64,000 bases of DNA, from positions 12,733-76,732 of the forward strand of contig CAMOSQ010000001.1 of NCBI GenBank assembly GCA_946624985.1, read 5' to 3'. The notes beneath the pieces were generated by a model, which saw only the letters and a list, made by a program, of their open reading frames with translations, had not been told where the DNA came from and ran no database searches. The stretch is from an uncultured Bacillales bacterium (GTDB lineage: Bacteria; Bacillota_I; Bacilli_A; RF39; UBA660). Below, piece after piece: positions 1 to 64,000 of this stretch; positions within the stretch are counted from its first letter, which is position 1; every line of letters begins with the position of its first letter. A program made the translations under genes and the position numbers.

Positions 1-1040
1 ATACTTCTAAAGCTAATTGGTGCCATTGTACCAATTGAGCCAATATTATGGTGGTCTACAATTTCAACTATTTCTGCTTCTTGTAGTCCATCTACACTTT
101 GATCATATTCGTTATGGTCTACTAGCATTACTTGTTTTCTATTTTGATTTGTTGTATCTTTTAGTTCTACATTTCCAATGAATTTATTCTTTTTGTCTAC
201 TATTGGGAAGTAGCTATATTTTGTTTTGTTTGCTAGAACTATAAATTCACTTACTAAGTCATCAACGGTCACTGTAACAATACCTTCTTTAATAGCGATT
301 TGTATTGCGTAGTTACTTAGTGAAATCATTTTTGATGCTTCATATGTATGGAAGTTTGTTTTAATTACGTTTACTTTGTTTTCTTTAGCAAGTTTTAATA
401 GTTCTTTAGGTAGTTCATGTCCACCTGTAATTATTAATAGTTTTGCGTGATTTTTAATTGCGTGTTCTGTAATTTTGTATCTATCTCCAACAAGTACTAT
501 TGTTTCTTCATTTACTTTTATATTTTCAATAAATGTTTCGCTTTTGAAAGCAGCTATGTTTATTTTTCCATTAATTACTTCGTCAAATTTTAATACTTTT
601 TCTGCTTCTAATGTTTCTAGAATATTATCGTATGATGCGTTTAGATTTTTTGAGTCTCCTGAAATCATATATTTTGCGATATGTTTCATTGCGATTATTC
701 CTTCAACATTGTTTTCTGGACTTAATACTGGAATATTATTTATATTGTGTTCTGTCATATAGTTGTATGCATAGTATATTGAGTTTGTGTCTTCTATATG
801 ATGTTTATTATTACAATTTAAGTCTTTTATTTGTAATTTTACATTATTCAAGTATTCTGGTTTTTCTATATTGAAGTGATTTAAAACATATTCTGTTTCA
901 TTGTTTATATTTCCTAAAACTCTTGGTGTTGTATTTTCTCCTAATTGTTGTTTTAGATATGATAGTGCGATTGCTGATGTTACAGCGTCTGTATCTGGAT
1001 TTTTATGTCCGAATACAAATATTTCGTTTGTTTTATTCAT
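1..1040 (-). CDS. ppaC: CBS-domain family II (DHH) inorganic pyrophosphatase, N-terminal ~346 aa; 3' end lies outside the window
   Basis: Absent from the ORF track because it runs off the edge. Minus-strand translation from ATG at 1040: MNKTNEIFVFGHKNPDTDAVTSAIALSYLKQ...MLVDHNEYDQS...IVEIVDHHNIGSIGT. DHH-family DxD and DHH motifs with a long insert, as in CBS-PPases. AGGAGG at 1048-1053. Confidence 0.8.
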   Translation of the reverse strand, partial: MNKTNEIFVFGHKNPDTDAVTSAIALSYLKQQLGENTTPRVLGNINNETEYVLNHFNIEKPEYLNNVKLQIKDLNCNNKHHIEDTNSIYYAYNYMTEHNINNIPVLSPENNVEGIIAMKHIAKYMISGDSKNLNASYDNILETLEAEKVLKFDEVINGKINIAAFKSETFIENIKVNEETIVLVGDRYKITEHAIKNHAKLLIITGGHELPKELLKLAKENKVNVIKTNFHTYEASKMISLSNYAIQIAIKEGIVTVTVDDLVSEFIVLANKTKYSYFPIVDKKNKFIGNVELKDTTNQNRKQVMLVDHNEYDQSVDGLQEAEIVEIVDHHNIGSIGTMAPISFRS

Positions 1041-1135
1041 TGTAATTCCTCCTACGTGATATATTATAACACATCTTTTGATTTTTGGTATAAATTTGGT
1101 AAATAAATACAAAATATTATTTAGGAGAGTGATTT

Positions 1136-1657
1136 ATGAGAGCAACAGGTGTTGTACGTAGGATTGATGATTTAGGTCGTATTGTTATTCCTAAGGAAAT
1201 TAGGCGTAATCTTCGCATTCGTGATGGTGAGTCTTTGGAGATTTTTGTTGATGGTAATAGTATTATTTTGAAGAAGTTTTCTATTATGAGAAATGTTGAT
1301 GAGTATGCTCGTACTATGGCAGATGCGTTATATTCTATTACTAAAAAAAGTATTGTTATTACTGATGGTGATAGTGTTATTGCTTGTTCTAGTAATTTAA
1401 AGGATTTACTTAATAAGTCTATTAGTGATGATATTAGTGTTTCTATTAAGCGTAGGGAGAGTATTTTAGAAAAGTATGATAAGAATCTTGTTATTACTAA
1501 TGATTATAGTATTAGCACAAAGTATGCGATGAATGCGATTGTTTCTAATGGTGATTCTGTTGGTCTTGTTATTATTTTTGGCGATGATATTAGTGATGAT
1601 GATATGAAAATTAGTGTTATTGCTTCTAAAATACTTTCAAAAGCTATTGAAGAATAG
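1136..1657 (+). CDS. spoVT: SpoVT/AbrB-family transcriptional regulator
   Basis: MRATGVVRRIDDLGRIVIPKEIRRNLRIRDGESLEIF is the AbrB/SpoVT swapped-hairpin domain. The 173-aa length with a C-terminal GAF-like half aligns along B. subtilis SpoVT. Sits upstream of metG, as abrB does in Bacillus. Confidence 0.85.
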   Translation: MRATGVVRRIDDLGRIVIPKEIRRNLRIRDGESLEIFVDGNSIILKKFSIMRNVDEYARTMADALYSITKKSIVITDGDSVIACSSNLKDLLNKSISDDISVSIKRRESILEKYDKNLVITNDYSISTKYAMNAIVSNGDSVGLVIIFGDDISDDDMKISVIASKILSKAIEE

Positions 1658-1688
1658 GATTTTAAATGTTATAATATCTTTAGTTTTT

Positions 1689-1734
1689 CAGTAGATTTTT
1701 ATATATTTTAACACATCTACTGGTGTGTTTTTTT
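1689..1734 (+). terminator. Rho-independent terminator after spoVT-like gene
   Basis: Inverted repeat cagtagat (1689-1696) / atctactg (1715-1722), followed by gtgtgttttttt. Confidence 0.5.
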
Positions 1735-1759
1735 GTATAATTATTATAGGAGGGATAGT

Positions 1760-3310
1760 ATGGAAAAATTTTATATTTCTACGGCTATAGCGTATACGTC
1801 TGGTAAACCACATATCGGAAATACTTATGAGATTGTTTTAGCGGATGTTATTGCGCGTTATAAGAGATTACTTGGATATGATGTTTATTTTCAAACTGGA
1901 ACTGATGAGCATGGTATTAAAATTGAGGAGAAGGCTAAGGCTGCAGGCGTTGAGCCACAAAAGTTTGTTGATGATGTTTCTTTAGAGATTCGTCGTATTT
2001 ATGATATTATGAATGCTAGTTATGATAAGTTTGTTAGAACTACTAATCCTAGTCATGAGGCAATTGTAGCTGATATATTTAAGAAGTTATATGATCAAGG
2101 TGATATTTATTTAGGTAAGTATGAGGGTCTTTATTGTACTCCTTGTGAGTCATTTTTTACTGAGTCTCAATTAGTTGATGGAAAGTGTCCAGATTGTGGT
2201 AGAGAGGTTCACAGTGCTTCTGAAGAGGCTTATTTCTTGAAGATGGATAAGTATGCGAAGAGGTTAGAGGATTATATTATGTCTCATCCTGATTTTATTC
2301 AACCTGAGAGTAGAAAGAATGAGATGTTAAATAATTTTATTAGGCCAGGACTTCAAGATTTATGTGTTAGTCGTACTAGTTTTAAGTGGGGTATTCCTGT
2401 ATCATTTAACGACAAGCATGTTATTTATGTTTGGATTGATGCTTTAAGCAATTATATTACCTTTTTAGGTTATGGAATAAATGGTTCTAGTGATGAGTTT
2501 AAGAAGTATTGGCCTTGTGATTTACATTTAATTGGCAAGGATATTTTAAGATTTCATACTATTTATTGGCCTATTATTTTAATGGCTTTGGATTTACCTC
2601 TTCCTAAGAAAGTTTTTGGTCATCCATGGATGTTATTTGGTAATGATAAGATGAGTAAGAGTAAGGGTAATATTGTATATGCGGATGATTTGGTTGATAA
2701 GTTTGGTGTAGATGCTGTTAGATATTATATGGTTCATGAGATGCCTTTTAGTAATGATGGAACATTTACTTATGAATTATTGATCGATAGGGTTAATAGT
2801 GATCTAGCTAATATTTTAGGTAATTTAGTTAATAGAACTATTAGTATGTCTAAGAAGTATTTTGGTGGTGTTGTTGTTGAACCTATTGAATATAATGATA
2901 CTGATAAGGAATTGATTGATTATGTATTATCTGTTCCTAGTCTTGTTGATTCTAAGATGGAAGAGTTGAAGGTCAGTGAAGCAATTGATGTTATATTTGA
3001 AATATTTAAGAAATGTAATAAGTATATTGATGAAACTACTCCTTGGATTTTGGCTAAGGATGATGAGAATAAACCAAGACTTTCTACTGTAATGTATGTA
3101 TTATTAGAGGCAATTCGTCATGGTGCGGTTTTATTACAGGCTGTTTTACCTGAAACTAGTGATAAGATATTTAAACAATTAAATACTGAAAATAGATATT
3201 ATGATAGTTTGAAGTCTTTTGATGGGCTTGATTTTGGTATTTTATTGAATGATCCTGAACCTTTATTTGTACGTATTGATAAGGATGCAGTTTTAGAGGA
3301 ACTTAAGTAG
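1760..3310 (+). CDS. metG: Methionine--tRNA ligase (short form, no C-terminal tRNA-binding domain)
   Basis: MEKFYISTAIAYTSGKPHIGN (HIGH motif), KMSKS present, Zn knuckle CTPCE...CPDCG. ATG 1760 preceded by GGAGGG; the ORF-track start 1733 is a TTG extension. Confidence 0.95.
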   Translation: MEKFYISTAIAYTSGKPHIGNTYEIVLADVIARYKRLLGYDVYFQTGTDEHGIKIEEKAKAAGVEPQKFVDDVSLEIRRIYDIMNASYDKFVRTTNPSHEAIVADIFKKLYDQGDIYLGKYEGLYCTPCESFFTESQLVDGKCPDCGREVHSASEEAYFLKMDKYAKRLEDYIMSHPDFIQPESRKNEMLNNFIRPGLQDLCVSRTSFKWGIPVSFNDKHVIYVWIDALSNYITFLGYGINGSSDEFKKYWPCDLHLIGKDILRFHTIYWPIILMALDLPLPKKVFGHPWMLFGNDKMSKSKGNIVYADDLVDKFGVDAVRYYMVHEMPFSNDGTFTYELLIDRVNSDLANILGNLVNRTISMSKKYFGGVVVEPIEYNDTDKELIDYVLSVPSLVDSKMEELKVSEAIDVIFEIFKKCNKYIDETTPWILAKDDENKPRLSTVMYVLLEAIRHGAVLLQAVLPETSDKIFKQLNTENRYYDSLKSFDGLDFGILLNDPEPLFVRIDKDAVLEELK

Positions 3311-3478
3311 TTCCTTTTTTGTCGAATTATTTATTAATATTGTTTTATTTGTCAATAAATGCTGTAAATTTGTGTAAATTGTTGAAATTATTTGTATAGT
3401 TTTGTTAATTTTTGTTTGTTTTCTATTGGTTATTATGGTATATTTTTATTGTTGCTGTAATAGTGAGGAGAATATTTA

Positions 3479-3640
3479 ATGTTTAAGTCTAAGGATACAA
3501 AATGTGTTATGGTTGTATTTGCAGTGATAGGTTTAATTTTAATTTGCTTAATGGTTAATAATTTTAAATTTATAGATTTTTGTTATTTTTTACTTGTTAT
3601 TTATACTGCTTGTAGATATTTAATATTAAGTAGAGAATAA
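3479..3640 (+). CDS. Small hydrophobic protein (53 aa), unknown function
   Basis: Below the ORF-track cutoff. ATG 3479 preceded by GAGGAG; translation MFKSKDTKCVMVVFAVIGLILICLMVNNFKFIDFCYFLLVIYTACRYLILSRE has two predicted TM helices. Fills an otherwise empty 330-bp gap. Confidence 0.35.
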   Translation: MFKSKDTKCVMVVFAVIGLILICLMVNNFKFIDFCYFLLVIYTACRYLILSRE

Positions 3641-3654
3641 TATTGGAGGTTATT

Positions 3655-4401
3655 ATGGTTGATACTCATTGTCATATATTTCTTGAAGATTATCCTGATA
3701 TTGATGCTGTAATAAAAAAAATGGAGGATAATATAATTATTGTGAGTGGAGTTGATAATGCTTCTAATAAGGAGGTTATTGAACTTTGTTCTCGGTATTC
3801 TAATGTTTATGGAACTTTGGGTATTCATCCTGAGTCTGCTTCTTTAAGTTATGATTTAGATTTTGTTTCTAGTCATATTAATGATCCTAAGATTGTTGCG
3901 GTTGGTGAAATTGGTCTTGATTATTATTATACAAAGGATAATCGTGAGGCTCAGATAGATTTATTTTGTAAACAAATTGAGATTGCGATTTCTAATAATA
4001 AACCTATTGTTGTTCATAGTAGGGACGCAATAAGTGATACTTATGATATTATTAAAAAGTATAATATTGGTAGTAAGACAGATATCCATTGTTTTTCGTC
4101 TTCTTTGGAGATGGCTAGGGAGTTTATTAAGTTAGGATGTAAATTAGGTATTGGTGGAGTTCTTACTTTTAAGAATTCATCTAAATTAAAAGAGGTTGTA
4201 AAAGGAATAGATATTTGTAATTTACTTTTGGAAACTGATAGTCCATATATGACGCCTGTTCCTTTTAGGGGAAAGAGAAATGAGCCTTATAATATTAAGT
4301 ATGTTGCTCGTGTTATTTCTGATATAAAGGGTATTCCTTTTGATGATGTACTAAAAATTACCAGTGAAAATGCGTATAAATTGTTTGATTTTAATAAGTA
4401 G
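3655..4401 (+). CDS. tatD: TatD-family metal-dependent DNase/hydrolase
   Basis: MVDTHCHI... GIHP... GEIGLDYYY... HSRDA... ETDSPYMTP motifs. GGAGG upstream of ATG 3655. Follows metG as yabD does in B. subtilis. Confidence 0.9.
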   Translation: MVDTHCHIFLEDYPDIDAVIKKMEDNIIIVSGVDNASNKEVIELCSRYSNVYGTLGIHPESASLSYDLDFVSSHINDPKIVAVGEIGLDYYYTKDNREAQIDLFCKQIEIAISNNKPIVVHSRDAISDTYDIIKKYNIGSKTDIHCFSSSLEMAREFIKLGCKLGIGGVLTFKNSSKLKEVVKGIDICNLLLETDSPYMTPVPFRGKRNEPYNIKYVARVISDIKGIPFDDVLKITSENAYKLFDFNK

Positions 4402-4443
4402 TTGATGTATGATATTCGTGTTTCATTTTTGAAGAGGTGAAAT

Positions 4444-5118
4444 ATGAAATTTATAAGAACTTATTTAATTATTCTTTTTGCATTTTTTTTGTTTGTATTT
4501 TTAATTGTTAATGATAGTGATAGTGTTATTAGTGTTTATAATGATGATTTTTCTAAGTCTACAAATATTTCTCTTGTTATGAATCATTATAATACGGATT
4601 ATGTATATAATGATAAAGTAGAAGAAGGAAGTTCTAAAATTATTCGTAGTGGTGTAGATGGTTATTCTGTTTTAGGTGGAAATGTTATTGTTTCTCCTAT
4701 TAATGAGATTGTTGAAATTGGTACTGGAAAGATTGATGTGTTGTTTGGTTCTACTACAGGATATGGAGCTGATTGTGTAGGGTGTAGTGGTACTGTTTCT
4801 TGTTCTACCTTAGATGGTATTTCTCATAATTTAATTAGTGACGGTATTTATTATAATGATTCTAAGTATGGTAGTGTTAGAATTGTTGCGGCTGATAATA
4901 GTAAGTTTCCATGTGGTACTATAATGTCAATTGATAATGGTAATATGGATCCTTTTATGGCTATTGTTATGGATACTGGTTCTGCTATGAGAAATGCATG
5001 GAAAAATGGTAATATTTTGATTGATATTGCTTTTAGTTATGAGAATTCTAATGGTATTAATTATGCTACTGATAAAAGTGGAAATGTTAAATTTGAAGTA
5101 TATAGGACTGGGTGGTAG
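4444..5118 (+). CDS. Membrane-anchored G5 + 3D domain protein (YabE-like cell-wall-associated protein)
   Basis: N-terminal TM. G5-like segment (VEEGSSKIIRSGVDGY...VEIGTGK), then 3D-domain signature (VAADNSKFPCGT...MDTGSAM...IDIAF). Same position as yabE. Confidence 0.7.
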   Translation: MKFIRTYLIILFAFFLFVFLIVNDSDSVISVYNDDFSKSTNISLVMNHYNTDYVYNDKVEEGSSKIIRSGVDGYSVLGGNVIVSPINEIVEIGTGKIDVLFGSTTGYGADCVGCSGTVSCSTLDGISHNLISDGIYYNDSKYGSVRIVAADNSKFPCGTIMSIDNGNMDPFMAIVMDTGSAMRNAWKNGNILIDIAFSYENSNGINYATDKSGNVKFEVYRTGW

Positions 5119-5178
5119 CTATATACTTTTTTTGTTGTAAATTTTTTGTTTTTATGTTATAAATAAAATGGTGATGGT

Positions 5179-5952
5179 ATGAATTTACTTTTTGCTTCTG
5201 TTTTACCTGTTGTTATTTTGGCTTTGTATATTTATAATAAGGATAAGGACAAAGAACCAATTGGTCTTCTTATTAAGTTGTTTATCGGTGGAGTGGGTTC
5301 TTTATTTATTACGGTTGTTTTTTCTATGATATTGGGAAATTTTTTTCCTATAATTTTGGCTGATACTTCAACTCTTAGTTTTACTCAATTAATTTTTCAT
5401 GTTTTTTTTGGAGTTGCGTTAATTGAGGAGTTTTCTAAGTGGTTGATTTTGTATCATACTTCTTATAATCATTATGAATTTGATCAGGTTTTTGATATGG
5501 TTGTTTATTCTGCTTTTGTTGCTTTGGGATTTGCTTGTTTTGAAAATATTTTATATGTGTTTCAAAATGGTATGGGTACTGCTGTTATTAGAGGTTTGCT
5601 TGCTGTTCCTGGACATTTTTGTGATGGTATTTTTATGGGGTATTATTTATCTATGGCAAAGGTTGCTGATATTAATCATAATTATTCTTCTATGAGAAAG
5701 TATAAATTTCTAAGTTTATTTGTTCCTATGATGCTGCATGGTATTTATGATTTTTGTTTGTTTAGTGGTAATTTTGGTTTTATTATTATATTTTTTGTAT
5801 TTATTATTTGTTTATATATTAAGAGTTTTAAAAGAATTAAAAAGATGTCTCTTGATAATAAAAGATTAAGATATAATAATAAATATTGTCCTAATTGTGG
5901 TACTCCTGTTAGTAGTGATTATTGTACTGGTTGTGGCGCTAAGAATGAGTAA
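5179..5952 (+). CDS. prsW: PrsW-family intramembrane glutamic protease with C-terminal zinc ribbon
   Basis: Multi-TM. EEFSKW (EExxK) and HGIYDF motifs typical of PrsW. C-terminal YCPNCGTPVSSDYCTGCGAKN zinc ribbon. Confidence 0.75.
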   Translation: MNLLFASVLPVVILALYIYNKDKDKEPIGLLIKLFIGGVGSLFITVVFSMILGNFFPIILADTSTLSFTQLIFHVFFGVALIEEFSKWLILYHTSYNHYEFDQVFDMVVYSAFVALGFACFENILYVFQNGMGTAVIRGLLAVPGHFCDGIFMGYYLSMAKVADINHNYSSMRKYKFLSLFVPMMLHGIYDFCLFSGNFGFIIIFFVFIICLYIKSFKRIKKMSLDNKRLRYNNKYCPNCGTPVSSDYCTGCGAKNE

Positions 5953-5953
5953 G

Positions 5954-5984
5954 AAAAACAAGCAATTCTATTTTGCTTGTTTTT
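5954..5984. terminator. Bidirectional terminator between convergent genes
   Basis: 12-bp perfect stem aaaaacaagcaa (5954-5965) / ttgcttgttttt (5973-5984) with A-run and T-run flanks. Abuts the stop codon of the minus-strand gene. Confidence 0.6.
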
Positions 5985-6323
5985 TTATAAAGGACTATCA
6001 CTTGTTTTACATCTTTTTCCTTTTTTTGTATATACACATAATCCATAGATGTGTCCATCATCAAATCCTGATTTATATTTTATTTTTTCTATGTATGTGT
6101 CACCTTCTATTGAAAAAACTTTTTTTATAGTTTCTTTCATACCATCATTTGTCATATTATTTAATTCTGTTTTAATTATCATTTCATGCCATTGTGTATT
6201 GCTTAATGAAGTAATAATAATAATTATAAATAGTATTGGTGAAAGAATTATTAAAAAAGATTTAATTTTTTTTTCTGTTTCCTCATCTTGTGTTTTCTTC
6301 ACTTTTGAATTTTCATTTTTCAT
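5985..6323 (-). CDS. Small N-terminally membrane-anchored protein, unknown function (112 aa)
   Basis: ATG 6323 preceded by GGGAGG. MKNENSKVKKTQDEETEKKIKSFLIILSPILFIIIIITSL... has a single TM then a ~70-aa soluble domain. Convergent with prsW. Confidence 0.55.
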   Translation of the reverse strand: MKNENSKVKKTQDEETEKKIKSFLIILSPILFIIIIITSLSNTQWHEMIIKTELNNMTNDGMKETIKKVFSIEGDTYIEKIKYKSGFDDGHIYGLCVYTKKGKRCKTSDSPL

Positions 6324-6447
6324 ATATCCTCCCATACTTATTTATTTTATTTTTTTTATTATATCATTTTTCTTGCTTTTTTTCAATGATTATTTGATTA
6401 ATTTATTTTTATTTAGTATAATCTATATAGATTTTGGAGATGGTTAG

Positions 6448-7281
6448 ATGGAGTATTCACCAAAAAAGATGAATGAGATATTAAATAGTAATAGTTTTAA
6501 GTTTAAGAAGAAGTTTGGTCAAAATTTTATCGTTGACGAGAATGTTATTGATAAGATTATTTATAGTGCGGGGATTGATAAGGATACTATGGTTGTTGAG
6601 ATTGGCCCTGGAGCAGGTTCTTTAACTTATAAATTATGTAGTGTTGCTAAGAATGTTTTGTGTTATGAAATAGATGATAGTCTTCGTGATATTTTATCTA
6701 ATAATTTAGGTGGTTTTGATAATGTTATAGTTAAGTATTGTGATTTTTTGAATGCAGATGTTTGTTCTGATTTGAAGGATTATAGTTATGATAAGTTATA
6801 TGTTGTTGCGAATCTTCCTTATTATATAACTACTCCAATCATTATGAAGATTATCGAGGATAAGATTCCTGCCCAAAAGATTGTTGTGATGGTTCAAAAG
6901 GAAGTAGGAGATAGGTTTAAGGCTGTTCCTGGTAGTCGTGATTATGGTAGTTTAAGTATTTATTTGAATTATTATTTTGATGTTTATAAGCTAATGGATA
7001 TTAGCCGTAATATTTTTATTCCTAAGCCTAATGTTGATAGTATTATTGTTGAGTTTAGACGAAAAAATAATAGTTTTAATATTATTGATGAGGATTTGTT
7101 TTTTCGGCTTGTTAGGGATAGTTTTAGACAAAAGAGAAAGACTCTTAAAAATAATTTAAAGGGGTATGATTTATCTATTATTGAATCTGTATTAGGTAAG
7201 TATGGTTATGATTTAAGTGTAAGAGCAGAGAATTTATCTATTGATGTATTTGTTGATATTTCTAATAATTTGACAAGATAA
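6448..7281 (+). CDS. rsmA: 16S rRNA (adenine1518/1519-N6)-dimethyltransferase
   Basis: KKFGQNFIVD, VVEIGPGAGSLT (SAM motif I), NLPYYITTPI motifs. Confidence 0.95.
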   Translation: MEYSPKKMNEILNSNSFKFKKKFGQNFIVDENVIDKIIYSAGIDKDTMVVEIGPGAGSLTYKLCSVAKNVLCYEIDDSLRDILSNNLGGFDNVIVKYCDFLNADVCSDLKDYSYDKLYVVANLPYYITTPIIMKIIEDKIPAQKIVVMVQKEVGDRFKAVPGSRDYGSLSIYLNYYFDVYKLMDISRNIFIPKPNVDSIIVEFRRKNNSFNIIDEDLFFRLVRDSFRQKRKTLKNNLKGYDLSIIESVLGKYGYDLSVRAENLSIDVFVDISNNLTR

Positions 7282-7300
7282 GACATTATATTTATATATA

Positions 7301-8563
7301 ATGTTTTTTGGTGATATTATGTCCTTTTTTAATAGATTCATTTGGTTATTTTGTACTTCTTTTATTTTAGTTGGAGGTTTATTCTATACTTTTAAGTTTA
7401 AGGCTCTTCAGTTTAGGTTTTTATCTATTATTAAATCTGTTTTTCAGGGGAGTTCAATTGGCGTTTTAATGACTTCACTTGCTGGTCGTATTGGGGTAGG
7501 TAGTATTGCTGGAGTTAGTTTATCTATTTATATTGGTGGAGCAGGTTCTATATTTTGGATGTGGATTTCTACTTTTTTTTGTTCTATTATAACTTATATT
7601 GAGGTTGTACTAGGTGTTAAATATAGGGTTAAGGGTTATAATGGTTATTATGGAGGGCCTTCTTATTATATAAGGGATGGTCTAAATAATAGGTTTTTAG
7701 GAGGTTTATATTCTTTTTTAATTATTGTTAGTTATATTGGTTGTTTTTTGTCCATTCAGTCTAATACTATAGCTAGATCTTTGGTTAGTGTTTTTCCTTT
7801 TAGTGTCGGTTTTGTTGGTTTTTTTATATGTGGTGTTACATTCTTTTGTATTTCTGGTGGATTTAGGAAGATTGTTAATGTTAGTATGAGGTTGGTTCCT
7901 ATTATGTCACTTATTTATATTGGTTCTTCTATTGTTGTTTTATTTATGAATTATGATAGAATTGGTTTTGTATTTTTTAGTATTTTAAGGAGTGCTTTTA
8001 GTTTTAAGAGTTTCTTTAGTGGTTTTATTCCTATGTTTATTGTTGGTATTCAGCGTGGTATTTTTTCTAATGAGGCTGGAATTGGTACTAGCAGTATTGT
8101 TTGTTCTAGTAGTGATAGTTATGATTATAAGACTTTGGGATATACTCAGATGTTTGGCGTTTATGTTACAACTTTTGTTATCTGTACGGCTACTGCTATT
8201 ATTATTTTGTTTAGTGATTATGGTAGTTTGGTTTTAAGTGATATTAATGGTATTGAACTTGCTAGTTATGCTTTTAATTATCATTTTGGTAGTATTGGTA
8301 CTTATATTTTACTTATTTCTATTATTCTTTTTAGTTTTTCTACTATTATTACTGGTTATTATTATGGTGAGTCTAGTTTTAATTATTTTTTTTCTAAGTT
8401 AGATATTAAGTATGTTTATATTTTGAGGGGTGTTACATTAATTATTTTGTTTTTAGGTTGTATTGTTTCTTCTAGATTACTTTGGGATATTGTTGATATA
8501 TTGGTTGGTATTGTTGTCTTGATTAATTTGTATTCTATGTGGAAACTTAAGGATGATGTTTAG
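7301..8563 (+). CDS. Alanine/glycine:cation symporter (AGCS family)
   Basis: About 11 TM. GIFSNEAGIGTS signature of sodium:alanine symporters. The start could instead be ATG 7319. Confidence 0.8.
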   Translation: MFFGDIMSFFNRFIWLFCTSFILVGGLFYTFKFKALQFRFLSIIKSVFQGSSIGVLMTSLAGRIGVGSIAGVSLSIYIGGAGSIFWMWISTFFCSIITYIEVVLGVKYRVKGYNGYYGGPSYYIRDGLNNRFLGGLYSFLIIVSYIGCFLSIQSNTIARSLVSVFPFSVGFVGFFICGVTFFCISGGFRKIVNVSMRLVPIMSLIYIGSSIVVLFMNYDRIGFVFFSILRSAFSFKSFFSGFIPMFIVGIQRGIFSNEAGIGTSSIVCSSSDSYDYKTLGYTQMFGVYVTTFVICTATAIIILFSDYGSLVLSDINGIELASYAFNYHFGSIGTYILLISIILFSFSTIITGYYYGESSFNYFFSKLDIKYVYILRGVTLIILFLGCIVSSRLLWDIVDILVGIVVLINLYSMWKLKDDV

Positions 8564-8612
8564 TTTTATTTATTTTTTTTAATTTATGTGTTAGTATTAT
8601 TTTGGTGGTAGT

Positions 8613-9263
8613 ATGATTAATAAGAAGTGGGATGTTATTTTAGAACCTGAGTTTAAAAAGGATTATTTTAGAGATTTGGGTGTATTTGTTAAGAGTGAAT
8701 ATAAAAATAAGATATGTTATCCTAAGTACAGTGATGTTTTTAATGCTTTTAGGTTTACTGATTATGATGATGTTAAGGTTGTTATATTGGGGCAGGATCC
8801 TTATCATGGTGAAGGTGAGGCTCATGGTTTATCTTTTTCTGTTCATGATGATGTAAAACGTCCTCCATCTCTTAATAATATTTTGAAGGAACTTTATAGT
8901 GATGTTGGTGTTGTAAGAAGTGGTAATGAACTTACTGATTGGGCTAAACAGGGTGTATTACTTTTAAATAGTGTTTTAACTGTTGTTAAGGATACTCCTT
9001 TATCTCATAAGGGTAAGGGTTGGGAAATTTTTACTGACAATGTTATTCGTTATTTGAATGATAGAGAAAAGCCAATTGTTTTTATTTTGTGGGGAAGTTA
9101 TGCTAGAAGTAAGAAGGAATTTATAACTAATAAGAATCATTTTATTATTGAGAGTGCTCATCCTAGTCCACTTTCTGCTAGTCGTGGTTTTTTTGGTAGT
9201 AAGCCTTTTTCTCGTACTAATTCTTTTTTAGAGAAAAATGGTATTAGTAAGATTAATTGGTAA
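8613..9263 (+). CDS. ung: Uracil-DNA glycosylase
   Basis: VILGQDPYHG, GVLLLN, HPSPLSA motifs. Confidence 0.95.
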   Translation: MINKKWDVILEPEFKKDYFRDLGVFVKSEYKNKICYPKYSDVFNAFRFTDYDDVKVVILGQDPYHGEGEAHGLSFSVHDDVKRPPSLNNILKELYSDVGVVRSGNELTDWAKQGVLLLNSVLTVVKDTPLSHKGKGWEIFTDNVIRYLNDREKPIVFILWGSYARSKKEFITNKNHFIIESAHPSPLSASRGFFGSKPFSRTNSFLEKNGISKINW

Positions 9264-9312
9264 GTCTTGATATATTTTTGATTTTTTTGTAAAATTATTG
9301 TAGGTGGTTGTT

Positions 9313-10638
9313 ATGATTGATGCTTATAATTTTTTGCTTCATGATATAGGTCTTAGATATGGGGATTCTGTTGTAGTTGCTTGTAGTGGTGGCCCTGATT
9401 CTATGGCGTTACTTTCTTTGTTTTGTGATATTAAAAAAGAGATAGATATTGAGGTTGTTTGTGCTCATGTTAATCATAATGTTAGACGTGAGAGTGAATC
9501 TGAGAAAATTTTTGTTGAAAGATTTTGTCGTGATCATAACATCGTTTTTGAGTATATGAAGATTGAAGATTATGGTGATGATAATTTTGAGAGTGAAGCT
9601 CGTACTAGACGTTATAATTATTTTGGTGAGATAGTAAAAAAACATAATTCTAAGTTTTTGTTTACTGCTCATCATGGTGATGATTTAATGGAGACTATTC
9701 TTATGCGTATTGTTAGGGGGTCAACTCTTAGAGGGTATAGTGGATTTTCTATGATTGTTGATAAGGGTAGTTATAAGATTGTTCGTCCTTTAATTCATCT
9801 TACGAAGGATGAAATTGTTTCTTATAATAAGAAGAATAATATTAAGTTTGTTATTGATAAGACAAATCTTGATGATGTTCATACTAGAAATCGATATAGA
9901 AAGTATGTTTTACCTTTTTTAAAAAAAGAGGATTTACGTGTTCATGATAAGTTTTATAAGTTTAGTAAGACTTTGTTAGAGTATAATGATTATATCGATT
10001 CTCAGGTTAAGAAAAATATTAAGAAGGTTTATTCTCAAAATGTTTTATTGATTGATAAGTTTTTAGAACTTGATCATGTTATTTGTATGAAAATTATTTA
10101 TAAGTTTTTAGAGGATTTTTATCAAGATGATTTAATGCTTATTACTGATAGGCATGCTGAGCTTATTTATAATATGATTTGTTCTAAAAAGTCTAATTTG
10201 AGTATTCATTTACCTAATGGTATTAAGGCTGTTAAATCATATAATAATTTTATGCTTATTTATGAAGCTATTGATGAATCTGATTATGATATTGAGATTT
10301 CTGAATATGTTAATTTACCAAATGGAAGAAATATTCAAAGATTAAAGAGAACTACTATTACTGATAATAGTGTTATCAGACTTTCTAGTGATGATGTTTT
10401 ATTGCCTTTACGTGTTCGAACTCGTAAGAATGGTGATAAGATTTATTTAAAGGGAATGATAGGTAGTAAGAAAGTAAAGGATATTTTTATTGATTCTAAG
10501 ATTCCTGTTAATTTACGTGATAGTTGGCCTGTTGTAGTTGATTCCAATAATACTATTGTTTGGATTCCTGATTTAAAAAAATCAAAATTTGATAGGCAAA
10601 AAGGTGAAAAGTGTGATATAATACTTAGGTATTATTAG
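9313..10638 (+). CDS. tilS: tRNA(Ile)-lysidine synthetase
   Basis: PP-loop VVACSGGPDS. Upstream of ftsH as in Bacillus. ATG 9313; the track start 9304 is GTG. Confidence 0.9.
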   Translation: MIDAYNFLLHDIGLRYGDSVVVACSGGPDSMALLSLFCDIKKEIDIEVVCAHVNHNVRRESESEKIFVERFCRDHNIVFEYMKIEDYGDDNFESEARTRRYNYFGEIVKKHNSKFLFTAHHGDDLMETILMRIVRGSTLRGYSGFSMIVDKGSYKIVRPLIHLTKDEIVSYNKKNNIKFVIDKTNLDDVHTRNRYRKYVLPFLKKEDLRVHDKFYKFSKTLLEYNDYIDSQVKKNIKKVYSQNVLLIDKFLELDHVICMKIIYKFLEDFYQDDLMLITDRHAELIYNMICSKKSNLSIHLPNGIKAVKSYNNFMLIYEAIDESDYDIEISEYVNLPNGRNIQRLKRTTITDNSVIRLSSDDVLLPLRVRTRKNGDKIYLKGMIGSKKVKDIFIDSKIPVNLRDSWPVVVDSNNTIVWIPDLKKSKFDRQKGEKCDIILRYY

Positions 10639-10654
10639 AAAGGAAGTTGTTTTG

Positions 10655-12631
10655 ATGAATAAAAAGACTGTTAAAAAGGGACTTTTACCTTATTTATTCT
10701 TATTTTTAATAATGTTAGGTGTTGTATATTTTCTTAATGTTGCAAATAAAAAGGTGAATGTTATTACTTATGATGAATTTTTAGGGTTTGCTAGTGAGGG
10801 AAATGTTAAGGAAGTTAATATAACTCCTAATTCGCGTGCTAGTTTGTATGATGTAAAGGGTACTTTGAAGTCTTATGGTGAAAATGAATATTTTACTTTT
10901 AAGATGCCTCTTACTGATGAGGTTATTTCTAATATAATGGATTTACAGTCTTCTAAAGGGTTTGTAGTTGATGCATCAGCTGATCCTGAATCTAGTACGA
11001 TTTTACTTATTATTGTGAATGTACTTCCTATGGTTATTATTGTTGGTGCTGCTTTCTATTTTATTACTAAGCAAATGGGTAGCGCTAATAAGTCAATGGA
11101 TTTTGGTAGAAGTAGAGCTCGCTTAAGTGAGAATAATAATAAAGTAACTTTTAAGGATGTTGCTGGTCTTGATGAAGAAAAAGAAGAGGTAGCTGAGTTA
11201 ATTGATTTCTTGAAAAGTCCTAAGAAATTTCAAAAATTAGGTGCTAGAATTCCTAAAGGAGTTTTACTTGTAGGTCCTCCGGGAACTGGTAAGACACTTC
11301 TTGCTCGTGCTGTTGCTGGTGAGGCTAACGTTCCATTTTATTTTATAAGTGGTTCTGAATTTGTAGAGTTATTTGTTGGTGTTGGTGCTTCTCGTGTTAG
11401 GGATATGTTTAAGCAGGCAAAACAAAGTGCTCCATGTTTAATTTTTATTGATGAAATTGATGCTGTTGGACGTCAAAGAGGAGCTGGTTTAGGTGGAGGT
11501 CATGATGAACGTGAACAAACACTTAATCAGTTATTAACTGAAATGGATGGTTTTGGTGCCAATGAAGGTATAATTATCATTGCAGCTACTAATAGACCTG
11601 ATGTTTTGGATCCAGCTCTTTTAAGACCTGGTAGATTTGACCGTCAGGTTCAAGTTAATTTACCTGATTGTAAGGGTCGTAAAGAAATTTTGGCAGTTCA
11701 TGCTAGAAATAAGATTTTTGCTAAGAGTGTTAAGCTAGATAATATTGCTGAGAGAACTGTTGGATTTAGCGGAGCTGATCTTGAGAATTTACTTAATGAG
11801 GCTGCACTTTTAGCTGTTCGTCGTAATAAGGATTGTATTACTATGTCTGAGATTGATGAAGCTCACGATAGAGTATTAATGGGTCCTGCTAAAGTTAGTA
11901 AGAAGTATACTGAAAATGATAAGAAGTTAGTTGCTTATCATGAAGCTGGTCATGCTGTTATTGGTATTAAGCTAGATGGCGCAAATGATGTTCAAAAGAT
12001 TACTATTATTCCTCGTGGTTATGCAGGTGGCTATACTATGATGCTTCCTAAAGAGGAAAGATTTACTTCTACTAAGAAAGAGTTATTAGAAAGAATTACT
12101 GGTCTTCTTGGTGGACGTGTTGCTGAAGAAATGATGTTTAATGAGGTTACAACTGGTGCTCACAATGACTTTGAACAGGCTACTAAGATCGCTCGTGCTA
12201 TGGTAACTGAATATGGTATGAGTAGTTTAGGTCCTGTTCAATTAGAACAACAAGAAGGTAGTGTTTTCTTAGGTAGAGATTATAACAAGTCTCGTAATTT
12301 CTCTGGTCAGGTTGCTTTTGAGATTGATCAAGAGATGCGTAAAATTATGGATGATTGTTATAAAGATGCTCAAAAGATTTTAAAAGATAATAAGGATTTA
12401 CTTGATTTGATTGCTAATGTTCTTTTAGAGAAAGAAACAATAACTAAGGAAGAAATTGATCATTTAGTTCTTTACGGAAAGTTACCTGCTGAAGGTGAGG
12501 AAGAAGAGGCTAAAGATTTAAATCTTGAGGATTTATCTGTTGCTGAATTAAAGGAGTTAGCAAAGAATAAAGGTATTAAAGGATATAGTAAAATGACTAA
12601 GGAAGAATTAATCGATGAATTACAGGGTTAA
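10655..12631 (+). CDS. ftsH: ATP-dependent zinc metalloprotease FtsH, with extra C-terminal helix-extended-helix tail
   Basis: Walker [17 protein letters not shown] region, HEAGHA zinc site. Last ~37 aa [30 protein letters not shown] resemble a Rho_N/SAP-like module. Confidence 0.95.
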
Positions 12632-12706
12632 TTCTTTTTTGTTTGATTATTTTATTTTTTTATGTTATTATTAAATAGTAAGATAAGATAGGTGAGGTGG
12701 ATTTAA

Positions 12707-13705
12707 ATGGCTTGTCCAAAATGTGGTTTTCATGTAACTGATGATATGATTTTTTGTCCTGAATGTGGTACTAATTTAAGGCAAAATATTCAAGCTCAAC
12801 AATTAAATAGTAGTTTAGATGGTGTTACTTCTGAGCAAGAAGATGTTCAAAGTAATTTAAGTGGTTCTACAAATAATAGGAAAAATAGTAATTTTAGTAA
12901 GATTTTTGTTGTATTAATAGTTATTGTTTTAATTATTATTGCTTATTCATTTATGAGTTCTAAGGGCTCTTCTAAAGCAAATAATTCGGTAGATAATAGT
13001 AATCAAATTGAGGAAAATGAAGTCTTTGAAGAAAATAATAATGATGGTTCTATTAATAATAATATAGAAAATAAAAAGCCTTTAATTACTGATGAAAAAA
13101 TTGTTGGAGTAGTAGACCCAAGTACTAATTTAACTTATGATAAAACTGGTGCATTTTTAATGGAAATTGAAAATGTATCTACTGATTCTAGTGGTAATGT
13201 ACTTGTTTCTGGAAAGATTCAACGTGGAATAATTAATATAAATGATAAGGTTCATCTTATTGGTCTTGATAAAGAAATAAAAAGTGTTGATGTTATTGGT
13301 ATTGAAAAGGATGGAAATAACATTAATTCGGCAGAATTTGGAGATAATGTTTTACTTACTATTAGTGGTGTATCGTCTGATGATATTCAAATAGGTCAGG
13401 CTATAATACAACCTAATTCAATTAAGTCTATTACTAAGTATGAGGCACATGTTTATTTGTTTACAAAGGAAGAAGGTGGGCGTCATACTCCGATTTTTAC
13501 TGGTTATAGGCCAATAATTCGTTTTAGAACATTTCGTTTAAAAGGTGAATTTAGTTTTTCTGCTGATGCTATTTATTGGGGTGGCGATTCATTAGATACA
13601 ACAATTGAATTAGAAAATGGTATTCCATTGGAAGTTGGAACTGAGTTTGATGTTATGGAGAGTGAAAGAATAGTAGGTAAAGGAACTGTTGTAAAAGTCT
13701 ATTAG
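12707..13705 (+). CDS. Zinc-ribbon / single-TM protein with C-terminal EF-Tu domain II + III homology, no G domain
   Basis: CPKCG...CPECG ribbon. TM FSKIFVVLIVIVLIIIAYSFM. FLMEIENV..., KYEAHVYLFTKEEGGRHTPIFTGYRPIIRFRT and IVGKGTVVKV align with EF-Tu FxMPVEDVF, KFxAEVYxLxKEEGGRHTPFFxxYRPQFYFRT and GRTVGAGVVxK. Confidence 0.8.
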   Translation: MACPKCGFHVTDDMIFCPECGTNLRQNIQAQQLNSSLDGVTSEQEDVQSNLSGSTNNRKNSNFSKIFVVLIVIVLIIIAYSFMSSKGSSKANNSVDNSNQIEENEVFEENNNDGSINNNIENKKPLITDEKIVGVVDPSTNLTYDKTGAFLMEIENVSTDSSGNVLVSGKIQRGIININDKVHLIGLDKEIKSVDVIGIEKDGNNINSAEFGDNVLLTISGVSSDDIQIGQAIIQPNSIKSITKYEAHVYLFTKEEGGRHTPIFTGYRPIIRFRTFRLKGEFSFSADAIYWGGDSLDTTIELENGIPLEVGTEFDVMESERIVGKGTVVKVY

Positions 13706-13714
13706 TTGTTATAT

Positions 13715-13744
13715 AAAAGGTCAAAAATTAATTTTGGCCTTTTA
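13715..13744 (+). terminator. Rho-independent terminator
   Basis: aaaaggtcaaaa (13715-13726) / ttttggcctttt (13732-13743), one G-U pair, T-rich tail. Confidence 0.6.
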
Positions 13745-13947
13745 TTATTTATTATATTGTATGTTAATATTATTTATTTATAAGTAACATTTTTGAAAAA
13801 TAATTTTATTTTTTGTTATGTAATATAAGTGTAAAGTATTTTTTAAAATATTTGGATACTTTTTTGTTTTTTTTGATTCATTTGATGGTAAATTATTCTA
13901 AAGTATGATAAAATTATAAATGAGTTATAAAAGAAGATGGTGATGTT

Positions 13948-14733
13948 ATGGGTAAGGTTATTGCCTTAGTTAATCAAAAAGGTGGAGTTGGAAAGACTAC
14001 ATCTAGTATAAATTTAGCTGCATCTTTGGGTGCACTTGGAAAAAAAGTATTGTTAGTTGATTTAGATCCTCAAGGTAATGCTACTACTGGTATAGGTATT
14101 GATAAAGGTGAGCTTTCATGTAGTGTTTATGATTTACTAGTTGGTAAGGCTGAACTTAAGGATGTTATTGTTAAGACTAAGTTTAAAAATTTGTATGTTA
14201 TTCCTGCTACTATTAATTTAGCTGGTGCTGATATAGAGCTTATTGATATGAGTAGGGTTGATATGAGTTTTTCAAAGAATGGTCAGTTAAAGAAGCATTT
14301 GGATATTGCTAAGGAAACTTTTGATTATATTATAATTGATTGTCCTCCTAGTTTGGGAGTTTTAACAACTAATGCTTTAACTGCTGCAAATTCTGTTATT
14401 ATACCTGTTCAGTGTGAGTTTTATTCAGTTCAAGGTATTGTTCAGCTTTTGAATACAATTAGGCTTGCTCAGAATGGTTTAAATCCTAATCTTGCTATAG
14501 AAGGAGTTTTACTTACTATGTATGATTCTAGAACAAATGCTGCAATTGAGGTAGTGGAAGAGGTTAGGAGTTATTTTAAGGAGGTTGTTTATTCAACAAT
14601 TATTCCTAGGCAGGTTAGGCTAGCAGAGGCTCCAAGTCATGGTAAGCCTATAATTGCATATGATCCACGTTGTAGAGCTACTGATGCATATTTAAATTTA
14701 GCTAGAGAGGTGGTTGAAAAAAATGGAAACTAA
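13948..14733 (+). CDS. soj: Chromosome partitioning ATPase ParA/Soj
   Basis: Deviant Walker A NQKGGVGKTT; DCPPSLG; followed by parB. Confidence 0.95.
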   Translation: MGKVIALVNQKGGVGKTTSSINLAASLGALGKKVLLVDLDPQGNATTGIGIDKGELSCSVYDLLVGKAELKDVIVKTKFKNLYVIPATINLAGADIELIDMSRVDMSFSKNGQLKKHLDIAKETFDYIIIDCPPSLGVLTTNALTAANSVIIPVQCEFYSVQGIVQLLNTIRLAQNGLNPNLAIEGVLLTMYDSRTNAAIEVVEEVRSYFKEVVYSTIIPRQVRLAEAPSHGKPIIAYDPRCRATDAYLNLAREVVEKNGN

Positions 14734-15598
14734 GAAAAAGGTTTTAGGGAAGGGTTTGGAAGATTTATTTAATAGTGAAAATTTAAATTTTTCTAATGTT
14801 GAAAAACAAATATATGATAGTGCTTCTAGTGAAGAGATTGTTGAGTTAAATTTAAGTGATTTGCGTCCTAATCCATATCAACCTAGAAAGGTTTTTGATG
14901 ATGAAGCTTTAAATGAACTCGCTTCTTCAATAAAGGAACACGGTGTTTTTCAACCTATTATTGTTAAGAAGAGTATAAAGGGTTATGATATTATTGCGGG
15001 TGAACGACGTTTTAGAGCGTCTAAGATTGCTGGATTAGAAAAGATACCTGCAATTGTTCGTGATTTTAGTGATTCTCAAATGATGGAAATTGCTTTGTTA
15101 GAAAATCTTCAACGTGAAAATTTAAATGCAATAGAGGAAGCTAATGCATATAAGTCAATGATTGAAAAACTTAATTTGACTCAGGATGATTTATCTAAAA
15201 AAGTAGGTAAGAGTAGAAGTCATATTACAAATATTATTGGTCTTTTGAGGTTGCCTAAAGTTGTTCAAGATATGATTAGTGATAATAGAATAACAATGGG
15301 ACATGCAAGGGCTTTGAGTAAATTAAATGATGATGACGAAATTATTAGTTTGGCAAATAAAATTGTTGATGATAATTTGGTTGTTAGAGATATTGAAAAT
15401 ATAACTAGTTCTAATGATGTTGCTAAAAAAGTTAAGGTAAATAGAAATTCTTCTACTAAGTATAAATATGTTGAAGATATTCTTAGGGATAAGTTTGATA
15501 CTAAGATTAGTATTAAAAGTAAGAAGATTGAGATTTCTTATGATGGTGATGCTGATTTAAATAGAATATTAGAAATTTTAGATATTAAGGATATATAA
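14723..15598 (+). CDS. spo0J: Chromosome partitioning protein ParB/Spo0J
   Basis: LRPNPYQPR, GERRFRA and HTH region. ATG 14723 with GAGAGGTGG upstream; track start 14714 is TTG. Confidence 0.95.
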   Translation: METKKKVLGKGLEDLFNSENLNFSNVEKQIYDSASSEEIVELNLSDLRPNPYQPRKVFDDEALNELASSIKEHGVFQPIIVKKSIKGYDIIAGERRFRASKIAGLEKIPAIVRDFSDSQMMEIALLENLQRENLNAIEEANAYKSMIEKLNLTQDDLSKKVGKSRSHITNIIGLLRLPKVVQDMISDNRITMGHARALSKLNDDDEIISLANKIVDDNLVVRDIENITSSNDVAKKVKVNRNSSTKYKYVEDILRDKFDTKISIKSKKIEISYDGDADLNRILEILDIKDI

Positions 15599-15599
15599 T

Positions 15600-16400
15600 A
15601 TGAAAAGTTTTTTGGATAAGATTTTAGTTAAAGAGGTTGTTGGTCCTATATTAATTATTTTAATTTCTTTTGTTATTTATTTAATACTTAAGGGGATAAT
15701 TAATAATCTTTTTCAAATAAAGAATAAATATATTGATAATAGAAAGAGTAAGACTATAAATGGTCTTGTTAATAATTTGATTAAGTATTTTATTATAATT
15801 ATTGATATAGTTATGATTCTTGATATATTTGGAGTTGATACAAAGACTCTTATAGCTTCTTTAGGTGTTGCAGGATTTGTTGTTGGACTTGCTGTTCAAG
15901 ATACATTAAAGGATTTTGTGGCTGGAATTACTATTATTTTAGAAAATCAATATAGGGTAGGAGATACTATTACTGTTAAAGGTTTTAGAGGAGAAGTAAT
16001 TTCTTTAGGAATTAAATCTACTAAGATTAAGGCATATACTGGTGAAGTAATGATAATAGCAAATCATCTTATTGAAGAGGTAATTAATCATAGTTTGGAT
16101 AAGTCAGTGGCAATTGTAGATATTCCTGTTTCATATGATACTGATATTGATAAGTTGGAGAGTGTGTTGAATAAATTATTTGATAAGTTAAATGGAAATT
16201 TAGATGGTTTAAAGGGTAAGATATCTATACTTGGTTTACAAAGTTATGATGATAGTTCTATTTCATTTAGGGTAATTGTTGATACATTGCCTATGATGAA
16301 TTATCAAGTTGAAAGAGAATTAAGAAAGGCAATTAAAATGGAATTAGATAAGAATAAAATTGAAATTCCATTTACTCAGGTGGTGGTTCACAATGGATAA
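15600..16400 (+). CDS. Small-conductance mechanosensitive channel (MscS family)
   Basis: Three N-terminal TM helices, then the MscS beta-domain pattern (VGDTITVKGFRGEVISLGIKSTKIK...). Confidence 0.8.
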   Translation: MKSFLDKILVKEVVGPILIILISFVIYLILKGIINNLFQIKNKYIDNRKSKTINGLVNNLIKYFIIIIDIVMILDIFGVDTKTLIASLGVAGFVVGLAVQDTLKDFVAGITIILENQYRVGDTITVKGFRGEVISLGIKSTKIKAYTGEVMIIANHLIEEVINHSLDKSVAIVDIPVSYDTDIDKLESVLNKLFDKLNGNLDGLKGKISILGLQSYDDSSISFRVIVDTLPMMNYQVERELRKAIKMELDKNKIEIPFTQVVVHNG

Positions 16401-16578
16401 GGATTATAGGTTAGGTAGTATTGTTGTTATGAAGAAACCTCATCCGTGTGGTACTAATGAGTGGGAAGTTGTTAGAGTAGGCGCGGATATTAAGATTAAG
16501 TGTATCAAATGTTCTAGAGTTATATTACTTCCAAGATTGGAATTTAATAAAAAACTTAAGAAGGTTATTTCTTATTAG
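16393..16578 (+). CDS. DUF951-family small protein (YyzM-like)
   Basis: MDKDYRLGSIVVMKKPHPCGTNEWEVVRVGADIKIKCIKCSR; CxxxxxW...CxxC pattern. Same neighbourhood (spo0J ... ychF) as B. subtilis yyzM. ATG 16393 overlaps the mscS end. Confidence 0.75.
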   Translation: MDKDYRLGSIVVMKKPHPCGTNEWEVVRVGADIKIKCIKCSRVILLPRLEFNKKLKKVISY

Positions 16579-16586
16579 GAGGATTT

Positions 16587-18089
16587 ATGAGAAAGAAAAA
16601 AACTAAAAAGTTTTTTCAGGGGGATTTATCAGTTGTTTTATTTATGATTTTTATAGTTATGGTTTTATCTCTTGCTCTTTCTATTTTTGGATTTCAAGGC
16701 TATGAAACTTATATTTCTAATGGTATTTTGGAATCTTCATTAGTAACTGTAAATAATATTTTTTCTGTTGAGGGGTTTAAGTTTTTCTTTTCTAATGCAG
16801 TTACTAATTTTAAATTATTTGAGCCATTAGTTTTGCTTATTATTTCTCTTATTGGAATAGGAATTGCTGATTCTAGTGGAATGCTTGATACTGTTTTTTT
16901 ACCTTTGAGAAAGGTTAAGAGTTCTTTTTTAACGTTTATAGTTATTATAATTAGTGTTTCGATTACTTTTTTTGGTAGTTCGAGTTATGTAATTTTGTTT
17001 CCACTTGTTGGTCTTTTATATAAGAAGATCGGAAAGAATCCGTTACTAGGTCTTATTACCGTTTTTCTTGGTGTAACATTGGGGTATGGAACTGGAATAA
17101 TGTTTAATTATGATTCTTATATTTTAGGAAAGCTTACTGAAGCTGCTGCAAAGGTTGAAGTTGATAAGGATTATGCATTTAGTTTGGTTTCAACTGAATA
17201 TATAATGGTTATAAGTACTTTTATTATTAGTTTTGTTTTAACTAGTTTAATTGAAAAAAAGATTGCGCCTTTTTATTATAAGAAAGGTGATGTTGTTTCT
17301 AGTAATAATAAGTTTTCTTATCCAACTATGTTTTTATTTTTTGGATTGCTTCTTATTTTAATATATATGCTTATTCCGGGGTTGCCTGGATCAGGGTTAT
17401 TGCTTGATCAAACTTCTGTAAGATATATCGATAAGCTATTTGGTTATAATAGTCCTTTTGCAAATGGATTTATATGTATTTTTAGTTTAATTTTATCTAT
17501 TTGTGGTATTTTCTATGGGTTTTTGAATGGCATTAGAACAACTGAAGTATATACTAAAGGCTTAATTGATATATTTGATGGTTATGGTTATTTATTTTGT
17601 CTTATGTTTTTAGTTTCTGTTTTGCAAGGAGTAATTGATTGGACTAATATCGGCGTTGTTTTGAGTAGTAATATGATTGATTTTATCAGTAAGATGCAAT
17701 TATCTGGTGTATTTTTAATTATTATATTTTTCTTAGTTATAATTTTAATGAGTATTTTTATACCTTCTACTGTTGATAAATGGGTTATAGCTTCTCCTGT
17801 TGTTGTTCCTCTTATGATGCGTTCAAATATTACACCTGATTTTACTCAATTTATTTATCAGATAGCTGATAGTGTTGGTAAGGGTTTAACACCTATTTAT
17901 GCTTATTTTATTATTCTTATTGGATTTATGTATAGATTTAAGGATGATGATTATCCATTATCTATATCTCGTGTTTTAAAAGTTACAGTTCCAATATGTT
18001 TAATTGTCGGATTATTGTGGTTATTAATACTTGCTTTATGGTATATTTCTGGCATGCCTATTGGTTTAGGAGGGTATTCTGCTTTATAG
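16587..18089 (+). CDS. AbgT-family transporter (aminobenzoyl-glutamate/antimetabolite efflux family)
   Basis: 500 aa, polytopic. N-terminal region ...VEGFKFFFSNAVTNFKLFEPLVLLIISLIGIGIADSSGM matches the AbgT family signature as I recall it. Confidence 0.7.
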   Translation: MRKKKTKKFFQGDLSVVLFMIFIVMVLSLALSIFGFQGYETYISNGILESSLVTVNNIFSVEGFKFFFSNAVTNFKLFEPLVLLIISLIGIGIADSSGMLDTVFLPLRKVKSSFLTFIVIIISVSITFFGSSSYVILFPLVGLLYKKIGKNPLLGLITVFLGVTLGYGTGIMFNYDSYILGKLTEAAAKVEVDKDYAFSLVSTEYIMVISTFIISFVLTSLIEKKIAPFYYKKGDVVSSNNKFSYPTMFLFFGLLLILIYMLIPGLPGSGLLLDQTSVRYIDKLFGYNSPFANGFICIFSLILSICGIFYGFLNGIRTTEVYTKGLIDIFDGYGYLFCLMFLVSVLQGVIDWTNIGVVLSSNMIDFISKMQLSGVFLIIIFFLVIILMSIFIPSTVDKWVIASPVVVPLMMRSNITPDFTQFIYQIADSVGKGLTPIYAYFIILIGFMYRFKDDDYPLSISRVLKVTVPICLIVGLLWLLILALWYISGMPIGLGGYSAL

Positions 18090-18175
18090 AATATCCTTTT
18101 TTTTGTTGTTTTTTTCTCTAAAAAATTGTATAATGTATTTCAACGACTATTTTATTATGTATTGGAGGGTTATTT

Positions 18176-19273
18176 ATGGGTTTAACTGCAGGTATAGTTG
18201 GGCTTCCTAATGTTGGTAAGTCAACTTTGTTTAATGCAATTACTAAAAAAAATATTTTGGCTGCAAATTATCCTTTTGCGACTATTGATCCAAATGTTGG
18301 TGTAGTTATTGTTCCAGATTATAGATTAGATTTTTTAAATGATTTATATAAACCAAAGAGTTTAGTTCCAACTGCTTATGAGTTTACCGATATTGCTGGT
18401 CTTGTTAAAGGTGCTTCAAATGGAGAGGGACTTGGAAATAAGTTTTTATCTCACATTCGTGAGGTTGATGCGATTGTTGAAGTTGTTCGTTGTTTTGAAG
18501 ATTCTAACATTATTCATGTTGAAAATGATGTTAATCCTATTCGTGATATAGAGATTATTAATGTTGAACTTATTTTGTCTGATTTAGAGATTATAGAGAA
18601 TAGAATTAATAAAATTGGCAAGAAGGCTAGTATGTCTAAGGATAAGGAAATTCAAAAAGAAGCAGAAATTTTATTCAAGATTAAAGATGTTTTAGAAAAA
18701 AATCAACCTGTTAGAAGTCTTCATTTTGAGGATGATGAGTGGGCTTTTGTTAAGCATTTTAATTTGATTACTGCTAAACCTATTATTTATATGGCTAATG
18801 TTTCTGAAGATGATATTGTTAGTGGTAATAAGTACGTTGAAATGGTTCGTGAGTATGCATCTAATGAAGGTTCAGAGGTTGTAGTTGTATGCGCTAAGAT
18901 AGAAGCTGAACTTTCTGAACTTAGTGATGAAGAAAAGAATGAGTTTTTAAAGGATATGGGAGTTGAAGAGAGTGGCCTTGATAAATTAATTAAGGCAACT
19001 TATTCACTTTTAAATTTAGCTACATATTTTACTGCAGGTGCCGATGAAGTTCGTGCTTGGACTTTTAAAAAAGGTATGAAAGCTCCTGAGTGTGCTGGTA
19101 TTATTCATTCTGATTTTCAGAAAGGTTTTATTAAGGCTGAGGTTATGAGTTATTCTGATTTAGTTTTATGTGGTGATGAAAAAAAGGTTAAGGAAAATGG
19201 AAAATTAAGATTAGAGGGAAAGGATTATATTATGAAGGATGGCGATATTTGCTATTTCAGATTTAATGTATAG
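18176..19273 (+). CDS. ychF: Ribosome-binding ATPase YchF
   Basis: GIVGLPNVGKSTLFNA, DIAGLVKGAS, C-terminal TGS-like FxKGFIKAEV. Confidence 0.95.
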   Translation: MGLTAGIVGLPNVGKSTLFNAITKKNILAANYPFATIDPNVGVVIVPDYRLDFLNDLYKPKSLVPTAYEFTDIAGLVKGASNGEGLGNKFLSHIREVDAIVEVVRCFEDSNIIHVENDVNPIRDIEIINVELILSDLEIIENRINKIGKKASMSKDKEIQKEAEILFKIKDVLEKNQPVRSLHFEDDEWAFVKHFNLITAKPIIYMANVSEDDIVSGNKYVEMVREYASNEGSEVVVVCAKIEAELSELSDEEKNEFLKDMGVEESGLDKLIKATYSLLNLATYFTAGADEVRAWTFKKGMKAPECAGIIHSDFQKGFIKAEVMSYSDLVLCGDEKKVKENGKLRLEGKDYIMKDGDICYFRFNV

Positions 19274-19280
19274 GTGTTTT

Positions 19281-20183
19281 ATGGACAAGACATTATTAAT
19301 TATGGCTGCTGGTATGGGAAGCAGATTTGGTGGTTTAAAACAAATTGAACCAGTAGGTCCTAATGGAGAATTTATAATTGATTATTCAATTTATGATGCT
19401 GTTAAGGCTGGTTTTACTAAGGTTGTTTTTGTCATTAAAGAGGAAAATTTTGAAATATTTAAGGAGACTGTTGGTAATAGGGTTTCTAATCATATTAAAG
19501 TAGAGTATGCTTTTCAAGATATGGATAAGTTACCTCTTGGTTTTACACGTCCAATCGATCGTGAGAAACCTTGGGGAACTTCTCATGCAATTTTAGCTGC
19601 AAAGGATTTAATTCATGAGAATTTTGCGATTATAAATGCTGATGATTTTTATGGTCGTGATGCATATTATGTTATGTCTAAATTTTTAGATGAAAATTAT
19701 ATTGATAATACATATTGTGTAGTTGGGTATAGACTAGGTAATACATTATCTCTTAATGGATCTGTTAAGCGTGGTGTTTGTCATAATGAAAATGGTTATT
19801 TAACTGAACTTATTGAGAGTAAGGTTGAAAGAGTTGAAGGTGGTATTGTAGCTAGTCCACTTGATGGAAGTGCTTCATTTAGTGTTACTGATGATACTTT
19901 AGTTAGTATGAATATGCTTGGATTTAATACTAGTATATTTAATTATATTGAAGAGAATTTTCCTAAATATTTATCTCTTCATATGGATAATATTCTTACT
20001 TGTGAATATTTAATTCCTGATACTGTTTTTGATGCTATGAAGAAAGGTTTTTGTAAGGTTAAATTATTAAGTACTACTGCTAAGTGGCAAGGTATAACTT
20101 ATAGAGAAGATAAGCAATTGGTTATTGATGAAATTAATGGTTTAATAAATGAAGGAGTTTATCCATCTAAATTATGGGATTAG
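19281..20183 (+). CDS. Sugar-phosphate nucleotidyltransferase
   Basis: MDKTLLIMAAGMGSRFGGLKQ (GxGxR NTP-transferase loop). ATG 19281 lies just after the ychF stop. Confidence 0.75.
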   Translation: MDKTLLIMAAGMGSRFGGLKQIEPVGPNGEFIIDYSIYDAVKAGFTKVVFVIKEENFEIFKETVGNRVSNHIKVEYAFQDMDKLPLGFTRPIDREKPWGTSHAILAAKDLIHENFAIINADDFYGRDAYYVMSKFLDENYIDNTYCVVGYRLGNTLSLNGSVKRGVCHNENGYLTELIESKVERVEGGIVASPLDGSASFSVTDDTLVSMNMLGFNTSIFNYIEENFPKYLSLHMDNILTCEYLIPDTVFDAMKKGFCKVKLLSTTAKWQGITYREDKQLVIDEINGLINEGVYPSKLWD

Positions 20184-21556
20184 AAATTTCAAAAAAATTA
20201 TCTAGGGTTTTTATATATATTTCTATAATTATATTTTTCCTAGTTTTTTTATTATATTTATGTACTAATAGTTTTATTTACTTTATTGTTTTATTAATTT
20301 TATCTATTTTTTTATCTAAAAAACTTAAACATTTTGGATTGTTTTTATTGCTTATTAGTTTTTTTGTAAGGTTATTATTTATTCTTATATTTAAGTTTCC
20401 TCAATTAGATGATTTTTCTACTTTACTTGAAGCATCTCATATGTTTTCTCATGGCGATTACTCTTTTAGTTCTTGGTTTCATTTTCGTACCTGGGGATAT
20501 CAAACTGGGTTTGTAATTTATCAGGGTATTTTGCTTAAATTATTTAATAGTGAATTTTTACTTAAGTTATTAAATATTATTTATTCTTCTTGTCTTGTTT
20601 TGTTTATTTATAAAGTTGGTAGAAGAATAAGTGATGAAAAAAGTGCTAGAATTGTTTCTCTTTTATATATGATTTTTCCATTTCATATGTTTTTAAATTC
20701 AATAATGGCTAATCATCATTTAGCTACATTGTTTATGTATTTAGGAATTTTGTTTTTGATTAAGAAGAATAAATCATTTAAGGATTATATTATAGGAGGA
20801 CTTTTAATTAGTTTAGGTAATATTATTAGACCGGAAGGAATTATTGTTGTTTGTTCATTTTTGGTTTATGAGTTCTTTTTGCTTGATAAAAATAAGATAC
20901 TTAATACTATTATTAGAGTTGTTTCATTTTTAGTTGTTTATTTGAGTATTGGATTTTGTGCTTCATTTTTAGTTATTAAGACAGGGGTTAATCCATCTGG
21001 TTTAAGTAATAAAGATCCTTTATGGAAATTTATTTTAGGTTTTAATTATAATACTTGTGGTTATTATGAGGATTCTGATAGTCAATATCAGATTAATCGT
21101 GAGACTGAGCTTTCTATTATTAAAGAAAGGGCTTTATCTGATTTACCTCGTACTGGTAGATTAATGTTGTGTAAGATTGACCATTTTTGGTTGCAATCAG
21201 ATTTAAATATGGAGACTGGTCAATATAGTGATAGGACTTTTAATTTATTTGGTTATAATATTAAGATGGGTAGTATTTTAGATAAAGTTATTAGTGTTAA
21301 TGGGTATATTTATATGTTTGTGTTTGTTATGTTTTTTATTGGTATCTTTATTAATAGAAAGAGATTGTCTAATGAAGCATTGTTTTTACTTATTATGTGT
21401 GTTATTACTTTCTTTGTATTTTTACTTATAGAGATTCAACCTAGGTATGCATATTTTATACATATATCTATATTTATATTAGCTTCTTTAGGTGTTAAAT
21501 TTATTTATGATTTTATTGATAGATTAAATATAAAATATTTAAAAAAGGTATTGTAA
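20174..21556 (+). CDS. Polytopic membrane glycosyltransferase, GT-C (ArnT/PMT-like) fold candidate
   Basis: 460 aa, about 11-12 TM. Acidic first loop (FPQLDDFSTLLEAS). 4-codon overlap with the upstream nucleotidyltransferase. Confidence 0.5.
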   Translation: MGLEISKKLSRVFIYISIIIFFLVFLLYLCTNSFIYFIVLLILSIFLSKKLKHFGLFLLLISFFVRLLFILIFKFPQLDDFSTLLEASHMFSHGDYSFSSWFHFRTWGYQTGFVIYQGILLKLFNSEFLLKLLNIIYSSCLVLFIYKVGRRISDEKSARIVSLLYMIFPFHMFLNSIMANHHLATLFMYLGILFLIKKNKSFKDYIIGGLLISLGNIIRPEGIIVVCSFLVYEFFLLDKNKILNTIIRVVSFLVVYLSIGFCASFLVIKTGVNPSGLSNKDPLWKFILGFNYNTCGYYEDSDSQYQINRETELSIIKERALSDLPRTGRLMLCKIDHFWLQSDLNMETGQYSDRTFNLFGYNIKMGSILDKVISVNGYIYMFVFVMFFIGIFINRKRLSNEALFLLIMCVITFFVFLLIEIQPRYAYFIHISIFILASLGVKFIYDFIDRLNIKYLKKVL

Positions 21557-21604
21557 AATATCTTTTTATTTGTTATAATTTCATACGAGTATTTATTACT
21601 CCTT

Positions 21605-21622
21605 GCTTAATATTATTTAAGC
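21605..21622 (+). promoter_or_regulatory. Leader hairpin upstream of rpsF (possible S6:S18 autoregulatory leader)
   Basis: Perfect hairpin gcttaa-tattat-ttaagc followed by CGG, 25 nt before the rpsF ATG. TTGTTATAAT promoter-like element at about 21580. Confidence 0.3.
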
Positions 21623-21647
21623 CGGTAGACCAAAGGGAGGTGTAGAA

Positions 21648-21935
21648 ATGAAAAATTATGAAATAATGTTCATTGTTAAAACTACTATTGGAGAAGATGA
21701 AGTTAAAGCTACTTCTAAGAAGTTCCGAGATATTTTGACTAATGATGGGGCTAAGATTGTTGATTTTAATGAAATGGGTCAAAGAGAATTAGCTTATGAA
21801 ATTAAAGATTGCAAGACTGGTTTTTACTTTGTAATTACTTGTGAAGCTTCTGATAAGACTGTTAAAGAGTTTGATCGTTTAGCTGCAATCGATAGTAATG
21901 TTTTAAGACATTTAATTATTAATAAAGAAAAGTAA
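21648..21935 (+). CDS. rpsF: 30S ribosomal protein S6
   Basis: MKNYEIMFIV...; rpsF-ssb-rpsR synteny. Confidence 0.95.
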   Translation: MKNYEIMFIVKTTIGEDEVKATSKKFRDILTNDGAKIVDFNEMGQRELAYEIKDCKTGFYFVITCEASDKTVKEFDRLAAIDSNVLRHLIINKEK

Positions 21936-21946
21936 TGAGGTAAAGT

Positions 21947-22399
21947 ATGAATAGAGTAACTTTAGTTGGTAGATTAACTGCTAAGCCTGAGCTTAGATAT
22001 ACAGGATCTAATTTACCTTATGCAAGATTTACTGTTGCGGTAAATAGAAATTTTAGAAATAATGATGGTCAAACAGAGGCTGATTTTATTAGTGTTATTG
22101 TTTGGAGAAAACAAGCTGAGAATGTTTGTAATTTCTTAGACAAGGGTAGACTTGTATCAGTTGATGGTAGACTACAAACAGGAAGTTATACTGATAAGGA
22201 TGGAAATCGTAGATTTACTACTGATGTTGTTGCTGATAGTGTTCAATTTTTAGAAAGTAAGAATTCTAGAAGTGAAGGCGCTGTAAGTGATGGTCCTAGT
22301 CCTTATGATTATCAAGATGCTCCTGATGTAAATGTGTCTGAAGATCCATTTGCTGATTTTGGAGATAGTGTTTCAATTGATGATAACTTCTTAGATTAA
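21947..22399 (+). CDS. ssb: Single-stranded DNA-binding protein
   Basis: [21 protein letters not shown] fold; acidic C-terminal tail ending IDDNFLD. Confidence 0.95.
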
Positions 22400-22413
22400 G
22401 AGGAGGAATTATA

Positions 22414-22632
22414 ATGGCAGAGTTTTTTAGAAAAAAGAAAAAAGTATGTCCAATGTGTGCTGGTAAAGAAGTAGATTATAAAAATATTGATGTTATTAGT
22501 AAGTTTGTAAGTAAAGATAAGGCTAAGATTTTACCAAGAAGAGTAACTGGATGTTGTGCTGAACATCAAAGATTTGCTGCTCTTCAAGTTAAAAGAGCAC
22601 GTTTCATGGCATTACTTCCATTTGTTAAGTAA
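22414..22632 (+). CDS. rpsR: 30S ribosomal protein S18 (zinc-binding C+ type)
   Basis: [15 protein letters not shown]...[15 protein letters not shown]...ALLPF; Cys pattern CxxC...C..H as in C+ S18. Confidence 0.95.
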
Positions 22633-22637
22633 TTTGT

Positions 22638-22666
22638 AAAGGTAGTTTTTATAACTATCTTTTTTG
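22638..22666 (+). terminator. Rho-independent terminator after rpsR
   Basis: aaaggtagtt / aactatcttt stem (one G-U pair) followed by a T-run. Confidence 0.6.
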
Positions 22667-22716
22667 TTGATAAATTATTTTTTGTGTGTTATTATTTAGA
22701 TAGTAGGAGGAATGTT

Positions 22717-22839
22717 ATGATGGAGTTGGCAAAAAAAAAGGTTGATACTGGATTAGGAATTTTACTTATTTGTTTGTTTAGTACTATTTATATGTTGATT
22801 GGTTATATTGTGATTATGAGTAATGTTGTATGGTATTAG
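22717..22839 (+). CDS. 40-aa single-TM peptide, paralogous to the N-terminus of the next gene (possible remnant)
   Basis: GGAGG upstream. MMELAKKKVDTGLGILLICLFSTIYMLIGYIVIMSNVVWY resembles MEWKKNIDTNLGITIILVFAALFTIVDFYVI of the 22861 ORF, at DNA level too. Confidence 0.35.
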   Translation: MMELAKKKVDTGLGILLICLFSTIYMLIGYIVIMSNVVWY

Positions 22840-22860
22840 TTAGATTAAGGAGAAATTTTT

Positions 22861-24132
22861 ATGGAATGGAAGAAAAATATTGATACAAATTTAGGTATTA
22901 CAATTATTTTAGTGTTTGCTGCGCTATTCACAATTGTTGATTTTTATGTAATAGGATCGGAATTAGATGGTTATCCTTTTAATGATTTAAGTGATGAAGT
23001 TGTTATTGAGGATAAGGATACTGTTGTTGAGGATAAAGATGTAGTTGATGTAGAGGATAGTGTTTTGGTGTATGATCATTATACTAAAGATGAATCTGGA
23101 CATTATGTATTGACTGGTATTGTTGACAGGTATTATAAGTATAATGCATTTGAATATCATGTTATTGTTAAAGGTAATTCTGTATTTGTTAATGATGTTG
23201 AGGTTTTTAGATGTGGTAGTGTAGATATAACATCTGTTTATTTGATTAAAGATATAATTGCTATATTGTATGGCAATAATCATTTAGTTTTTGTTGATAT
23301 GAACGGTAATGTTTTGAAAGACATAGAGAATACATATAATTATTCTGTTGTAGGTGTTGAAATTTCTACTGAAATAGATAATTATACCGCTAGGGATGAT
23401 GAGATATATGAATATCATAATTACGATAAAGTGTCATTTTCATATTTAGGTGATGGTAAATTTTCTGATTTTAATGTTATTGGAAAGGGATCTGCTGTTG
23501 GAGTAACGCCTGATACCTGTATCGATAGTAAGGAGCGTTGCTTGCTATATGATAAAAACGGTGTTAAGGTTGAGTCTTCTTGGGACGATGATAGAGATAA
23601 TTGGGGGGCAGTAGTGTCTGTTAATGGTAAACCTATAAAGTTGGATGGTTATAGGATTCATGAAATTAAATTTACCAATGATAAATATTTGTATATTAGT
23701 GGTTCTTCTGGAACCGGAAATGGTAGACCTGCATTTTTTCTAATAGCTGATTTAGATGCGAATGTTATTTCTACTATTGATTGGGATTCGTTAAGTGGTG
23801 TGCATATGTATAATTATTCTACTTCTTTTGAGAATGGTAAAATTACTTATGATGCAGTGCAAGAAGGTTCTTATGTTGAATATGCTTGTAAAAGAATGTT
23901 AGAAATTGAGGAGGGACCTTTAGTCATAAAATCATATGATGATGCTGTCTATGTAAAAAATGAATATCAATATATTGGTGATGGGAAGGTTTCTAGGATA
24001 AATCGTATTGAAAAAACATTTGGTAATTATATGAAGGAATTAACCGGATATGAAAATTGTCAAGATGCAATTAATAATATTGATTCTTGGAAATCTAAAG
24101 ATAGTGTATATACATTTTATGGAGTAAAATGA
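22861..24132 (+). CDS. N-terminally membrane-anchored protein, unknown function (423 aa)
   Basis: Single TM, acidic DKD/VVED repeat linker, then a beta-rich Y/N/D/G-rich ectodomain. No motif I recognise. AAGGAG RBS. Confidence 0.6.
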   Translation: MEWKKNIDTNLGITIILVFAALFTIVDFYVIGSELDGYPFNDLSDEVVIEDKDTVVEDKDVVDVEDSVLVYDHYTKDESGHYVLTGIVDRYYKYNAFEYHVIVKGNSVFVNDVEVFRCGSVDITSVYLIKDIIAILYGNNHLVFVDMNGNVLKDIENTYNYSVVGVEISTEIDNYTARDDEIYEYHNYDKVSFSYLGDGKFSDFNVIGKGSAVGVTPDTCIDSKERCLLYDKNGVKVESSWDDDRDNWGAVVSVNGKPIKLDGYRIHEIKFTNDKYLYISGSSGTGNGRPAFFLIADLDANVISTIDWDSLSGVHMYNYSTSFENGKITYDAVQEGSYVEYACKRMLEIEEGPLVIKSYDDAVYVKNEYQYIGDGKVSRINRIEKTFGNYMKELTGYENCQDAINNIDSWKSKDSVYTFYGVK

Positions 24133-24151
24133 GATTAATTTCTCATTTTTT
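24129..24151 (+). terminator. Rho-independent terminator
   Basis: atgaga-ttaatt-tctcat followed by tttttt; overlaps the stop codon. Confidence 0.55.
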
Positions 24152-24191
24152 CTTTTTGTTTGAAAAAAATTAAAAAAAGTTGAAAAAAGTG

Positions 24192-24220
24192 TTGATTTTC
24201 AATACTAAATAAGATATAAT
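24192..24220 (+). promoter_or_regulatory. Sigma-A type promoter of the S10 operon
   Basis: TTGATT (24192-24197), 17-nt spacer, TATAAT (24215-24220). Confidence 0.6.
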
Positions 24221-24226
24221 TTTGGA

Positions 24227-24340
24227 TGTGTGGCATGCATTGATGTGTGAGGTTGCTGATACACTAGGTTAAGTTGTTAAACAATTTATGCTTAGCATCA
24301 GGTTTTTACACGGAGCAAGTCTATACTAGATATAGGCGAA
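24227..24340 (+). promoter_or_regulatory. Long 5' leader of the S10 operon (candidate L4-mediated autoregulatory leader)
   Basis: About 125-nt untranslated, comparatively GC-rich leader between promoter and rpsJ RBS (GGGAGG). I could not fold it confidently by eye. Confidence 0.3.
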
Positions 24341-24352
24341 GGGAGGATACAT

Positions 24353-24664
24353 ATGTCTAATACTAAAGTTCGTATTAAGTTGAGAGCATATGATCACAAG
24401 ATTTTAGATAATGCTTGTGCTAAAATAATCGAAACTGTTAAAAGAACTGGTGGTGAAGTTAGCGGTCCTATTCCACTTCCAACTGAAGTTGAAAAGATCA
24501 CTATCTTAAGAGCTGTTCACAAGTATAAAGATTCTCGTGAACAATTCGAAAAAAGAACACACAAAAGACTTATTGATGTTATCAATCCAAGTAAGGAAAC
24601 TATTGAGGCATTAACTCATTTAGATATTCCAAGTGGTGTTGATATTAAAATCAAACAAAATTAA
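24353..24664 (+). CDS. rpsJ: 30S ribosomal protein S10
   Basis: [15 protein letters not shown]...; first gene of the S10 operon. Confidence 0.97.
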
Positions 24665-24682
24665 TTATAGGAGGAAAAATTT

Positions 24683-25441
24683 ATGAAAAAAGGAATCTTA
24701 GGTCGTAAATTAGGAATGACTCAAGTATTTACTAAATCTGGTAAATTGATTCCTGTAACTGTTATTTCAGTTGAACCTAATGTTGTTACTCAAATTAAGA
24801 CAGTTGAAAATGATGGTTATGAGGCTATTCAATTAGGATTTGATACAAAGAGAGAAAAGTTAGCGACTAAAGCTTCTATTGGTCATACCAATAAGGCAAA
24901 CACTACACCTAAGCGCTTCTTTAGAGAAATTAGAGGTGTAGAAATTAACAATTATTCTTTAGGTCAAGAAATTTCATGTGATATTTTTGAAGCTGGAGAA
25001 GTTGTTGATGTTACAGGAACTACAAAAGGTCATGGGTTCCAAGGTGTTATTAAAAGACACGGACAAAGTAGAGGACCTATGGGACATGGTTCACATTATC
25101 ACAGAAGACCTGGATCAATGGGTACTATGAGACCAATGCGTGTTTTCAAGGGTAAAAAATTACCTGGACATATGGGAGTTTTAACTGTTACAATTCAAAA
25201 CTTAGAGATTGTTGCAGTTGATAAAGAGAATAATGTAATTTTAGTTAAGGGAAATGTTCCTGGACCAAAGAAGTCATTGGTTGTTATCCAAACATCTGTT
25301 AAGAATCCTGGAAAGGTAAATCCTGCAGAAGAATTAATTTCTTATGTAGAAGAAACTCCAGTTGTAGAGGAGACTCCAGTAGTTGAGGAAACTGTTACTG
25401 AGGAAGTAGCTGAAGAAACAACTGCAGAGAGTGCTGAATAG
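24683..25441 (+). CDS. rplC: 50S ribosomal protein L3 with ~40-aa acidic repeat C-terminal extension
   Basis: [13 protein letters not shown]..., FQGVIKRHG. Tail [30 protein letters not shown]. Confidence 0.97.
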
Positions 25442-25452
25442 GAGGTATTTGA

Positions 25453-26076
25453 ATGGGTAAATTATCTGTTTTAAATATTAAAGGTGAAAAGACTAGCGAT
25501 ATTTCTTTAAATAAAGATTTATGGGCTATGGAACCAAATGACGCCGTTTTGTATGACGCAATTACATTATCAAGAAACTCTTTAAGACAAGGTACAGCAA
25601 GTACTAAAACACGTAGTGAAGTAAGTGGTGGAGGAATTAAACCATGGAGACAAAAAGGTACTGGTAAAGCTCGTCAAGGAAGTACTAGAGCGCCACATTG
25701 GAGACATGGTGGAGTTGTATTCGGACCACATCCAAGAGATTACGATAAGAAAATGAATCGTAAAGAAAGACGTTTAGCTTTAAAGTCTGCATTAGCTTAT
25801 AAAGCAATTGATAACGAATTAGTTGTTGTTGATTCATTTAAGTTAGAAAGTGCTAAGACTAAAGAAGTTGTAAGCGTATTAGAAAATTTAAAAGTTAGCA
25901 AGAATGTATTAATCGTTGTTGATGAGTTAGATGAAAATATGGTATTAGCTACTCGTAATTTAAGTAATGTTATTTTACTTGAAGCTAGTGAAATAAATGT
26001 ATTAGACATTATATCTGCTGATTACATGGTTGTTACTGAAAAAGCTATCAAGATGATAGAGGAGGTGCTTGTTTAA
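25453..26076 (+). CDS. rplD: 50S ribosomal protein L4
   Basis: [15 protein letters not shown] motif; synteny. Confidence 0.97.
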
Positions 26077-26354
26077 TGAGTAATTATAGAGATGTTATTA
26101 AAGCACCAATTATTACTGAAAAGAGTTCTGATTTAGCTAAGAACAATGTTATCGTATTTAGTGTTGATGTTAAAGCTAATAAGACTCAAATCAAGCAAGC
26201 TGTTGAAAAAGTATTCAATGTTAAAGTTGAAAAAGTTAACACTGTTAACGTAAAACCAAAGAAAAAAAGAGTTGGTCGTTATGTTGGTAAGACTAACAAA
26301 GTTAAAAAAGCAATTGTTAAATTATGTGAAGGAAGTTCTATTGAACTTAACTAA
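26076..26354 (+). CDS. rplW: 50S ribosomal protein L23
   Basis: [11 protein letters not shown]...; synteny. Confidence 0.97.
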
Positions 26355-26365
26355 GGAGGGTATAT

Positions 26366-27196
26366 ATGGCGATTAAAACTTTTAAATCAATAACTAATGG
26401 TACTAGAAATATGTCTAAATTAGTTAATGAAGAAATTACAAGTACTACACCAGAAAAATCTTTATTAGTTTCATTAAAGAAGAATGGTGGACGTAATAAT
26501 CAAGGTAGAATTACTCTAAGACATCGTGGTGGTGGAGCTAAGAGAAAATATCGTTTAATTGATTTCAAGAGAAATAAAGATGGTGTTATTGGAACTGTAG
26601 CTTCTATCGAATACGATCCAAATAGAACTGCTAACATTGCTTTAATTAAATATGCTGATGGAGAAAAAAGATATATTATCGCTCCAAAAGGATTAAAAGT
26701 TGGGGATAAAGTTGAAAGTGGAGCTAAGACTGATATTAAAGTTGGTAACTCTCTAGAACTTGGAAATATTCCTGAAGGTACTTTAGTACATAATATTGAG
26801 TTAAAGGCTGGAAAGGGAGGACAAATCGTTCGTTCTGCTGGATCTAGTGCTCAAATATTAGGTAGTGAAGGAAGATATACATTAATTCGTTTAACTAGTG
26901 GTGAGGTTCGTAAAGTATTAAGTACTTGCCGTGCTACTATTGGTGAAGTTGGAAATGCTGATCACGAATTAGTAAATTTAGGTAAAGCAGGTCGTAAAAG
27001 ACATATGGGTATTAAACCACATGTAAGAGGATCTGTTATGAACCCTAATGATCACCCTCATGGTGGTGGTGAAGGACGTACACCAGTTGGTCGTAAGGGT
27101 CCAGTTACTCCTTGGGGTAAACCTGCATTAGGATACAAGACACGTAGCAATAAAAAACAATCTGATAAGTTAATTGTTCGTCGTCGTAAAAAATAG
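26366..27196 (+). CDS. rplB: 50S ribosomal protein L2
   Basis: [26 protein letters not shown]. Confidence 0.97.
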
Positions 27197-27212
27197 GAAA
27201 GGACTATAAGAT

Positions 27213-27485
27213 ATGGCTAGAAGTTTGAAAAAAGGACCTTTTGCTGATAAAAGCTTGTTAGCTAAGGTTTTAAAAGTTAAAGAATCAAGCAAAAAAGAAG
27301 TTATTAAAACTTGGTCTCGTCGTTCAACAATTTATCCTGATTTTGTAGGACTTACATTTGCTGTTCATAATGGTAAGGAATTTATTCCAGTTTATGTAAC
27401 AGAGGATATGGTTGGTCACAAATTAGGTGAGTTTGCATTAACTCGTAAGTTTGGTGGACACGGTGAAAACAAAGATAAGAAATAA
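27213..27485 (+). CDS. rpsS: 30S ribosomal protein S19
   Basis: [10 protein letters not shown]...[24 protein letters not shown]. Confidence 0.97.
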
Positions 27486-27505
27486 TACCGGGAAGGAGGA
27501 CTAAA

Positions 27506-27838
27506 ATGGAAGCAGTAGCGATTGCAAAAGGAGTTAGAATTGCACCTCGTAAGGCTCGTTTAGTTATAGATTTAATACGTGGTAAGAGTGTTATTGAAGC
27601 TGATAAGATTTTAAAGAATATTAATAAAGAATCAGCTAGAATATCAAGAAAAGTTTTAGTTTCTGCTGTTGCAAATGCTGAAAACAATTTAGGTTTAAAT
27701 AAAGAAAACTTATTTGTTAAGGAAGCAATTGTTAACGAAGGACAAACAATGAAAAGAATGAAATTTGGTTCTCGTGGTCACGTAGATCCAATTAAGAAAA
27801 GAACAAGTCACATTAAAATAGTTGTGAGTGAAAAATAA
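27506..27838 (+). CDS. rplV: 50S ribosomal protein L22
   Basis: [17 protein letters not shown]. Confidence 0.97.
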
Positions 27839-27855
27839 ACGAAGGAGGAAAACTC

Positions 27856-28536
27856 GTGGGTCAAAAAGTTAGTCCAATAGGACTTAGAATTGGCATCAAT
27901 AAAACTTGGGAATCTAAGTGGTATGCAGATAATAAAGATTTTGCTAAGTTTTTAAATAATGATGTTAAAATTCGTAAATTTTTATCTAAGAAATTAAAAG
28001 ATGCAGCGGTTGCTAGTATTCTTATTGAAAGAACTGCTAAGAAGACTGATGTAATTATAAATACAGCAAAACCAGGAGTTGTTATTGGTCATGCTGGTGA
28101 TGAAGTTGAAAAACTTCAAAAAGAATTATCAAAATTAGTTAATGAAGATATCATAGTTTCTATTAAAGAAATTAAAAACCCTGATGTTGTAGCTGCACTA
28201 GTTGCAGAAAACATTGCTCATCAAATTGAAAATCGTGTTTCATTTAGAATTGCTCAAAAGAGAGCTATTAGAAATGCGATGAAAGCTGGAGCTAAGGGTA
28301 TTAAGACTGCAGTTTCTGGTCGTTTAGCTGGTGCTGATATGGCGAGAACTGAAGGATATACTGAAGGAAATATTCCTCTTCATACTTTAAGAGCTGATAT
28401 AGATTATGCTCATAAAGAAGCTGATACTACTTATGGTAAGATTGGTGTTAAAGTATGGATTTATAAAGGAGAAATCCTTCCTGAAAAGAAAAATAAGGGA
28501 GGTAATGTAGATGGCAGTCATTCCAAAAAGAACTAA
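27856..28536 (+). CDS. rpsC: 30S ribosomal protein S3
   Basis: GTG start. [15 protein letters not shown] domain; overlaps rplP. Confidence 0.97.
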
Positions 28537-28942
28537 GTATAGAAGAACTCATAGATTACCTTATGAAGGTGTTTCTAGAGGAAATACTGAATTACATTTT
28601 GGTGAGTATGGATTACAAGCTTTAGAAGGAGCTTGGATTACTCAACAACAAATAGAGGCAGCTCGTGTTGCTATGACTCGTTACATGAAACGTGGAGGAA
28701 AAGTATTTATTAACATTTTCCCACATCAATCATTAACTAAGATACCTTTGGAAACTCGTATGGGTAAAGGTAAAGGACAACCAGAAGTATGGACTGCTGT
28801 TGTTAAGAAAAATAAGATTATGTTTGAAATAAGTGGAGTTACTGAAGATATTGCTCGTGAAGCATTTAGACTAGCAATGCATAAACTTCCAATCAAATGT
28901 AAATTTGTAAAGAAGGAAAGTGGTGAGACACGTGAAAAATAA
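28511..28942 (+). CDS. rplP: 50S ribosomal protein L16
   Basis: PKRTKYRR...RMGKGKG. Confidence 0.97.
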
Positions 28943-29126
28943 TGAAATAAGAAATTTATCTAATGAAGAAATATTAGCTAAAATTGAAGAATATAAAGAA
29001 GAATTATTTAACTTACGTTTAAGTCAAGCTACTGGTAATCTTGAAAAACCTTCAAGAATTAGAGAATTAAGAAAGTTAGTTGCACGTATGAAGACAATTT
29101 TACGTGAACGTGAACTACAAGATTAG
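28932..29126 (+). CDS. rpmC: 50S ribosomal protein L29
   Basis: From GTG 28932, (M)[28 protein letters not shown] aligns with B. subtilis MKANEIRDL... The track start 28920 (also GTG) is a likely extension. Confidence 0.93.
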
Positions 29127-29136
29127 GAGGTTTATA

Positions 29137-29394
29137 ATGGAAAAGAGAACTCAAGAATTAGTAGGAAAAGTTGTAAGTGATAAATGCGATAAGACTATTA
29201 CAGTAATAGTAGAAACTTACAAGAAAGATCGTTTATATGGTAAACGTGTTAAATATTCTAAGAAATATGCTGCACATGATGAAAAGAATGTTGCAAATGT
29301 AGGTGATACAGTTCGTATTGCTGAAACTAGACCACTATCTAAGACTAAGCATTTCCGTTTAGTTGAAGTAGTAGAAAAAGCAGTTGTTTTATAA
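29137..29394 (+). CDS. rpsQ: 30S ribosomal protein S17
   Basis: [23 protein letters not shown] after AGGAGG; the track start 29104 is an upstream extension. Confidence 0.95.
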
Positions 29395-29420
29395 TTGCAT
29401 ACGAATAGGAGGATTAATAT

Positions 29421-29789
29421 ATGATTCAACAACAAAGTCGTTTAAAAGTTGCTGATAACTCAGGTGCTCGTGAACTTATGGTTATTAGAGTAATGGGTGG
29501 AAGCCACGTTAAGACAGGAAATATCGGTGATATTGTAGTTGGAACTGTAAAAAAAGCTACTCCTGGCGGTACAGTTGAACGCGGTAAAGTTGTTAAGGCT
29601 GTAGTCGTTAGAAGTAAATTTGGTCTAAGAAGAGAAGATGGATCTTATATTAAATTTGATGATAATGCTTGTGTTATTATTAAGGATGATAAGAGTCCAG
29701 TTGGAACTCGTGTATTTGGACCAGTAGCACGTGAATTACGTGATAAAGATTTTATGAAAATTGTATCACTTGCTAAAGAAGTGTTATAG
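29421..29789 (+). CDS. rplN: 50S ribosomal protein L14
   Basis: [19 protein letters not shown]. Confidence 0.97.
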
Positions 29790-29803
29790 GTTGGAGGAAT
29801 AAT

Positions 29804-30112
29804 ATGAACTTTAAAAAAGGAGATAAAGTAGTTGTTATTTCTGGTAAATCTAAAGGTACTGTTGGAACAATAACTCATGTTATGAGAGATACTAATAAGG
29901 TTATTGTTGAAGGTGCTAATATGGTTAAGAAACATATCAAGCCAAATGGTCAAACTGCTGGAAGTATTGTTGAAGTTGAAGCTCCAATTCATGCTTCTAA
30001 TGTAATGATGGTTGATACTAAAACTAATAAGAGAACCAGAATTGGTCATACTACTGATAAAAAAGGTAATAAAGTTAGAGTTAGTAAAAAATCTAATGAA
30101 CAACTTAATTAA
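29804..30112 (+). CDS. rplX: 50S ribosomal protein L24
   Basis: [18 protein letters not shown] motif. Confidence 0.97.
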
Positions 30113-30129
30113 TTGGAAGGAGGGTATTT

Positions 30130-30669
30130 ATGAACCACCTAAGAGAAAAATACAATAAAGAAATCATACCTAGTTTAAAGGAGAAATATGGTTATAAGAG
30201 TGTTATGGAAACTCCTAAGTTAGAAAAAATAGTAGTTAATATGGGTGTAGGTGATGCTACAACTAATTCTAAATTGTTAGAAGCTGCTATGAATGATTTA
30301 GAGGTTATAACAGGTCAAAAACCAGTAGCTACTAAAGCTAAAAAAGCAATTGCAGGATTTAAGGTTAGAGAAGGTCAAGCAATTGGATGTAAAGTAACAC
30401 TTCGTGGAGAAAATATGTATAACTTTTTAGATAAGTTAATTAGTATTACATTACCACGTGTTCGTGATTTTAGAGGAATTTCTTCTAAAGCATTTGATGG
30501 TAGAGGAAACTATACTTTAGGTTTAACTGAACAACTTATTTTCTCAGAAATAGAATATGATAACGTTGTTAAAGTTCGTGGGATGGACATTGTTTTTGTA
30601 ACTACTGCAAAGACTAATGAAGAAGCTTACGATTTACTAAAAGGTTTCGGAATGCCATTTAAGAAATAA
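30130..30669 (+). CDS. rplE: 50S ribosomal protein L5
   Basis: [13 protein letters not shown]..., RDFRG. Confidence 0.97.
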
Positions 30670-30685
30670 TTTATAGGAGGATTAT

Positions 30686-30871
30686 ATGGCTAAGAAAAGC
30701 ATGATTGTAAAAGCTAGTCGTAAACCAAAATTCAAAGTACGTGAATATACACGTTGTGAAAGATGCGGAAGACCTCATTCTGTATTAAGAAAATATGGGA
30801 TTTGCCGTATTTGTTTTAGAGAATTAGCTTATAAAGGACAAATACCAGGCGTTAAAAAATCTAGCTGGTAG
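30686..30871 (+). CDS. rpsN: 30S ribosomal protein S14 type Z (zinc-binding)
   Basis: 61 aa; [23 protein letters not shown]. Confidence 0.97.
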
Positions 30872-30889
30872 GATGAAGGGAGGATATAT

Positions 30890-31291
30890 ATGGGATTTGC
30901 AAATGATCCAATCGCAGATATGCTTACAAGAATTCGTAATGCAAATCAAATGCGATATAAAGAAGTTGAAGTACCCGCTTCAAAAATTAAAATCGAAATA
31001 GCAAGAATACTTAAAGATGAAGGATTTATTTCTGATTATAAAATCAAGAAAAATGATGTTCAAAGTATTATTGTTTTAAGTTTAAAATATGGAGATAGAA
31101 AAGAACGTGTAATTACTGGACTTAAGAGAATCTCTAAACCAGGATTACGTGTTTATGCTAAAGCTAATGAACTTCCACGTGTTTTAAATGGTTTAGGTAT
31201 TGCTATCATATCTACTTCTCATGGAGTTATGACTGATAAGGATGCAAGAAAAGAATCATTAGGTGGAGAAGTAATGGCTTACATTTGGTAG
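30890..31291 (+). CDS. rpsH: 30S ribosomal protein S8
   Basis: [13 protein letters not shown]. Confidence 0.97.
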
Positions 31292-31306
31292 AAAGAGAGG
31301 ATTAAT

Positions 31307-31837
31307 ATGAGTCGTATTGGTAATAGAATTCTTACAATACCAGCTGGTGTTACTATTGATGTTAATGATTCTGTAGTAACTGTAAAAGGTCCTAAGGGTG
31401 AACTTTCTACTAATATTGATAAAAATATTACTGTTGAAGTTGAAGGAACTGAAGTTAGAATTACTCGTAAAAATGATAATTTTAAGACAGTTCATGGGAC
31501 TACAAATGCTAACATCAAAAATATGATTGTTGGTGTTTCTACTGGTTTTGAAAAGAAATTAGAGGCTGTAGGTGTTGGATATCGTTTTACAGTTAAAGGT
31601 AATGAGTTAGTTGTAAATGCAGGATATTCTCATCCAGTTAATGTAAAGATACCTACTGGTATTACTGTTGAAAGTCCAAGTAATACTGAATTATTCATAA
31701 GAGGTATTGATAAACAAGCAGTTGGACAATTTGCTGCAGAAGTTAGAAGTATTAGAGAACCAGAACCTTATAAAGGTAAAGGTATTCGTTACTCTGATGA
31801 ACATATCATTCGTAAGGAAGGTAAGAAAGCTGCTTAA
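31307..31837 (+). CDS. rplF: 50S ribosomal protein L6
   Basis: MSRIGNRILTIPAGV...PEPYKGKGIRY. Confidence 0.97.
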   Translation: MSRIGNRILTIPAGVTIDVNDSVVTVKGPKGELSTNIDKNITVEVEGTEVRITRKNDNFKTVHGTTNANIKNMIVGVSTGFEKKLEAVGVGYRFTVKGNELVVNAGYSHPVNVKIPTGITVESPSNTELFIRGIDKQAVGQFAAEVRSIREPEPYKGKGIRYSDEHIIRKEGKKAA

Positions 31838-31861
31838 TAATTAAGTAAAGGAGAGTTATTC

Positions 31862-32224
31862 ATGATAAATAAAAAATCTCGTAATGAAGCACGTATTGCT
31901 AGACATGACCGTGTTAGATCAAAAGTTGTTGGTAATAGTGAAACTCCAAGACTAAATGTATTTAGATCAAACGGGAATATTTTTGCTCAAATCATTGATG
32001 ATAGTTGTGATAAGACATTAGTTAGTGCTTCTTCTATTGACAAGGAATTGAAGCTTGAAAATGGTGGAAATGTTGAAGCTGCAGCTAAAGTTGGTGAATT
32101 ATTAGCTAAGAGAGCTAAAAAAGCAAAAATCACTAAAGTAACTTTTGATAGAGGTGGATACCTATATCATGGACGTGTTAAAGCATTAGCTGATGCTGCA
32201 CGTGAAAATGGATTAGAATTCTAG
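31862..32224 (+). CDS. rplR: 50S ribosomal protein L18
   Basis: [18 protein letters not shown]...[21 protein letters not shown]. Confidence 0.97.
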
Positions 32225-32232
32225 GAGGAAAT

Positions 32233-32745
32233 ATGGAAAATAAGAAAAGAGAACCAAGAGAACAACGTCAAAAACAATTCGAAGAAGAAGTTATTAATAT
32301 TGGACGTGTTACTAAGGTAACTAAAGGTGGTCGTGATTTCCGTTTCTCTGCTACAGTTGCTGTTGGTGATAGAAAGGGCCGTGTTGGTATTGGTACTGGA
32401 AAAGCTAAAGAAGTACCGGATGCTATTAAGAAGGCTAGTCAAGCTGCAGTTAAGAATGTAGTTAGAGTTTCTATCGTTGATGGAACTATCCCACATGAAG
32501 CTATTGGTGTTAGAGGCGCTAGTAGAGTTATGTTAAAACCTGCTACTGCTGGTACAGGAGTTAAGGCTGGTGGTCCAGTCAGAGCTGTATTAGAATTAGC
32601 TGGTGTTAAAAATATCTTATCTAAATCACTTGGATCAAGTACTAAAATTAATATGGCATTTGCAACTTTAGAGGCTCTTAAGAGTCAAAGAACTATTGAA
32701 CATATTGCTAAATTACGTGGTAAGAAAGTTGAGGAGATCAGATAA
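32233..32745 (+). CDS. rpsE: 30S ribosomal protein S5
   Basis: [21 protein letters not shown]...; stop overlaps the rplO ATG (TAATG). Confidence 0.97.
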
Positions 32746-33188
32746 TGAAGTTAAATACTATTCATCCTGCTGAAGGTGCTACTTTTTCTCGTAAGAGATT
32801 AGGTAGAGGTGTAGGTAGTGGTCTTGGAAAAACTTCAGGAAAAGGTCATAAAGGACAAAATGCACGTAGTGGTGGTGGAGTTAGACCTGGATTTGAAGGT
32901 GGACAATTACCATTATTTAGAAGATTACCAAAACGTGGATTTAGTAATGCTAAGTTCAAAGTAAGATATGCTGTTATTAATTTAAGTGATTTAAATAAAT
33001 TTGAGGATGGTGCTGTTGTAACACCTGAATTATTAAAAGAAATGGGATTAGTTAAGAATCAATTAGATGGAATTAAAGTTTTAGGAAATGGAACTTTAGA
33101 GAAAAAATTAACTGTAAAAGCACATAGATTTTCAGATGTTGCATTTGCAGAAATAGAAAAATTAGGTGGAAAAGCTGAGGTGATTTAA
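32745..33188 (+). CDS. rplO: 50S ribosomal protein L15
   Basis: [19 protein letters not shown]. Confidence 0.97.
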
Positions 33189-34444
33189 TGTTTGCGACAG
33201 TAAAGCAGATATTTGCACCAAAGAATAAAGAAATTAGAAAAAGAATATTATTTACATTAGCTGTATTATTTGTTTTTAAGTTAGGAACTGCTATTGTTAT
33301 TCCTGGTGTTAATGTAGCTCAAATTAATAATTTAGGATTTTTTGAATTATTAGATGTTATGGGTGGAGGAGCTTTATCAAATGTTTCTATATTTGCACTT
33401 GGTGTTTCTCCATATATCACTGCTTCTATCATAATTCAGTTATTGGAGATGGATATTGTTCCTTATCTTGCTGAATTATCTAAACAAGGTGGAACTGGTA
33501 GAGCTAAGTTAAATCAAATTACACGTATTGTCGGAATCATTCTTGCATTTGTTCAAGGATATATGTTTTCATTTACATATATTAAGGGTCATAATGTTAC
33601 TGAATATATGTTATTCTCACTAGTATTGACTGCAGGTACATGTTTTGTTTTATGGCTTGCTGATCAAATAACAAGCAAGGGTGTAGGTAATGGTACAAGT
33701 ATTATTATAATGGCTGGTATAGTTTCTAGTATGCCAAACATGTTTAAGAATGCTTGGACTACTTTTACTGGTAATAGTGGTAATTTTGGAATTGCATTGT
33801 TTATTGCTTATGTTTTAGTTTATATAGCGCTTATTATTGGTATTATATTTATTGAAACTTCTGAGCGTAGAATTCCTATACAATATTCAAATAAGACTAG
33901 TGGCACTTTTTCAAATCAAAATTATATTCCTTTTAAATTAAATTCTGCTGGTGTAATGCCTGTAATATTTGCTTCTGCACTTATTACTATTCCTGGTGTT
34001 ATTGCTGGATTTATTAATAAACAAGGATTTAAGGATTTTGTTTCGAAATGGTTAAATATGTCTAGTGGTACAGGTTTTGTTTTATATATATTATTTATAT
34101 TTGCTTTTTCATATTTTTATACATTCTTACAAATTAAACCAAAAGAAATGGCTGAAAATTTGAATAAGAATGGTGGTTATATTCCAGGAGTAAGACCTGG
34201 TAATGAAACAATTAATTATGTTAATAAGGTACTTAAAAATTTAACTGTTTTTGGTGCTTTAGGACTTGCTTTTTTAGCAGCTCTTCCAATTATATTTGGT
34301 ATTGTTACTAAATTAGGTGGTAATATCACTTTAGGTGGAACTGGTATTTTGATTGTTATAGGTGTTTGTTTGGAAACTTATAAACAAATAGAGAGTCAAC
34401 TTGTTAGTCATACTTATAAGAGAGGAAGAAGGAGAAGTCGATGA
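33188..34444 (+). CDS. secY: Preprotein translocase subunit SecY
   Basis: 10-TM; GVSPYITASIIIQLL, NGGYIPGVRPG. Confidence 0.97.
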   Translation: MFATVKQIFAPKNKEIRKRILFTLAVLFVFKLGTAIVIPGVNVAQINNLGFFELLDVMGGGALSNVSIFALGVSPYITASIIIQLLEMDIVPYLAELSKQGGTGRAKLNQITRIVGIILAFVQGYMFSFTYIKGHNVTEYMLFSLVLTAGTCFVLWLADQITSKGVGNGTSIIIMAGIVSSMPNMFKNAWTTFTGNSGNFGIALFIAYVLVYIALIIGIIFIETSERRIPIQYSNKTSGTFSNQNYIPFKLNSAGVMPVIFASALITIPGVIAGFINKQGFKDFVSKWLNMSSGTGFVLYILFIFAFSYFYTFLQIKPKEMAENLNKNGGYIPGVRPGNETINYVNKVLKNLTVFGALGLAFLAALPIIFGIVTKLGGNITLGGTGILIVIGVCLETYKQIESQLVSHTYKRGRRRSR

Positions 34445-35091
34445 GAAGTATTATTCTTATAGCCCCACCTGCTGCAGGTAAGGGAACTCAATCTGATATG
34501 CTTGTTGAGAAATATGGTTTTGCTCATATTTCTACAGGTGATATGTTAAGAGAGGTAGCTAAGACTGATGAAGTTATTAAGAGTAAACTTGAAAATGGTG
34601 AACTTATTAGTGATGATATAGTTTTTGATTTACTTCAAAAAAGATTAATTTCAGATGATTGTAAAAAAGGATTTATACTTGATGGTTTTCCAAGAAATGT
34701 TAATCAAGCAAAGAGATACGATCAAATTGTAGAAGAACTTGGTATTAGTTCAAATGTTGTTATTTATTTAGATGTTGATAAAGAAACTGCTTTAAAACGT
34801 ATTGTTGGAAGAGTAAGTTGTCCTAATTGTCATCGTGTATTTAATGATATGATTGAAGAAGCTATGCCGAAGGTTTCTGGAAAATGTGATGATTGTAGTA
34901 GTGAGCTTATTAGAAGAACTGATGATAATAGTGAGACTTTTGGTAAGCGTTATGATGTATATATCAATAATACTGCTCCACTTATTGATTATTATTTAGA
35001 AAAAGGTATTCTTCATAAAGTTGATAGTGGAATGGGTAAGGATGAAATTTTTGAAGTTATAGAAGGAATCTTAGGTGGTATTAATGATTAG
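34441..35091 (+). CDS. adk: Adenylate kinase (zinc lid type)
   Basis: APPAAGKGTQ; lid CPNC...CDDC. Confidence 0.97.
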   Translation: MRSIILIAPPAAGKGTQSDMLVEKYGFAHISTGDMLREVAKTDEVIKSKLENGELISDDIVFDLLQKRLISDDCKKGFILDGFPRNVNQAKRYDQIVEELGISSNVVIYLDVDKETALKRIVGRVSCPNCHRVFNDMIEEAMPKVSGKCDDCSSELIRRTDDNSETFGKRYDVYINNTAPLIDYYLEKGILHKVDSGMGKDEIFEVIEGILGGIND

Positions 35092-35830
35092 TATTAAAAC
35101 ACCTGAAGAAATTGAGTTATTGAGAATTGCTGGGAAGATTACTGGTGATACTCATAATTATTTAAAAAAGTTTGTAAAGCCAGGGGTTACTACTGGTGAA
35201 CTAGATAAATTGGCGTATGATTACATATTAAGTCGTGGTTGTACTCCTTCGTTTAAGGGTTATGATGGGTTTCCTGGTACAATTTGTACATCTGTTAATG
35301 ATGAGGTTGTTCATGGAATCCCTGGTAATCGTGTATTAGAGGAGGGGGATATCATTTCTCTTGATATTGGTGCTTGTTATAAGGGATATCATGGTGATTC
35401 TGCCTGGACATATCCGGTAGGCAAGATAAGTAAGAAGTGCGAAGATTTATTAGAATGGACTCGAGAATCTTTATTTGAAGGTTTGTCTGTTATAAAGGAT
35501 GGAGCTCATGTAGGTGATATTGGTGCTGCAGTAAGTAAGTGTGCAAGACGTCATAATTTGGGTGTTGTTCGTGAACTTGTTGGACATGGAGTTGGAACTG
35601 ATGTTCATGAGGATCCTGATGTTCCTAATTATGGTTTTGCTGGTACAGGTCCTGTTTTAAAGGAAGGTATGGTTATTGCAGTTGAGCCTATGCTTAATTT
35701 AGGTACTCCTAAAATATATATATTAGATGATGACTGGACAATTATAACAGCTGACGGTAAACCATCTGCCCATTTTGAACATACTGTACTTGTTACAAAG
35801 GATGGGTATGAAATTTTAACAAAGAGGTGA
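35084..35830 (+). CDS. map: Methionine aminopeptidase type I
   Basis: [14 protein letters not shown]..., HGIP, DIGA, FEHTV. ATG 35084 overlaps the adk end; track start 35075 is GTG. Confidence 0.95.
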
Positions 35831-35834
35831 TTTG

Positions 35835-36053
35835 ATGGCTAAAGATGATGTTATTGAAGTAACTGGTAAAGTAATTGAAGCCTTACCAAATGGTGAATTT
35901 AAAGTAGAACTAGAGAACAAACATATTGTAAATGCTCACGTTTCTGGTAAAATCCGAATGTATAATATTCGCATTTTAGTAGGTGATACAGTAACTCTAG
36001 AATTATCTACGTATGATTTAACACGTGGGCGCATAACCTATAGGAAAAATTAG
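35835..36053 (+). CDS. infA: Translation initiation factor IF-1
   Basis: [28 protein letters not shown]... Confidence 0.97.
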
Positions 36054-36063
36054 GAGGTAAATT

Positions 36064-36177
36064 ATGAAAGTAAGAGCATCTGTAAAAAAGATTTGTCCAA
36101 AATGTAAAATTATTAGACGTAGGGGTAAGATTTATGTAATCTGTGAAAACCCTAAACATAAACAAAGACAAGGTTAA
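36064..36177 (+). CDS. rpmJ: 50S ribosomal protein L36 (zinc-binding form)
   Basis: Not in the ORF track (37 aa). [37 protein letters not shown] after AGGAGG; between infA and rpsM as expected. Confidence 0.95.
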
Positions 36178-36191
36178 TAGGAGGTGTTAAT

Positions 36192-36557
36192 ATGGCACGT
36201 ATTAAAGGTGTGGATGTACCAAATAATAAGAGAAGTGAAATTGCTTTAACTTATATTTATGGTATTGGAAGAAGTTTATCAAATAAAATATTAACTGATG
36301 CTAAAGTTGATGTTAATAAGAAGGCAGGAGATTTAACTAATGACGAATTAGCTCGTATTCGTGATGAAATTAATAAGTATACTACAGAAGGTGATTTACG
36401 TCGTGAAGTTAATATGAATATTAAGACTAAGATGGAAATCAATTCGTATCAAGGAACTCGTCATAAAAAAGGTTTACCTGTTCGTGGACAAAGAACAAAT
36501 AGAAATGCAAGAACTCGTAAAGGTAAAGGTAAAGTTGTTGCTAATAAGAAGAAATAG
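36192..36557 (+). CDS. rpsM: 30S ribosomal protein S13
   Basis: [14 protein letters not shown]... Confidence 0.97.
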
Positions 36558-36578
36558 ACCAAAAAGGAGGTTATTTAA

Positions 36579-36962
36579 ATGGCTTATAAATCAAGAAAAC
36601 GTAAAGTTAAGAAGAATGTACCACAAGGTAAAGCATTTATTCATACAACTTTCAATAATACTATCGTTACTGTTAGTGATTTAGAAGGTAATGTAATAAG
36701 TTGGGCTTCTGCTGGTACTTTAGGATTTAAAGGTAGTAAAAAGTCTACTCCATTTGCTGCTGGTATGGCTGCTGAAGCTGCAGGTCGTGCTGCTGTAGAT
36801 ATGGGAATGAAAACTGTTAAGGTTTTTGTTAAAGGATTAGGATCAGGACGTGAGACAGCTATTAGATCACTTCAAACAGCTGGACTTGAAATTGAGACAA
36901 TCTCTGATGTAACACCTATTCCACATAATGGATGTCGTCCACCAAAACGTCCTCGTGGATAA
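36579..36962 (+). CDS. rpsK: 30S ribosomal protein S11
   Basis: [18 protein letters not shown]...[12 protein letters not shown]. Confidence 0.97.
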
Positions 36963-36982
36963 TAGAAAAGGAGTGTTAAATA

Positions 36983-37933
36983 ATGTTGAATTTTGAAAAA
37001 CCTATTTATAAGATAACTGATTATATTGAAGGTAATAATTATGGTAAGTTTGAACTTGAGCCACTTGAAAGAGGTTTTGGAACTACTTTAGGTAATGCTC
37101 TTAGACGTGTTATGTTATCTTCTATGCCTGGATCTGCAATTGTTGCTTTTAAGGCTGCAGGTGTAATGCATGAATTTACTACTATCGAAGGTATAGTTGA
37201 GGATGTAACTACAATTGTTTTAAACTTAAAAAGTATTGTTATTAAGAATAATACTGATGAGGTTAAAAAGTTAACTTTATCTGTTAATGAAGAAAAGACT
37301 GTAACTGCTGCTGATATAGTTACTGATGGTGATGTTGAAATTATTAATCCTGATCAGGTAATTTGTACTGTTTCTAAGGGTGGTAAATTAGAAATGGAAT
37401 TATTGGTTGCTAATGGTCGTGGATATGTTCCTTCAAATGAGAATAAATCTTTTGTTGAAAATCAAAAAATAGGATTTATCCCTATTGATGCATTATATTC
37501 TCCAATTGAGAGAATTAGTTATGAGGTTGAATCTGCTCGTGTTGGTCAAGATGCAAGTTATGATAAGTTAATTATGAATGTTCAAACTAATGGTTCTTTA
37601 AGACCTGAGGAGGCTATGGCTTTAGCTTCTAAGATATTAATTGAGCATTTAAATATAGTTACTAATTTAAGCGAAATTGCTGATATGACTGGAATTATGA
37701 ATGCTAAACAAGAGGATAGTAAGATGAAGAAGTTAGAAACTTCTATTGATGATTTAGATTTCTCAGTTAGAGCTTATAATTGTTTGAAAAGAGCTGGTGT
37801 TAATACACTTGGTGATTTAACAGAAAAATCAGAGTTAGAAATGATGAAAATACGTAATTTAGGTAAGAAGTCTTTAAAAGAAGTTATGGATAAGATTAAA
37901 GATATGGGACTTAAATTCCGTGAAGAAGACTAG
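36983..37933 (+). CDS. rpoA: DNA-directed RNA polymerase subunit alpha
   Basis: [17 protein letters not shown]; C-terminal domain [15 protein letters not shown]. Confidence 0.97.
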
Positions 37934-37947
37934 TTAGGAGGAGTAAT

Positions 37948-38304
37948 ATGGCTTACAGAAAATTAGGTCGTACTAATAAACATAGAAGAAGTATGCTTGC
38001 TAATTTAACTAAGGACTTAATTAATAATGAAAGAATTGAAACAACTGAAACTAGAGCTAAAGAAGTTCGTAAGTTTGTTGATAAGATGATTACTTATGGT
38101 AAAGATGGTTCTTTAGTTGCTAGAAGAAATGCACTTGCATTCTTACAAAATGACAAAGAAACTGTTAAGAAAGTTTTTGATGATTTAGCTAAAAGATATG
38201 CAAACCGTAATGGTGGTTATACTAGAATCTTAAAGTTAAATGAAAGAAGAGGAGACGACGCTTTAGTTGTTATTCTTGAATTAGTTGAAGGAGATGCTAA
38301 ATAG
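37948..38304 (+). CDS. rplQ: 50S ribosomal protein L17
   Basis: [20 protein letters not shown]...GGYTRI. Confidence 0.97.
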
Positions 38305-38315
38305 CATCTTTTTTT
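38293..38315 (+). terminator. Rho-independent terminator of the alpha operon
   Basis: gatgcta-aa-tagcatc followed by ttttttt; overlaps the rplQ stop. Confidence 0.55.
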
Positions 38316-38484
38316 GCTATGTTAATGGTAATATATTTGTAAGATAAGATGAGTATATGTGTTTACATTTTTGTTTGTAGAGTATTATATATAGTGATAG
38401 TATATGCTAATTAATATTTTGTAATATTTTTGTTATGATTGTTTTTGTTTTTTTATTCATATAATATTTTGAAGGAGTGTTAAT

Positions 38485-39570
38485 GTGAGTAAAAAAATAT
38501 GTGTGTATGCGATTTGTAAGAATGAAGAGAAATTTGTTGATAGATGGATGGATTCTGTTAGTGAGGCTGATTTTGTTTATGTTTTGGATACTGGTTCTAC
38601 GGATAATACTGCTTCCAAGTTGAAGGAAAGAGGTGCAATTGTCAAATCTATGAAAATTGATCCATGGAGGTTTGATGTTGCGCGTAATGAGTCTTTGAAT
38701 ATGGTTCCTGATGATACTGATATATGTGTATGTATTGATTTGGATGAGGTTATTGAACCTGGATGGAGGAATAAATTAGAAAATATTTGGAAAGATGGAA
38801 CTACAAAACTTAGGTATAATTATAATTGGAGTTTTGATTTTAATGGAAATCCTGCTGTAAATTTTTATATTGAAAAAATTCATTCTAGAAATGATTATGT
38901 TTGGACTCATCCTGTTCATGAGGTTTTATCATTTAAGGGTGTTAAGGAGGTTTTTATTACTACTGATTTAATTACTGTTAACCATTATCCTGATCGTAAT
39001 AAATCTAGGAGTAGTTATTTACCTTTGTTAGAATTGTCTGTTAAAGAGTGTCCAAATGATGATAGGAATATGCATTATTTAGGTCGTGAATATATGTATT
39101 ATGGTAAATGGAATGAATCTATTGATACTTTAATTAAGCATTTAAATATGAAAAATGCGACCTGGCGTGATGAGCGTTGTGCATCTATGAGATTTATTGC
39201 GCGCTGTTATACCAATTTAGAAAGGTATGAAGAGGCACGAATGTGGTTAGATAAGGCTATTGAGGAGGCTCCTTATTTGAGGGATCCTTTTGTTGAGAGG
39301 GCATTACTTGAATATCGTTTAGAAAATTGGGAGATGGTTGAAAAATATTGTTTGGATGCTTTAAAAATTGATAAGTGTACGAAGAGTTATATAAATGAAC
39401 CTTTTAGTTGGGATCATACTATCTATGATTTATTATCGTTGAGTTATTATTATAGGGGTGATTATGACTTATCTTATAAATATGTTAAAAATGCTTTAGA
39501 AATTTCTCCTGATGATGAGAGACTTAAGAATAATAAAATTATTATTGAGAAAGAATTTAATATGAAATAA
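38485..39570 (+). CDS. Glycosyltransferase (GT2-like) with C-terminal TPR-like repeats
   Basis: GTG start after AAGGAG. VYAICKNEEKFVDRWMDS...LDTGSTDNT...DLDE (DxD). The C-terminal half has TPR-like Y/A/L periodicity. Confidence 0.65.
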   Translation: MSKKICVYAICKNEEKFVDRWMDSVSEADFVYVLDTGSTDNTASKLKERGAIVKSMKIDPWRFDVARNESLNMVPDDTDICVCIDLDEVIEPGWRNKLENIWKDGTTKLRYNYNWSFDFNGNPAVNFYIEKIHSRNDYVWTHPVHEVLSFKGVKEVFITTDLITVNHYPDRNKSRSSYLPLLELSVKECPNDDRNMHYLGREYMYYGKWNESIDTLIKHLNMKNATWRDERCASMRFIARCYTNLERYEEARMWLDKAIEEAPYLRDPFVERALLEYRLENWEMVEKYCLDALKIDKCTKSYINEPFSWDHTIYDLLSLSYYYRGDYDLSYKYVKNALEISPDDERLKNNKIIIEKEFNMK

Positions 39571-39665
39571 TTATTTGTAATTATTTCTTTTTATTTTTAA
39601 AAACGGTATGTTTTTTGTTGTAAAAAAGATTTATTTATACTAAAATGTATATAGGGTGGTAGGGT

Positions 39666-40472
39666 ATGGATAGTATAGTTATTAATAATCTTAGTTTTAG
39701 CTATGATGATAAAATTATTTTTGATAATTTAAGTTTATCCATAAAAAATGGTGTTTTTACTACTATTCTAGGAAATAATGGAAGTGGAAAGAGTACTTTA
39801 GTTAAGATATTATGTGGTCTTCTTGATTTTTCTGGTTCAATTAATATTTGTGGTTTTGAATTATGTAGTTCTAATATTAGTTCTATAAGGCGAAATATTG
39901 GTGTTGTTTTTGAGAACCCTGATAATTGTTTGATTTCGGAAACTGTTTTGGAAGATTTAGCTTTTCCTCTTGAAAATTTAAATTGTTCTAGGGATTTTAT
40001 TTATTCTAAAATTAATGAAATTAGTAATTATCTTGGTATATCTCATTTGCTTAAAAAGTCTTGTAGTGAATTAAGTGGTGGGGAAAAACAACTTGTTAGT
40101 TTGGGCTGTGCTTTAATAACAGGTCCTAGTGTTTTAATTTTAGATGAGGCTTTATCTATGTTGGATTTGAAAAGTAAAAAGAAAGTGTTATCGATTTTAA
40201 AAAAGGTTAAGAAGGATTATGATGTAACTATAATTAATGTCACTCATGATATTGAAGAAAGTGTTTATGGTGATGAAATTCTTCTTCTTAATAATGGAAG
40301 TGTTATTATTCAGGATGAAAAAACAGAGGTTTATAAGTGTGAGAAAGATTTGAAGAAATATGGATTTGATTTACCTTTTATGGTTGATTTATCTAATAGG
40401 TTATCATATTATGATTTAGTTGATGGTTTTATTTTTGATATGAATCAAATGGTGGATGTTTTATGGAAGTAA
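39666..40472 (+). CDS. ecfA1: ECF transporter ATPase subunit EcfA1
   Basis: GNNGSGKST, LSGGEKQ, LILDEA; rplQ-ecfAAT-truA synteny. Confidence 0.9.
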   Translation: MDSIVINNLSFSYDDKIIFDNLSLSIKNGVFTTILGNNGSGKSTLVKILCGLLDFSGSINICGFELCSSNISSIRRNIGVVFENPDNCLISETVLEDLAFPLENLNCSRDFIYSKINEISNYLGISHLLKKSCSELSGGEKQLVSLGCALITGPSVLILDEALSMLDLKSKKKVLSILKKVKKDYDVTIINVTHDIEESVYGDEILLLNNGSVIIQDEKTEVYKCEKDLKKYGFDLPFMVDLSNRLSYYDLVDGFIFDMNQMVDVLWK

Positions 40473-41266
40473 AGTTATCTAATGTTTCTTTTTCTTATGA
40501 TGATAGTAAATTTTTTTCTAATTTTTCTTGTTGCTTTTCTGGTGGTATTAATGCGATTGTTGGATCTAATGGTTCTGGTAAGAGTACTTTGCTTGATTTG
40601 ATTGATGGACTTCTGACTCCCGTTTCTGGAAGTGTTAAAATTGGTAATGTGGATATTGGTTCTTCTCGTCGGATGGTTGGATATTTATTTCAGTTTCCTG
40701 AAGAACAAATTTTTAATTCTAGTGTTTATAAGGAAATTGAATTTGGTCTTAAGTGTTTTAAATGTGATGACATTGATATAAAAATTCGTGAATCTCTTGA
40801 GCTTGTTGGTTTAGATGATAGTTTTTTAGAACGTAATCCATATAAAATAAGTAATGGTGAGCGAAGAAAGGTTGCTTTGGCTAGTGTTTTATGTTATAAA
40901 CCTGATGTTCTTATTTTGGATGAACCTACTGTTGGTCTTGATAATAAGAGTAAAAATGAATTGATTAGGCTTCTTAAGAAGCTTAAAAATGAATTTAATA
41001 AGACTATTATCATTGTCAGTCATGATATTAATTTTCTTCATAAGTTTGTTGATTATGTTTATTTGCTTCATAATGGTGAGATCGTTTTGGAAGGGGATAA
41101 GTATTTTGTTTTTTCTAATGAAGAGGTTATGAATCAATATGGTTTAGAGGTTCCTGATGTTATACATTTTTCTAATTTGGTTATGGAACGTAAGGGTGTT
41201 AAGATTGGATATAGGGATGAGATTAATGATTTAATAAAGGATGTGTATAGGTATGCGAAATGGTAG
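40463..41266 (+). CDS. ecfA2: ECF transporter ATPase subunit EcfA2
   Basis: GSNGSGKST, ISNGERRK, LILDEP. Confidence 0.9.
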   Translation: MEVKLSNVSFSYDDSKFFSNFSCCFSGGINAIVGSNGSGKSTLLDLIDGLLTPVSGSVKIGNVDIGSSRRMVGYLFQFPEEQIFNSSVYKEIEFGLKCFKCDDIDIKIRESLELVGLDDSFLERNPYKISNGERRKVALASVLCYKPDVLILDEPTVGLDNKSKNELIRLLKKLKNEFNKTIIIVSHDINFLHKFVDYVYLLHNGEIVLEGDKYFVFSNEEVMNQYGLEVPDVIHFSNLVMERKGVKIGYRDEINDLIKDVYRYAKW

Positions 41267-42005
41267 GTTTTCTAGGTATTATAATAATAATTCTCCAATA
41301 CACAGGTTAAATCCTTTATGTAAGATTCTTGCTTTGCTTGTTTTTGTTATAATGGTTTTGGTGTCTAGTCATGTTAAGGCTATTATTTCTTTATTTTTAA
41401 TTTTGTCTTTTATTATTACTATATCAGATGTTCCTTTTATTAGTTTTTTTAAGTCATTAATGAGTATGAAGTTTTTAATTGTTTTTATATTTTTAATTAA
41501 TCTTATATTTGGTGTTAGCGTTTATAGTAGTTTTGTTATGATTAGTAAGATTGTTTTATTAGTTATGTATTCTTCTATTTTACTTTATACGACTACAACA
41601 AATAGTCTTGCTTATGGTTTTTCTTCTTTTTTAAGACCTTTATGTATTTTTGGGTTACCTGTTTCTAAGATTTCTATGGCAATTTCTTTGTCTTTAAATT
41701 TTATTCCTAGCTTGTTTGCTAGTTCTGATAAAATTATTAGGTCTCAGATGAGTAGGGGATTTAATTATAGTGATGGTTCTTTTAAGGATAGAATTGTTGG
41801 TATAAAGTCTATTTTTATTCCTATGTTTGTATCTTCTATTAAAAGGGCTGATGCAATTAGTGATGCTATGGAAGTTAAGAATTTTAATTTTCATTCTGAT
41901 AGAAGTGATATTGTTGATTATAGATGGCGTTTTAACGATTTTTATATGCTTGCTAGTCATTTAGTTTTATTTGTTTTAATTTTGGTTAAAGAGGTGGTTA
42001 TGTGA
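41241..42005 (+). CDS. ecfT: ECF transporter transmembrane subunit EcfT
   Basis: SPIHRLNPLCK, polytopic, RADAISDAMEVKNF. The start could instead be ATG 41253. Confidence 0.9.
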   Translation: MCIGMRNGRFSRYYNNNSPIHRLNPLCKILALLVFVIMVLVSSHVKAIISLFLILSFIITISDVPFISFFKSLMSMKFLIVFIFLINLIFGVSVYSSFVMISKIVLLVMYSSILLYTTTTNSLAYGFSSFLRPLCIFGLPVSKISMAISLSLNFIPSLFASSDKIIRSQMSRGFNYSDGSFKDRIVGIKSIFIPMFVSSIKRADAISDAMEVKNFNFHSDRSDIVDYRWRFNDFYMLASHLVLFVLILVKEVVM

Positions 42006-42745
42006 GATTTTTAGCGACAATTGCTTATGATGGCTCTAAGTATAACGGGTATCAAAAACAGGTTCATGGGAATACTATTCAGGATAAACTTGAAGCTGTT
42101 TTAACTGGTATTAATGGTGGTGAAAAGGTAATAGTAAGTGCATCTGGAAGGACTGATGCTGGTGTTCATGCATATGGTCAAAAGATTCATTTTGATCTTG
42201 TTACTAAGATTACTCCTGAAGGTTTAAAGAAAGCTATGAACAGTTTACTTCCTGGTGATATTTATGTTAGGGATGTTAATAAGGTTAATGATGATTTTCA
42301 TGCAAGATATAATGTTAGTGCGAAAGAATATGTTTATAAAATTAATATGGGGGAATATGATCCAATAATGAAGGATTATGTTTATCAGTATAATAAGAAA
42401 CTCGATGTTGTTGAGATGGAACGTGCTTTAAAGTATATTGAGGGAACTCATGATTTTAAGTCTTTTACTGCAGGGGATGATGAACGTTCTGATTATACTC
42501 GTACTATTATTCAAACTAATTTAATTCGTGATTTAAAAAATGTTAATATGATTACTATTTCTTTTTTAGGTACTGGCTTTTTAAGGTATATGGTTAGAAA
42601 TATTGTAGGTACTTTGATTCAAATTGGTGAAGGTAAGTATAAGAGTACTGATATTATTGATATATTAAATGCAAAGGATAGGAGAAAAGCTGGTATTTGT
42701 GCTGATCCTTGTGGACTTTATTTAAAGGATGTTTTTTATAGATGA
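42002..42745 (+). CDS. truA: tRNA pseudouridine38-40 synthase
   Basis: GTG start overlapping the ecfT stop. IAYDGSKYNGYQ, GRTDAGVHA. Confidence 0.95.
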   Translation: MRFLATIAYDGSKYNGYQKQVHGNTIQDKLEAVLTGINGGEKVIVSASGRTDAGVHAYGQKIHFDLVTKITPEGLKKAMNSLLPGDIYVRDVNKVNDDFHARYNVSAKEYVYKINMGEYDPIMKDYVYQYNKKLDVVEMERALKYIEGTHDFKSFTAGDDERSDYTRTIIQTNLIRDLKNVNMITISFLGTGFLRYMVRNIVGTLIQIGEGKYKSTDIIDILNAKDRRKAGICADPCGLYLKDVFYR

Positions 42746-43554
42746 GATTGGTTGTTATTAGTGATATTCATGGTAATTTGCCTGCTTTAGAAAAAGCTTT
42801 TGCATTTATTGAAAAAATTAAAATCGATGGGATTATTTGGTGTGGGGACTATATTACTGATTTATTATTATCTTCTGAGGTTTTAGAATTTATTAGATTG
42901 AAGAATAAAAAGTATAAACATTGGATTATTAAGGGAAATCGTGAGGATTATATTATTGATTATCATAAAAAGGTTAGTGATTTTGATAGTGTTGATTCTA
43001 CTGGTAGTTTGATGCTTACTTATAAATCTTTAAAGTCTGAAGATATTAAATATATTTCTTCACTTCCTGATGAGATTGTTGTTGATATTAAGGGTTGTCC
43101 TCAAATTTATGTTAGCCATAAGCTTAATAATCGTGTTAAATATAAGTATAATGTTTTTGGTCATATTCATAAACAGTGCTTGTTTATTAAGAATGATTGT
43201 AAGTACATTAATCCTGGTAGTATTGGTCAGTGTTATTCTGGTTCTCCTGGATTAGAATTTGCTGTTATGGAACTTGTTGGTGGTGAATGGACTAGTCATT
43301 TTTATCATTTGAATTATAATTTGGAATTTGTAGTTAAATTTATCCGTAATAGTAAGTTGTCTAGTTGCAAACATCATTGGTCCGATATATTAATTAAAAC
43401 ATTGGAGACAGGTCATGATTATGTTGATGATTATATGGAAGAGGCTAAAAGGATTGCATTAAAATGTGGTGTTAGTGTTAATAAACAAAGTGATATTCCT
43501 GATAAAGTTTGGGATTTTGTTTATGATAAGTTAATAATTGGTAAAAAACAGTAA
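42742..43554 (+). CDS. Metallophosphoesterase-family protein
   Basis: VISDIHGN, CGDY, GNRED, GHIH motifs; ATGA overlap with truA. Confidence 0.75.
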   Translation: MRLVVISDIHGNLPALEKAFAFIEKIKIDGIIWCGDYITDLLLSSEVLEFIRLKNKKYKHWIIKGNREDYIIDYHKKVSDFDSVDSTGSLMLTYKSLKSEDIKYISSLPDEIVVDIKGCPQIYVSHKLNNRVKYKYNVFGHIHKQCLFIKNDCKYINPGSIGQCYSGSPGLEFAVMELVGGEWTSHFYHLNYNLEFVVKFIRNSKLSSCKHHWSDILIKTLETGHDYVDDYMEEAKRIALKCGVSVNKQSDIPDKVWDFVYDKLIIGKKQ

Positions 43555-43558
43555 AAAT

Positions 43559-43600
43559 AGTCAACTAATTCTTGTTTTTAGTTGACTTTATTTTGCTTTT
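43559..43600 (+). terminator. Rho-independent terminator
   Basis: agtcaacta (43559-43567) / tagttgact (43579-43587), then a T-rich tail. Confidence 0.5.
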
Positions 43601-43610
43601 TTAGTACAAT
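43582..43610 (+). promoter_or_regulatory. Promoter of rplM-rpsI
   Basis: TTGACT (43582-43587), 17-nt spacer, TACAAT (43605-43610). Confidence 0.55.
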
Positions 43611-43639
43611 GTTACTTGGTACATTTTAAATTTAATCCC

Positions 43640-43673
43640 ACATTGATAAGCCTTGGGACAGCTTATTGAATGT
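43640..43673 (+). promoter_or_regulatory. Leader hairpin upstream of rplM (candidate L13 leader)
   Basis: ACATT-G-ATAAGC-cttgggaca-GCTTAT-TG-AATGT bulged hairpin immediately 5' of the AAAGGAG RBS. Confidence 0.4.
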
Positions 43674-43693
43674 AAAGGAGAAAGGAAATAATT

Positions 43694-44122
43694 ATGAAAG
43701 ATTCTTATATGCAAAGAAAAGAAGATATAGTTCGTAATTGGTATGTTATTGATGCTGAGGGAAAGAACTTAGGTCGTGTAGCTACTAAAGCAGCTCATAT
43801 CTTAAGAGGTAAGCATAAACCTACATTTACTCCAAATGTTGATTGTGGAGATTATGTGATTATTGTTAATGCTTCAAAGGTTAATTTAACTGGTAACAAG
43901 TTAGATGACAAGATTTATTATAACCACAGTGGATATACTGGCGGTTTAAGAGAAAGAACAGCTCGTGAAATGAAGGAAAATTATCCTGTTGAGATGATTG
44001 AAAGAGCTGTTAAAGGAATGCTTCCAAAGGGAAGATTAGGACGTTCTACTTACAAGAAATTATTTGTTTATGCAGGTAGTGAACATCCACATATGGCACA
44101 AAAGCCAGTTAATATGGACTAA
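43694..44122 (+). CDS. rplM: 50S ribosomal protein L13
   Basis: [40 protein letters not shown]. Confidence 0.95.
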
Positions 44123-44134
44123 GGAGGGTTTTAA

Positions 44135-44551
44135 GTGGCTAATAAAAGAGTTTTTTTAGGAACAGGTAGAAGAAAATCTTCTGTTGCTCAAGTTAAAATG
44201 GTTCCTGGTAAAGGAAAAATTACTGTTAATGGTAGAGATGTTAGAGATTTCTTTCCATATGAAACTAATGTTATGGATTTAAAACAACCTTTAGTTGCTA
44301 CTGGAACAGAAGAGTCATTTGACATTGATGTTAAAGTTAATGGTGGTGGATTTACTGGTGCTACTGGAGCTATTAGATTAGGTATTACTCGTGCTTTAAT
44401 TGAGTATGATAAGGCTAATGAAGATAGTGAAAATAGTTATAGAAAAATTTTAAAGAGAGCTGGATTTGTTACAAGAGATTCACGTATTAAAGAACGTAAG
44501 AAACCAGGTCTTAAAGCAGCACGTCGTGCACCACAATTCTCAAAGAGATAA
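44135..44551 (+). CDS. rpsI: 30S ribosomal protein S9
   Basis: GTG start; [12 protein letters not shown]...[17 protein letters not shown]. Confidence 0.95.
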
Positions 44552-44564
44552 TATTTCGATATTC

Positions 44565-44592
44565 AAAGTCCATTTTTATGGGCTTTTTTTAT
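44565..44592 (+). terminator. Rho-independent terminator after rpsI
   Basis: aaagtccat-tttt-atgggcttt (one G-U pair) followed by a T-run. Confidence 0.6.
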
Positions 44593-44627
44593 TTTTTTTA
44601 TTTTGATATAATATGTGTGGTGGTTTT

Positions 44628-45497
44628 ATGAGACTTAGTTATGATTGGAAAGATTATAAATTAATTGATGCTGGAAATGGCGAAAAATTGGAGAGTTGGA
44701 ATGGCGTTATATTGAGACGTCCTGATCCTCAAGCTATGTGGCCCGTTAATAATGGAAGTGATTGGAAGCATGTTGATGGTTTTTATCATAGAAGTGATAA
44801 AGGTGGAGGATATTGGGATTTTTATAAAAAAATAGATGATTATTGGACTGTTAGTTATAGGAATTTAACTTTTAAGGTTAGTCCTACTAATTTTAAACAT
44901 ACTGGATTATTTCCTGAGCAGGCTGTTAATTGGGATTTTATGATTGATAAGATTAAGGGTGCTGGTAGACCTATAAAGATTTTAAATTTATTTGCTTATA
45001 CTGGTGGTGCGACTATGGCATGTAGTAGTGCTGGTGCTTGTGAAGTAGTTCATGTTGATGCTAGTAAGGGTATGGTTTCATGGGCTAAAGAAAATATGGA
45101 GTTATCAGGTTTATCTAATAATCGTATTAGATTTATTGTTGATGATTGTTTGAAGTTTGTAATGCGTGAGGCTCGTCGTGGTAATAAGTATGATGCAATT
45201 GTCATGGATCCTCCAAGTTATGGAAGAGGACCAAATGGAGAGGTTTGGAAGTTTGAGGATAATTTATATAATTTAATTAATGCTTGTATGGATATATTGT
45301 CTGATAAACCTTTGTTCTTTTTAATTAATGCTTATACTACTGGTATTTCTAGTACTGTTTTGTATAATATTTTAAAGACTACGCTTGTTCCTCGCTTTGG
45401 TGGCGTAGTTGATGCTGATGAAGTAGGGCTTCCAATTGTTAATAATGATTTGATTTTACCTTGTGGTATTTGTGGAAGATGGCAGTCAAATGATTAA
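44628..45497 (+). CDS. Class I SAM-dependent (rRNA large-subunit type, RlmI/K-like) methyltransferase
   Basis: LNLFAYTGGATMA (motif I), VHVDAS, VMDPPSYGRGP. TGATATAAT promoter at 44603-44611 makes ATG 44628 more likely than 44613. Confidence 0.75.
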   Translation: MRLSYDWKDYKLIDAGNGEKLESWNGVILRRPDPQAMWPVNNGSDWKHVDGFYHRSDKGGGYWDFYKKIDDYWTVSYRNLTFKVSPTNFKHTGLFPEQAVNWDFMIDKIKGAGRPIKILNLFAYTGGATMACSSAGACEVVHVDASKGMVSWAKENMELSGLSNNRIRFIVDDCLKFVMREARRGNKYDAIVMDPPSYGRGPNGEVWKFEDNLYNLINACMDILSDKPLFFLINAYTTGISSTVLYNILKTTLVPRFGGVVDADEVGLPIVNNDLILPCGICGRWQSND

Positions 45498-46140
45498 GAT
45501 ACTTTATGAGGATAATCATGTTTTGGTCGTAGTTAAACCTAAAAATATGCCTGTTTGTTTTGATAGTAGTGGTGATGTTGATTTACTTAATTATTTGAAG
45601 GATTATTTGAAGAAAAAGTATAATAAACCTGGTAATGTTTATTTAGGTCTTATTCATAGGCTTGATAGACCTGTTGGTGGTGTTATGGTTTTTGCTAAAA
45701 CTAGTAAGGCTGCTAGTAGGTTAAGTGATCAGGTTAGGTCAGGTAAGGTTTGTAAGAAATATTATGCTGTTGTATGTGGATATTTATGTGGTAGTGGTGA
45801 ATTTCGTGATAAATTGTTAAAGGATAGTAGGACTAATATGGTTCGTGTTGATCCAACTGGAAAGGAATCTTGTTTAAAATATAATGTTTTATGGTCTAAT
45901 AAAAATTATTCTTTAGTTGATATTGAACTTATTACTGGTAGGTCTCATCAAATTAGGGTTCAGTTTTCTAGTAGGGGATATCCTTTATTTGGTGATCAGA
46001 GATATAATGTGAATTCTAAGGTTGGTGAACAAATAGCATTGTTTTCATATTATTTGAGTTTTATTCATCCTACTACGCATGAAGTTATGGAATTTAGTGA
46101 GGATATTCCTAATAGATATCCATTTAATATAGACATTTAG
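45490..46140 (+). CDS. RluA-family pseudouridine synthase
   Basis: MIKILYEDNHVLVVVKP, HRLDRPVGGVMVFAKT (catalytic Asp), GRSHQIRVQ. Confidence 0.9.
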   Translation: MIKILYEDNHVLVVVKPKNMPVCFDSSGDVDLLNYLKDYLKKKYNKPGNVYLGLIHRLDRPVGGVMVFAKTSKAASRLSDQVRSGKVCKKYYAVVCGYLCGSGEFRDKLLKDSRTNMVRVDPTGKESCLKYNVLWSNKNYSLVDIELITGRSHQIRVQFSSRGYPLFGDQRYNVNSKVGEQIALFSYYLSFIHPTTHEVMEFSEDIPNRYPFNIDI

Positions 46141-46155
46141 TTGTCTATTTTTTTG
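46129..46155 (+). terminator. Rho-independent terminator
   Basis: atagaca-tttagt-tgtctat followed by ttttttt; overlaps the stop. Confidence 0.6.
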
Positions 46156-46225
46156 GTTTTTATTTATTTGTTTGTTTTTTTAATAAATTTATAATGATAT
46201 AATATAGTTAGAATGGAATGATATT

Positions 46226-47281
46226 ATGAGTGAAAAAAAATTAAGTTATAAATTATTAAATATATTATTGATTTTTGGAATATGTTTTTTGTTTTATAAT
46301 ACTATTGGTTTATGGAAGGATGTTTTTAAAAAGATATTTGCTATTATTACGCCTTTTGCAATTGCTTTTGTAATTGCGTATGCATTATATCCCTTTTTAA
46401 GAAAATTACAACGGAGGGGTGTTAGAAAATCTATTTCTATTACTTTAATGTTAGTATTGATTATTGGCTTTTTTATTATTTTAATTTCTTTGCTTATTCC
46501 TATTATTGCTAAGCAAATTGGTTCTTTTAGTAGTTTTTTACTTGCGTTTGTACAGGATATTTCTACAAAGTATAATATTGATTTAAACTATATTCAAGAA
46601 AATATTACGGATATTAATTCTATTGTTAATAATTATGGTAAACCAATTAGTGATTTTTCTTTTCAGTTTATTTCGTGTTTTTTAGGATTTTTAAGTAAGT
46701 TTATTATATGTTTTATTTCTTCGATTTATTTTTTAATAAGTATGGATGTTATTAGGTTTAGGTTTAAAAAGTATTTGAAATTGAAGAGTAAAAAAACTTT
46801 TAACTATTTTAAAAGAATAGATTATGAGGTTAGTCAGTATTTTGTTGGACTTGAAAAGTTTATTGTCATTCAGTTTATTGAGTATACTTTGATATTTTTA
46901 GTAATTGGTCATCCTTATTATTTATTACTTGGTATTTTATGTGCGGTTACTACTATAATACCTTATTTTGGAGGTATATTTTCTAATGTTATTGCTTCTG
47001 TTACTGCGTTTTTTATATCACCAAAATTGTTTGTTTTAACTCTTATTGTTACATTGGTTTTTCCTAATATTGATGGATATATTATTTCTCCTAGGGTTTA
47101 TGGTAAGACTAATAATGTTCCTGCGCTAGCAACTATATTTGCTGTTTTTGCTGGAGGTATTTTATACGGTATAGGTGGAATTGTTATTGCTTTACCTCTT
47201 ACTATTGTTTTAATTGCGACTTATAGATATTTCGAGGATGATATAAATGATAAAATTGAAGAATTAAAGAGTCAAAAGTAA
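46226..47281 (+). CDS. AI-2E family transporter (PerM/UPF0118)
   Basis: 351 aa, about 8 TM, with the layout and IPYFGG-type motif of AI-2E transporters. Confidence 0.75.
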   Translation: MSEKKLSYKLLNILLIFGICFLFYNTIGLWKDVFKKIFAIITPFAIAFVIAYALYPFLRKLQRRGVRKSISITLMLVLIIGFFIILISLLIPIIAKQIGSFSSFLLAFVQDISTKYNIDLNYIQENITDINSIVNNYGKPISDFSFQFISCFLGFLSKFIICFISSIYFLISMDVIRFRFKKYLKLKSKKTFNYFKRIDYEVSQYFVGLEKFIVIQFIEYTLIFLVIGHPYYLLLGILCAVTTIIPYFGGIFSNVIASVTAFFISPKLFVLTLIVTLVFPNIDGYIISPRVYGKTNNVPALATIFAVFAGGILYGIGGIVIALPLTIVLIATYRYFEDDINDKIEELKSQK

Positions 47282-47373
47282 TTTTTTTGATAGTTAATTC
47301 TTTTTTTTTTATGATGTGTAAAGAAAAAGTTAAGATAAAAATAAAAATAGTACTATATATTTTTATATTTTTT

Positions 47374-47382
47374 TGATATAAT
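47374..47382 (+). promoter_or_regulatory. Extended -10 promoter element (TGATATAAT) for the 47412-49737 operon
   Basis: TGnTATAAT at 47374-47382, 30 nt upstream of the ATG. Confidence 0.4.
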
Positions 47383-47411
47383 ATTATTTAGAATAAGATA
47401 GGGTGGAAATT

Positions 47412-48101
47412 ATGAATAGTGTTAGTGATATTTTATCTAGTTTACGTGATAAATTAAATAATGTTATTAGTGAATATAATGATTCTATTTCTAAAATTGA
47501 AGAGGATGAAAAATTTATTCAAGTTTTAGGAGATGTTGTTAATTATTGTAAAAGTGATTGTTTGCTTTTACCTTTTTATGATGAATCTATTTTAAATGAT
47601 GTTATTGATCATATTTTTCCATCTGGTAATGAAATTAAAAAAATTAAAACTGCTAAGTATTTAATTGAAGCAAGTAAAAGTGTTGATAAGGAAAAGTTTT
47701 TACAATATAATGATTCTGTAAAGGATTTAGAGAAAATATGTAAAAAGTTAAATAGTGAATATGAAAAAATGTTATCTAATGAAAAACTTAAAACTGATAA
47801 GAAAAATTTTAATAATAAAATTTCTGAGTATACTAGTTTTTTAAATATTGTTGGGGATGATGAGTTTTCTGGACTTATTTCTGATATTGATTTGTTCCAA
47901 GAAATCATTGATTTATGTAAGTTTAGTGATGAAGAAATTGATTCTTTGTTAAGTTTAGCTATTAAATGTAATTTAAAATATTTGGATGATAATGGAATTA
48001 TTGTTGATGATGTTCATTCTGATATTGTTGACATGAAGAATGAAAATGATAAGATGCAGGAAGAAATTAAAAATTTGAGTGATCTTCTTGGTAATGAATA
48101 G
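47412..48101 (+). CDS. Acidic helical protein, unknown function (P1, 229 aa)
   Basis: ATG 47412 (track start 47403 is GTG). D/E/K/N-rich, no TM or signal peptide. N-terminus resembles that of P2. First gene of a coupled three-gene operon. Confidence 0.6.
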   Translation: MNSVSDILSSLRDKLNNVISEYNDSISKIEEDEKFIQVLGDVVNYCKSDCLLLPFYDESILNDVIDHIFPSGNEIKKIKTAKYLIEASKSVDKEKFLQYNDSVKDLEKICKKLNSEYEKMLSNEKLKTDKKNFNNKISEYTSFLNIVGDDEFSGLISDIDLFQEIIDLCKFSDEEIDSLLSLAIKCNLKYLDDNGIIVDDVHSDIVDMKNENDKMQEEIKNLSDLLGNE

Positions 48102-48109
48102 GAGGAATT

Positions 48110-49429
48110 ATGGAACTTAAAAATTATTTGGTTGAGTTGCTTTCTAATATTATTCATGATAGATTACAAGAATTATCGTCTATAAAGGAAGATATTAAGA
48201 AGAGTGAAGATTATGTTAAGGTTAAGGAAATGCTTAGTGATGTCAATAATATTGTTAATGTTAATGATGATGAATTAAGAAATCTTTTGTCTGTAATTAC
48301 TGATGAAGATACTGTTTCTGAAATTTTATCTAATATTGATATGATAAGAATAGTTGTCAATGGTATTAATGATGGATTGGATTTATCTTTGGACGATTCT
48401 CAAAAGGAACTAGTTAAGGGCGTATATGAAATTATTGATAATTATTGTAGTGATTTGGATAAGAAAAATACTGAAACTAAAGCATATCTTGAAGATTTTT
48501 TGTCAAAATGTGAAGAGTTAAGTCAAGAAATTGGTACTGGTGTTGTTAGAAATATTGATGTTCTTGATGAAATTTTTAGAGAAAATGATGTTTCTTTAAA
48601 GGATATTATTAAAGTTAAGTATGAAATTCTTCGTAACAATAGTAAAAATTATAATATGGATTTAGATGGTCATGTTAAGGAAGAAGTTAAGTTGCGTCTT
48701 TCTTTGAAGAAGATCAATATTGATTTTGATTCATATAATGAGAGTGAAAGAAATGTTTTGATTAACTATTGTAATGTTTCAAATGCTGATGAGTTAATTG
48801 ATTATATTTCTTCTAATAATTTAAGTATTGATAATTCTTTATTATTAATTTTATTGTTGTTTTCTAATGTTTCTAATTTTAAATCTATTGTGGATGTTTC
48901 AAATAAGTATAATTTTAATTTTACTGAATTTTACAAAATCCCTGGTGTTTTTATTTCAAATGAGATGTCTGATAATTTAGTAAATGTATCTTCAAATGAT
49001 AATTTTGAGTATTTAAAATATATTGGTTCTTATTTTGAATTATTTAACGAAAATATTACTATTTTAGAAGAAAATAATTTATCTGTTGGTGATATATTTA
49101 ATTGTAATTGTTTGGCTTTAATTATTCCTGATATTTCTAAGAATATTACGATTTTATCTTCTTTAGATTTACCTAGTGAGGTGTTTAGTGTTGTTGTTAT
49201 TAATCCATTCTTAGCTACTTCTATTTCTTCTTTTGAAGAATGTGGATTAAAGGATTATTTAAGTTCGAATCCTTTACGTCTAACTACTTCTTATTATAGG
49301 CTTAGAAATATTTATTCTAATATAATAAGTGCTAGAAAGAATGGTAAAATTATTTTTAGGAGTTTAAGTGATAAGAAAAATTATTGGTTAGCTAAGCATA
49401 TTACAAGTGATAGTTCTGAGGTGGTTTAA
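48110..49429 (+). CDS. Acidic helical-repeat protein, C-terminal half mTERF-like (P2, 439 aa)
   Basis: AGGAGG RBS 8 nt after the P1 stop. Roughly 30-aa repeats ending in ...IPGVFISN, ...VINPFLATS, ...SSNPLRLTTS recall the mTERF xxPxLLxxS repeat. Confidence 0.6.
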   Translation: MELKNYLVELLSNIIHDRLQELSSIKEDIKKSEDYVKVKEMLSDVNNIVNVNDDELRNLLSVITDEDTVSEILSNIDMIRIVVNGINDGLDLSLDDSQKELVKGVYEIIDNYCSDLDKKNTETKAYLEDFLSKCEELSQEIGTGVVRNIDVLDEIFRENDVSLKDIIKVKYEILRNNSKNYNMDLDGHVKEEVKLRLSLKKINIDFDSYNESERNVLINYCNVSNADELIDYISSNNLSIDNSLLLILLLFSNVSNFKSIVDVSNKYNFNFTEFYKIPGVFISNEMSDNLVNVSSNDNFEYLKYIGSYFELFNENITILEENNLSVGDIFNCNCLALIIPDISKNITILSSLDLPSEVFSVVVINPFLATSISSFEECGLKDYLSSNPLRLTTSYYRLRNIYSNIISARKNGKIIFRSLSDKKNYWLAKHITSDSSEVV

Positions 49430-49737
49430 TGGATTTTTTAAAGAAATATGGTATAACTGATGATGATATTAATATTATTAAGAATAATAATTATGAAAGT
49501 GTTATAAATACTATTATATTTAATCAGGTTAATGTTTGTTCTGTTATAGATTATTTTGTTTCTATTGGAATTGAGAATTCTACTTTAGCTCAGATGTTAT
49601 CAGATAGATTGGATTTATTTTTGAAGTCCGTTGATGATATTAAAGATTCTTTAGAAAAGTATAATGTTTCTAATATTGTCACAATTATTAATGATGATAT
49701 TGCTAATTTAAAGTTTTTGGATATGAAAAGGGATTAA
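49429..49737 (+). CDS. Small mTERF-like helical-repeat protein (P3, 102 aa)
   Basis: TAATG overlap with P2. DFLKKYGITDDDINIIKNN... and IDYFVSIGIENSTLAQMLSDRLDLFLKS fit the mTERF-type L..lGi....i..ml pattern. Confidence 0.55.
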   Translation: MDFLKKYGITDDDINIIKNNNYESVINTIIFNQVNVCSVIDYFVSIGIENSTLAQMLSDRLDLFLKSVDDIKDSLEKYNVSNIVTIINDDIANLKFLDMKRD

Positions 49738-49747
49738 ATCCCTTTTT
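49726..49747 (+). terminator. Rho-independent terminator of the P1-P3 operon
   Basis: aaaaggga-ttaaa-tccctttt plus t; overlaps the stop codon. Confidence 0.65.
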
Positions 49748-49794
49748 ATCTTGTAAAAAAATTACTTTTATGATATAGTTATGTTGGTGATATT

Positions 49795-50127
49795 ATGAAT
49801 AGAAAAGAAGAAGCTATAAAGTTAATAAATAAGAAACTAAATAAGAATTCTTTTTTATCTTATATTGAGATTGCTGAAATTACAGGTTATCATCCTAAGT
49901 ATATTTTAAAGTTGAAAAAAGAGATTATTAATGGAAGTATTAGGATTGAGCATGGAAATAAAAATCGTAAACCTGTTAATGCAATGAGTGCTGAAGAGAA
50001 GAATATGATTATTGGTTTGTATAAGAAAAGTCATGCTAGTATTAGAAAGTTTTGTAGATTTTATGGAACTCGTAGTTATTCTTGTGTTTATAATGTTATT
50101 AAAGAATATGAAAATAGTTTAAAATAA
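49795..50127 (+). CDS. Stand-alone HTH protein resembling the N-terminal DNA-binding module of an IS (DDE/rve) transposase
   Basis: 110 aa. SYIEIAEITGYHPKYILKLKKE (HTH) then IEHGNKNRKPVNAMSAEEKNMIIGLYKK, a pattern I associate with Firmicute transposase N-termini. No catalytic domain follows. Confidence 0.5.
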   Translation: MNRKEEAIKLINKKLNKNSFLSYIEIAEITGYHPKYILKLKKEIINGSIRIEHGNKNRKPVNAMSAEEKNMIIGLYKKSHASIRKFCRFYGTRSYSCVYNVIKEYENSLK

Positions 50128-50144
50128 TACTTTGGGGGGATATT

Positions 50145-50948
50145 ATGAATTATAAATTTAATAAAAAAGTTTTTTCTATTTTGGGTTCTGGTTTTATTTT
50201 ATTATCGTTACCTGCTTGTGATAAGAGTAAATCTTATTCTAGTTCTAAATCTGATTCTTATGTTGTATTAAATGATTTGGATGCTGTTTCATCTAATACA
50301 ACTAGTACAAGTTCTACGACTAGTACTAATTCTATAATAGTTAATTCTACAACTGGTTCTTCTACATCTACTTCAACTATTTTTGAAACTAGTTATGAAT
50401 TTGATTCTGATACATATACATCTAGTGAATATATAGATGATGATTCTAATAATTCTTTTACATTAACTACTTATGATTGTTCTATATTAGATTATTTTAA
50501 TACATTAGGTAATAATATTAAAAATAATTTTAATTCTGATGATTTTCTTGAAATGGGTAAAAAATATTTTGTTTATTGTGTTGATTTTTTATTTTATGAT
50601 GGTGAAATAAAAGGTGTTAGTTTTAGTGATTTGACTGATAGAGCAAAAGAACAGTTATTGCTTGATATTACTACTATCGATTCTTTAATTTGTTCTAAGT
50701 ATCCTAATTATAAGGAAAATATCAAGGAAGGATTAGGAACTGCTTATAATAAAGCTAGTGAAATTATTAGAGAAGGTAGTAAAGATATTAGAAATTTTTC
50801 TAAAGAGAAATTAGGCGAAGAAAACTATGCAAAGATTGGGGAGTATAAAGATTTGTTTATTGATACTGCTTTTGGTGATTGGGATGATTTTGTTGATATT
50901 TTAGGTAAAGGAAGGCAAAAGGTAAAAGATTGGTATGAAGGACTTTAA
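50145..50948 (+). CDS. Lipoprotein with Ser/Thr-rich linker, unknown function
   Basis: Signal peptide ending in lipobox LSLPAC; poly-S/T tract; C-terminal ~150-aa domain. GGGGGG RBS. Confidence 0.7.
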   Translation: MNYKFNKKVFSILGSGFILLSLPACDKSKSYSSSKSDSYVVLNDLDAVSSNTTSTSSTTSTNSIIVNSTTGSSTSTSTIFETSYEFDSDTYTSSEYIDDDSNNSFTLTTYDCSILDYFNTLGNNIKNNFNSDDFLEMGKKYFVYCVDFLFYDGEIKGVSFSDLTDRAKEQLLLDITTIDSLICSKYPNYKENIKEGLGTAYNKASEIIREGSKDIRNFSKEKLGEENYAKIGEYKDLFIDTAFGDWDDFVDILGKGRQKVKDWYEGL

Positions 50949-50990
50949 TAGTCTTTTTTTATTATGAAAAAAACAGATAATTAATCTGTT
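50938..50990. terminator. Back-to-back terminators between convergent genes
   Basis: aaggact-ttaat-agtcttt plus T-run for the + gene. aacagat-aatta-atctgtt (50972-50990) with a T-run on the minus strand for the esterase operon. Confidence 0.5.
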
Positions 50991-52291
50991 CTTCTTTGAC
51001 TTAATACCCAATCTATAATTGTTGTAAATCCGTTTCCTATATTTGTGTCTTCTAGTACTACGTTTGGCATAAAAGCATGATCCTGTGGAGCAGGGTATTC
51101 TCTTACGTATGCAGTATATCCTGCATTTTTTAATTTTTTTATAAAGTTTGGTATTCCTGTTCCTGGATACTTTTTTCCATTTGCATAGGTGTCAGATGCT
51201 CCATAGAATCCATATGTTGGAACAGTTTTAAATCCTTGTACATTTGTAATTCCTTTTTTTGCGATTAGGACTGCGCTAGAAAAATATGTTGGATTATTAT
51301 TGACTAACGTAGGAATTATTTCTGCTCCTAAGCTATATCCCCAAATACTAATTCTTTTTGTATCTATATTGTTATTTGGGTTTTGGATTTCTTGATTTAT
51401 CATTCCCATTACATCTGATGCACTCCATCCATTACTTGATGCAATTTTTGGGGCATGTGGTATTAATATATAGCAGTTATATTCCACATTTTTATCTTCT
51501 ATTTCGTGTAGGAATCCTCCTCCTCCGTCTGCTTTAAGTGTTGAATATCCTCCACCTGTTCCACCGGTACCATGTAAATATACTATTAATGCGGCTTTGT
51601 TTCCATCTATTCTTTTTGGTACATAAAGATAGTAACTATATCCATTTATATATGATTTTTGAATTATATTTTGATTAGTAAGTGCATTTGGGTTATCAAT
51701 TATTGTTCTTGCGATTGCGCCTCCTCCTGCAGATGCAATTGTATTTGTATATGCTGGTACTCCTGTATCTCCTGTATTTGCGTAGTCTATTTTTTCTTCA
51801 TTTTTATATTCATCTTTAAGATTACAATTGGAATCATATTTATGTTGTTCGCTTAGTAATCCTGGACAAAGAGTAGTAGCTTCGCTATCAATTTGCTCGC
51901 ATTTTTCTGGATGAATTAGACAGTATACGCAATTTTTTAGTTCGCTTTCTGTTCCAACTGATATGTTTATTATAAAGTTTACTATTGATATAATAAAGAA
52001 TATTATTACTGCTGTTATTATGTTTGTTATAAATTTCTTTTTTGCTTTGTCTAGACTATCATTTACATTTCCCGAGATAGTAACTTTTAAGAATGAGATT
52101 AATCCGGAAAATACAAGTAGTAGAGGTACAATAATTCTGATTATTATGTATATTGTTGATACCATTGTCCCAATTACTGTTGGAAATTTTTTGTCTGCTC
52201 CACATACTATATATTCTTTAGCATTTATTATTGTTGGTGTTAGTGGTGTAAGTAAAACGATGATTTTTTTTAGTATTGATTTTTTTTTCAT
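50981..52291 (-). CDS. Membrane-hairpin-anchored extracellular alpha/beta-hydrolase (esterase), paralog A
   Basis: Signal peptide, 2 TM with K-rich loop, Cys-rich linker (CVYCLIHPEKC...C...C). Hydrolase: YLHGTGG, GYSLGA (GxSxG), FYGASD, QDHAF. RBS AGAGGTGA in the 12-nt gap after paralog B. Confidence 0.75.
   Translation of the reverse strand: MKKKSILKKIIVLLTPLTPTIINAKEYIVCGADKKFPTVIGTMVSTIYIIIRIIVPLLLVFSGLISFLKVTISGNVNDSLDKAKKKFITNIITAVIIFFIISIVNFIINISVGTESELKNCVYCLIHPEKCEQIDSEATTLCPGLLSEQHKYDSNCNLKDEYKNEEKIDYANTGDTGVPAYTNTIASAGGGAIARTIIDNPNALTNQNIIQKSYINGYSYYLYVPKRIDGNKAALIVYLHGTGGTGGGYSTLKADGGGGFLHEIEDKNVEYNCYILIPHAPKIASSNGWSASDVMGMINQEIQNPNNNIDTKRISIWGYSLGAEIIPTLVNNNPTYFSSAVLIAKKGITNVQGFKTVPTYGFYGASDTYANGKKYPGTGIPNFIKKLKNAGYTAYVREYPAPQDHAFMPNVVLEDTNIGNGFTTIIDWVLSQRRTD
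51671..52291. repeat. Direct repeat copy 1 (5' third of esterase paralog A)
   Basis: Offset exactly 1293 bp from copy 2. 51803-52244 matches 53096-53537 with no mismatch that I can see; a few substitutions at both ends. Confidence 0.9.
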
Positions 52292-52303
52292 ATTTCACCT
52301 CTT

Positions 52304-53584
52304 TTAGTTACTTCTTCTTTGAGATAGTACCCAGTCCATAATATTTGTAAAACCATTACCTATATCTTGGTCTACCATTAGTTTTTCCATTACATGGTCA
52401 TGGTCTACACCTTGATATGCTTTTATATATGCTTTATATCCTGCATTTTTTAATCTATTTATTAATCCTGGTGTGTTTGTGTTTGCGTAGCCGTCTGCTG
52501 TTCCATAAAATCCGTATGTTGATATTTTATCAAATCCTGTTAATGATACATAGCTTGGGTTTCCACCTCGTGCAAGTATTACTGCACTTGAAAATGTATT
52601 AGGATTGATGTTTACCATTCCAGGCACTGCTTCTGCTCCAGCACTATATCCCCATATACTTATTCTATCTTTATCTATTCCTAGATTTTCTATTTCTCTA
52701 TTCATAATTTTTGTAACAGCACTAGTGTTCCATCCTGACCTATCATGCTTTTGAGGCATTAGTATATAAGCATTAAATTCCATTCCTTTTTCAATGTATT
52801 TTGCGAATCCGAATCCAGTTGCCATTAAATTATATCCATATCCACATTCTCTACCATTACCATGTAAGTATACTATTAGAGCTGGTTTATTTCCATCTAT
52901 TTTTTTTGGTACATATACATAGTAACTGTATCCACTTTCAACATCTGATTTTGTGATTATGTTTTGATTTGTAAGTGCATTTGGATTATCTGTTATTGTT
53001 CTTGCGATTGCGCTTCCTCCTGCAGATGCGATTGTGTTTGTATATGCAGGTACTCCTGTATCTCCAGTATTTGCGTAGTCTATTTTTTCTTCATCTTTAT
53101 ATTCATCTTTAAGATTACAATTGGAATCATATTTATGTTGTTCGCTTAGTAATCCTGGACAAAGAGTAGTAGCTTCGCTATCAATTTGCTCGCATTTTTC
53201 TGGATGAATTAGACAGTATACGCAATTTTTTAGTTCGCTTTCTGTTCCAACTGATATGTTTATTATAAAGTTTACTATTGATATAATAAAGAATATTATT
53301 ACTGCTGTTATTATGTTTGTTATAAATTTCTTTTTTGCTTTGTCTAGACTATCATTTACATTTCCCGAGATAGTAACTTTTAAGAATGAGATTAATCCGG
53401 AAAATACAAGTAGTAGAGGTACAATAATTCTGATTATTATGTATATTGTTGATACCATTGTCCCAATTACTGTTGGAAATTTTTTGTCTGCTCCACATAC
53501 TATATATTCTTTAGCATTTATTATTGTTGGTGTTAGTAGTGTTAGTAAAATAATTAATTTTTTTAGTATTGATTTTTTTTTCAT
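52304..53584 (-). CDS. Membrane-hairpin-anchored extracellular alpha/beta-hydrolase (esterase), paralog B
   Basis: First ~205 aa nearly identical to paralog A. Hydrolase half diverged: YLHGNG, GYSAGA, FYGTADG, VDHDHV. Confidence 0.75.
   Translation of the reverse strand: MKKKSILKKLIILLTLLTPTIINAKEYIVCGADKKFPTVIGTMVSTIYIIIRIIVPLLLVFSGLISFLKVTISGNVNDSLDKAKKKFITNIITAVIIFFIISIVNFIINISVGTESELKNCVYCLIHPEKCEQIDSEATTLCPGLLSEQHKYDSNCNLKDEYKDEEKIDYANTGDTGVPAYTNTIASAGGSAIARTITDNPNALTNQNIITKSDVESGYSYYVYVPKKIDGNKPALIVYLHGNGRECGYGYNLMATGFGFAKYIEKGMEFNAYILMPQKHDRSGWNTSAVTKIMNREIENLGIDKDRISIWGYSAGAEAVPGMVNINPNTFSSAVILARGGNPSYVSLTGFDKISTYGFYGTADGYANTNTPGLINRLKNAGYKAYIKAYQGVDHDHVMEKLMVDQDIGNGFTNIMDWVLSQRRSN
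52964..53584. repeat. Direct repeat copy 2 (5' third of esterase paralog B)
   Basis: See copy 1. Identity stops near codon ~207, and the remaining ~700 bp of each gene are only moderately similar. Confidence 0.9.
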
Positions 53585-53716
53585 AAAACACCTCTTACTG
53601 TAGTAATTTTAACATATTATTGATTATTATTCAATATAATTTATAATACATTTTGTCGATTGAAATATGTTCTTCTTCTTATTTTTATTAAATATTATTT
53701 TTTAGGAGGAAAGGGT

Positions 53717-56329
53717 ATGAATAAAGGTAATGGTCTTAGTTCTAAGGATGTAATTATTAATAGAGATAAGTATGGAGAAAATATTATTTCTGGATCTAGA
53801 AAAGATAGTTTTTTTAAGATGTTTATTGAATCATTTGGTGATCCTATTATTAAAATTTTGTTGGTTGCTTTAGGTATTAAAGTGTTTTTTTTATTTAGAA
53901 GTTTTGATTGGTATGAGACTATTGGTATTTTAATTGCGATCTTAATTGCTTCTTTTATTTCTACAATTTCTGAGTATGGTAGTGAAAGGGCTTTTTTAAA
54001 GTTACAGGAAGAGGCTTCTAGGCTTAAATGTCGTGTTAAAAGAGATGGTGTTATAGGTGTTATTAATGTAGATGATGTTGTTGTTGGTGATATTGTTCTT
54101 TTAGAAACTGGTGATAAGGTTCCTGCTGATGGAATTATTGTTGATGGTGATTTTGCTTTGGATGAATCTTCTATTACTGGTGAGTCTAAAGAGGTTAATA
54201 AGAAATCAGTTATTGATATTAATAATTATAAAGAAGAAAATTTTGTTTATCGTGGTACTGTTGTTTATTCTGGTGTTGGATTAATGTTGGTTACTGCTGT
54301 AGGTAATAATACTTTTTATGGAAAGGTTATTTCTGATTTGCTCGATAATCAGCCTGAAAGTCCTTTAAAATTAAAGTTAAGGGATTTGGCTTGTTCTATT
54401 AGCAAATTGGGATATATTGGTTCTATATTGGTTAGTTTGTCTTATTTGTTTAATGTTATTTTTATTGATAATAATTTTGATTTTAGTTTAATTGTTTCTA
54501 CTGTTTGTAATTTTAGGGAAATGTTTGGACATATATTATATGCACTTACCTTGAGTGTTACTGTTATTGTTGTTGCTGTTCCAGAGGGATTACCTATGAT
54601 GATTACTCTTGTTTTGTCTTCTAATGTTCGTCGTATGATTAAAGATAATGTTATGGTTAGGAAAATGGTTGGTATAGAAACCGCTGGTAGTTTAAATATA
54701 TTATTTACTGATAAGACAGGTACTTTAACTAATGGTGTTTTGGATGTTGTTGGTTTTATGCCTGGATCTTTGAAGGAGTTTTCTTCTTTTTCTTCTTTAG
54801 CTAGATATGACAGTTTATATACAATGGTAATTTTAAATTGTTTTTTTAATAATTCTAGTAGTTTTGTTGATGGACATGCAGTTGGAGGCAATATTACTGA
54901 TAGAGCTATTTTAAATTATGTTGGTTTGTGTTCTATTGACGCTAAAATTGTTTCTAGTGTTCCTTTTGATAGTAACAAAAAGTATTCTAGTTGTTTTATA
55001 GATTATAGTGGTAAAAGAATTAATTTGTTTAAGGGTGCTCCAGAGGTTATTTTAAAAAATTGTAATAAGTTTTTATCTGATAATGGTAGTGTTAAATATT
55101 TTTATGATAAAAAGAGTATTAATAATATTATTGATTTAAAGACTGCTAATGGTGTTAGAGTTTTAGCGCTTGCGTATGGTGAGGCTAATGTGATGTCTGA
55201 TCTTATTTTTATTGGTTTATTGTTTATTAAGGATGAGGTAAGAAAATCGGCTATAGAAGGCATTGATCTTGTTCGTAGAGCTGGTATTCAAACTGTTATG
55301 ATAACTGGTGATAACAAGAATACTGCTGTTTCTATTGCGAGGGAAGTTGGAATTGTATCTAGTTCTAGTGATATTGTTTTAACTAGTGATGAGTTAAATC
55401 TTATGTCGGATGATGAAGTAAAAGGTATTCTTTCAGATTTAAGGGTTGTTTCTAGGTCTTTACCTCAGGATAAGAGTAGGCTTGTTAGATTATCTCAGGA
55501 ACTTGGACTTGTTGTTGGTATGACAGGGGATGGAGTAAATGATGCTCCTGCATTAAAAAAGGCTGATGTTGGTTTTTCTATGGGAAGTGGTACTGAGGTT
55601 GCTCGTGAGGCTAGTGATATTATAATTTTAGATGATAATTTTAAATCTATTTCAAGTGCTATTTTGTATGGAAGAACTATTTTTAAGAGTATAAGAAAAT
55701 TTATTATTTTTCAATTGACTGTTAATTTATGTGCTGTTAGTTTATCGGTTGTTGGTCCTTTAGTTGGAATTCATACTCCTGTAACTGTTATTCAAATGTT
55801 ATGGATTAATATGGTTATGGATACTCTTGCTGGAATTGCTTTTTCTTTTGAGCCACCTCTTTTGGAGTATATGAATGAAAAGCCTAAGAAGCGTGATGAA
55901 TCTATTATCAATTCTTATATGAAAAATGAAATTATTGTTACTGGTATTTATTCTTCTATTTTATGTTTATGGTTTTTAAAATCTGATTTTATTTCTGGTT
56001 TATTTAGAGGTAGCATTAATGATAAATATTTATTAAGTGCATTTTTTGGATTATTTATTTTTATTGGTATTTTTAATAGTTTTAATGCGCGTACAAGTAG
56101 AATTAATATTTTTGCTAATATATTTAAGAATAAGGTGTTTTTGTTTGTAATATTTTTAATTGTTACTGTACAAATTATTCTTATTTATTTTGGTGGGGAA
56201 TTATTTAGAACTATTGGTTTAAGTTTTAAGGAGTTTAATTTTATGTTGTTGCTTTCTTTAACTGTTATTCCATTTGATTGGATTAGAAAGTATTTTATTA
56301 AGTTAAAAAGTGTTGATTTTGGTGTTTAA
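53717..56329 (+). CDS. P-type Ca2+-transporting ATPase (P2 type)
   Basis: ATG 53717 after AGGAGG (track start 53660 is an extension). TGES, VPEGLP (M4), DKTGTLT, TGDN, GDGVNDAPALK. Confidence 0.9.
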   Translation: MNKGNGLSSKDVIINRDKYGENIISGSRKDSFFKMFIESFGDPIIKILLVALGIKVFFLFRSFDWYETIGILIAILIASFISTISEYGSERAFLKLQEEASRLKCRVKRDGVIGVINVDDVVVGDIVLLETGDKVPADGIIVDGDFALDESSITGESKEVNKKSVIDINNYKEENFVYRGTVVYSGVGLMLVTAVGNNTFYGKVISDLLDNQPESPLKLKLRDLACSISKLGYIGSILVSLSYLFNVIFIDNNFDFSLIVSTVCNFREMFGHILYALTLSVTVIVVAVPEGLPMMITLVLSSNVRRMIKDNVMVRKMVGIETAGSLNILFTDKTGTLTNGVLDVVGFMPGSLKEFSSFSSLARYDSLYTMVILNCFFNNSSSFVDGHAVGGNITDRAILNYVGLCSIDAKIVSSVPFDSNKKYSSCFIDYSGKRINLFKGAPEVILKNCNKFLSDNGSVKYFYDKKSINNIIDLKTANGVRVLALAYGEANVMSDLIFIGLLFIKDEVRKSAIEGIDLVRRAGIQTVMITGDNKNTAVSIAREVGIVSSSSDIVLTSDELNLMSDDEVKGILSDLRVVSRSLPQDKSRLVRLSQELGLVVGMTGDGVNDAPALKKADVGFSMGSGTEVAREASDIIILDDNFKSISSAILYGRTIFKSIRKFIIFQLTVNLCAVSLSVVGPLVGIHTPVTVIQMLWINMVMDTLAGIAFSFEPPLLEYMNEKPKKRDESIINSYMKNEIIVTGIYSSILCLWFLKSDFISGLFRGSINDKYLLSAFFGLFIFIGIFNSFNARTSRINIFANIFKNKVFLFVIFLIVTVQIILIYFGGELFRTIGLSFKEFNFMLLLSLTVIPFDWIRKYFIKLKSVDFGV

Positions 56330-56413
56330 AATTGATTGTCATATTTATTTTGTTATGATAAAATTATTATTGCAGTATTAACTTTTAGCAACCATAAGTG
56401 ATGGAGTGATTTT

Positions 56414-57118
56414 ATGATTAATTTTATAGTTGTAGATGATAATAAAAAGTTTTTAGATATTATTATGGATGTAATTACTAAGGTAATGATGCATAATAAG
56501 TTTATTTATAAAACTCATTTTTTTGATGAGTATGATTCTGGTTTTTATGATATTATGAATTCATCTTTATCTAATAAAATATATATTCTTGATATTGAAA
56601 CTAAGAATTCTTCTGGTATTGATGTTGCTAGAAAAATTAGAAAACATGATATTGATAGCATTATTATATTTGCGACTGTTCATAATGAGGCTGGATTGGT
56701 TTTACTTAAGGATGATTTGATGTTTTTAACTTTTTTGTGCAAGTTTGATGATTTTGAAAATAAATTGTTTTCTTCTATTAATAAAGCTTTAGAGTATATT
56801 CATCATAGAATTTCTATTGTTTTTGATGATAGAGGTACTATTTATACGATACCTTATAATGATATTTTGTATGTTACAAAGGATTCTAGTGATAGGAAGT
56901 CTATTATTGTAACTGTTAATAAGAAGTATAGAGTTGGATTATCTTTAAGAGAAATTGTTAAGTTGTGTGAAAACAGGCTTATTCAAACTCATAGAAGTTG
57001 TTTTGTGAATATGGATAGGGTAAGGGTTGTTAGGAAACATGATGGTATTATTGAATTTGATAATGGTGAAAGCATAGATTTATTATCGAATATGTATAAG
57101 AAGGGAATTGGTGTTTGA
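56414..57118 (+). CDS. agrA: LytTR-family response regulator (AgrA-like)
   Basis: Receiver (VVDDN..., YILDIE phospho-Asp) plus C-terminal LytTR domain (ILYVTKDS..., IQTHRSCFVNMDRV). Confidence 0.8.
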   Translation: MINFIVVDDNKKFLDIIMDVITKVMMHNKFIYKTHFFDEYDSGFYDIMNSSLSNKIYILDIETKNSSGIDVARKIRKHDIDSIIIFATVHNEAGLVLLKDDLMFLTFLCKFDDFENKLFSSINKALEYIHHRISIVFDDRGTIYTIPYNDILYVTKDSSDRKSIIVTVNKKYRVGLSLREIVKLCENRLIQTHRSCFVNMDRVRVVRKHDGIIEFDNGESIDLLSNMYKKGIGV

Positions 57119-58425
57119 TGGAGAGATATATTGGTTTGTTTATTGGCGGTATAATTCTTTTTTATTCAGAAATATATGTTTGGGCTAAATTTTATGATGA
57201 AAAGATTAATTATAAAAATCCTTGGTTTTATGTTTCAATATTTTTTCTTACCTTGTTATCTATTTTTAATCATATTTTTGTTAATGCATTTATTAAGGTT
57301 TTGTTTATATCTGTTTTAATATTTTTTTCAAATAGATTGATTTTTCATAGATCTGTTAGCGAAACTATAATTATAGATATATATGGTCAGCTTCTTGTTG
57401 CTTTTTCTGATGTTATTTTTACTTTAGGGTGGATTCTAATATATGGAAAAAATGCTGCATTTGTTAGAGATAATTTGTTTGATACATTTCTTGTTAATGC
57501 TTGTATTGCGCTAATTTATGTTTTTTTATGTAGTATTCCTTTTGTAAAAAAATTTTATTTAAAACTTGTTAAATTTACTAGTAAGTTTAAGATTAAAAAT
57601 TTAATATTATGGTTTTTATTGGCAATTTTAAGTATGAATTTTTTGGTAGCCATTATTTTTTATAGATTGAATTCTATTTATGTTATTATTATTGATTCAC
57701 TTATGTTGTTGGTTTATTCTTTTATTGTATTTAAAGCGATGAATGAAAAAAATAATAATATTATGATTAAGGCTGAGAATGCTTTATTAATTCAAAATCT
57801 TAATCAGTATGAGGATATGGTTGATCGTCAGAGAGTAGATAATCATGAAAATAAGAATCAATTATTAATTATTAAGAATATGATTAAGAAAAAGGATAAG
57901 GACGTTATTAAGTACATTGATACTATTGTTAAAGATGAAAAGGAGGATGATGAGGCTTTATATACTAAAGTTAAGAATATTCCATCTGGTGGATTACAAG
58001 GAATTATTTATCAAAAGATGCTTACAATGAAAGATAAAAAAATATTGTTTAGTTTAGATGTTGGATTTGAAGTACGTAAAATTAATTTGGATAATCTTAC
58101 TATGGATGATAATTATAAATTATGTAAAATGGTTGGTGTTTTACTTGATAACGCGATTGAGGAAAGTTTAAAGATTGATGATAAGCGTATTATGATTTGT
58201 TTATATGTTGATGATGATAAGTTAGTTATTGATATTTCTAATAAGTTTAGCGGAAAAATAGATCTTGAAAAAATTGATGAAGCAGGATATACAACTAAGG
58301 GTGATGGACATGGATATGGTTTATCGTTAGTTAAAAAGATTGTTTCATCATCTACTTTATTTGAAAATGAGAGAAAGATTAATAACGACGTTTTTAAGCA
58401 AATTGTTAAAGTAAGGGTTAAATAA
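57115..58425 (+). CDS. agrC: AgrC-like (HPK10) sensor histidine kinase
   Basis: About 6 N-terminal TM. H-box RQRVDNHENKNQL, N-box LLDNAIEE, G-box GDGHGYGL. ATGA overlap with the regulator. Confidence 0.8.
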   Translation: MMERYIGLFIGGIILFYSEIYVWAKFYDEKINYKNPWFYVSIFFLTLLSIFNHIFVNAFIKVLFISVLIFFSNRLIFHRSVSETIIIDIYGQLLVAFSDVIFTLGWILIYGKNAAFVRDNLFDTFLVNACIALIYVFLCSIPFVKKFYLKLVKFTSKFKIKNLILWFLLAILSMNFLVAIIFYRLNSIYVIIIDSLMLLVYSFIVFKAMNEKNNNIMIKAENALLIQNLNQYEDMVDRQRVDNHENKNQLLIIKNMIKKKDKDVIKYIDTIVKDEKEDDEALYTKVKNIPSGGLQGIIYQKMLTMKDKKILFSLDVGFEVRKINLDNLTMDDNYKLCKMVGVLLDNAIEESLKIDDKRIMICLYVDDDKLVIDISNKFSGKIDLEKIDEAGYTTKGDGHGYGLSLVKKIVSSSTLFENERKINNDVFKQIVKVRVK

Positions 58426-58458
58426 AAAAATGTTAGATTTGTATTCTAACATTTTTTT
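58424..58458. terminator. Bidirectional terminator shared by agrC and agrD
   Basis: Perfect 14-nt arms aaaaaaatgttaga (58424-58437) / tctaacattttttt (58445-58458), 7-nt loop. Confidence 0.7.
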
Positions 58459-58461
58459 ATT

Positions 58462-58581
58462 TTATTTAATTAAACTTTTTGGGCATTCTGGCTCATCAAC
58501 TATCATTAATAAGCAAGCATTTGATCCAAGACTAGCTACTGCTGAACCAACTAAAGATAAAATATTTGCAAAGAAACTCAT
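58462..58581 (-). CDS. agrD: AgrD autoinducing-peptide precursor (39 aa)
   Basis: Not in the ORF track. GGAGG (58588-58592) then ATG 58581: MSFFANILSLVGSAVASLGSNACLLMIVDEPECPKSLIK. Amphipathic leader, single ring Cys, acidic DEPExPKSL tail as in clostridial/staphylococcal AgrD. 34 nt downstream of agrB. Confidence 0.8.
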   Translation of the reverse strand: MSFFANILSLVGSAVASLGSNACLLMIVDEPECPKSLIK

Positions 58582-58615
58582 ACTATACCTCCTTTTACTA
58601 TCTATGTTTAAATTT

Positions 58616-59227
58616 TTAATTTAAACCATATTTTGCTATGTATGTTTTATAATTGTTGTATGGCATTTTAAATAATTTATATGTAATTGGTGAAATTAAT
58701 ATATTTTGTAGTATTGTTGCATAAAAGAAACAATTTGAAATATAATTATTTTTTATTTTGATTGATAATGCTATATATATTATTGCGATTATTGTTGATA
58801 GTATTTTGTATACTTTTCTTCTTGTTTTATTTATTATTGGTCTTTTTATTGTATCTGCTGGTGAGAATAAATAAATTCCTATTATTGAAATTATTCCTAT
58901 TATTATTTTTATTTGTATGTTTAACGGAATATGTATCGCTAATAAAGGTGTCCCAACAAAGAAAAGTGTTGATGTTACTAGACATATCCATGATTTTGAT
59001 GCGTGTAGTCCAAAAGAAGTTGTTCTTATTATTGAAAATATAAGCATAAATATAATGAATTCTTTAAATATATTGAGTATTATTGTGATTATACTTATTA
59101 TTACTAGTTTTGTTATTGTAAGATATATTCCTTCTAAACCATATCTTATTTCTGCTAGTTTTGTTTCATCATAGTTATAATTTTGTTTTACAATATTTAT
59201 GCATTTATCTAGTATTTTCTTTTTCAT
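58616..59227 (-). CDS. agrB: AgrB accessory gene regulator protein B (AgrD-processing membrane peptidase)
   Basis: 203 aa polytopic. RTTSFGLHASKSWIC has His and Cys 7 residues apart, like catalytic H77/C84 of S. aureus AgrB. Confidence 0.8.
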   Translation of the reverse strand: MKKKILDKCINIVKQNYNYDETKLAEIRYGLEGIYLTITKLVIISIITIILNIFKEFIIFMLIFSIIRTTSFGLHASKSWICLVTSTLFFVGTPLLAIHIPLNIQIKIIIGIISIIGIYLFSPADTIKRPIINKTRRKVYKILSTIIAIIYIALSIKIKNNYISNCFFYATILQNILISPITYKLFKMPYNNYKTYIAKYGLN

Positions 59228-59310
59228 ATTACTACCTCATTTTTAATTATAAATGGTTTTAAAATTTATACTTATTTTTTGTTTTAAATGTTTTTATTTG
59301 TTTTTGAAAT

Positions 59311-59357
59311 TATATTTATTAATTTGTTGTTTATATTATTTTTGTTTGATGTATATT
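59311..59357. promoter_or_regulatory. Three phased TATATT-containing direct repeats upstream of agrB (candidate LytTR binding sites)
   Basis: TATATT at 59311, 59332, 59352 (spacing 21 and 20 bp), each followed by a T-rich tract; 84-130 bp upstream of the agrB ATG. Could be chance in AT-rich DNA. Confidence 0.25.
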
Positions 59358-59529
59358 GTTTTGTGTTTTGTTGTCTTTTTTAATTTTTAGATTAATATTA
59401 ATAGTATAATTTTAATGTTTTGCAATAAAAAATATGTCGAATTTTGAAGTATTGTTTTTGTTGAATTCATGGTGTTTTTTGATGTATATTTTTATTGTAA
59501 GCGATTTTACTAGAAGGGAGATTTTTGAT

Positions 59530-59742
59530 ATGAAGGGTAAAGTAAAATGGTTCAATAATGATAAGGGTTTTGGTTTTATTGAGTATAAGGAGGGTGAAGA
59601 CATATTTGTTCATTATTCTTCAATTTTGTCTAGTGGATATAAGACTTTAGTTGAAGGTCAATATGTTGAATTTGAACTTGTAAGAACTGATAAAGGTCTT
59701 CAAGCTAAAAATGTTGTTGAAATCAAAACTGCTTTAGTATAG
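59530..59742 (+). CDS. cspA: Cold-shock protein (CspA family)
   Basis: MKGKVKWFNNDKGFGFIEY...DIFVHYS (RNP1/RNP2). ATG 59530 after AAGGGAG; the track start 59434 is an extension into the long 5' UTR. Confidence 0.93.
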   Translation: MKGKVKWFNNDKGFGFIEYKEGEDIFVHYSSILSSGYKTLVEGQYVEFELVRTDKGLQAKNVVEIKTALV

Positions 59743-59831
59743 AGTAGTTTTTTTGATATTTTTGTGAAATTTTTTTCTATAATAGACTTTGGTTTTTATA
59801 TGTAGTATAATTATAGTGGGAGGATGATATT

Positions 59832-60359
59832 ATGAGATTTAATATCCATGGAAAGAATATTGAGGTTACACCTGCAATTAAGAGTTATGTTGAGTCTAAG
59901 ATTGGTAGGTTGGATAAGTATTTTAAGGATACTTCTATTGAGGCTACTGTTAATTTTAGAGTTCGTGGTAAGGAACAAATTGTTGAGGTAACTGTTCCTG
60001 CTAGTAAGATGGTTTTGAGAGCTGAGGAAAAGCATTCTGATTTATATGCTGCAATTGATTTGGTTTCTGATAAATTAGAAAGACAAATTCGTAAGAATAA
60101 GACTAAAGCTCGTAAGAATTTAAAACAAACTATTATATTTAGTGATTTTGATGTTGATGAATCTGAGGATGTTGATGATAGTATTGTTAAAAGAAAAGTA
60201 ATTGATACTAAACCAATGAGTGAGGAAGAGGCAATTTTACAAATGGAGTTAATTGGTCATAATTTCTTCTTGTTTAAAAATGATAAAACTAATGATCTTT
60301 GTGTTGTTTATAAGCGTGAAGATGGTGGTTATGGTATTTTAGAAGCAAAGGCAAAATAA
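59832..60359 (+). CDS. hpf: Ribosome hibernation promoting factor (long form)
   Basis: MRFNIHGKNIEVTPAIKSYVESKIGRLDKYF...; C-terminal dimerisation domain; upstream of secA as yvyD is in Bacillus. Confidence 0.93.
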   Translation: MRFNIHGKNIEVTPAIKSYVESKIGRLDKYFKDTSIEATVNFRVRGKEQIVEVTVPASKMVLRAEEKHSDLYAAIDLVSDKLERQIRKNKTKARKNLKQTIIFSDFDVDESEDVDDSIVKRKVIDTKPMSEEEAILQMELIGHNFFLFKNDKTNDLCVVYKREDGGYGILEAKAK

Positions 60360-60443
60360 ATTTTGTCTTTTTTCTTGTTTTTACTATTATTTTTATTATT
60401 TTTTTGATAAAATATACTTTGTATTAGAAAAGGAGAATCAGAA

Positions 60444-62933
60444 ATGAAGTTTTTTAAAAAGATTTTTGATCATGAGTATAAAGAGTTACAAAAGTTTGAA
60501 GTGATTGCTCGAGAGATTGAGGCACTTGATTCTGAATATAGTAAATTAAGTGATGCTGATTTAAAGCATAAAACTGTTGAATTTAAGGAAAGGCTTTCTA
60601 ATGGTGAAACTTTAGAGGATATTAAGGTTGAGGCTTTTGCGACTGTTCGTGAGGCTGCATATCGTACTATTGGTGAGAAGCCATTCTTTGTTCAAATTTT
60701 AGGTGGCTTAGCTATTCATTATGGTAATATTGCAGAAATGAAAACTGGTGAAGGAAAGACTTTGACGTGTACTATGCCTGCTTATTTAAATGCTTTAACT
60801 GGTGATGGTGTTCATATTGTTACTGTTAATGAATATCTAGTTGGTGTAGCTGCTGATTGGATGGGTAAGATTTATGAGTTTTTAGGTCTTACTGTTGGTA
60901 AGAATTATAGAGATTCTAGTATTGAGGAAAAGAAGGCTGCTTATAATTGTGATATAATGTATTCTACTAATAATGAGATTGGTTTTGATTATTTACGTGA
61001 TAATATGGTTATAAAATCTAGCGATCGTGTTATGAGACCTTTTAATTTTGTTATTGTGGATGAGGTTGATTCTATTTTGATTGATGAGGCTAGAACTCCT
61101 TTAATTATTTCTGGTGGATCTATGCATTCTGCTAATTTGTATAAACAAGCTGATAGTTTTGCTAAAACTTTAAAAGAGAATGCTGGATATGTTTATGATG
61201 AGAAGTTAAAGGCTGTTACTCTTGATGAAGATGGTACAAGTGCTGCGGAAAAGTATTTTAGAGTTAGCAATTTATATGATATAAATAATTCTACTTTGGT
61301 TCATTTTATTAATCAGGCGTTGCGTGCTAATTATGCTATGAAGCGTGATTTTGATTATGTTGTTGAAAATGGTGAGGTTATTATTGTTGATCCATTTACT
61401 GGTAGACTTATGAAGGGTCGTAATTATTCTGATGGATTGCATCAAGCTATTGAGGCTAAGGAAGGTGTCCAAATTCAAGAGGAAACTAAGACTTTAGCTA
61501 CTATTACTTTCCAAAATTTATTTAGAATGTATAAGAAGATTTCTGGTATGACTGGTACTGCTAAGACTGAGGAAGAGGAGTTTAGGGATATTTATAACAT
61601 GTATGTTATTCAAATTCCTACTAATAAGCCAGTTATTCGTGAGGATTTTGGGGATTTATTGTTTGCTACTAAGAAGGGTAAGTATAAAGCAATTGTTAAT
61701 GAGATTAAGGAAAGACATGCTAAAGGTCAACCAGTTTTAGTTGGTACTATTGCTGTTGAGACTAGTGAGTTATTATCTGATATGCTTAAGAAGGAACATA
61801 TTCCTCATGAGGTATTGAATGCTAAGAATCATGCACGTGAAGCTGAAATTATTGCTAAGGCTGGTGAAAAGGGTGCTGTAACTATTGCTACTAATATGGC
61901 TGGTCGTGGTACTGATATTAAGTTAACTGATGAGGTTAAGGAGCTTGGTGGTCTTGCTGTTATTGGTACTGAGCGTCATGAGTCTCGTCGTATTGATAAT
62001 CAGTTAAGAGGTCGTAGTGGTCGTCAAGGTGATCCAGGTTTTTCTCAATTTTGTGTTTCTTTTGAGGATGACTTATTAGTTAGATTTGGTACTGATAGGG
62101 CTAAAATGATTTTACAACGTGTTGGATTTAATGATGAAATGTCTATTAGAAATAAGATGTTATCTTCTTCTGTTGAGACTGCTCAAAAGAGAATTGAAGG
62201 TAATAATTATGATATGAGAAAGACTATTTTACAATATGATGATGTTATAAATAAGCAAAGAGAAGTTATTTATGATATGCGTAATGAAGTGTTGGATACT
62301 CTAGATATTCATAGTGTTGTTATTGATATGATTAAGAATTATATTGATGCTCTTGTGCGTGATCATTTAGCTCCTGAAGGATATTTAACTATAAATGATT
62401 TATCTGAGATTATTGAGTCTATTAATCAGGTTCTTAAGAATAATATGAAGGTTGAAGATTTGGATAATCAAGATGTTGATTATGTTATTGATACTATTTA
62501 TAATAATGTTTTATCTGAATATAATGAAAAGTTATCTAGCATTCCTAGTGAAATTGCTTCTGAGTTTGAGAGAGCTATTTCTCTTAGAGTAATTGATACT
62601 TATTGGATGGAGCATATTAATACAATGAGTATTTTAAAAGAGGGTATTCATTTACGAGGATATGCTCAAGAAAATCCATTACGTGCTTATACTTCTGAAG
62701 GTTATGAATTGTTTGAAACTTTACTTGATACTATTGATAAGCAAACTACTATTTTCTTGTTAAAGGCTGAGGTTAGACAAAATGCTGAAAGAAAAGAGGT
62801 AGCAAAAGGTAAGGCTGCTGATGATGAAAGTAAAGTAGCTAAAAAGACTCCTAAGAAGAGTACTAAGGTTGGACGTAATGATCCATGTCCATGTGGATCG
62901 GGCAAGAAATATAAGCAGTGCCATGGAAAGTAA
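60444..62933 (+). CDS. secA: Preprotein translocase ATPase SecA
   Basis: MKTGEGKTL, DEVDSILIDEARTPLIISG, TNMAGRGTDI; C-terminal zinc site CPCGSGKKYKQCHG. Confidence 0.97.
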   Translation: MKFFKKIFDHEYKELQKFEVIAREIEALDSEYSKLSDADLKHKTVEFKERLSNGETLEDIKVEAFATVREAAYRTIGEKPFFVQILGGLAIHYGNIAEMKTGEGKTLTCTMPAYLNALTGDGVHIVTVNEYLVGVAADWMGKIYEFLGLTVGKNYRDSSIEEKKAAYNCDIMYSTNNEIGFDYLRDNMVIKSSDRVMRPFNFVIVDEVDSILIDEARTPLIISGGSMHSANLYKQADSFAKTLKENAGYVYDEKLKAVTLDEDGTSAAEKYFRVSNLYDINNSTLVHFINQALRANYAMKRDFDYVVENGEVIIVDPFTGRLMKGRNYSDGLHQAIEAKEGVQIQEETKTLATITFQNLFRMYKKISGMTGTAKTEEEEFRDIYNMYVIQIPTNKPVIREDFGDLLFATKKGKYKAIVNEIKERHAKGQPVLVGTIAVETSELLSDMLKKEHIPHEVLNAKNHAREAEIIAKAGEKGAVTIATNMAGRGTDIKLTDEVKELGGLAVIGTERHESRRIDNQLRGRSGRQGDPGFSQFCVSFEDDLLVRFGTDRAKMILQRVGFNDEMSIRNKMLSSSVETAQKRIEGNNYDMRKTILQYDDVINKQREVIYDMRNEVLDTLDIHSVVIDMIKNYIDALVRDHLAPEGYLTINDLSEIIESINQVLKNNMKVEDLDNQDVDYVIDTIYNNVLSEYNEKLSSIPSEIASEFERAISLRVIDTYWMEHINTMSILKEGIHLRGYAQENPLRAYTSEGYELFETLLDTIDKQTTIFLLKAEVRQNAERKEVAKGKAADDESKVAKKTPKKSTKVGRNDPCPCGSGKKYKQCHGK

Positions 62934-62966
62934 AATAAAATAAGGGAAAACTTAAAATTTAAAAAA

Positions 62967-62987
62967 TGACAAATTTGTTATTTGTCA
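62967..62987. repeat. Perfect 8-bp inverted repeat (operator, att-core or weak terminator candidate)
   Basis: tgacaaat-ttgtt-atttgtca. The motif aaatttgtt recurs at 63046-63054, abutting a TTGACA hexamer (63053-63058). Confidence 0.5.
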
Positions 62988-63083
62988 ACAGATTAAATAA
63001 AATGTGGACAAAATCCATTGAAAATAAAGGGTGTTAACAAAAATAAATTTGTTGACATCTTTTTTGATGAAAGGATAATAATA

Positions 63084-63866
63084 ATGATTGAATTAGATAA
63101 ATTAATAAAATCAGGTGGAATTGATAAAAAATATCATAGTAGTATTTTTGATAATACTGATTTTGAAAAAATGTATACAAAAATTGATTTAAATAAATAT
63201 ACCAAATTAAAAAACAAAATTTATTGGATAAGCCTATTAGTATATAAAATATCTATGGTAAATTACTTAAAATCAGTTAATAAAGATATTGATTTAATAA
63301 AACAGACTATTAATATTAAAAAAAATAATTTGATAATTTTTCATTTGTCAATGAATATTTCAAGTGAAATGTGTAAACAATTTAATAATAATTTTATTTA
63401 TCCTTCATATATTTCAATGCTATGTAGGCAAATAATAGAACAAATATGTTTTGTTAAAGAAATTGAAAGTGAAAATATAGATGTAAAACGTATAGTAGAA
63501 TCTGCGATAGAATCATATAATAAACAATTAGGTGTGAAAAGTTTAAATATCCAAGAATTGAATAATAACAACAAAGGGTTGTTGAAAGTTTTTGAAGATA
63601 AGAAATCTTACGGAAAACTTGCAAATAAGTATAAATATGGATATATGTATAATTTTTTTTCTGGTGATATACATTTATTATCACAAATTGATAAATTGAT
63701 ACCATTTAATACTAATAATTCGAAAAAATACTATGATATATACCTTAATTGTGTCTTATCTTTATTAAAAGATTATTTGGTACTCATAAATCAGTATAAC
63801 ACAGAGATAAAATTAGAAATGTTGGATTTAGAAAAAATTGATTTTTTAGATATAAAAGATAGTTGA
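63084..63866 (+). CDS. Hypothetical protein (260 aa), very AT-rich, no recognisable motif
   Basis: ATG 63084 (track start 63018 is TTG). K/N/I-rich, no TM. Lies between secA and a probable integrase gene. Confidence 0.55.
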   Translation: MIELDKLIKSGGIDKKYHSSIFDNTDFEKMYTKIDLNKYTKLKNKIYWISLLVYKISMVNYLKSVNKDIDLIKQTINIKKNNLIIFHLSMNISSEMCKQFNNNFIYPSYISMLCRQIIEQICFVKEIESENIDVKRIVESAIESYNKQLGVKSLNIQELNNNNKGLLKVFEDKKSYGKLANKYKYGYMYNFFSGDIHLLSQIDKLIPFNTNNSKKYYDIYLNCVLSLLKDYLVLINQYNTEIKLEMLDLEKIDFLDIKDS

Positions 63867-63943
63867 TTTATTTAGTAGTCATCAATCTTTTATTTTTTTT
63901 ATTGTAAAATAATAATGATCAAATAAAATGGAGAGTGATATAA

Positions 63944-64000
63944 GTGATCAGCATTAGAAAGAGAGGCAATGTATATCAATATTGCTTTGATGCAGGTAAA
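63944..64000 (+). CDS. Probable tyrosine-type site-specific integrase, first 19 codons only
   Basis: GGAGAG then GTG 63944: (M)ISIRKRGNVYQYCFDAGK. The IRKRGNxYQY opening is typical of Firmicute phage/ICE integrase N-terminal domains. Truncated by the window. Confidence 0.4.
   Translation, partial: MISIRKRGNVYQYCFDAGK

Follow-up and report, generated by a model that had tools for sequence, protein, structure and literature searches.

[quoted passage not shown] The families of the encoded proteins, P1, P2, and P3, are modeled in neither Pfam nor NCBIfam and include no named protein, and they are found in metagenomes only. The original prediction had described a three-gene operon of mTERF-like repeat proteins and had proposed that it might be a mobile nucleic-acid-targeting module serving regulation, defense, or anti-defense.

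Layout and coupling of the operon

The three ORFs were present exactly as predicted, all on the forward strand, with P1 at 47412-48101 (229 aa counted from ATG), P2 at 48110-49429 (439 aa), and P3 at 49429-49737 (102 aa). A GTG at 47403 provides an alternative start for P1; because the N-termini of P1 homologues begin with MDSV.., aligned to MNSV.., the ATG at 47412 was preferred. The P1 stop codon and the P2 ATG are 8 nt apart, the latter preceded by AGGAGG, and the P2 stop and P3 start overlap as TAATG; both junctions could be read as originally described. The P1-P2-P3 order, with gaps of 8-15 nt or overlaps, was kept in all relatives examined, so that the co-occurrence of the triad in related genomes is borne out. 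In-frame P1-P2 fusions were found in at least 16 sequence clusters, and a P2-P3 fusion was found once (n = 1). This combination of synteny, translational coupling, and natural gene fusions establishes, at the level of sequence, that P1-P2-P3 is a single functional unit, and with it the three-gene operon that had been proposed. The natural P1-P2 and P2-P3 fusions further suggest that P1, P2, and P3 form a complex.

The following expression signals were read from the sequence, all on the forward strand. An extended -10 element, TGATATAAT, precedes the P1 ATG by 30 nt and spans 47374-47382. The putative ribosome-binding site for P1 is AGGGTGG at 47400-47406, which precedes the ATG at 47412 by 5-11 nt, and that for P2 is the AGGAGG at 48100-48105, which shares bases with the P1 stop codon TAG. 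A generic promoter scan gave 31 matches versus 28.1 expected in such AT-rich DNA, i.e., no excess over chance. Support for the operon's own promoter element came from conservation, the motif TGnTATAAT recurring in the relatives L001 and L004, where it precedes the P1 ATG by 28-30 nt. At the other end, a terminator-like hairpin at 49723-49749 (forward strand) has a 12-bp stem, and its loop is formed by the P3 stop codon TAA. Its folding energy was -14.1 kcal/mol (z = -3.55), and a hairpin of other sequence occupies the same place at the P3 end in relatives; a consensus terminator scanner made no call for the hairpin at 49723-49749.

Distribution and chromosomal setting

The gene order methyltransferase, RluA, AI-2E permease, triad, helix-turn-helix (HTH) gene was syntenic across the window's clade. 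The HTH gene, at 49795-50127 on the forward strand, encodes a 110-aa protein of pI 9.8 with a match to Pfam HTH_28 (E = 5e-7). It has its own promoter-like site and keeps its position in L001 and L003, where its product shows 72-75% identity. A minus-strand gene intervenes between P3 and the HTH gene in L001; we treat the HTH gene as context for the operon. The region 3' of the HTH gene differs between relatives.

In L003, ribosomal protein L13 was 91% identical, and P2 was 51-59% identical in L001 and L003. The triad together with the downstream HTH gene was syntenic in relatives at 45-76% identity, which speaks against the earlier view of a mobile module opening an accessory island. Identities of P1 and P2 were 45-59%, compared with 66-87% for their neighbors, indicating that P1 and P2 evolve faster. 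Faster evolution is a pattern also known in conflict genes.

Beyond this clade, at least two more metagenomic lineages possess the triad, with P2 at ~20% identity and with a fixed chromosomal site particular to each lineage. The genomic neighbors differ by lineage (rplM-rpsI, efp, asnS, or spoIIP), some distant triads adjoin gpr-spoIIP or spoIVB, and in distant operons P1 and P2 are separated by a small HTH-like ORF. Clustered at 50% identity, the family makes up only 40 clusters in a set of 1.84 billion proteins. A contig scan with narrow patterns found 3 species, and word-indexed homologue searches with P1, P2, and P3 returned the close clade only, with no names or domains.

In distant relatives, long forms of P1 have a conserved C-terminal domain with a resemblance, judged by eye, to RelE/Gp49; the P1 of the window is without this domain. 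A RelE/ParE/Gp49-like toxin paired with a HigA-like small ORF was considered and rejected, as Pfam, NCBIfam, and the PDB gave no support; a ParE_toxin match for the C-terminal domain of long P1 was obtained with P0374 only (E = 0.02). Paralogy between the long P1 extension and the P2 C-terminal domain was likewise considered and rejected (no signal, E = 0.37).

Searches of IMG/VR, GenBank phages, plasmids, and BFVD returned no relatives of the triad, and no integrase or transposase flanks the operon. PADLOC returned one weak match for P3 (CRISPR-T, E = 6.8e-4), present in 3 of 15 family members, and no match for P1 or P2, while matches to PHROGs were only weak and inconsistent. The association with defense islands or prophages that the original prediction had proposed to check therefore finds no counterpart in these collections, the PADLOC matches being noise. 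Together, these results show that the operon is chromosomal and vertically inherited in a narrow clade of uncultured gut Bacilli. We accordingly consider it very improbable that the triad is a mobile defense, anti-defense, or toxin-antitoxin-like conflict module. Such a role would fit the fast evolution of P1 and P2, the rarity of the family, the variable region 3' of the HTH gene, and the RelE/Gp49-like end of distant long P1 followed by a small HTH-like ORF; set against these are the syntenic, fixed positions in three lineages, the absence of flanking integrases or transposases and of relatives in the viral, phage, and plasmid collections, inconsistent PADLOC matches, shared by no more than 3 of 15 members, and a RelE-like reading that the domain and structure databases do not support.

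Helical architecture and the mTERF question

We next consider how the proteins are built. Two AlphaFold2 (AF2) models were all helical, with mean pLDDT values of 80 and 76 and pTM values of 0.46-0.51, and they bear out the description of the triad as helical-repeat proteins. The N-terminal domain of P2 (residues 1-195; 48110-48694, forward strand) is modeled as a long-helix bundle with a pLDDT of ~75-83. Residues 9-196 of P1 align to residues 5-184 of P2 (hhalign: Prob 97%, E = 4e-11, 183 columns), and the two share their helix-length pattern in AF2. P1 is, by this alignment, a paralogue of the P2 N-terminal half, and the N-terminal likeness noticed originally spans the whole domain. The 95 P1 homologues belong to one clade only and are without a Pfam domain. 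A DnaD/DnaB-type pair, a candidate by virtue of similar sizes and paralogy, was rejected, as Pfam and NCBIfam gave no match and the models are all helical.

The C-terminal domain of P2 (residues 196-439; 48695-49429, forward strand) was modeled, mostly at a pLDDT above 90, as a short-helix alpha-solenoid over residues ~200-415. Its hallmark is F-E-E-C-G-L..Y...N-P-L-R-L, residues 391-439 form a conserved basic tail, and distant relatives show little or no variation at E377, Y383, and N345. In the MAFFT alignment of P2/P3 homologues, the row of the P2-P3 fusion is repeated 30 times, and the last ~15 residues of P2 are misaligned over the start of P3. The original prediction had seen ~30-residue units throughout this domain and P3. 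In AF2, helix starts are spaced ~26-36 residues apart in both, with ~6-7 units in P2 200-415 and three in P3, and weak internal repeats were detected within the P2 C-terminal domain (E = 1.7e-4 and 8e-5) and between units 1 and 2 of P3 (E = 7e-4). P3 matched the P2 C-terminal domain at only E = 0.015, and units of this length are weakly supported overall. Prolines occur in P2 within NPFLATS and NPLRLTTS, and N-P/x-S-R-L is kept in distant P2 homologues. Proline is absent from the P3 of the window; in some distant P3 homologues, K-P-x-L-F stands at the corresponding position.

Of the three subunits, P3 is conserved best, and it was kept in all distant versions of the operon. Its best Pfam match was mTERF (PF02536), with 20.4 bits and E = 2.7e-4, below the gathering score of 23.1. 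At a cutoff of E <= 0.1, the same model matched 28 of the 39 members of the P3 family, the strongest of them at 3.6e-5; it matched none of four distant P3 homologues and, with HMMER, none of 56 P2 members. When a broad P3 profile of 15 diverse homologues was used, the first PDB match among 177,635 sequences was human MTERF3 (3m66_A; E = 0.0043, 20.6 bits), with P3 14-74 aligned to MTERF3 19-81. The narrow P3 profile and the P2 profiles found no mTERF match in the PDB, and nothing meaningful was obtained there when single sequences or narrow profiles served as queries. Foldseek, run with two AF2 models against the PDB and with one against BFVD, returned nothing at E <= 0.001. Its top neighbors were weak (E >= 0.08, TM <= 0.43), namely TAL effectors, MTERF1 (E = 0.9-3.2, target-normalized TM 0.25-0.35), and MTERF4 (E = 6.3, TM 0.42-0.43, rmsd 6.3 Å over 212 columns), the queries for both MTERF comparisons being whole multi-domain models, which lowers sensitivity. 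Viral Foldseek matches were tape-measure proteins, i.e., generic long-helix noise. The mTERF reading thus survives in part: P3 had mTERF as its best match in two independent searches, whereas the Pfam score stays below threshold, P2 is without a match, and the Foldseek check failed to reach significance for MTERF1, MTERF4, or the TAL effectors. P3 is probably a three-unit mTERF-like protein and a distant bacterial relative of the mTERF repeat.

The comparison with known systems shows both likenesses and differences. As in the mTERF reference structures (MTERF3 3M66, MTERF4 4FP9, and MTERF1 3MVA), P3 is predicted to have approximately three helix-turn-helix(-short helix) units of ~30 residues with an L..hG(I/L)... 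pattern, and the P2 C-terminal domain a short-helix solenoid with P-x-x-L-x-x-S elements (NPFLATS, NPLRLTTS). Organellar mTERFs, however, are generally basic, whereas the triad is strongly acidic. The triad also differs from them in that its predicted solenoid would be split over two polypeptides (P2 and P3) and joined to a duplicated long-helix bundle (P1 and the P2 N-terminal domain) that is absent from mTERFs, and in being a bacterial operon rather than a nuclear gene for an organelle protein.

A further comparison is offered by the pTERF proteins, DNA-binding prokaryotic mTERF-like proteins described in Nucleic Acids Research in 2024 (PMC11417379), on account of which the earlier statement that mTERF is almost unstudied in bacteria needs qualifying. 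The mTERF motif has a conserved proline at position 8 and hydrophobic heptads (PMC11417379). pTERFs are single proteins of 3-11 regular tandem units (cluster name TR_35; pTERF1 is MBQ3414883.1), and those from Bacillota metagenome-assembled genomes (MAGs) bind specific DNA with nanomolar Kd (PMC11417379). The triad resembles them in its mTERF-motif-like helical repeats, in its occurrence in Bacillota from gut MAGs only, and in its distance in sequence from eukaryotic mTERFs. Compared by description, it is unlike them in having highly diverged units (internal repeat E of 1e-4 to 1e-2), in being acidic, and in consisting of three subunits. The TAL effectors dHax3 and PthXo1 were the best Foldseek neighbors of both models and share an alpha-solenoid of short helix pairs; in contrast to them (E = 0.08-2.8, TM 0.14-0.21, ~8% identity), the triad is acidic and has neither near-identical 34-residue repeats nor repeat-variable diresidues.

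Charge, partners, and the role of the complex

All three proteins are acidic, as originally stated, with pI values of 4.45 (P1), 4.53 (P2), and 4.35 (P3) and net charges of -21, -28, and -7. The absence of a transmembrane helix was likewise confirmed, the Kyte-Doolittle 19-residue maximum being 1.68 in P1-P3 versus 3.26 in the neighboring permease, and by this measure the proteins are soluble. The only basic patch of the triad is P2 residues 391-439 (net +5 to +6). Across the wider family, no invariant K or R was found, the invariant residues being hydrophobic, N, D, or E. Since the pI values are 4.35-4.53 and no basic residue is among those invariant family-wide, direct nucleic-acid binding is doubtful, and the notion of a nucleic-acid-binding solenoid is weakened. 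We therefore regard as rather unlikely the core idea of the original prediction, that the triad is a sequence-specific DNA/RNA-binding regulator or terminator whose P2-P3 solenoid would wrap nucleic acid in the manner of MTERF1, pTERF, or TAL effectors. This idea draws on the mTERF match of P3, on the TAL effector and MTERF1 DNA complexes among the top Foldseek neighbors, on the nanomolar DNA binding of pTERFs from Bacillota MAGs (PMC11417379), and on the HTH gene that adjoins the operon or the small HTH-like ORF inside distant operons. It is opposed, besides charge, by structural matches that are all non-significant, by a P2 without mTERF signal, and by repeats too diverged for a modular reading code.

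The same acidity could be read differently, with the triad as a decoy or anti-regulator that mimics nucleic acid or sequesters a basic DNA-binding protein such as the HTH protein (pI 9.8). The conserved basic HTH gene next to the triad, the small HTH-like ORF between P1 and P2 in distant operons, and a weak Pfam match of one distant P3 homologue to the DNA-mimic family DMP19 (E = 0.016) are in keeping with such a role. However, the DMP19 match is single and at noise level, and another gene parts the HTH gene from the triad in L001, leaving this an improbable explanation.

Searches of Pfam, NCBIfam, and the PDB matched the triad to no catalytic family. The lack of enzymatic motifs in acidic proteins made of long-helix bundles and solenoids, inheritance that looks vertical, and the proximity of distant triads to gpr-spoIIP or spoIVB would also suit a protein-only scaffold, unconnected with nucleic acid, for a process such as division, sporulation, or envelope biogenesis. 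Against this, the neighbors vary by lineage, including rplM-rpsI, efp, and asnS as well as spoIIP, and searches revealed no likeness to known cytoskeletal or sporulation families; we consider such a scaffold unlikely.

The explanation toward which we lean, tentatively and with more doubt than conviction, is that the triad forms a soluble, acidic complex that serves gene expression as an adaptor or binding platform, encoded on the chromosome and neither mobile nor part of a defense system. The complex would be non-enzymatic and all-helical and would comprise three subunits, in which P1 may pair with the paralogous helical bundle at the N-terminus of P2, while a helical-repeat binding surface may be provided by the C-terminal solenoid of P2 together with P3 and its three motifs of mTERF type. 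Likely ligands would be RNA, the ribosome, or a nucleoid-associated partner, in loose analogy to the assembly-factor role of MTERF3/MTERF4, and the complex would not be a sequence-reading DNA binder. A bolder version, which we hold to be quite unlikely, is a bacterial three-subunit mTERF-type machine of uncultured Bacillota acting on rRNA, ribosome assembly, or transcription, in which P2 and P3 would each supply part of a solenoid docked on a duplicated helical bundle, or, as a variant, a nucleic-acid mimic controlling the HTH regulator.

Whichever role applies, a plausible-looking "defense island" call is removed, and three small soluble proteins are left as a defined target for structural and interaction work. 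The operon is kept in the same order and translationally coupled across lineages in which P2 is ~20% identical, and its proposed combination of a duplicated bundle with a split solenoid has no described counterpart. If the link between P3 and mTERF is true, the family would join pTERF as one of few prokaryotic mTERF-like families and would bear on the origin of organellar mTERFs; were the mTERF-type machine also to prove true, the supposedly eukaryote-specific mTERF fold would gain a prokaryotic root and a multi-subunit architecture.

A coupled operon of soluble, acidic helical proteins

The three genes of the operon, P1 (47412-48101, 229 aa), P2 (48110-49429, 439 aa) and P3 (49429-49737, 102 aa), all lie on the plus strand and, as had been predicted, are closely coupled: the P1 stop TAG, 8 nt before the P2 ATG, overlaps an AGGAGG, and P2 and P3 overlap at TAATG. 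P1 has an alternative GTG start at 47403, three residues longer; the ATG is the likely start, since the N-termini of homologues (MDSV..) align to MNSV... The genes constitute one transcription-unit-like operon, and the features originally read as its promoter and terminator are present and have counterparts in relatives, but generic scans did not single them out. The promoter-like element TGATATAAT, read from the sequence at 47374-47382 (plus strand), has a counterpart in the related contigs L001 and L004, where TGnTATAAT also lies 28-30 nt 5' of the P1 start, below a conserved upstream block; a generic promoter scan, however, returned 31 sites against 28.1 expected, no excess over chance in DNA of ~24% G+C. 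A terminator-like hairpin at 49723-49749 has a 12-bp stem whose loop is the P3 stop codon (-14.1 kcal/mol, z = -3.55), and in relatives a hairpin with another sequence occupies the equivalent position 3' of P3, but a consensus terminator scanner made no call for the window's hairpin. The conserved block, at 47300-47345 and ~40-60 nt upstream of the operon's -10 element, reads GTCAATAAAAAGTTAAG in L001, L003 and L004 versus GTGTAAAGAAAAAGTTAAG in the window, and could be a regulator site.

The products are soluble and acidic, in line with the original prediction: no transmembrane segment was found in P1, P2 or P3, and their pI values are 4.45, 4.53 and 4.35, respectively. Structures were modeled with family alignments for a natural P1-P2 fusion (P0030) and a putative P2-P3 fusion (P0102), giving mean pLDDT of 80 and 76 and pTM of 0.51 and 0.46, and both models are helical throughout. 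The modeled P1 helices measure about 44, 6, 11, 15, 50, 10 and 16 residues, a succession matched by the first ~190 residues of P2 (42, 6, 11, 22, 48, 10 and 17). The suspected resemblance between the P1 and P2 N-termini was confirmed by hhalign, which, with distant relatives included, aligned P1 9-196 to P2 5-184 (Prob 97%, E=4e-11; close families alone, E=0.048); P1 and the N-terminal half of P2 are thus paralogues.

The C-terminal half of P2 (residues ~200-415) is the most confident region of the models, with pLDDT mostly above 90, and is modeled as a solenoid of short helices starting every 26-36 residues, its two halves aligning weakly with each other (E=1.7e-4). P3 is modeled as three helix-turn-helix units, the first of which aligns to the second at E=7e-4. 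The proposed ~30-residue unit common to the P2 solenoid and P3 is plausible but weakly supported by sequence, P3 aligning to the solenoid at only E=0.015 (NVCSVIDYFVSIGI with NADELIDYISSNNL).

Conservation and inheritance

Each of the three proteins has about 95-166 homologues, all metagenomic or from MAGs labeled only "Bacilli bacterium", and no Pfam domain or name was found among the close ones. Relatives keep the gene order methyltransferase (PF10672), RluA-type pseudouridine synthase, AI-2E permease, P1, P2, P3, 110-aa HTH protein. Relative to L001 and L003, P1 is 45-50%, P2 51-59% and P3 67-76% identical, and the neighboring genes are 66-87% identical (ribosomal protein L13, 91% in L003), indicating a narrow clade in which P3 changes at the local average rate, and P1 and P2 more rapidly than the genes around them. 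In-frame P1-P2 fusions of 669-682 aa occur in at least 16 clusters and are not read errors, because both a stop loss and a one-base spacing change are needed to reach them from the window's arrangement; P0102 (542 aa) comes from a single contig. The expectation that the three genes stay together was borne out by gene order and fusions alike; judging from the fusions and the conserved translational coupling, their products would seem to act in physical association.

Two further details concern annotation. The methyltransferase and RluA-type ORFs overlap by 35 nt (45463-45497) in the mechanical ORF list, and the true RluA start is uncertain since gene callers place it differently in relatives (414 or 381 in L005 and L007). 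A P2 homologue at 58% identity lies on L010 (JAGKUT010000148.1, 2790 bp), from a MAG filed as "Actinomycetes bacterium"; for a 2.8-kb contig with a Bacilli-clade gene, this label is probably a binning error.

An exhaustive search of 1.84 billion representative proteins with a P1-P2 profile returned only 40 matches. Outside the close clade these comprised P1-like proteins and P2-like proteins of 517-620 aa (E=1.5e-14 to 3e-4), the latter 16-22% identical to P2 over its whole length and extended by a ~120-residue C-terminal domain; no name or Pfam domain was found for the distant operon proteins. In every readable context except L028, a locus truncated by the contig end, the distant operons run from a P1-like gene (190-640 aa), in some cases through an ORF of 66-86 aa, to the P2-like gene and a 94-98-aa P3 homologue that overlaps or abuts it. 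In one lineage, with P2 proteins 30-43% identical, the operon sits between gpr-spoIIP and znuA/yidD/rnc; in another it follows asnS and a CitMHS transporter, and at single loci it comes after mscL or after rpmG-efp. The family is rare and has turned up only in metagenomes, and its inheritance is vertical, with one fixed site per lineage.

Distant members also carry additional domains. Long P1 proteins of 490-640 aa (L014:5266-6992, L017:5302-6998, L026:6001-7832 and L013:4054-5985) end in a conserved ~110-residue domain (..YL....G...F..D.K......Y......L..L..G.......G......R...I.Y.....D.I.V.G..) that the window's P1 does not have, followed in some lineages by a 66-86-aa HTH-like ORF. Read by eye as a RelE/Gp49-type toxin domain with a HigA-like partner, this arrangement found no support in Pfam, NCBIfam or PDB. 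The extra domain of distant P2 proteins shows the motif Y.FDG..ISR.KV.R...L...G......LLYA.T.N.I..EE. (P0353-P0372, columns ~600-700 of alignment A7); it is absent in the window's clade and gives a weak alignment with P3's central unit (E=0.036-0.086).

The operon had been thought to open an accessory island beside a transposase-like HTH gene, and hence possibly to be a mobile module, for instance in defence. An HTH gene is indeed present 3' of the triad, but it encodes a conserved single-domain HTH_28 protein kept in relatives, directly after P3 in L003 and L004 and beyond an intervening minus-strand gene in L001 and L002. The triad might act as an acidic decoy for this basic neighbor, a reading that we ranked fourth and regard as improbable. 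The variable stretch starts only after the HTH gene and leaves the triad outside. There, at 50145-53584, a lipoprotein-like ORF of 267 aa and, on the minus strand, a tandem pair of paralogues (436 and 426 aa, almost identical over their first ~190 residues), all three with no family match, occupy the place of feoA-feoB in L001 and L003. This real variable region coincides with a local drop in GC skew, which is otherwise very strong and uniform across positions 1-64000 (0.3-0.47 per 2 kb, with almost every gene on the plus strand) and dips only at 50-54 kb, to 0.03-0.13, over the two minus-strand genes.

Searches of IMG/VR, of GenBank phages and plasmids (by tblastn) and of BFVD turned up no relative of P2, of P3 or of the distant P2-like group. 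PADLOC gave a single weak match to P3 (CRISPR-T, E=6.8e-4), repeated in 3 of 15 family members, and none to P1 or P2. Together with the fixed chromosomal sites, these results speak against a mobile or defence module, and a role in conflict was ranked last, as highly improbable.

Comparison with mTERF proteins

The mTERF repeats ascribed to the operon were recovered in part, for P3 and not for P2. The top Pfam match of P3 is mTERF (PF02536; 20.4 bits, E=2.7e-4), short of the gathering score of 23.1, and mTERF also ranks first among Pfam families in 28 of the 39 close P3 homologues (best E=3.6e-5); distant P3 homologues, taken singly, did not match Pfam mTERF. With a profile of 15 diverse P3 sequences (alignment A10; 29-40% identity between lineages), MTERF3 (3m66_A) was the best of 177,635 PDB sequences, P3 14-74 aligning to 19-81 of the human protein (E=0.0043). 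The Pfam and PDB results are partly independent and make it probable, if not proven, that P3 is distantly related to the mTERF motif.

For P2, none of 56 members matched PF02536, contrary to expectation, and no mTERF structure was matched by its sequence profiles in the PDB. Its elements NPFLATS and ECGL..Y...NPLRLTTS look like the mTERF P-x-x-L-x-x-S and L-G-L pattern, a resemblance by reading rather than a test. Structural comparison did not supply the anticipated match either: Foldseek returned nothing at E<=0.001 with the multi-domain models as queries, a weaker test than possible because they were entered whole. The best neighbors were the TAL effector dHax3 (E=0.08), MTERF1 (E=0.9-3.2) and MTERF4 (E=6.3; target-normalised TM 0.42-0.43, rmsd 6.3 Å over 212 columns).

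The triad thus agrees with the mTERF family only as a best but sub-threshold match, and falls short of it in Pfam threshold, structural significance and basic character. We do not file it as a member, but as something that would work like helical-repeat mTERF-type proteins and is probably a distant relative of them. The nearest known proteins are those of the mTERF family and, from Bacillota MAGs, the pTERFs reported in 2024, which bind DNA as single chains of tandem repeats (PMC11417379). No described counterpart was found for the three-subunit architecture of a duplicated bundle and a split solenoid.

A proposed adaptor role

We propose that P1, P2 and P3 form a complex, in which P1 would pair with the N-terminal half of P2 and P3 would extend or cap the P2 solenoid. 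Since no enzyme family was detectable in sequence searches, the complex would most likely be a binding platform. Its ligand could, by analogy with mTERF proteins, be nucleic acid or nucleoprotein; MTERF4, as PDB entries among the Foldseek matches record, is a ribosome-assembly factor with NSUN4. Direct sequence-specific binding of nucleic acid was ranked second and is unlikely, given net charges of -21, -28 and -7 for P1, P2 and P3. Across the wide family, invariance is confined to L, G, I, F, N, D, E and Y, with no K or R, and the sole basic patch in the triad is the conserved P2 tail (residues 391-439). For these reasons we placed above it, and tentatively first, a role as a protein or nucleoprotein adaptor in gene expression. 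A protein-only cellular scaffold came third and is likewise doubtful. With the more exciting mobile or defence reading removed, the triad stands as a conserved, uncharacterised operon, one subunit of which is probably a bacterial mTERF-like protein.

Follow-up and report, generated by a model that had tools for sequence, protein, structure and literature searches.

Predicted surface esterases on T4SS pilin-like anchors: evidence for anchor homogenisation and head exchange in a family of uncultured gut Bacilli

Background

According to reviews, Gram-positive T4SS lack VirB2 pilins and Patescibacteria are the only monoderms that possibly build T4SS pili (PMC12102498, PMC12857230). Their T4SS comprise arrays of VirB2-like pilins (PF18895), and the six-pilin array of Southlakia epibionticum is essential (PMC12102498, PMC12857230). 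Here we describe two adjacent genes found in a DNA stretch of 64,000 nucleotides (the window) from a small-genome uncultured gut/rumen bacterium. Their products share with the patescibacterial pilins a signal peptide and a two-helix hairpin, and most of their homologs match the same Pfam model. Further common features are a small genome, a chromosomal T4SS without evident relaxase, and several divergent paralogs per genome located near monoderm-type VirB4, VirB6 and VirD4. Unlike Patescibacteria, the host belongs to a walled Bacilli-class family and not to a CPR phylum. The window genes moreover add an esterase of about 230 aa after the hairpin, some 50 kb separate them from the T4SS locus, and their anchors are 98-100% identical, in contrast to the 25% average identity within CPR arrays. 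No pilin hairpin serving as enzyme carrier is described in the literature searched.

Membrane-anchored enzymes are known from Gram-positive T4SS as VirB1-type wall hydrolases, such as PrgK (pCF10), TraG (pIP501) and CwlT (ICEBs1). These are glycosidases or peptidases with a single N-terminal TM helix. The window proteins would likewise be membrane-tethered envelope enzymes of a monoderm with T4SS, and relatives of their anchor carry NlpC/P60, CHAP and VanY domains. They differ in having a pilin-type hairpin and predicted alpha/beta-hydrolase esterases, and in that a separate SpoIID-NlpC/P60 protein is encoded in the T4SS locus of their genome. Among characterised esterases, the closest counterparts are EstA (3doh) and the C-terminal domain of LC-Est1 (3wyd), which share the alpha/beta-hydrolase fold with aligned elbow, acid and histidine. 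Identity is however only 22-24%, and the N-terminal partner of EstA is an Ig-like domain rather than a pilin-like hairpin. The PHB-depolymerase/CE1 esterase family is more distantly related.

Segmental gene conversion operates on Neisseria pilE/pilS and on Mycoplasma surface antigens, and polymorphic toxins swap their C-terminal parts. Our locus seems to share with these systems conversion between linked paralogs, the pairing of a constant with a variable module, and allelic replacement in close strains. Here, however, conversion appears to act on the constant part, which it homogenises, and not as a source of diversity in the variable one, neither silent cassettes nor immunity genes are found, and the variable part is an enzyme with conserved active site.

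Results

The window originates from a draft genome (17 contigs, 77% complete). Useful comparison loci were obtained by exact-protein look-ups; no relatives of the full protein were found in GTDB species genomes outside the window's own genome, and a scan of JGI metagenomes yielded only three fragments. Invariant residues were read from an alignment of 27 full-length homologs. Loci L039 and L037, both related and carrying A- and B-type heads, served as references for orthology, and L048 is a sister assembly, 99.86% identical to the window over 7.3 kb.

A preliminary description made from the sequence alone had reported two adjacent minus-strand genes 12 nt apart, the second with its own RBS. 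Open reading frames and the site AAGAGGTGA confirm this organization (Table 1). Gene B precedes gene A in a conserved chromosomal operon, and no terminator was found in the spacer between them. The hairpin at the gene A stop escaped the terminator scan owing to the small number of G-C pairs in its stem. All eight syntenic loci (8/8) share the conserved block AATAATATGTTAAAATTACTACAGTAAGAGGTG ahead of the first esterase gene. In all eight, the operon occupies the same slot, with an HTH/acidic-protein operon on one side and a P-type ATPase/agr locus on the other, and the idea of a mobile island was therefore rejected. The number of esterase copies varies from one to two. The only neighbour on the downstream side is a convergent lipoprotein gene; no downstream gene lies on the same strand. 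A gene for a LytTR regulator lies divergent to the operon in some loci. LytTR-type direct repeats were sought upstream, but only the conserved extended -10 promoter was seen, so quorum-sensing control was dropped.

Table 1. Features of the esterase operon (window positions, all on the minus strand)
Feature	Position	Strand	Description and basis
Promoter-like site	53606-53634	-	TTGAAT, 17 nt, TG-n-TAAAAT extended -10; would serve the two-gene operon
RBS of gene B	53589-53596	-	AAGAGGTG; read from sequence
Gene B	52304-53584	-	426 aa; pilin-like anchor and B-type esterase head; ORF, Pfam, AF2, Foldseek
B signal peptide	53513-53584	-	residues 1-24, MKKKSILKK..., cleavage-type site between INA and KE; hydropathy, charge, helix 2-22 in model
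B two-helix hairpin	53246-53470	-	residues 39-113: TM1, Lys-rich loop (net +3), TM2; PF18895-like
B Cys-rich linker	53090-53245	-	residues 114-165; net charge -7
B low-confidence tether	52970-53089	-	residues 166-205; ends in invariant DNPN motif
B alpha/beta-hydrolase head	52307-52969	-	residues 206-426: HG 241-242, G312-Y-S314-A-G316-A317, D364, H395
Identical tract, copy 1	53096-53536	-	B codons 17-163, 100% identity
B nt 301-448 sub-tract	53137-53284	-	window B has A-type bases; L048 and other B orthologs lack them
B/A spacer	52292-52303	-	12 nt; gene A RBS AAGAGGTGA at 52303-52295
Gene A	50981-52291	-	436 aa; same anchor and A-type head (GYSLGA, FYGASD, DH); ORF, Pfam, alignment
Identical tract, copy 2	51803-52243	-	A codons 17-163, 100% identity
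A alpha/beta-hydrolase head	50984-51676	-	residues 206-436; 91% nt identity to L039 ortholog, about 63% to B
Weak terminator-like hairpin	50966-50989	-	ACAGAT/ATCTGT, then seven T (minus strand); overlaps gene A stop; by eye

Both proteins display the layout that had been proposed for them: signal peptide, two TM helices with a Lys-rich loop, Cys-rich linker and hydrolase domain. According to hydropathy, charge and models, their N-terminal part has the arrangement typical of pilins, with two hydrophobic helices and a short basic loop behind the signal peptide. The helices span residues 38-72 and 78-113 in the AF2 model and again in a separate model of the N-module. Cysteines C121, C124, C131, C142 and C156, as well as N-terminal C30, are invariant in all 27 homologs. 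The tether is probably disordered, with pLDDT below 50 for B residues 167-194. By the positive-inside rule the heads had been placed outside the cell. Distribution of charge between loop and linker fits this orientation, in which the Lys-rich loop would be cytoplasmic.

The motifs initially listed for the hydrolase domain (HG, GYSLGA/GYSAGA, FYGxxD and DH) are all present and do not vary among the 27 homologs. HG and G-Y-S-x-G-A belong to the invariant positions of the 27 homologs, which comprise H241, G244, G312, S314, G316, A317, D364 and H395. The head of B is modelled with pLDDT 88-98 (residues 210-420), and its best Foldseek match is Thermotoga maritima EstA (3doh; E 9e-12, probability 1.0), followed by 4q82 and 3wyd. 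Sequence profiles retrieve EstA (E 1e-19), LC-Est1C (1e-14) and 4q82 (3e-10), and the nucleophile elbow and acid align with GLSMGG and DD of 3doh. In sequence, the catalytic-triad residues are conserved and align with those of solved esterases. The heads are predicted to be Ser-Asp-His alpha/beta-hydrolase esterases. No Pfam or NCBIfam family is matched above its curated cut-off (Peptidase_S9, 20.8 vs 22.6 bits; esterase_phb, 29.8 vs 107.9 bits). Weak matches concern BD-FAE, acetyl-xylan, feruloyl-esterase and PHB-depolymerase types, and are equally compatible with a dietary substrate, for example acetyl or feruloyl esters in plant polymers.

The hairpin had been likened to VirB2/TrbC-type pilins. 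At the level of the family this holds, as 24 of the 27 homologs match PF18895 (T4SS_pilin) at E<=0.01 (best E 1.4e-7) and close relatives with the same module and other heads score 28-30 bits. The window proteins themselves, at 19.5 (A) and 19.1 bits (B), stay under the curated cut-off of 26.6 bits, and resemblance to a solved pilin was not found: the separate N-module model (pLDDT 71) gave no match in PDB at E<5, and a profile built from 146 module-bearing proteins retrieved nothing meaningful among PDB sequences. With 426 and 436 aa, they also exceed the size of a mature pilin (about 70-130 aa); to our knowledge, any known VirB2 pilin is far smaller. On family-level sequence support, we regard the hairpin as putatively of the T4SS_pilin (VirB2-like) type.

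The same genome harbours paralogs of the module (G000:C1:115384-130252) amid VirB6/TrbL-, VirB4- and VirD4-like genes and a SpoIID-NlpC/P60 gene. These paralogs at 115-130 kb, and not the esterase operon, are its only T4SS-linked copies. A VirB4 ortholog is present in 22/24 genomes of the family (69-93% identity), with pilin-like matches 4-10 kb away.

It is conceivable, though doubtful, that the hairpin is a generic two-helix anchor which only resembles T4SS pilins, and that the proteins are ordinary membrane-tethered exo-esterases for acquiring nutrients, for instance by de-esterifying plant or host glycans in gut or rumen, and unconnected with any secretion machine. Consistent with this, a distance of about 50-60 kb separates the operon from the T4SS locus, VirB4 and VirB6 are not adjacent to it in the eight syntenic loci, it is preceded by a conserved sigma-70-type promoter of its own, and weak matches to acetyl-xylan, feruloyl and PHB-depolymerase-type esterases are accompanied by the lack of structural matches to solved pilins. 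However, a gene within the T4SS locus shares 49% identity with the module, Cys linker included, most members match PF18895, and short proteins consisting of the module only adjoin VirB4 throughout the family. Moreover, cell-wall enzymes, and not glycan-foraging ones, make up most of the other heads carried by this module (NlpC/P60, VanY, CHAP, C39-like and SGNH).

Comparison of genes A and B bears out the direct repeat at 1293-nt offset with a stretch free of mismatches (Table 1). Identity runs unbroken for up to 442 nt, whereas 20000 shuffles of difference positions produced no run longer than 71. Divergence is far from evenly spread: six nt differences fall in codons 10-16, none in codons 17-163, identity then amounts to 95/90/82/85% over codons 164-240, with no indels up to codon ~215, and to 43-75% within the hydrolase domain (about 60%). 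The strong contrast between anchor and head postulated in the preliminary description is therefore real, but the fall is stepped and not sharp. The proposed boundary near codon 207 lies close to the family-wide module junction (about residues 200-205, after DNPN), while 100% identity already ends at codon 163. No synonymous divergence separates A from B in the N-core (dS 0), whereas dS in the head reaches 0.80, close to saturation.

Could strong purifying selection on the anchor after one old duplication, with no conversion, account for this pattern? Constraint on the anchor is strong and real, since the N-core of the L039 pair has dN/dS 0.10 at dS 0.56. Constraint cannot, however, erase synonymous change, and no such change is seen over the 97.3 synonymous sites of the identical tract (P<=4e-22 at the rate of the L039 pair). 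Phylogenetic trees also disagree with it: heads are orthologous across genomes, anchors group by genome and not by paralog type, and AU tests reject congruence of anchor and head trees both ways (p=4.6e-8, against the paralog tree for the N-module, and 8.4e-9). In addition, the N-core of window A is closer to L039 B (92.9%) than to L039 A (87.2%). Zero synonymous change, AU test and this affinity rule out selection alone, which we regard as very improbable. Within genomes, N-core dN is 0.06-0.21 as compared with 0.30 between orthologs, and a table of sites against related loci depicts the anchor as a mosaic with conversion in both directions. Together with outgroup polarity, these results support the recent gene conversion suggested at the outset, and homogenisation of the anchor between A and B by this process, as judged by sequence comparison.

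Part of the identity calls for caution. L048 differs from the window at only 10 sites over 7.3 kb, all of them in B nt 301-448, where window B equals A. This sub-tract, and with it part of the identity, would thus reflect one of two things: a very recent A-to-B conversion, the latest to have occurred, or a collapsed consensus in this assembly. An artefact affecting the whole 441-nt tract, in which the assembler collapsed two similar but different copies, appears unlikely. The draft state of the genome speaks in its favour, as does the distribution of the L048 differences, and the exact window B protein occurs in no other assembly on record, while the exact A protein occurs on several contigs. 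Nevertheless, A and B of L048 are themselves identical over nt 48-300 and 97.7% identical across the core. Independent assemblies reveal the mosaic and B-to-A conversion relative to L039, and anchor/head incongruence runs family-wide. At most the 148-nt sub-tract could be affected.

Heads have a different history. For each, an ortholog exists in L039 (91-93% nt identity) and in L037 (67-72%). A and B heads, by contrast, share 60-64% in every genome, and the A-type and B-type clades are supported at 98-100%. A very recent duplication with heads subsequently diverging fast under positive selection would also produce identical N-termini, and a dN/dS of 0.5-0.6 between paralogous heads might be taken as its trace. 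It is nonetheless ruled out by head orthologs and clade support, and near-saturated dS between paralogous heads (about 0.8) makes it extremely improbable. Purifying selection acts on both head types, with dN/dS of 0.09-0.13 between orthologs.

Two further loci, L044 and L047, have flanks 99.5-100% identical and an identical N-module, but their heads share only about 55% of DNA and 33% of protein sequence. Other pairs in the family combine N-modules of 98-99% identity with heads at 39-43%, and breakpoints cluster at the tether/DNPN. Since L044 and L047 carry different heads between the same flanks, a cassette-like organization with constant anchor and variable enzyme head, as originally envisaged, is supported, and the mosaic pairs agree with it.

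Such an organization brings to mind polymorphic effectors, in which antibacterial lipase or esterase heads would be aimed at neighbours in an arms race, as in CDI, Rhs and T6SS Tle systems. Similarities include the constant N-terminal part with variable C-terminal enzyme, head replacement between near-identical strains, T4SS in the same genome and a phospholipase/carboxylesterase-type head fold (4q82). We nevertheless consider this explanation improbable. The proteins are membrane-anchored and have a Sec signal, both head types evolve under purifying selection, and the genome contains neither orphan head cassettes nor extra head copies. A cognate immunity gene is not found: the neighbouring lipoprotein gene, the only candidate, was rejected because it occurs regardless of head type.

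Discussion

Taken as a whole, the data are probably best explained by a conserved B-A operon of surface esterases with pilin-type anchors, in which anchors have been converted and heads exchanged. Sequence and models predict that each product is exported by means of a cleavable signal peptide. It would be held in the membrane by the T4SS_pilin-type hairpin, with the Lys-rich loop in the cytoplasm, and would display outside a six-cysteine linker, a flexible tether and the Ser-Asp-His esterase head. Comparison with related loci indicates that A- and B-type heads stem from an old duplication that preceded the split of at least three lineages. Anchors of the two copies have since been kept alike by repeated, patchy and bidirectional gene conversion, and anchor and head histories are separate across the family. 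Heads are replaced between near-identical strains by recombination at two conserved junctions, DNPN before the head and the DWVLxQRR tail after it.

Uniformity of the anchor may be a requirement of co-assembly or of a common partner, which would most likely be the ancestral chromosomal T4SS of the family with its arrays of small pilin-like proteins. Because the same anchor elsewhere carries NlpC/P60, VanY, CHAP, C39-like and SGNH heads, the most likely target of deacylation by the esterases would be ester bonds of a cell-envelope polymer, belonging to their own cell or to a neighbour.

A bolder, and rather unlikely, proposal is that the pilin hairpin is the general carrier of a T4SS filament or contact structure into which interchangeable envelope enzymes co-assemble, with heads swapped to suit partners or prey. 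The ancestral chromosomal T4SS would then be kept as in Patescibacteria and build a VirB2-type filament. Its subunits would bear esterase A, esterase B and a C39-like peptidase, or VanY, CHAP, NlpC/P60 and SGNH enzymes elsewhere. Identical anchors maintained by conversion would permit joining, and heads would be matched to the envelope chemistry of partner or prey.

Conclusions

T4SS with pilin-like arrays, inherited vertically, are retained in a Bacilli family with reduced genomes as well. The pilin-like hairpin serves there as a carrier of enzymes. The locus offers a clean natural case of domain-resolved evolution, in which converted anchors stand beside heads exchanged between strains with flanks 99.5-100% identical. 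If the heads act on envelopes, these proteins could explain how small, dependent bacteria interact with their neighbours. If they act on dietary esters, the anchors would represent a new display scaffold for gut enzymes.

Organization of the esterase gene pair

The adjacent esterase genes A and B each encode an N-terminal anchor (N-module) and a C-terminal hydrolase head. The gap between them spans 12 nt and holds AAGAGGTGA; B is preceded by AAGAGGTG and by a promoter-like TTGAAT-17-TGTTAAAAT. The promoter-like block upstream of the first esterase gene is kept in 8/8 related metagenomic loci recovered, and its near-invariance is found although coding sequences of the same loci are 50-70% identical. 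No terminator was found between B and A; a weak hairpin with a T-run behind it overlaps the A stop codon. Considering the short gap, the upstream promoter-like block and the lack of an intervening terminator, the sequence is read as one operon with the order B then A.

The surroundings have a strongly positive GC skew, and nearly all other genes there are plus-strand genes. Within positions 50000-54000, A and B are the sole sizeable minus-strand genes in a co-oriented stretch of ~45 kb, and GC skew falls there from ~0.4 to 0.03-0.13. Their transcription is probably opposed to replication direction. Antisense ORFs occur twice since they are located within the repeated anchor, and are most likely spurious.

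Location of the gene pair, neighbouring features and related module- or head-encoding genes (G000:C1, contig of the window in its own genome; G013, another genome of the same family)
Feature	Location	Strand	Remarks
Gene B	window 52304-53584	-	ORF of 426 aa
Gene A	window 50981-52291	-	ORF of 436 aa
Promoter/leader block AATAATATGTTAAAATTACTACAGTAAGAGGTG	window 53585-53634		near-invariant in loci L037, L039, L043-L047
Antisense ORFs	window 51963-52307, 53256-53603, 51659-51856, 52964-53149	+	61-115 aa, inside anchor repeat
Lipobox protein gene	window 50145-50948	+	267 aa
P-type ATPase gene	window 53660-56329	+	
Kinase gene of agr locus	window 57115-58425		
Tad + T4SS block	G000:C1:106146-133289		about 30-57 kb past right end of the window
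Four further module copies	G000:C1:115384-130252		same genome as the window
Module copy 1	within G000:C1:115384-130252		at G000:C1:115384-115755; bare pilin-like protein of 123 aa, matching PF18895 at 22 bits
Module copy 2	within G000:C1:115384-130252		232-aa pilin-like protein
Module copy 3	within G000:C1:115384-130252		495-aa protein, module at C-terminus
Module copy 4	within G000:C1:115384-130252		384-aa protein, Peptidase_C39_2-like head
Head-only ORFs	G013:C4:137442-137903; G013:C2:135251-135721		414-422 aa, head match only, without pilin-like module

Protein architecture

B starts with a typical signal peptide (residues 1-24; five Lys, hydrophobic core, INA/KE). Hydropathy and charge analysis revealed strongly hydrophobic helices at residues 39-68 and 90-113, connected by a loop of net charge +3, and a net charge of -7 in the 52 residues that follow the second helix. 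Since this distribution puts the C-terminal region on the outside of the cell, the outward orientation of both heads proposed in the preliminary description on the charge rule is likely to be correct. In the AF2 model of B, two long helices are followed by a helical region rich in Cys, then by a tether that is disordered (residues 167-194, pLDDT below 50) and by a confidently modelled alpha/beta-hydrolase domain (pLDDT 88-98). Alignment of 27 full-length homologs displays invariant H241, G244, G312, S314, G316, A317, D364 and H395 in the catalytic domain, together with six invariant cysteines (C30, C121, C124, C131, C142, C156).

The head resembles Thermotoga maritima EstA (3doh; fold E 9e-12, probability 1.0; profile E 1e-19) and also matches LC-Est1C and 4q82; its nucleophile elbow and acid line up with those of solved enzymes. 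No named esterase family scored above its curated cut-off for the A or B head, which is a real but unclassified predicted serine carboxylesterase.

Gene conversion of the anchor

A and B are direct repeats with an offset of 1293 nt. Codon-by-codon comparison revealed six nucleotide differences in codons 10-16 and none over the 441 nt of codons 17-163 (51803-52243 vs 53096-53536), with 0 changes at 97.3 synonymous sites of the core. The longest identical run is 442 nt, compared with a maximum of 71 nt in 20000 shuffles of difference positions. Both the repeat and its mismatch-free tract, as described previously, are thus confirmed. Identity does drop behind the tract as claimed, but it does so in steps and without one sharp break: successive 20-codon windows to codon 240 are 95, 90, 82 and 85% identical, and identity beyond is 43-75%.

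To describe the relationship across genomes, window copies (W_A, W_B) were compared with those of the related locus L039 (L39_A, L39_B). Heads are 92.6% (W_B vs L39_B) and 91.0% (W_A vs L39_A) identical in nucleotide sequence; A and B heads are 60-64% identical in every genome. The head tree splits into B-type and A-type clades with 98-100% support, and heads behave as orthologs across genomes. In the anchor tree, one clade (100/100) unites the four anchors of the window and L039, and a second holds those of the L037 lineage. The AU test rejected a B-type clade for N-module data (p=4.6e-8) and a lineage clade for head data (p=8.4e-9). Moreover, dN of the near-identical anchor part (N-core) is lower within genomes (0.06 and 0.21) than between orthologs (~0.30). 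The W_A core is nearer to L39_B than to L39_A, and W_A carries B-type bases at nt 94-300 and A-type bases at 411, 413, 436 and 448. Taken together, clade pattern, AU tests, dN values and the W_A mosaic indicate repeated, patchy gene conversion of the anchor, in agreement with the recent conversion suggested earlier.

Constraint alone fails to explain anchors that group by lineage and show mosaic sites. Recent duplication does not account for the pair either, because heads are orthologous across genomes.

A near-identical sister assembly (L048, 213-kb scaffold) shares 99.86% identity with the window across 7.3 kb, and its A gene has the same sequence. All 10 differences fall in B nt 301-448, where the window's B has A's bases and L048_B agrees with other B orthologs at most sites. 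This segment represents either one more A-to-B conversion in the window's strain or copies merged by the assembler. L048 copies of A and B are still identical over nt 48-300.

Exchange of heads and variation of the slot

The esterase slot shows conserved synteny in eight related metagenomic loci, always bordered by an HTH_28 gene and acidic-protein operon on one side and by a P-type ATPase and/or agr locus on the other. Two esterase genes occur in the window, L039, L037/L038 and L048, a single one in L043-L047; unequal crossing-over between repeated anchors would explain these states. The lipobox protein is present in 4 loci, absent from 3 and substituted by a DUF3419-like gene in 1, and the P-type ATPase is found in some syntenic loci and missing from others. 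Sample labels of related contigs (SHIW14, STEW19, WILK20) suggest rumen metagenomes.

Outside an agr kinase/regulator segment and the esterase-head segment, loci L044 and L047 share 99.5-100% identity across more than 10 kb, a stretch that takes in the N-module and the final ~56 nt of the esterase gene. Identity falls to only ~55% for gene nt 577-1195, and the head proteins, at 33% identity, belong to different clades. Other family members pair 98-99% identical anchors with 39-43% identical heads, and the reverse mosaic (heads 67-76%, anchors 42-54%) exists in some. Breakpoints cluster at two places, directly behind the invariant DNPN motif (B residues ~200-205) and directly ahead of the conserved DWVLxQRR tail. 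These three observations argue that heads are replaced as cassettes, swapped by homologous recombination in the conserved arms, which bears out the constant anchor and variable head envisaged in the preliminary description. Values of dN/dS between orthologous heads (0.09-0.13) point to purifying selection on each type; both A and B heads are thus likely to be working enzymes.

The second diverged segment (L044:1994-2394) covers ~400 nt of the HK-LytTR operon at 60-70% identity and belongs to the agr locus adjoining the slot. It resembles agr specificity-group polymorphism.

Pilin-like character and other cargo of the anchor

A and B score 19 bits each against T4SS_pilin (PF18895), under the 26.6-bit Pfam cut-off. 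The same family is matched by 24/27 homologs at E<=0.01 (best E 1.4e-7), and relatives bearing other heads score 28-30 bits. A separate N-module model gave no fold match to solved pilins, and profile search no sequence match to them; the pilin link therefore rests on HMM matches and genomic context. The pilin-like hairpin proposed earlier is supported by these data at family level, through homologs and T4SS-locus paralogs.

When the N-module alone was used as query, 2170 representative clusters were retrieved at E<=1e-3. Among the best 146 of them, 68 match PF18895, and recognisable heads comprise NlpC/P60 (8), GDSL/SGNH esterases (7), C39-like (5), VanY (4), LRAT/NlpC-like (3), M15 (1) and CHAP (1). 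Such heads indicate that the anchor is a carrier for envelope-active enzymes. In the literature covered by our search, no enzyme-carrying anchor of this type is described; a paper that mentions PF18895 deals with small pilins only. The head-only ORFs of G013 (33-34% identity across residues 212-377) could represent donors of heads or else free-standing relatives.

Further module copies reside in a T4SS locus of the same genome. The 384-aa protein is 49% identical to B over the first ~200 residues, Cys linker included. Module genes are interleaved with TrbL/VirB6-like, VirB4-like, VirD4-like and SpoIID-NlpC/P60 genes of a monoderm-type T4SS, which comes after Tad-type pilus genes (CpaB-like, T2SSE ATPase, TadB/C-like, ParA-like). 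No relaxase was noticed in the block. A VirB4 ortholog is kept in 22/24 family genomes at 69-93% identity, which tracks kinship, with pilin-like matches 4-10 kb away; in this family the T4SS is thus ancestral and chromosomal. Since Mur ligases and four PBPs are encoded, the organism is walled.

Proposed function

From the features described, each product is predicted to be exported by Sec and anchored in the membrane by its hairpin, followed by an outward-facing linker, probably disulfide-braced, and a flexible tether displaying the head, a predicted intact Ser-Asp-His esterase, outside the cell. Anchors are homogenised through conversion and heads exchanged through recombination. Uniformity of the anchor may be required by docking to, or co-assembly with, a common partner, most likely the T4SS together with its small pilin-like proteins.

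Judging from the company kept by the anchor, heads would cut ester bonds in envelope polymers; de-esterification of dietary polymers is a serious alternative. A toxin system is argued against, since neither an immunity gene nor orphan cassettes were found. The analysis supports the earlier interpretation and extends it. The architecture is a new combination of known parts. The main interest of the pair lies in what it adds to T4SS biology in monoderms, and in its being a clear case of module-resolved evolution.
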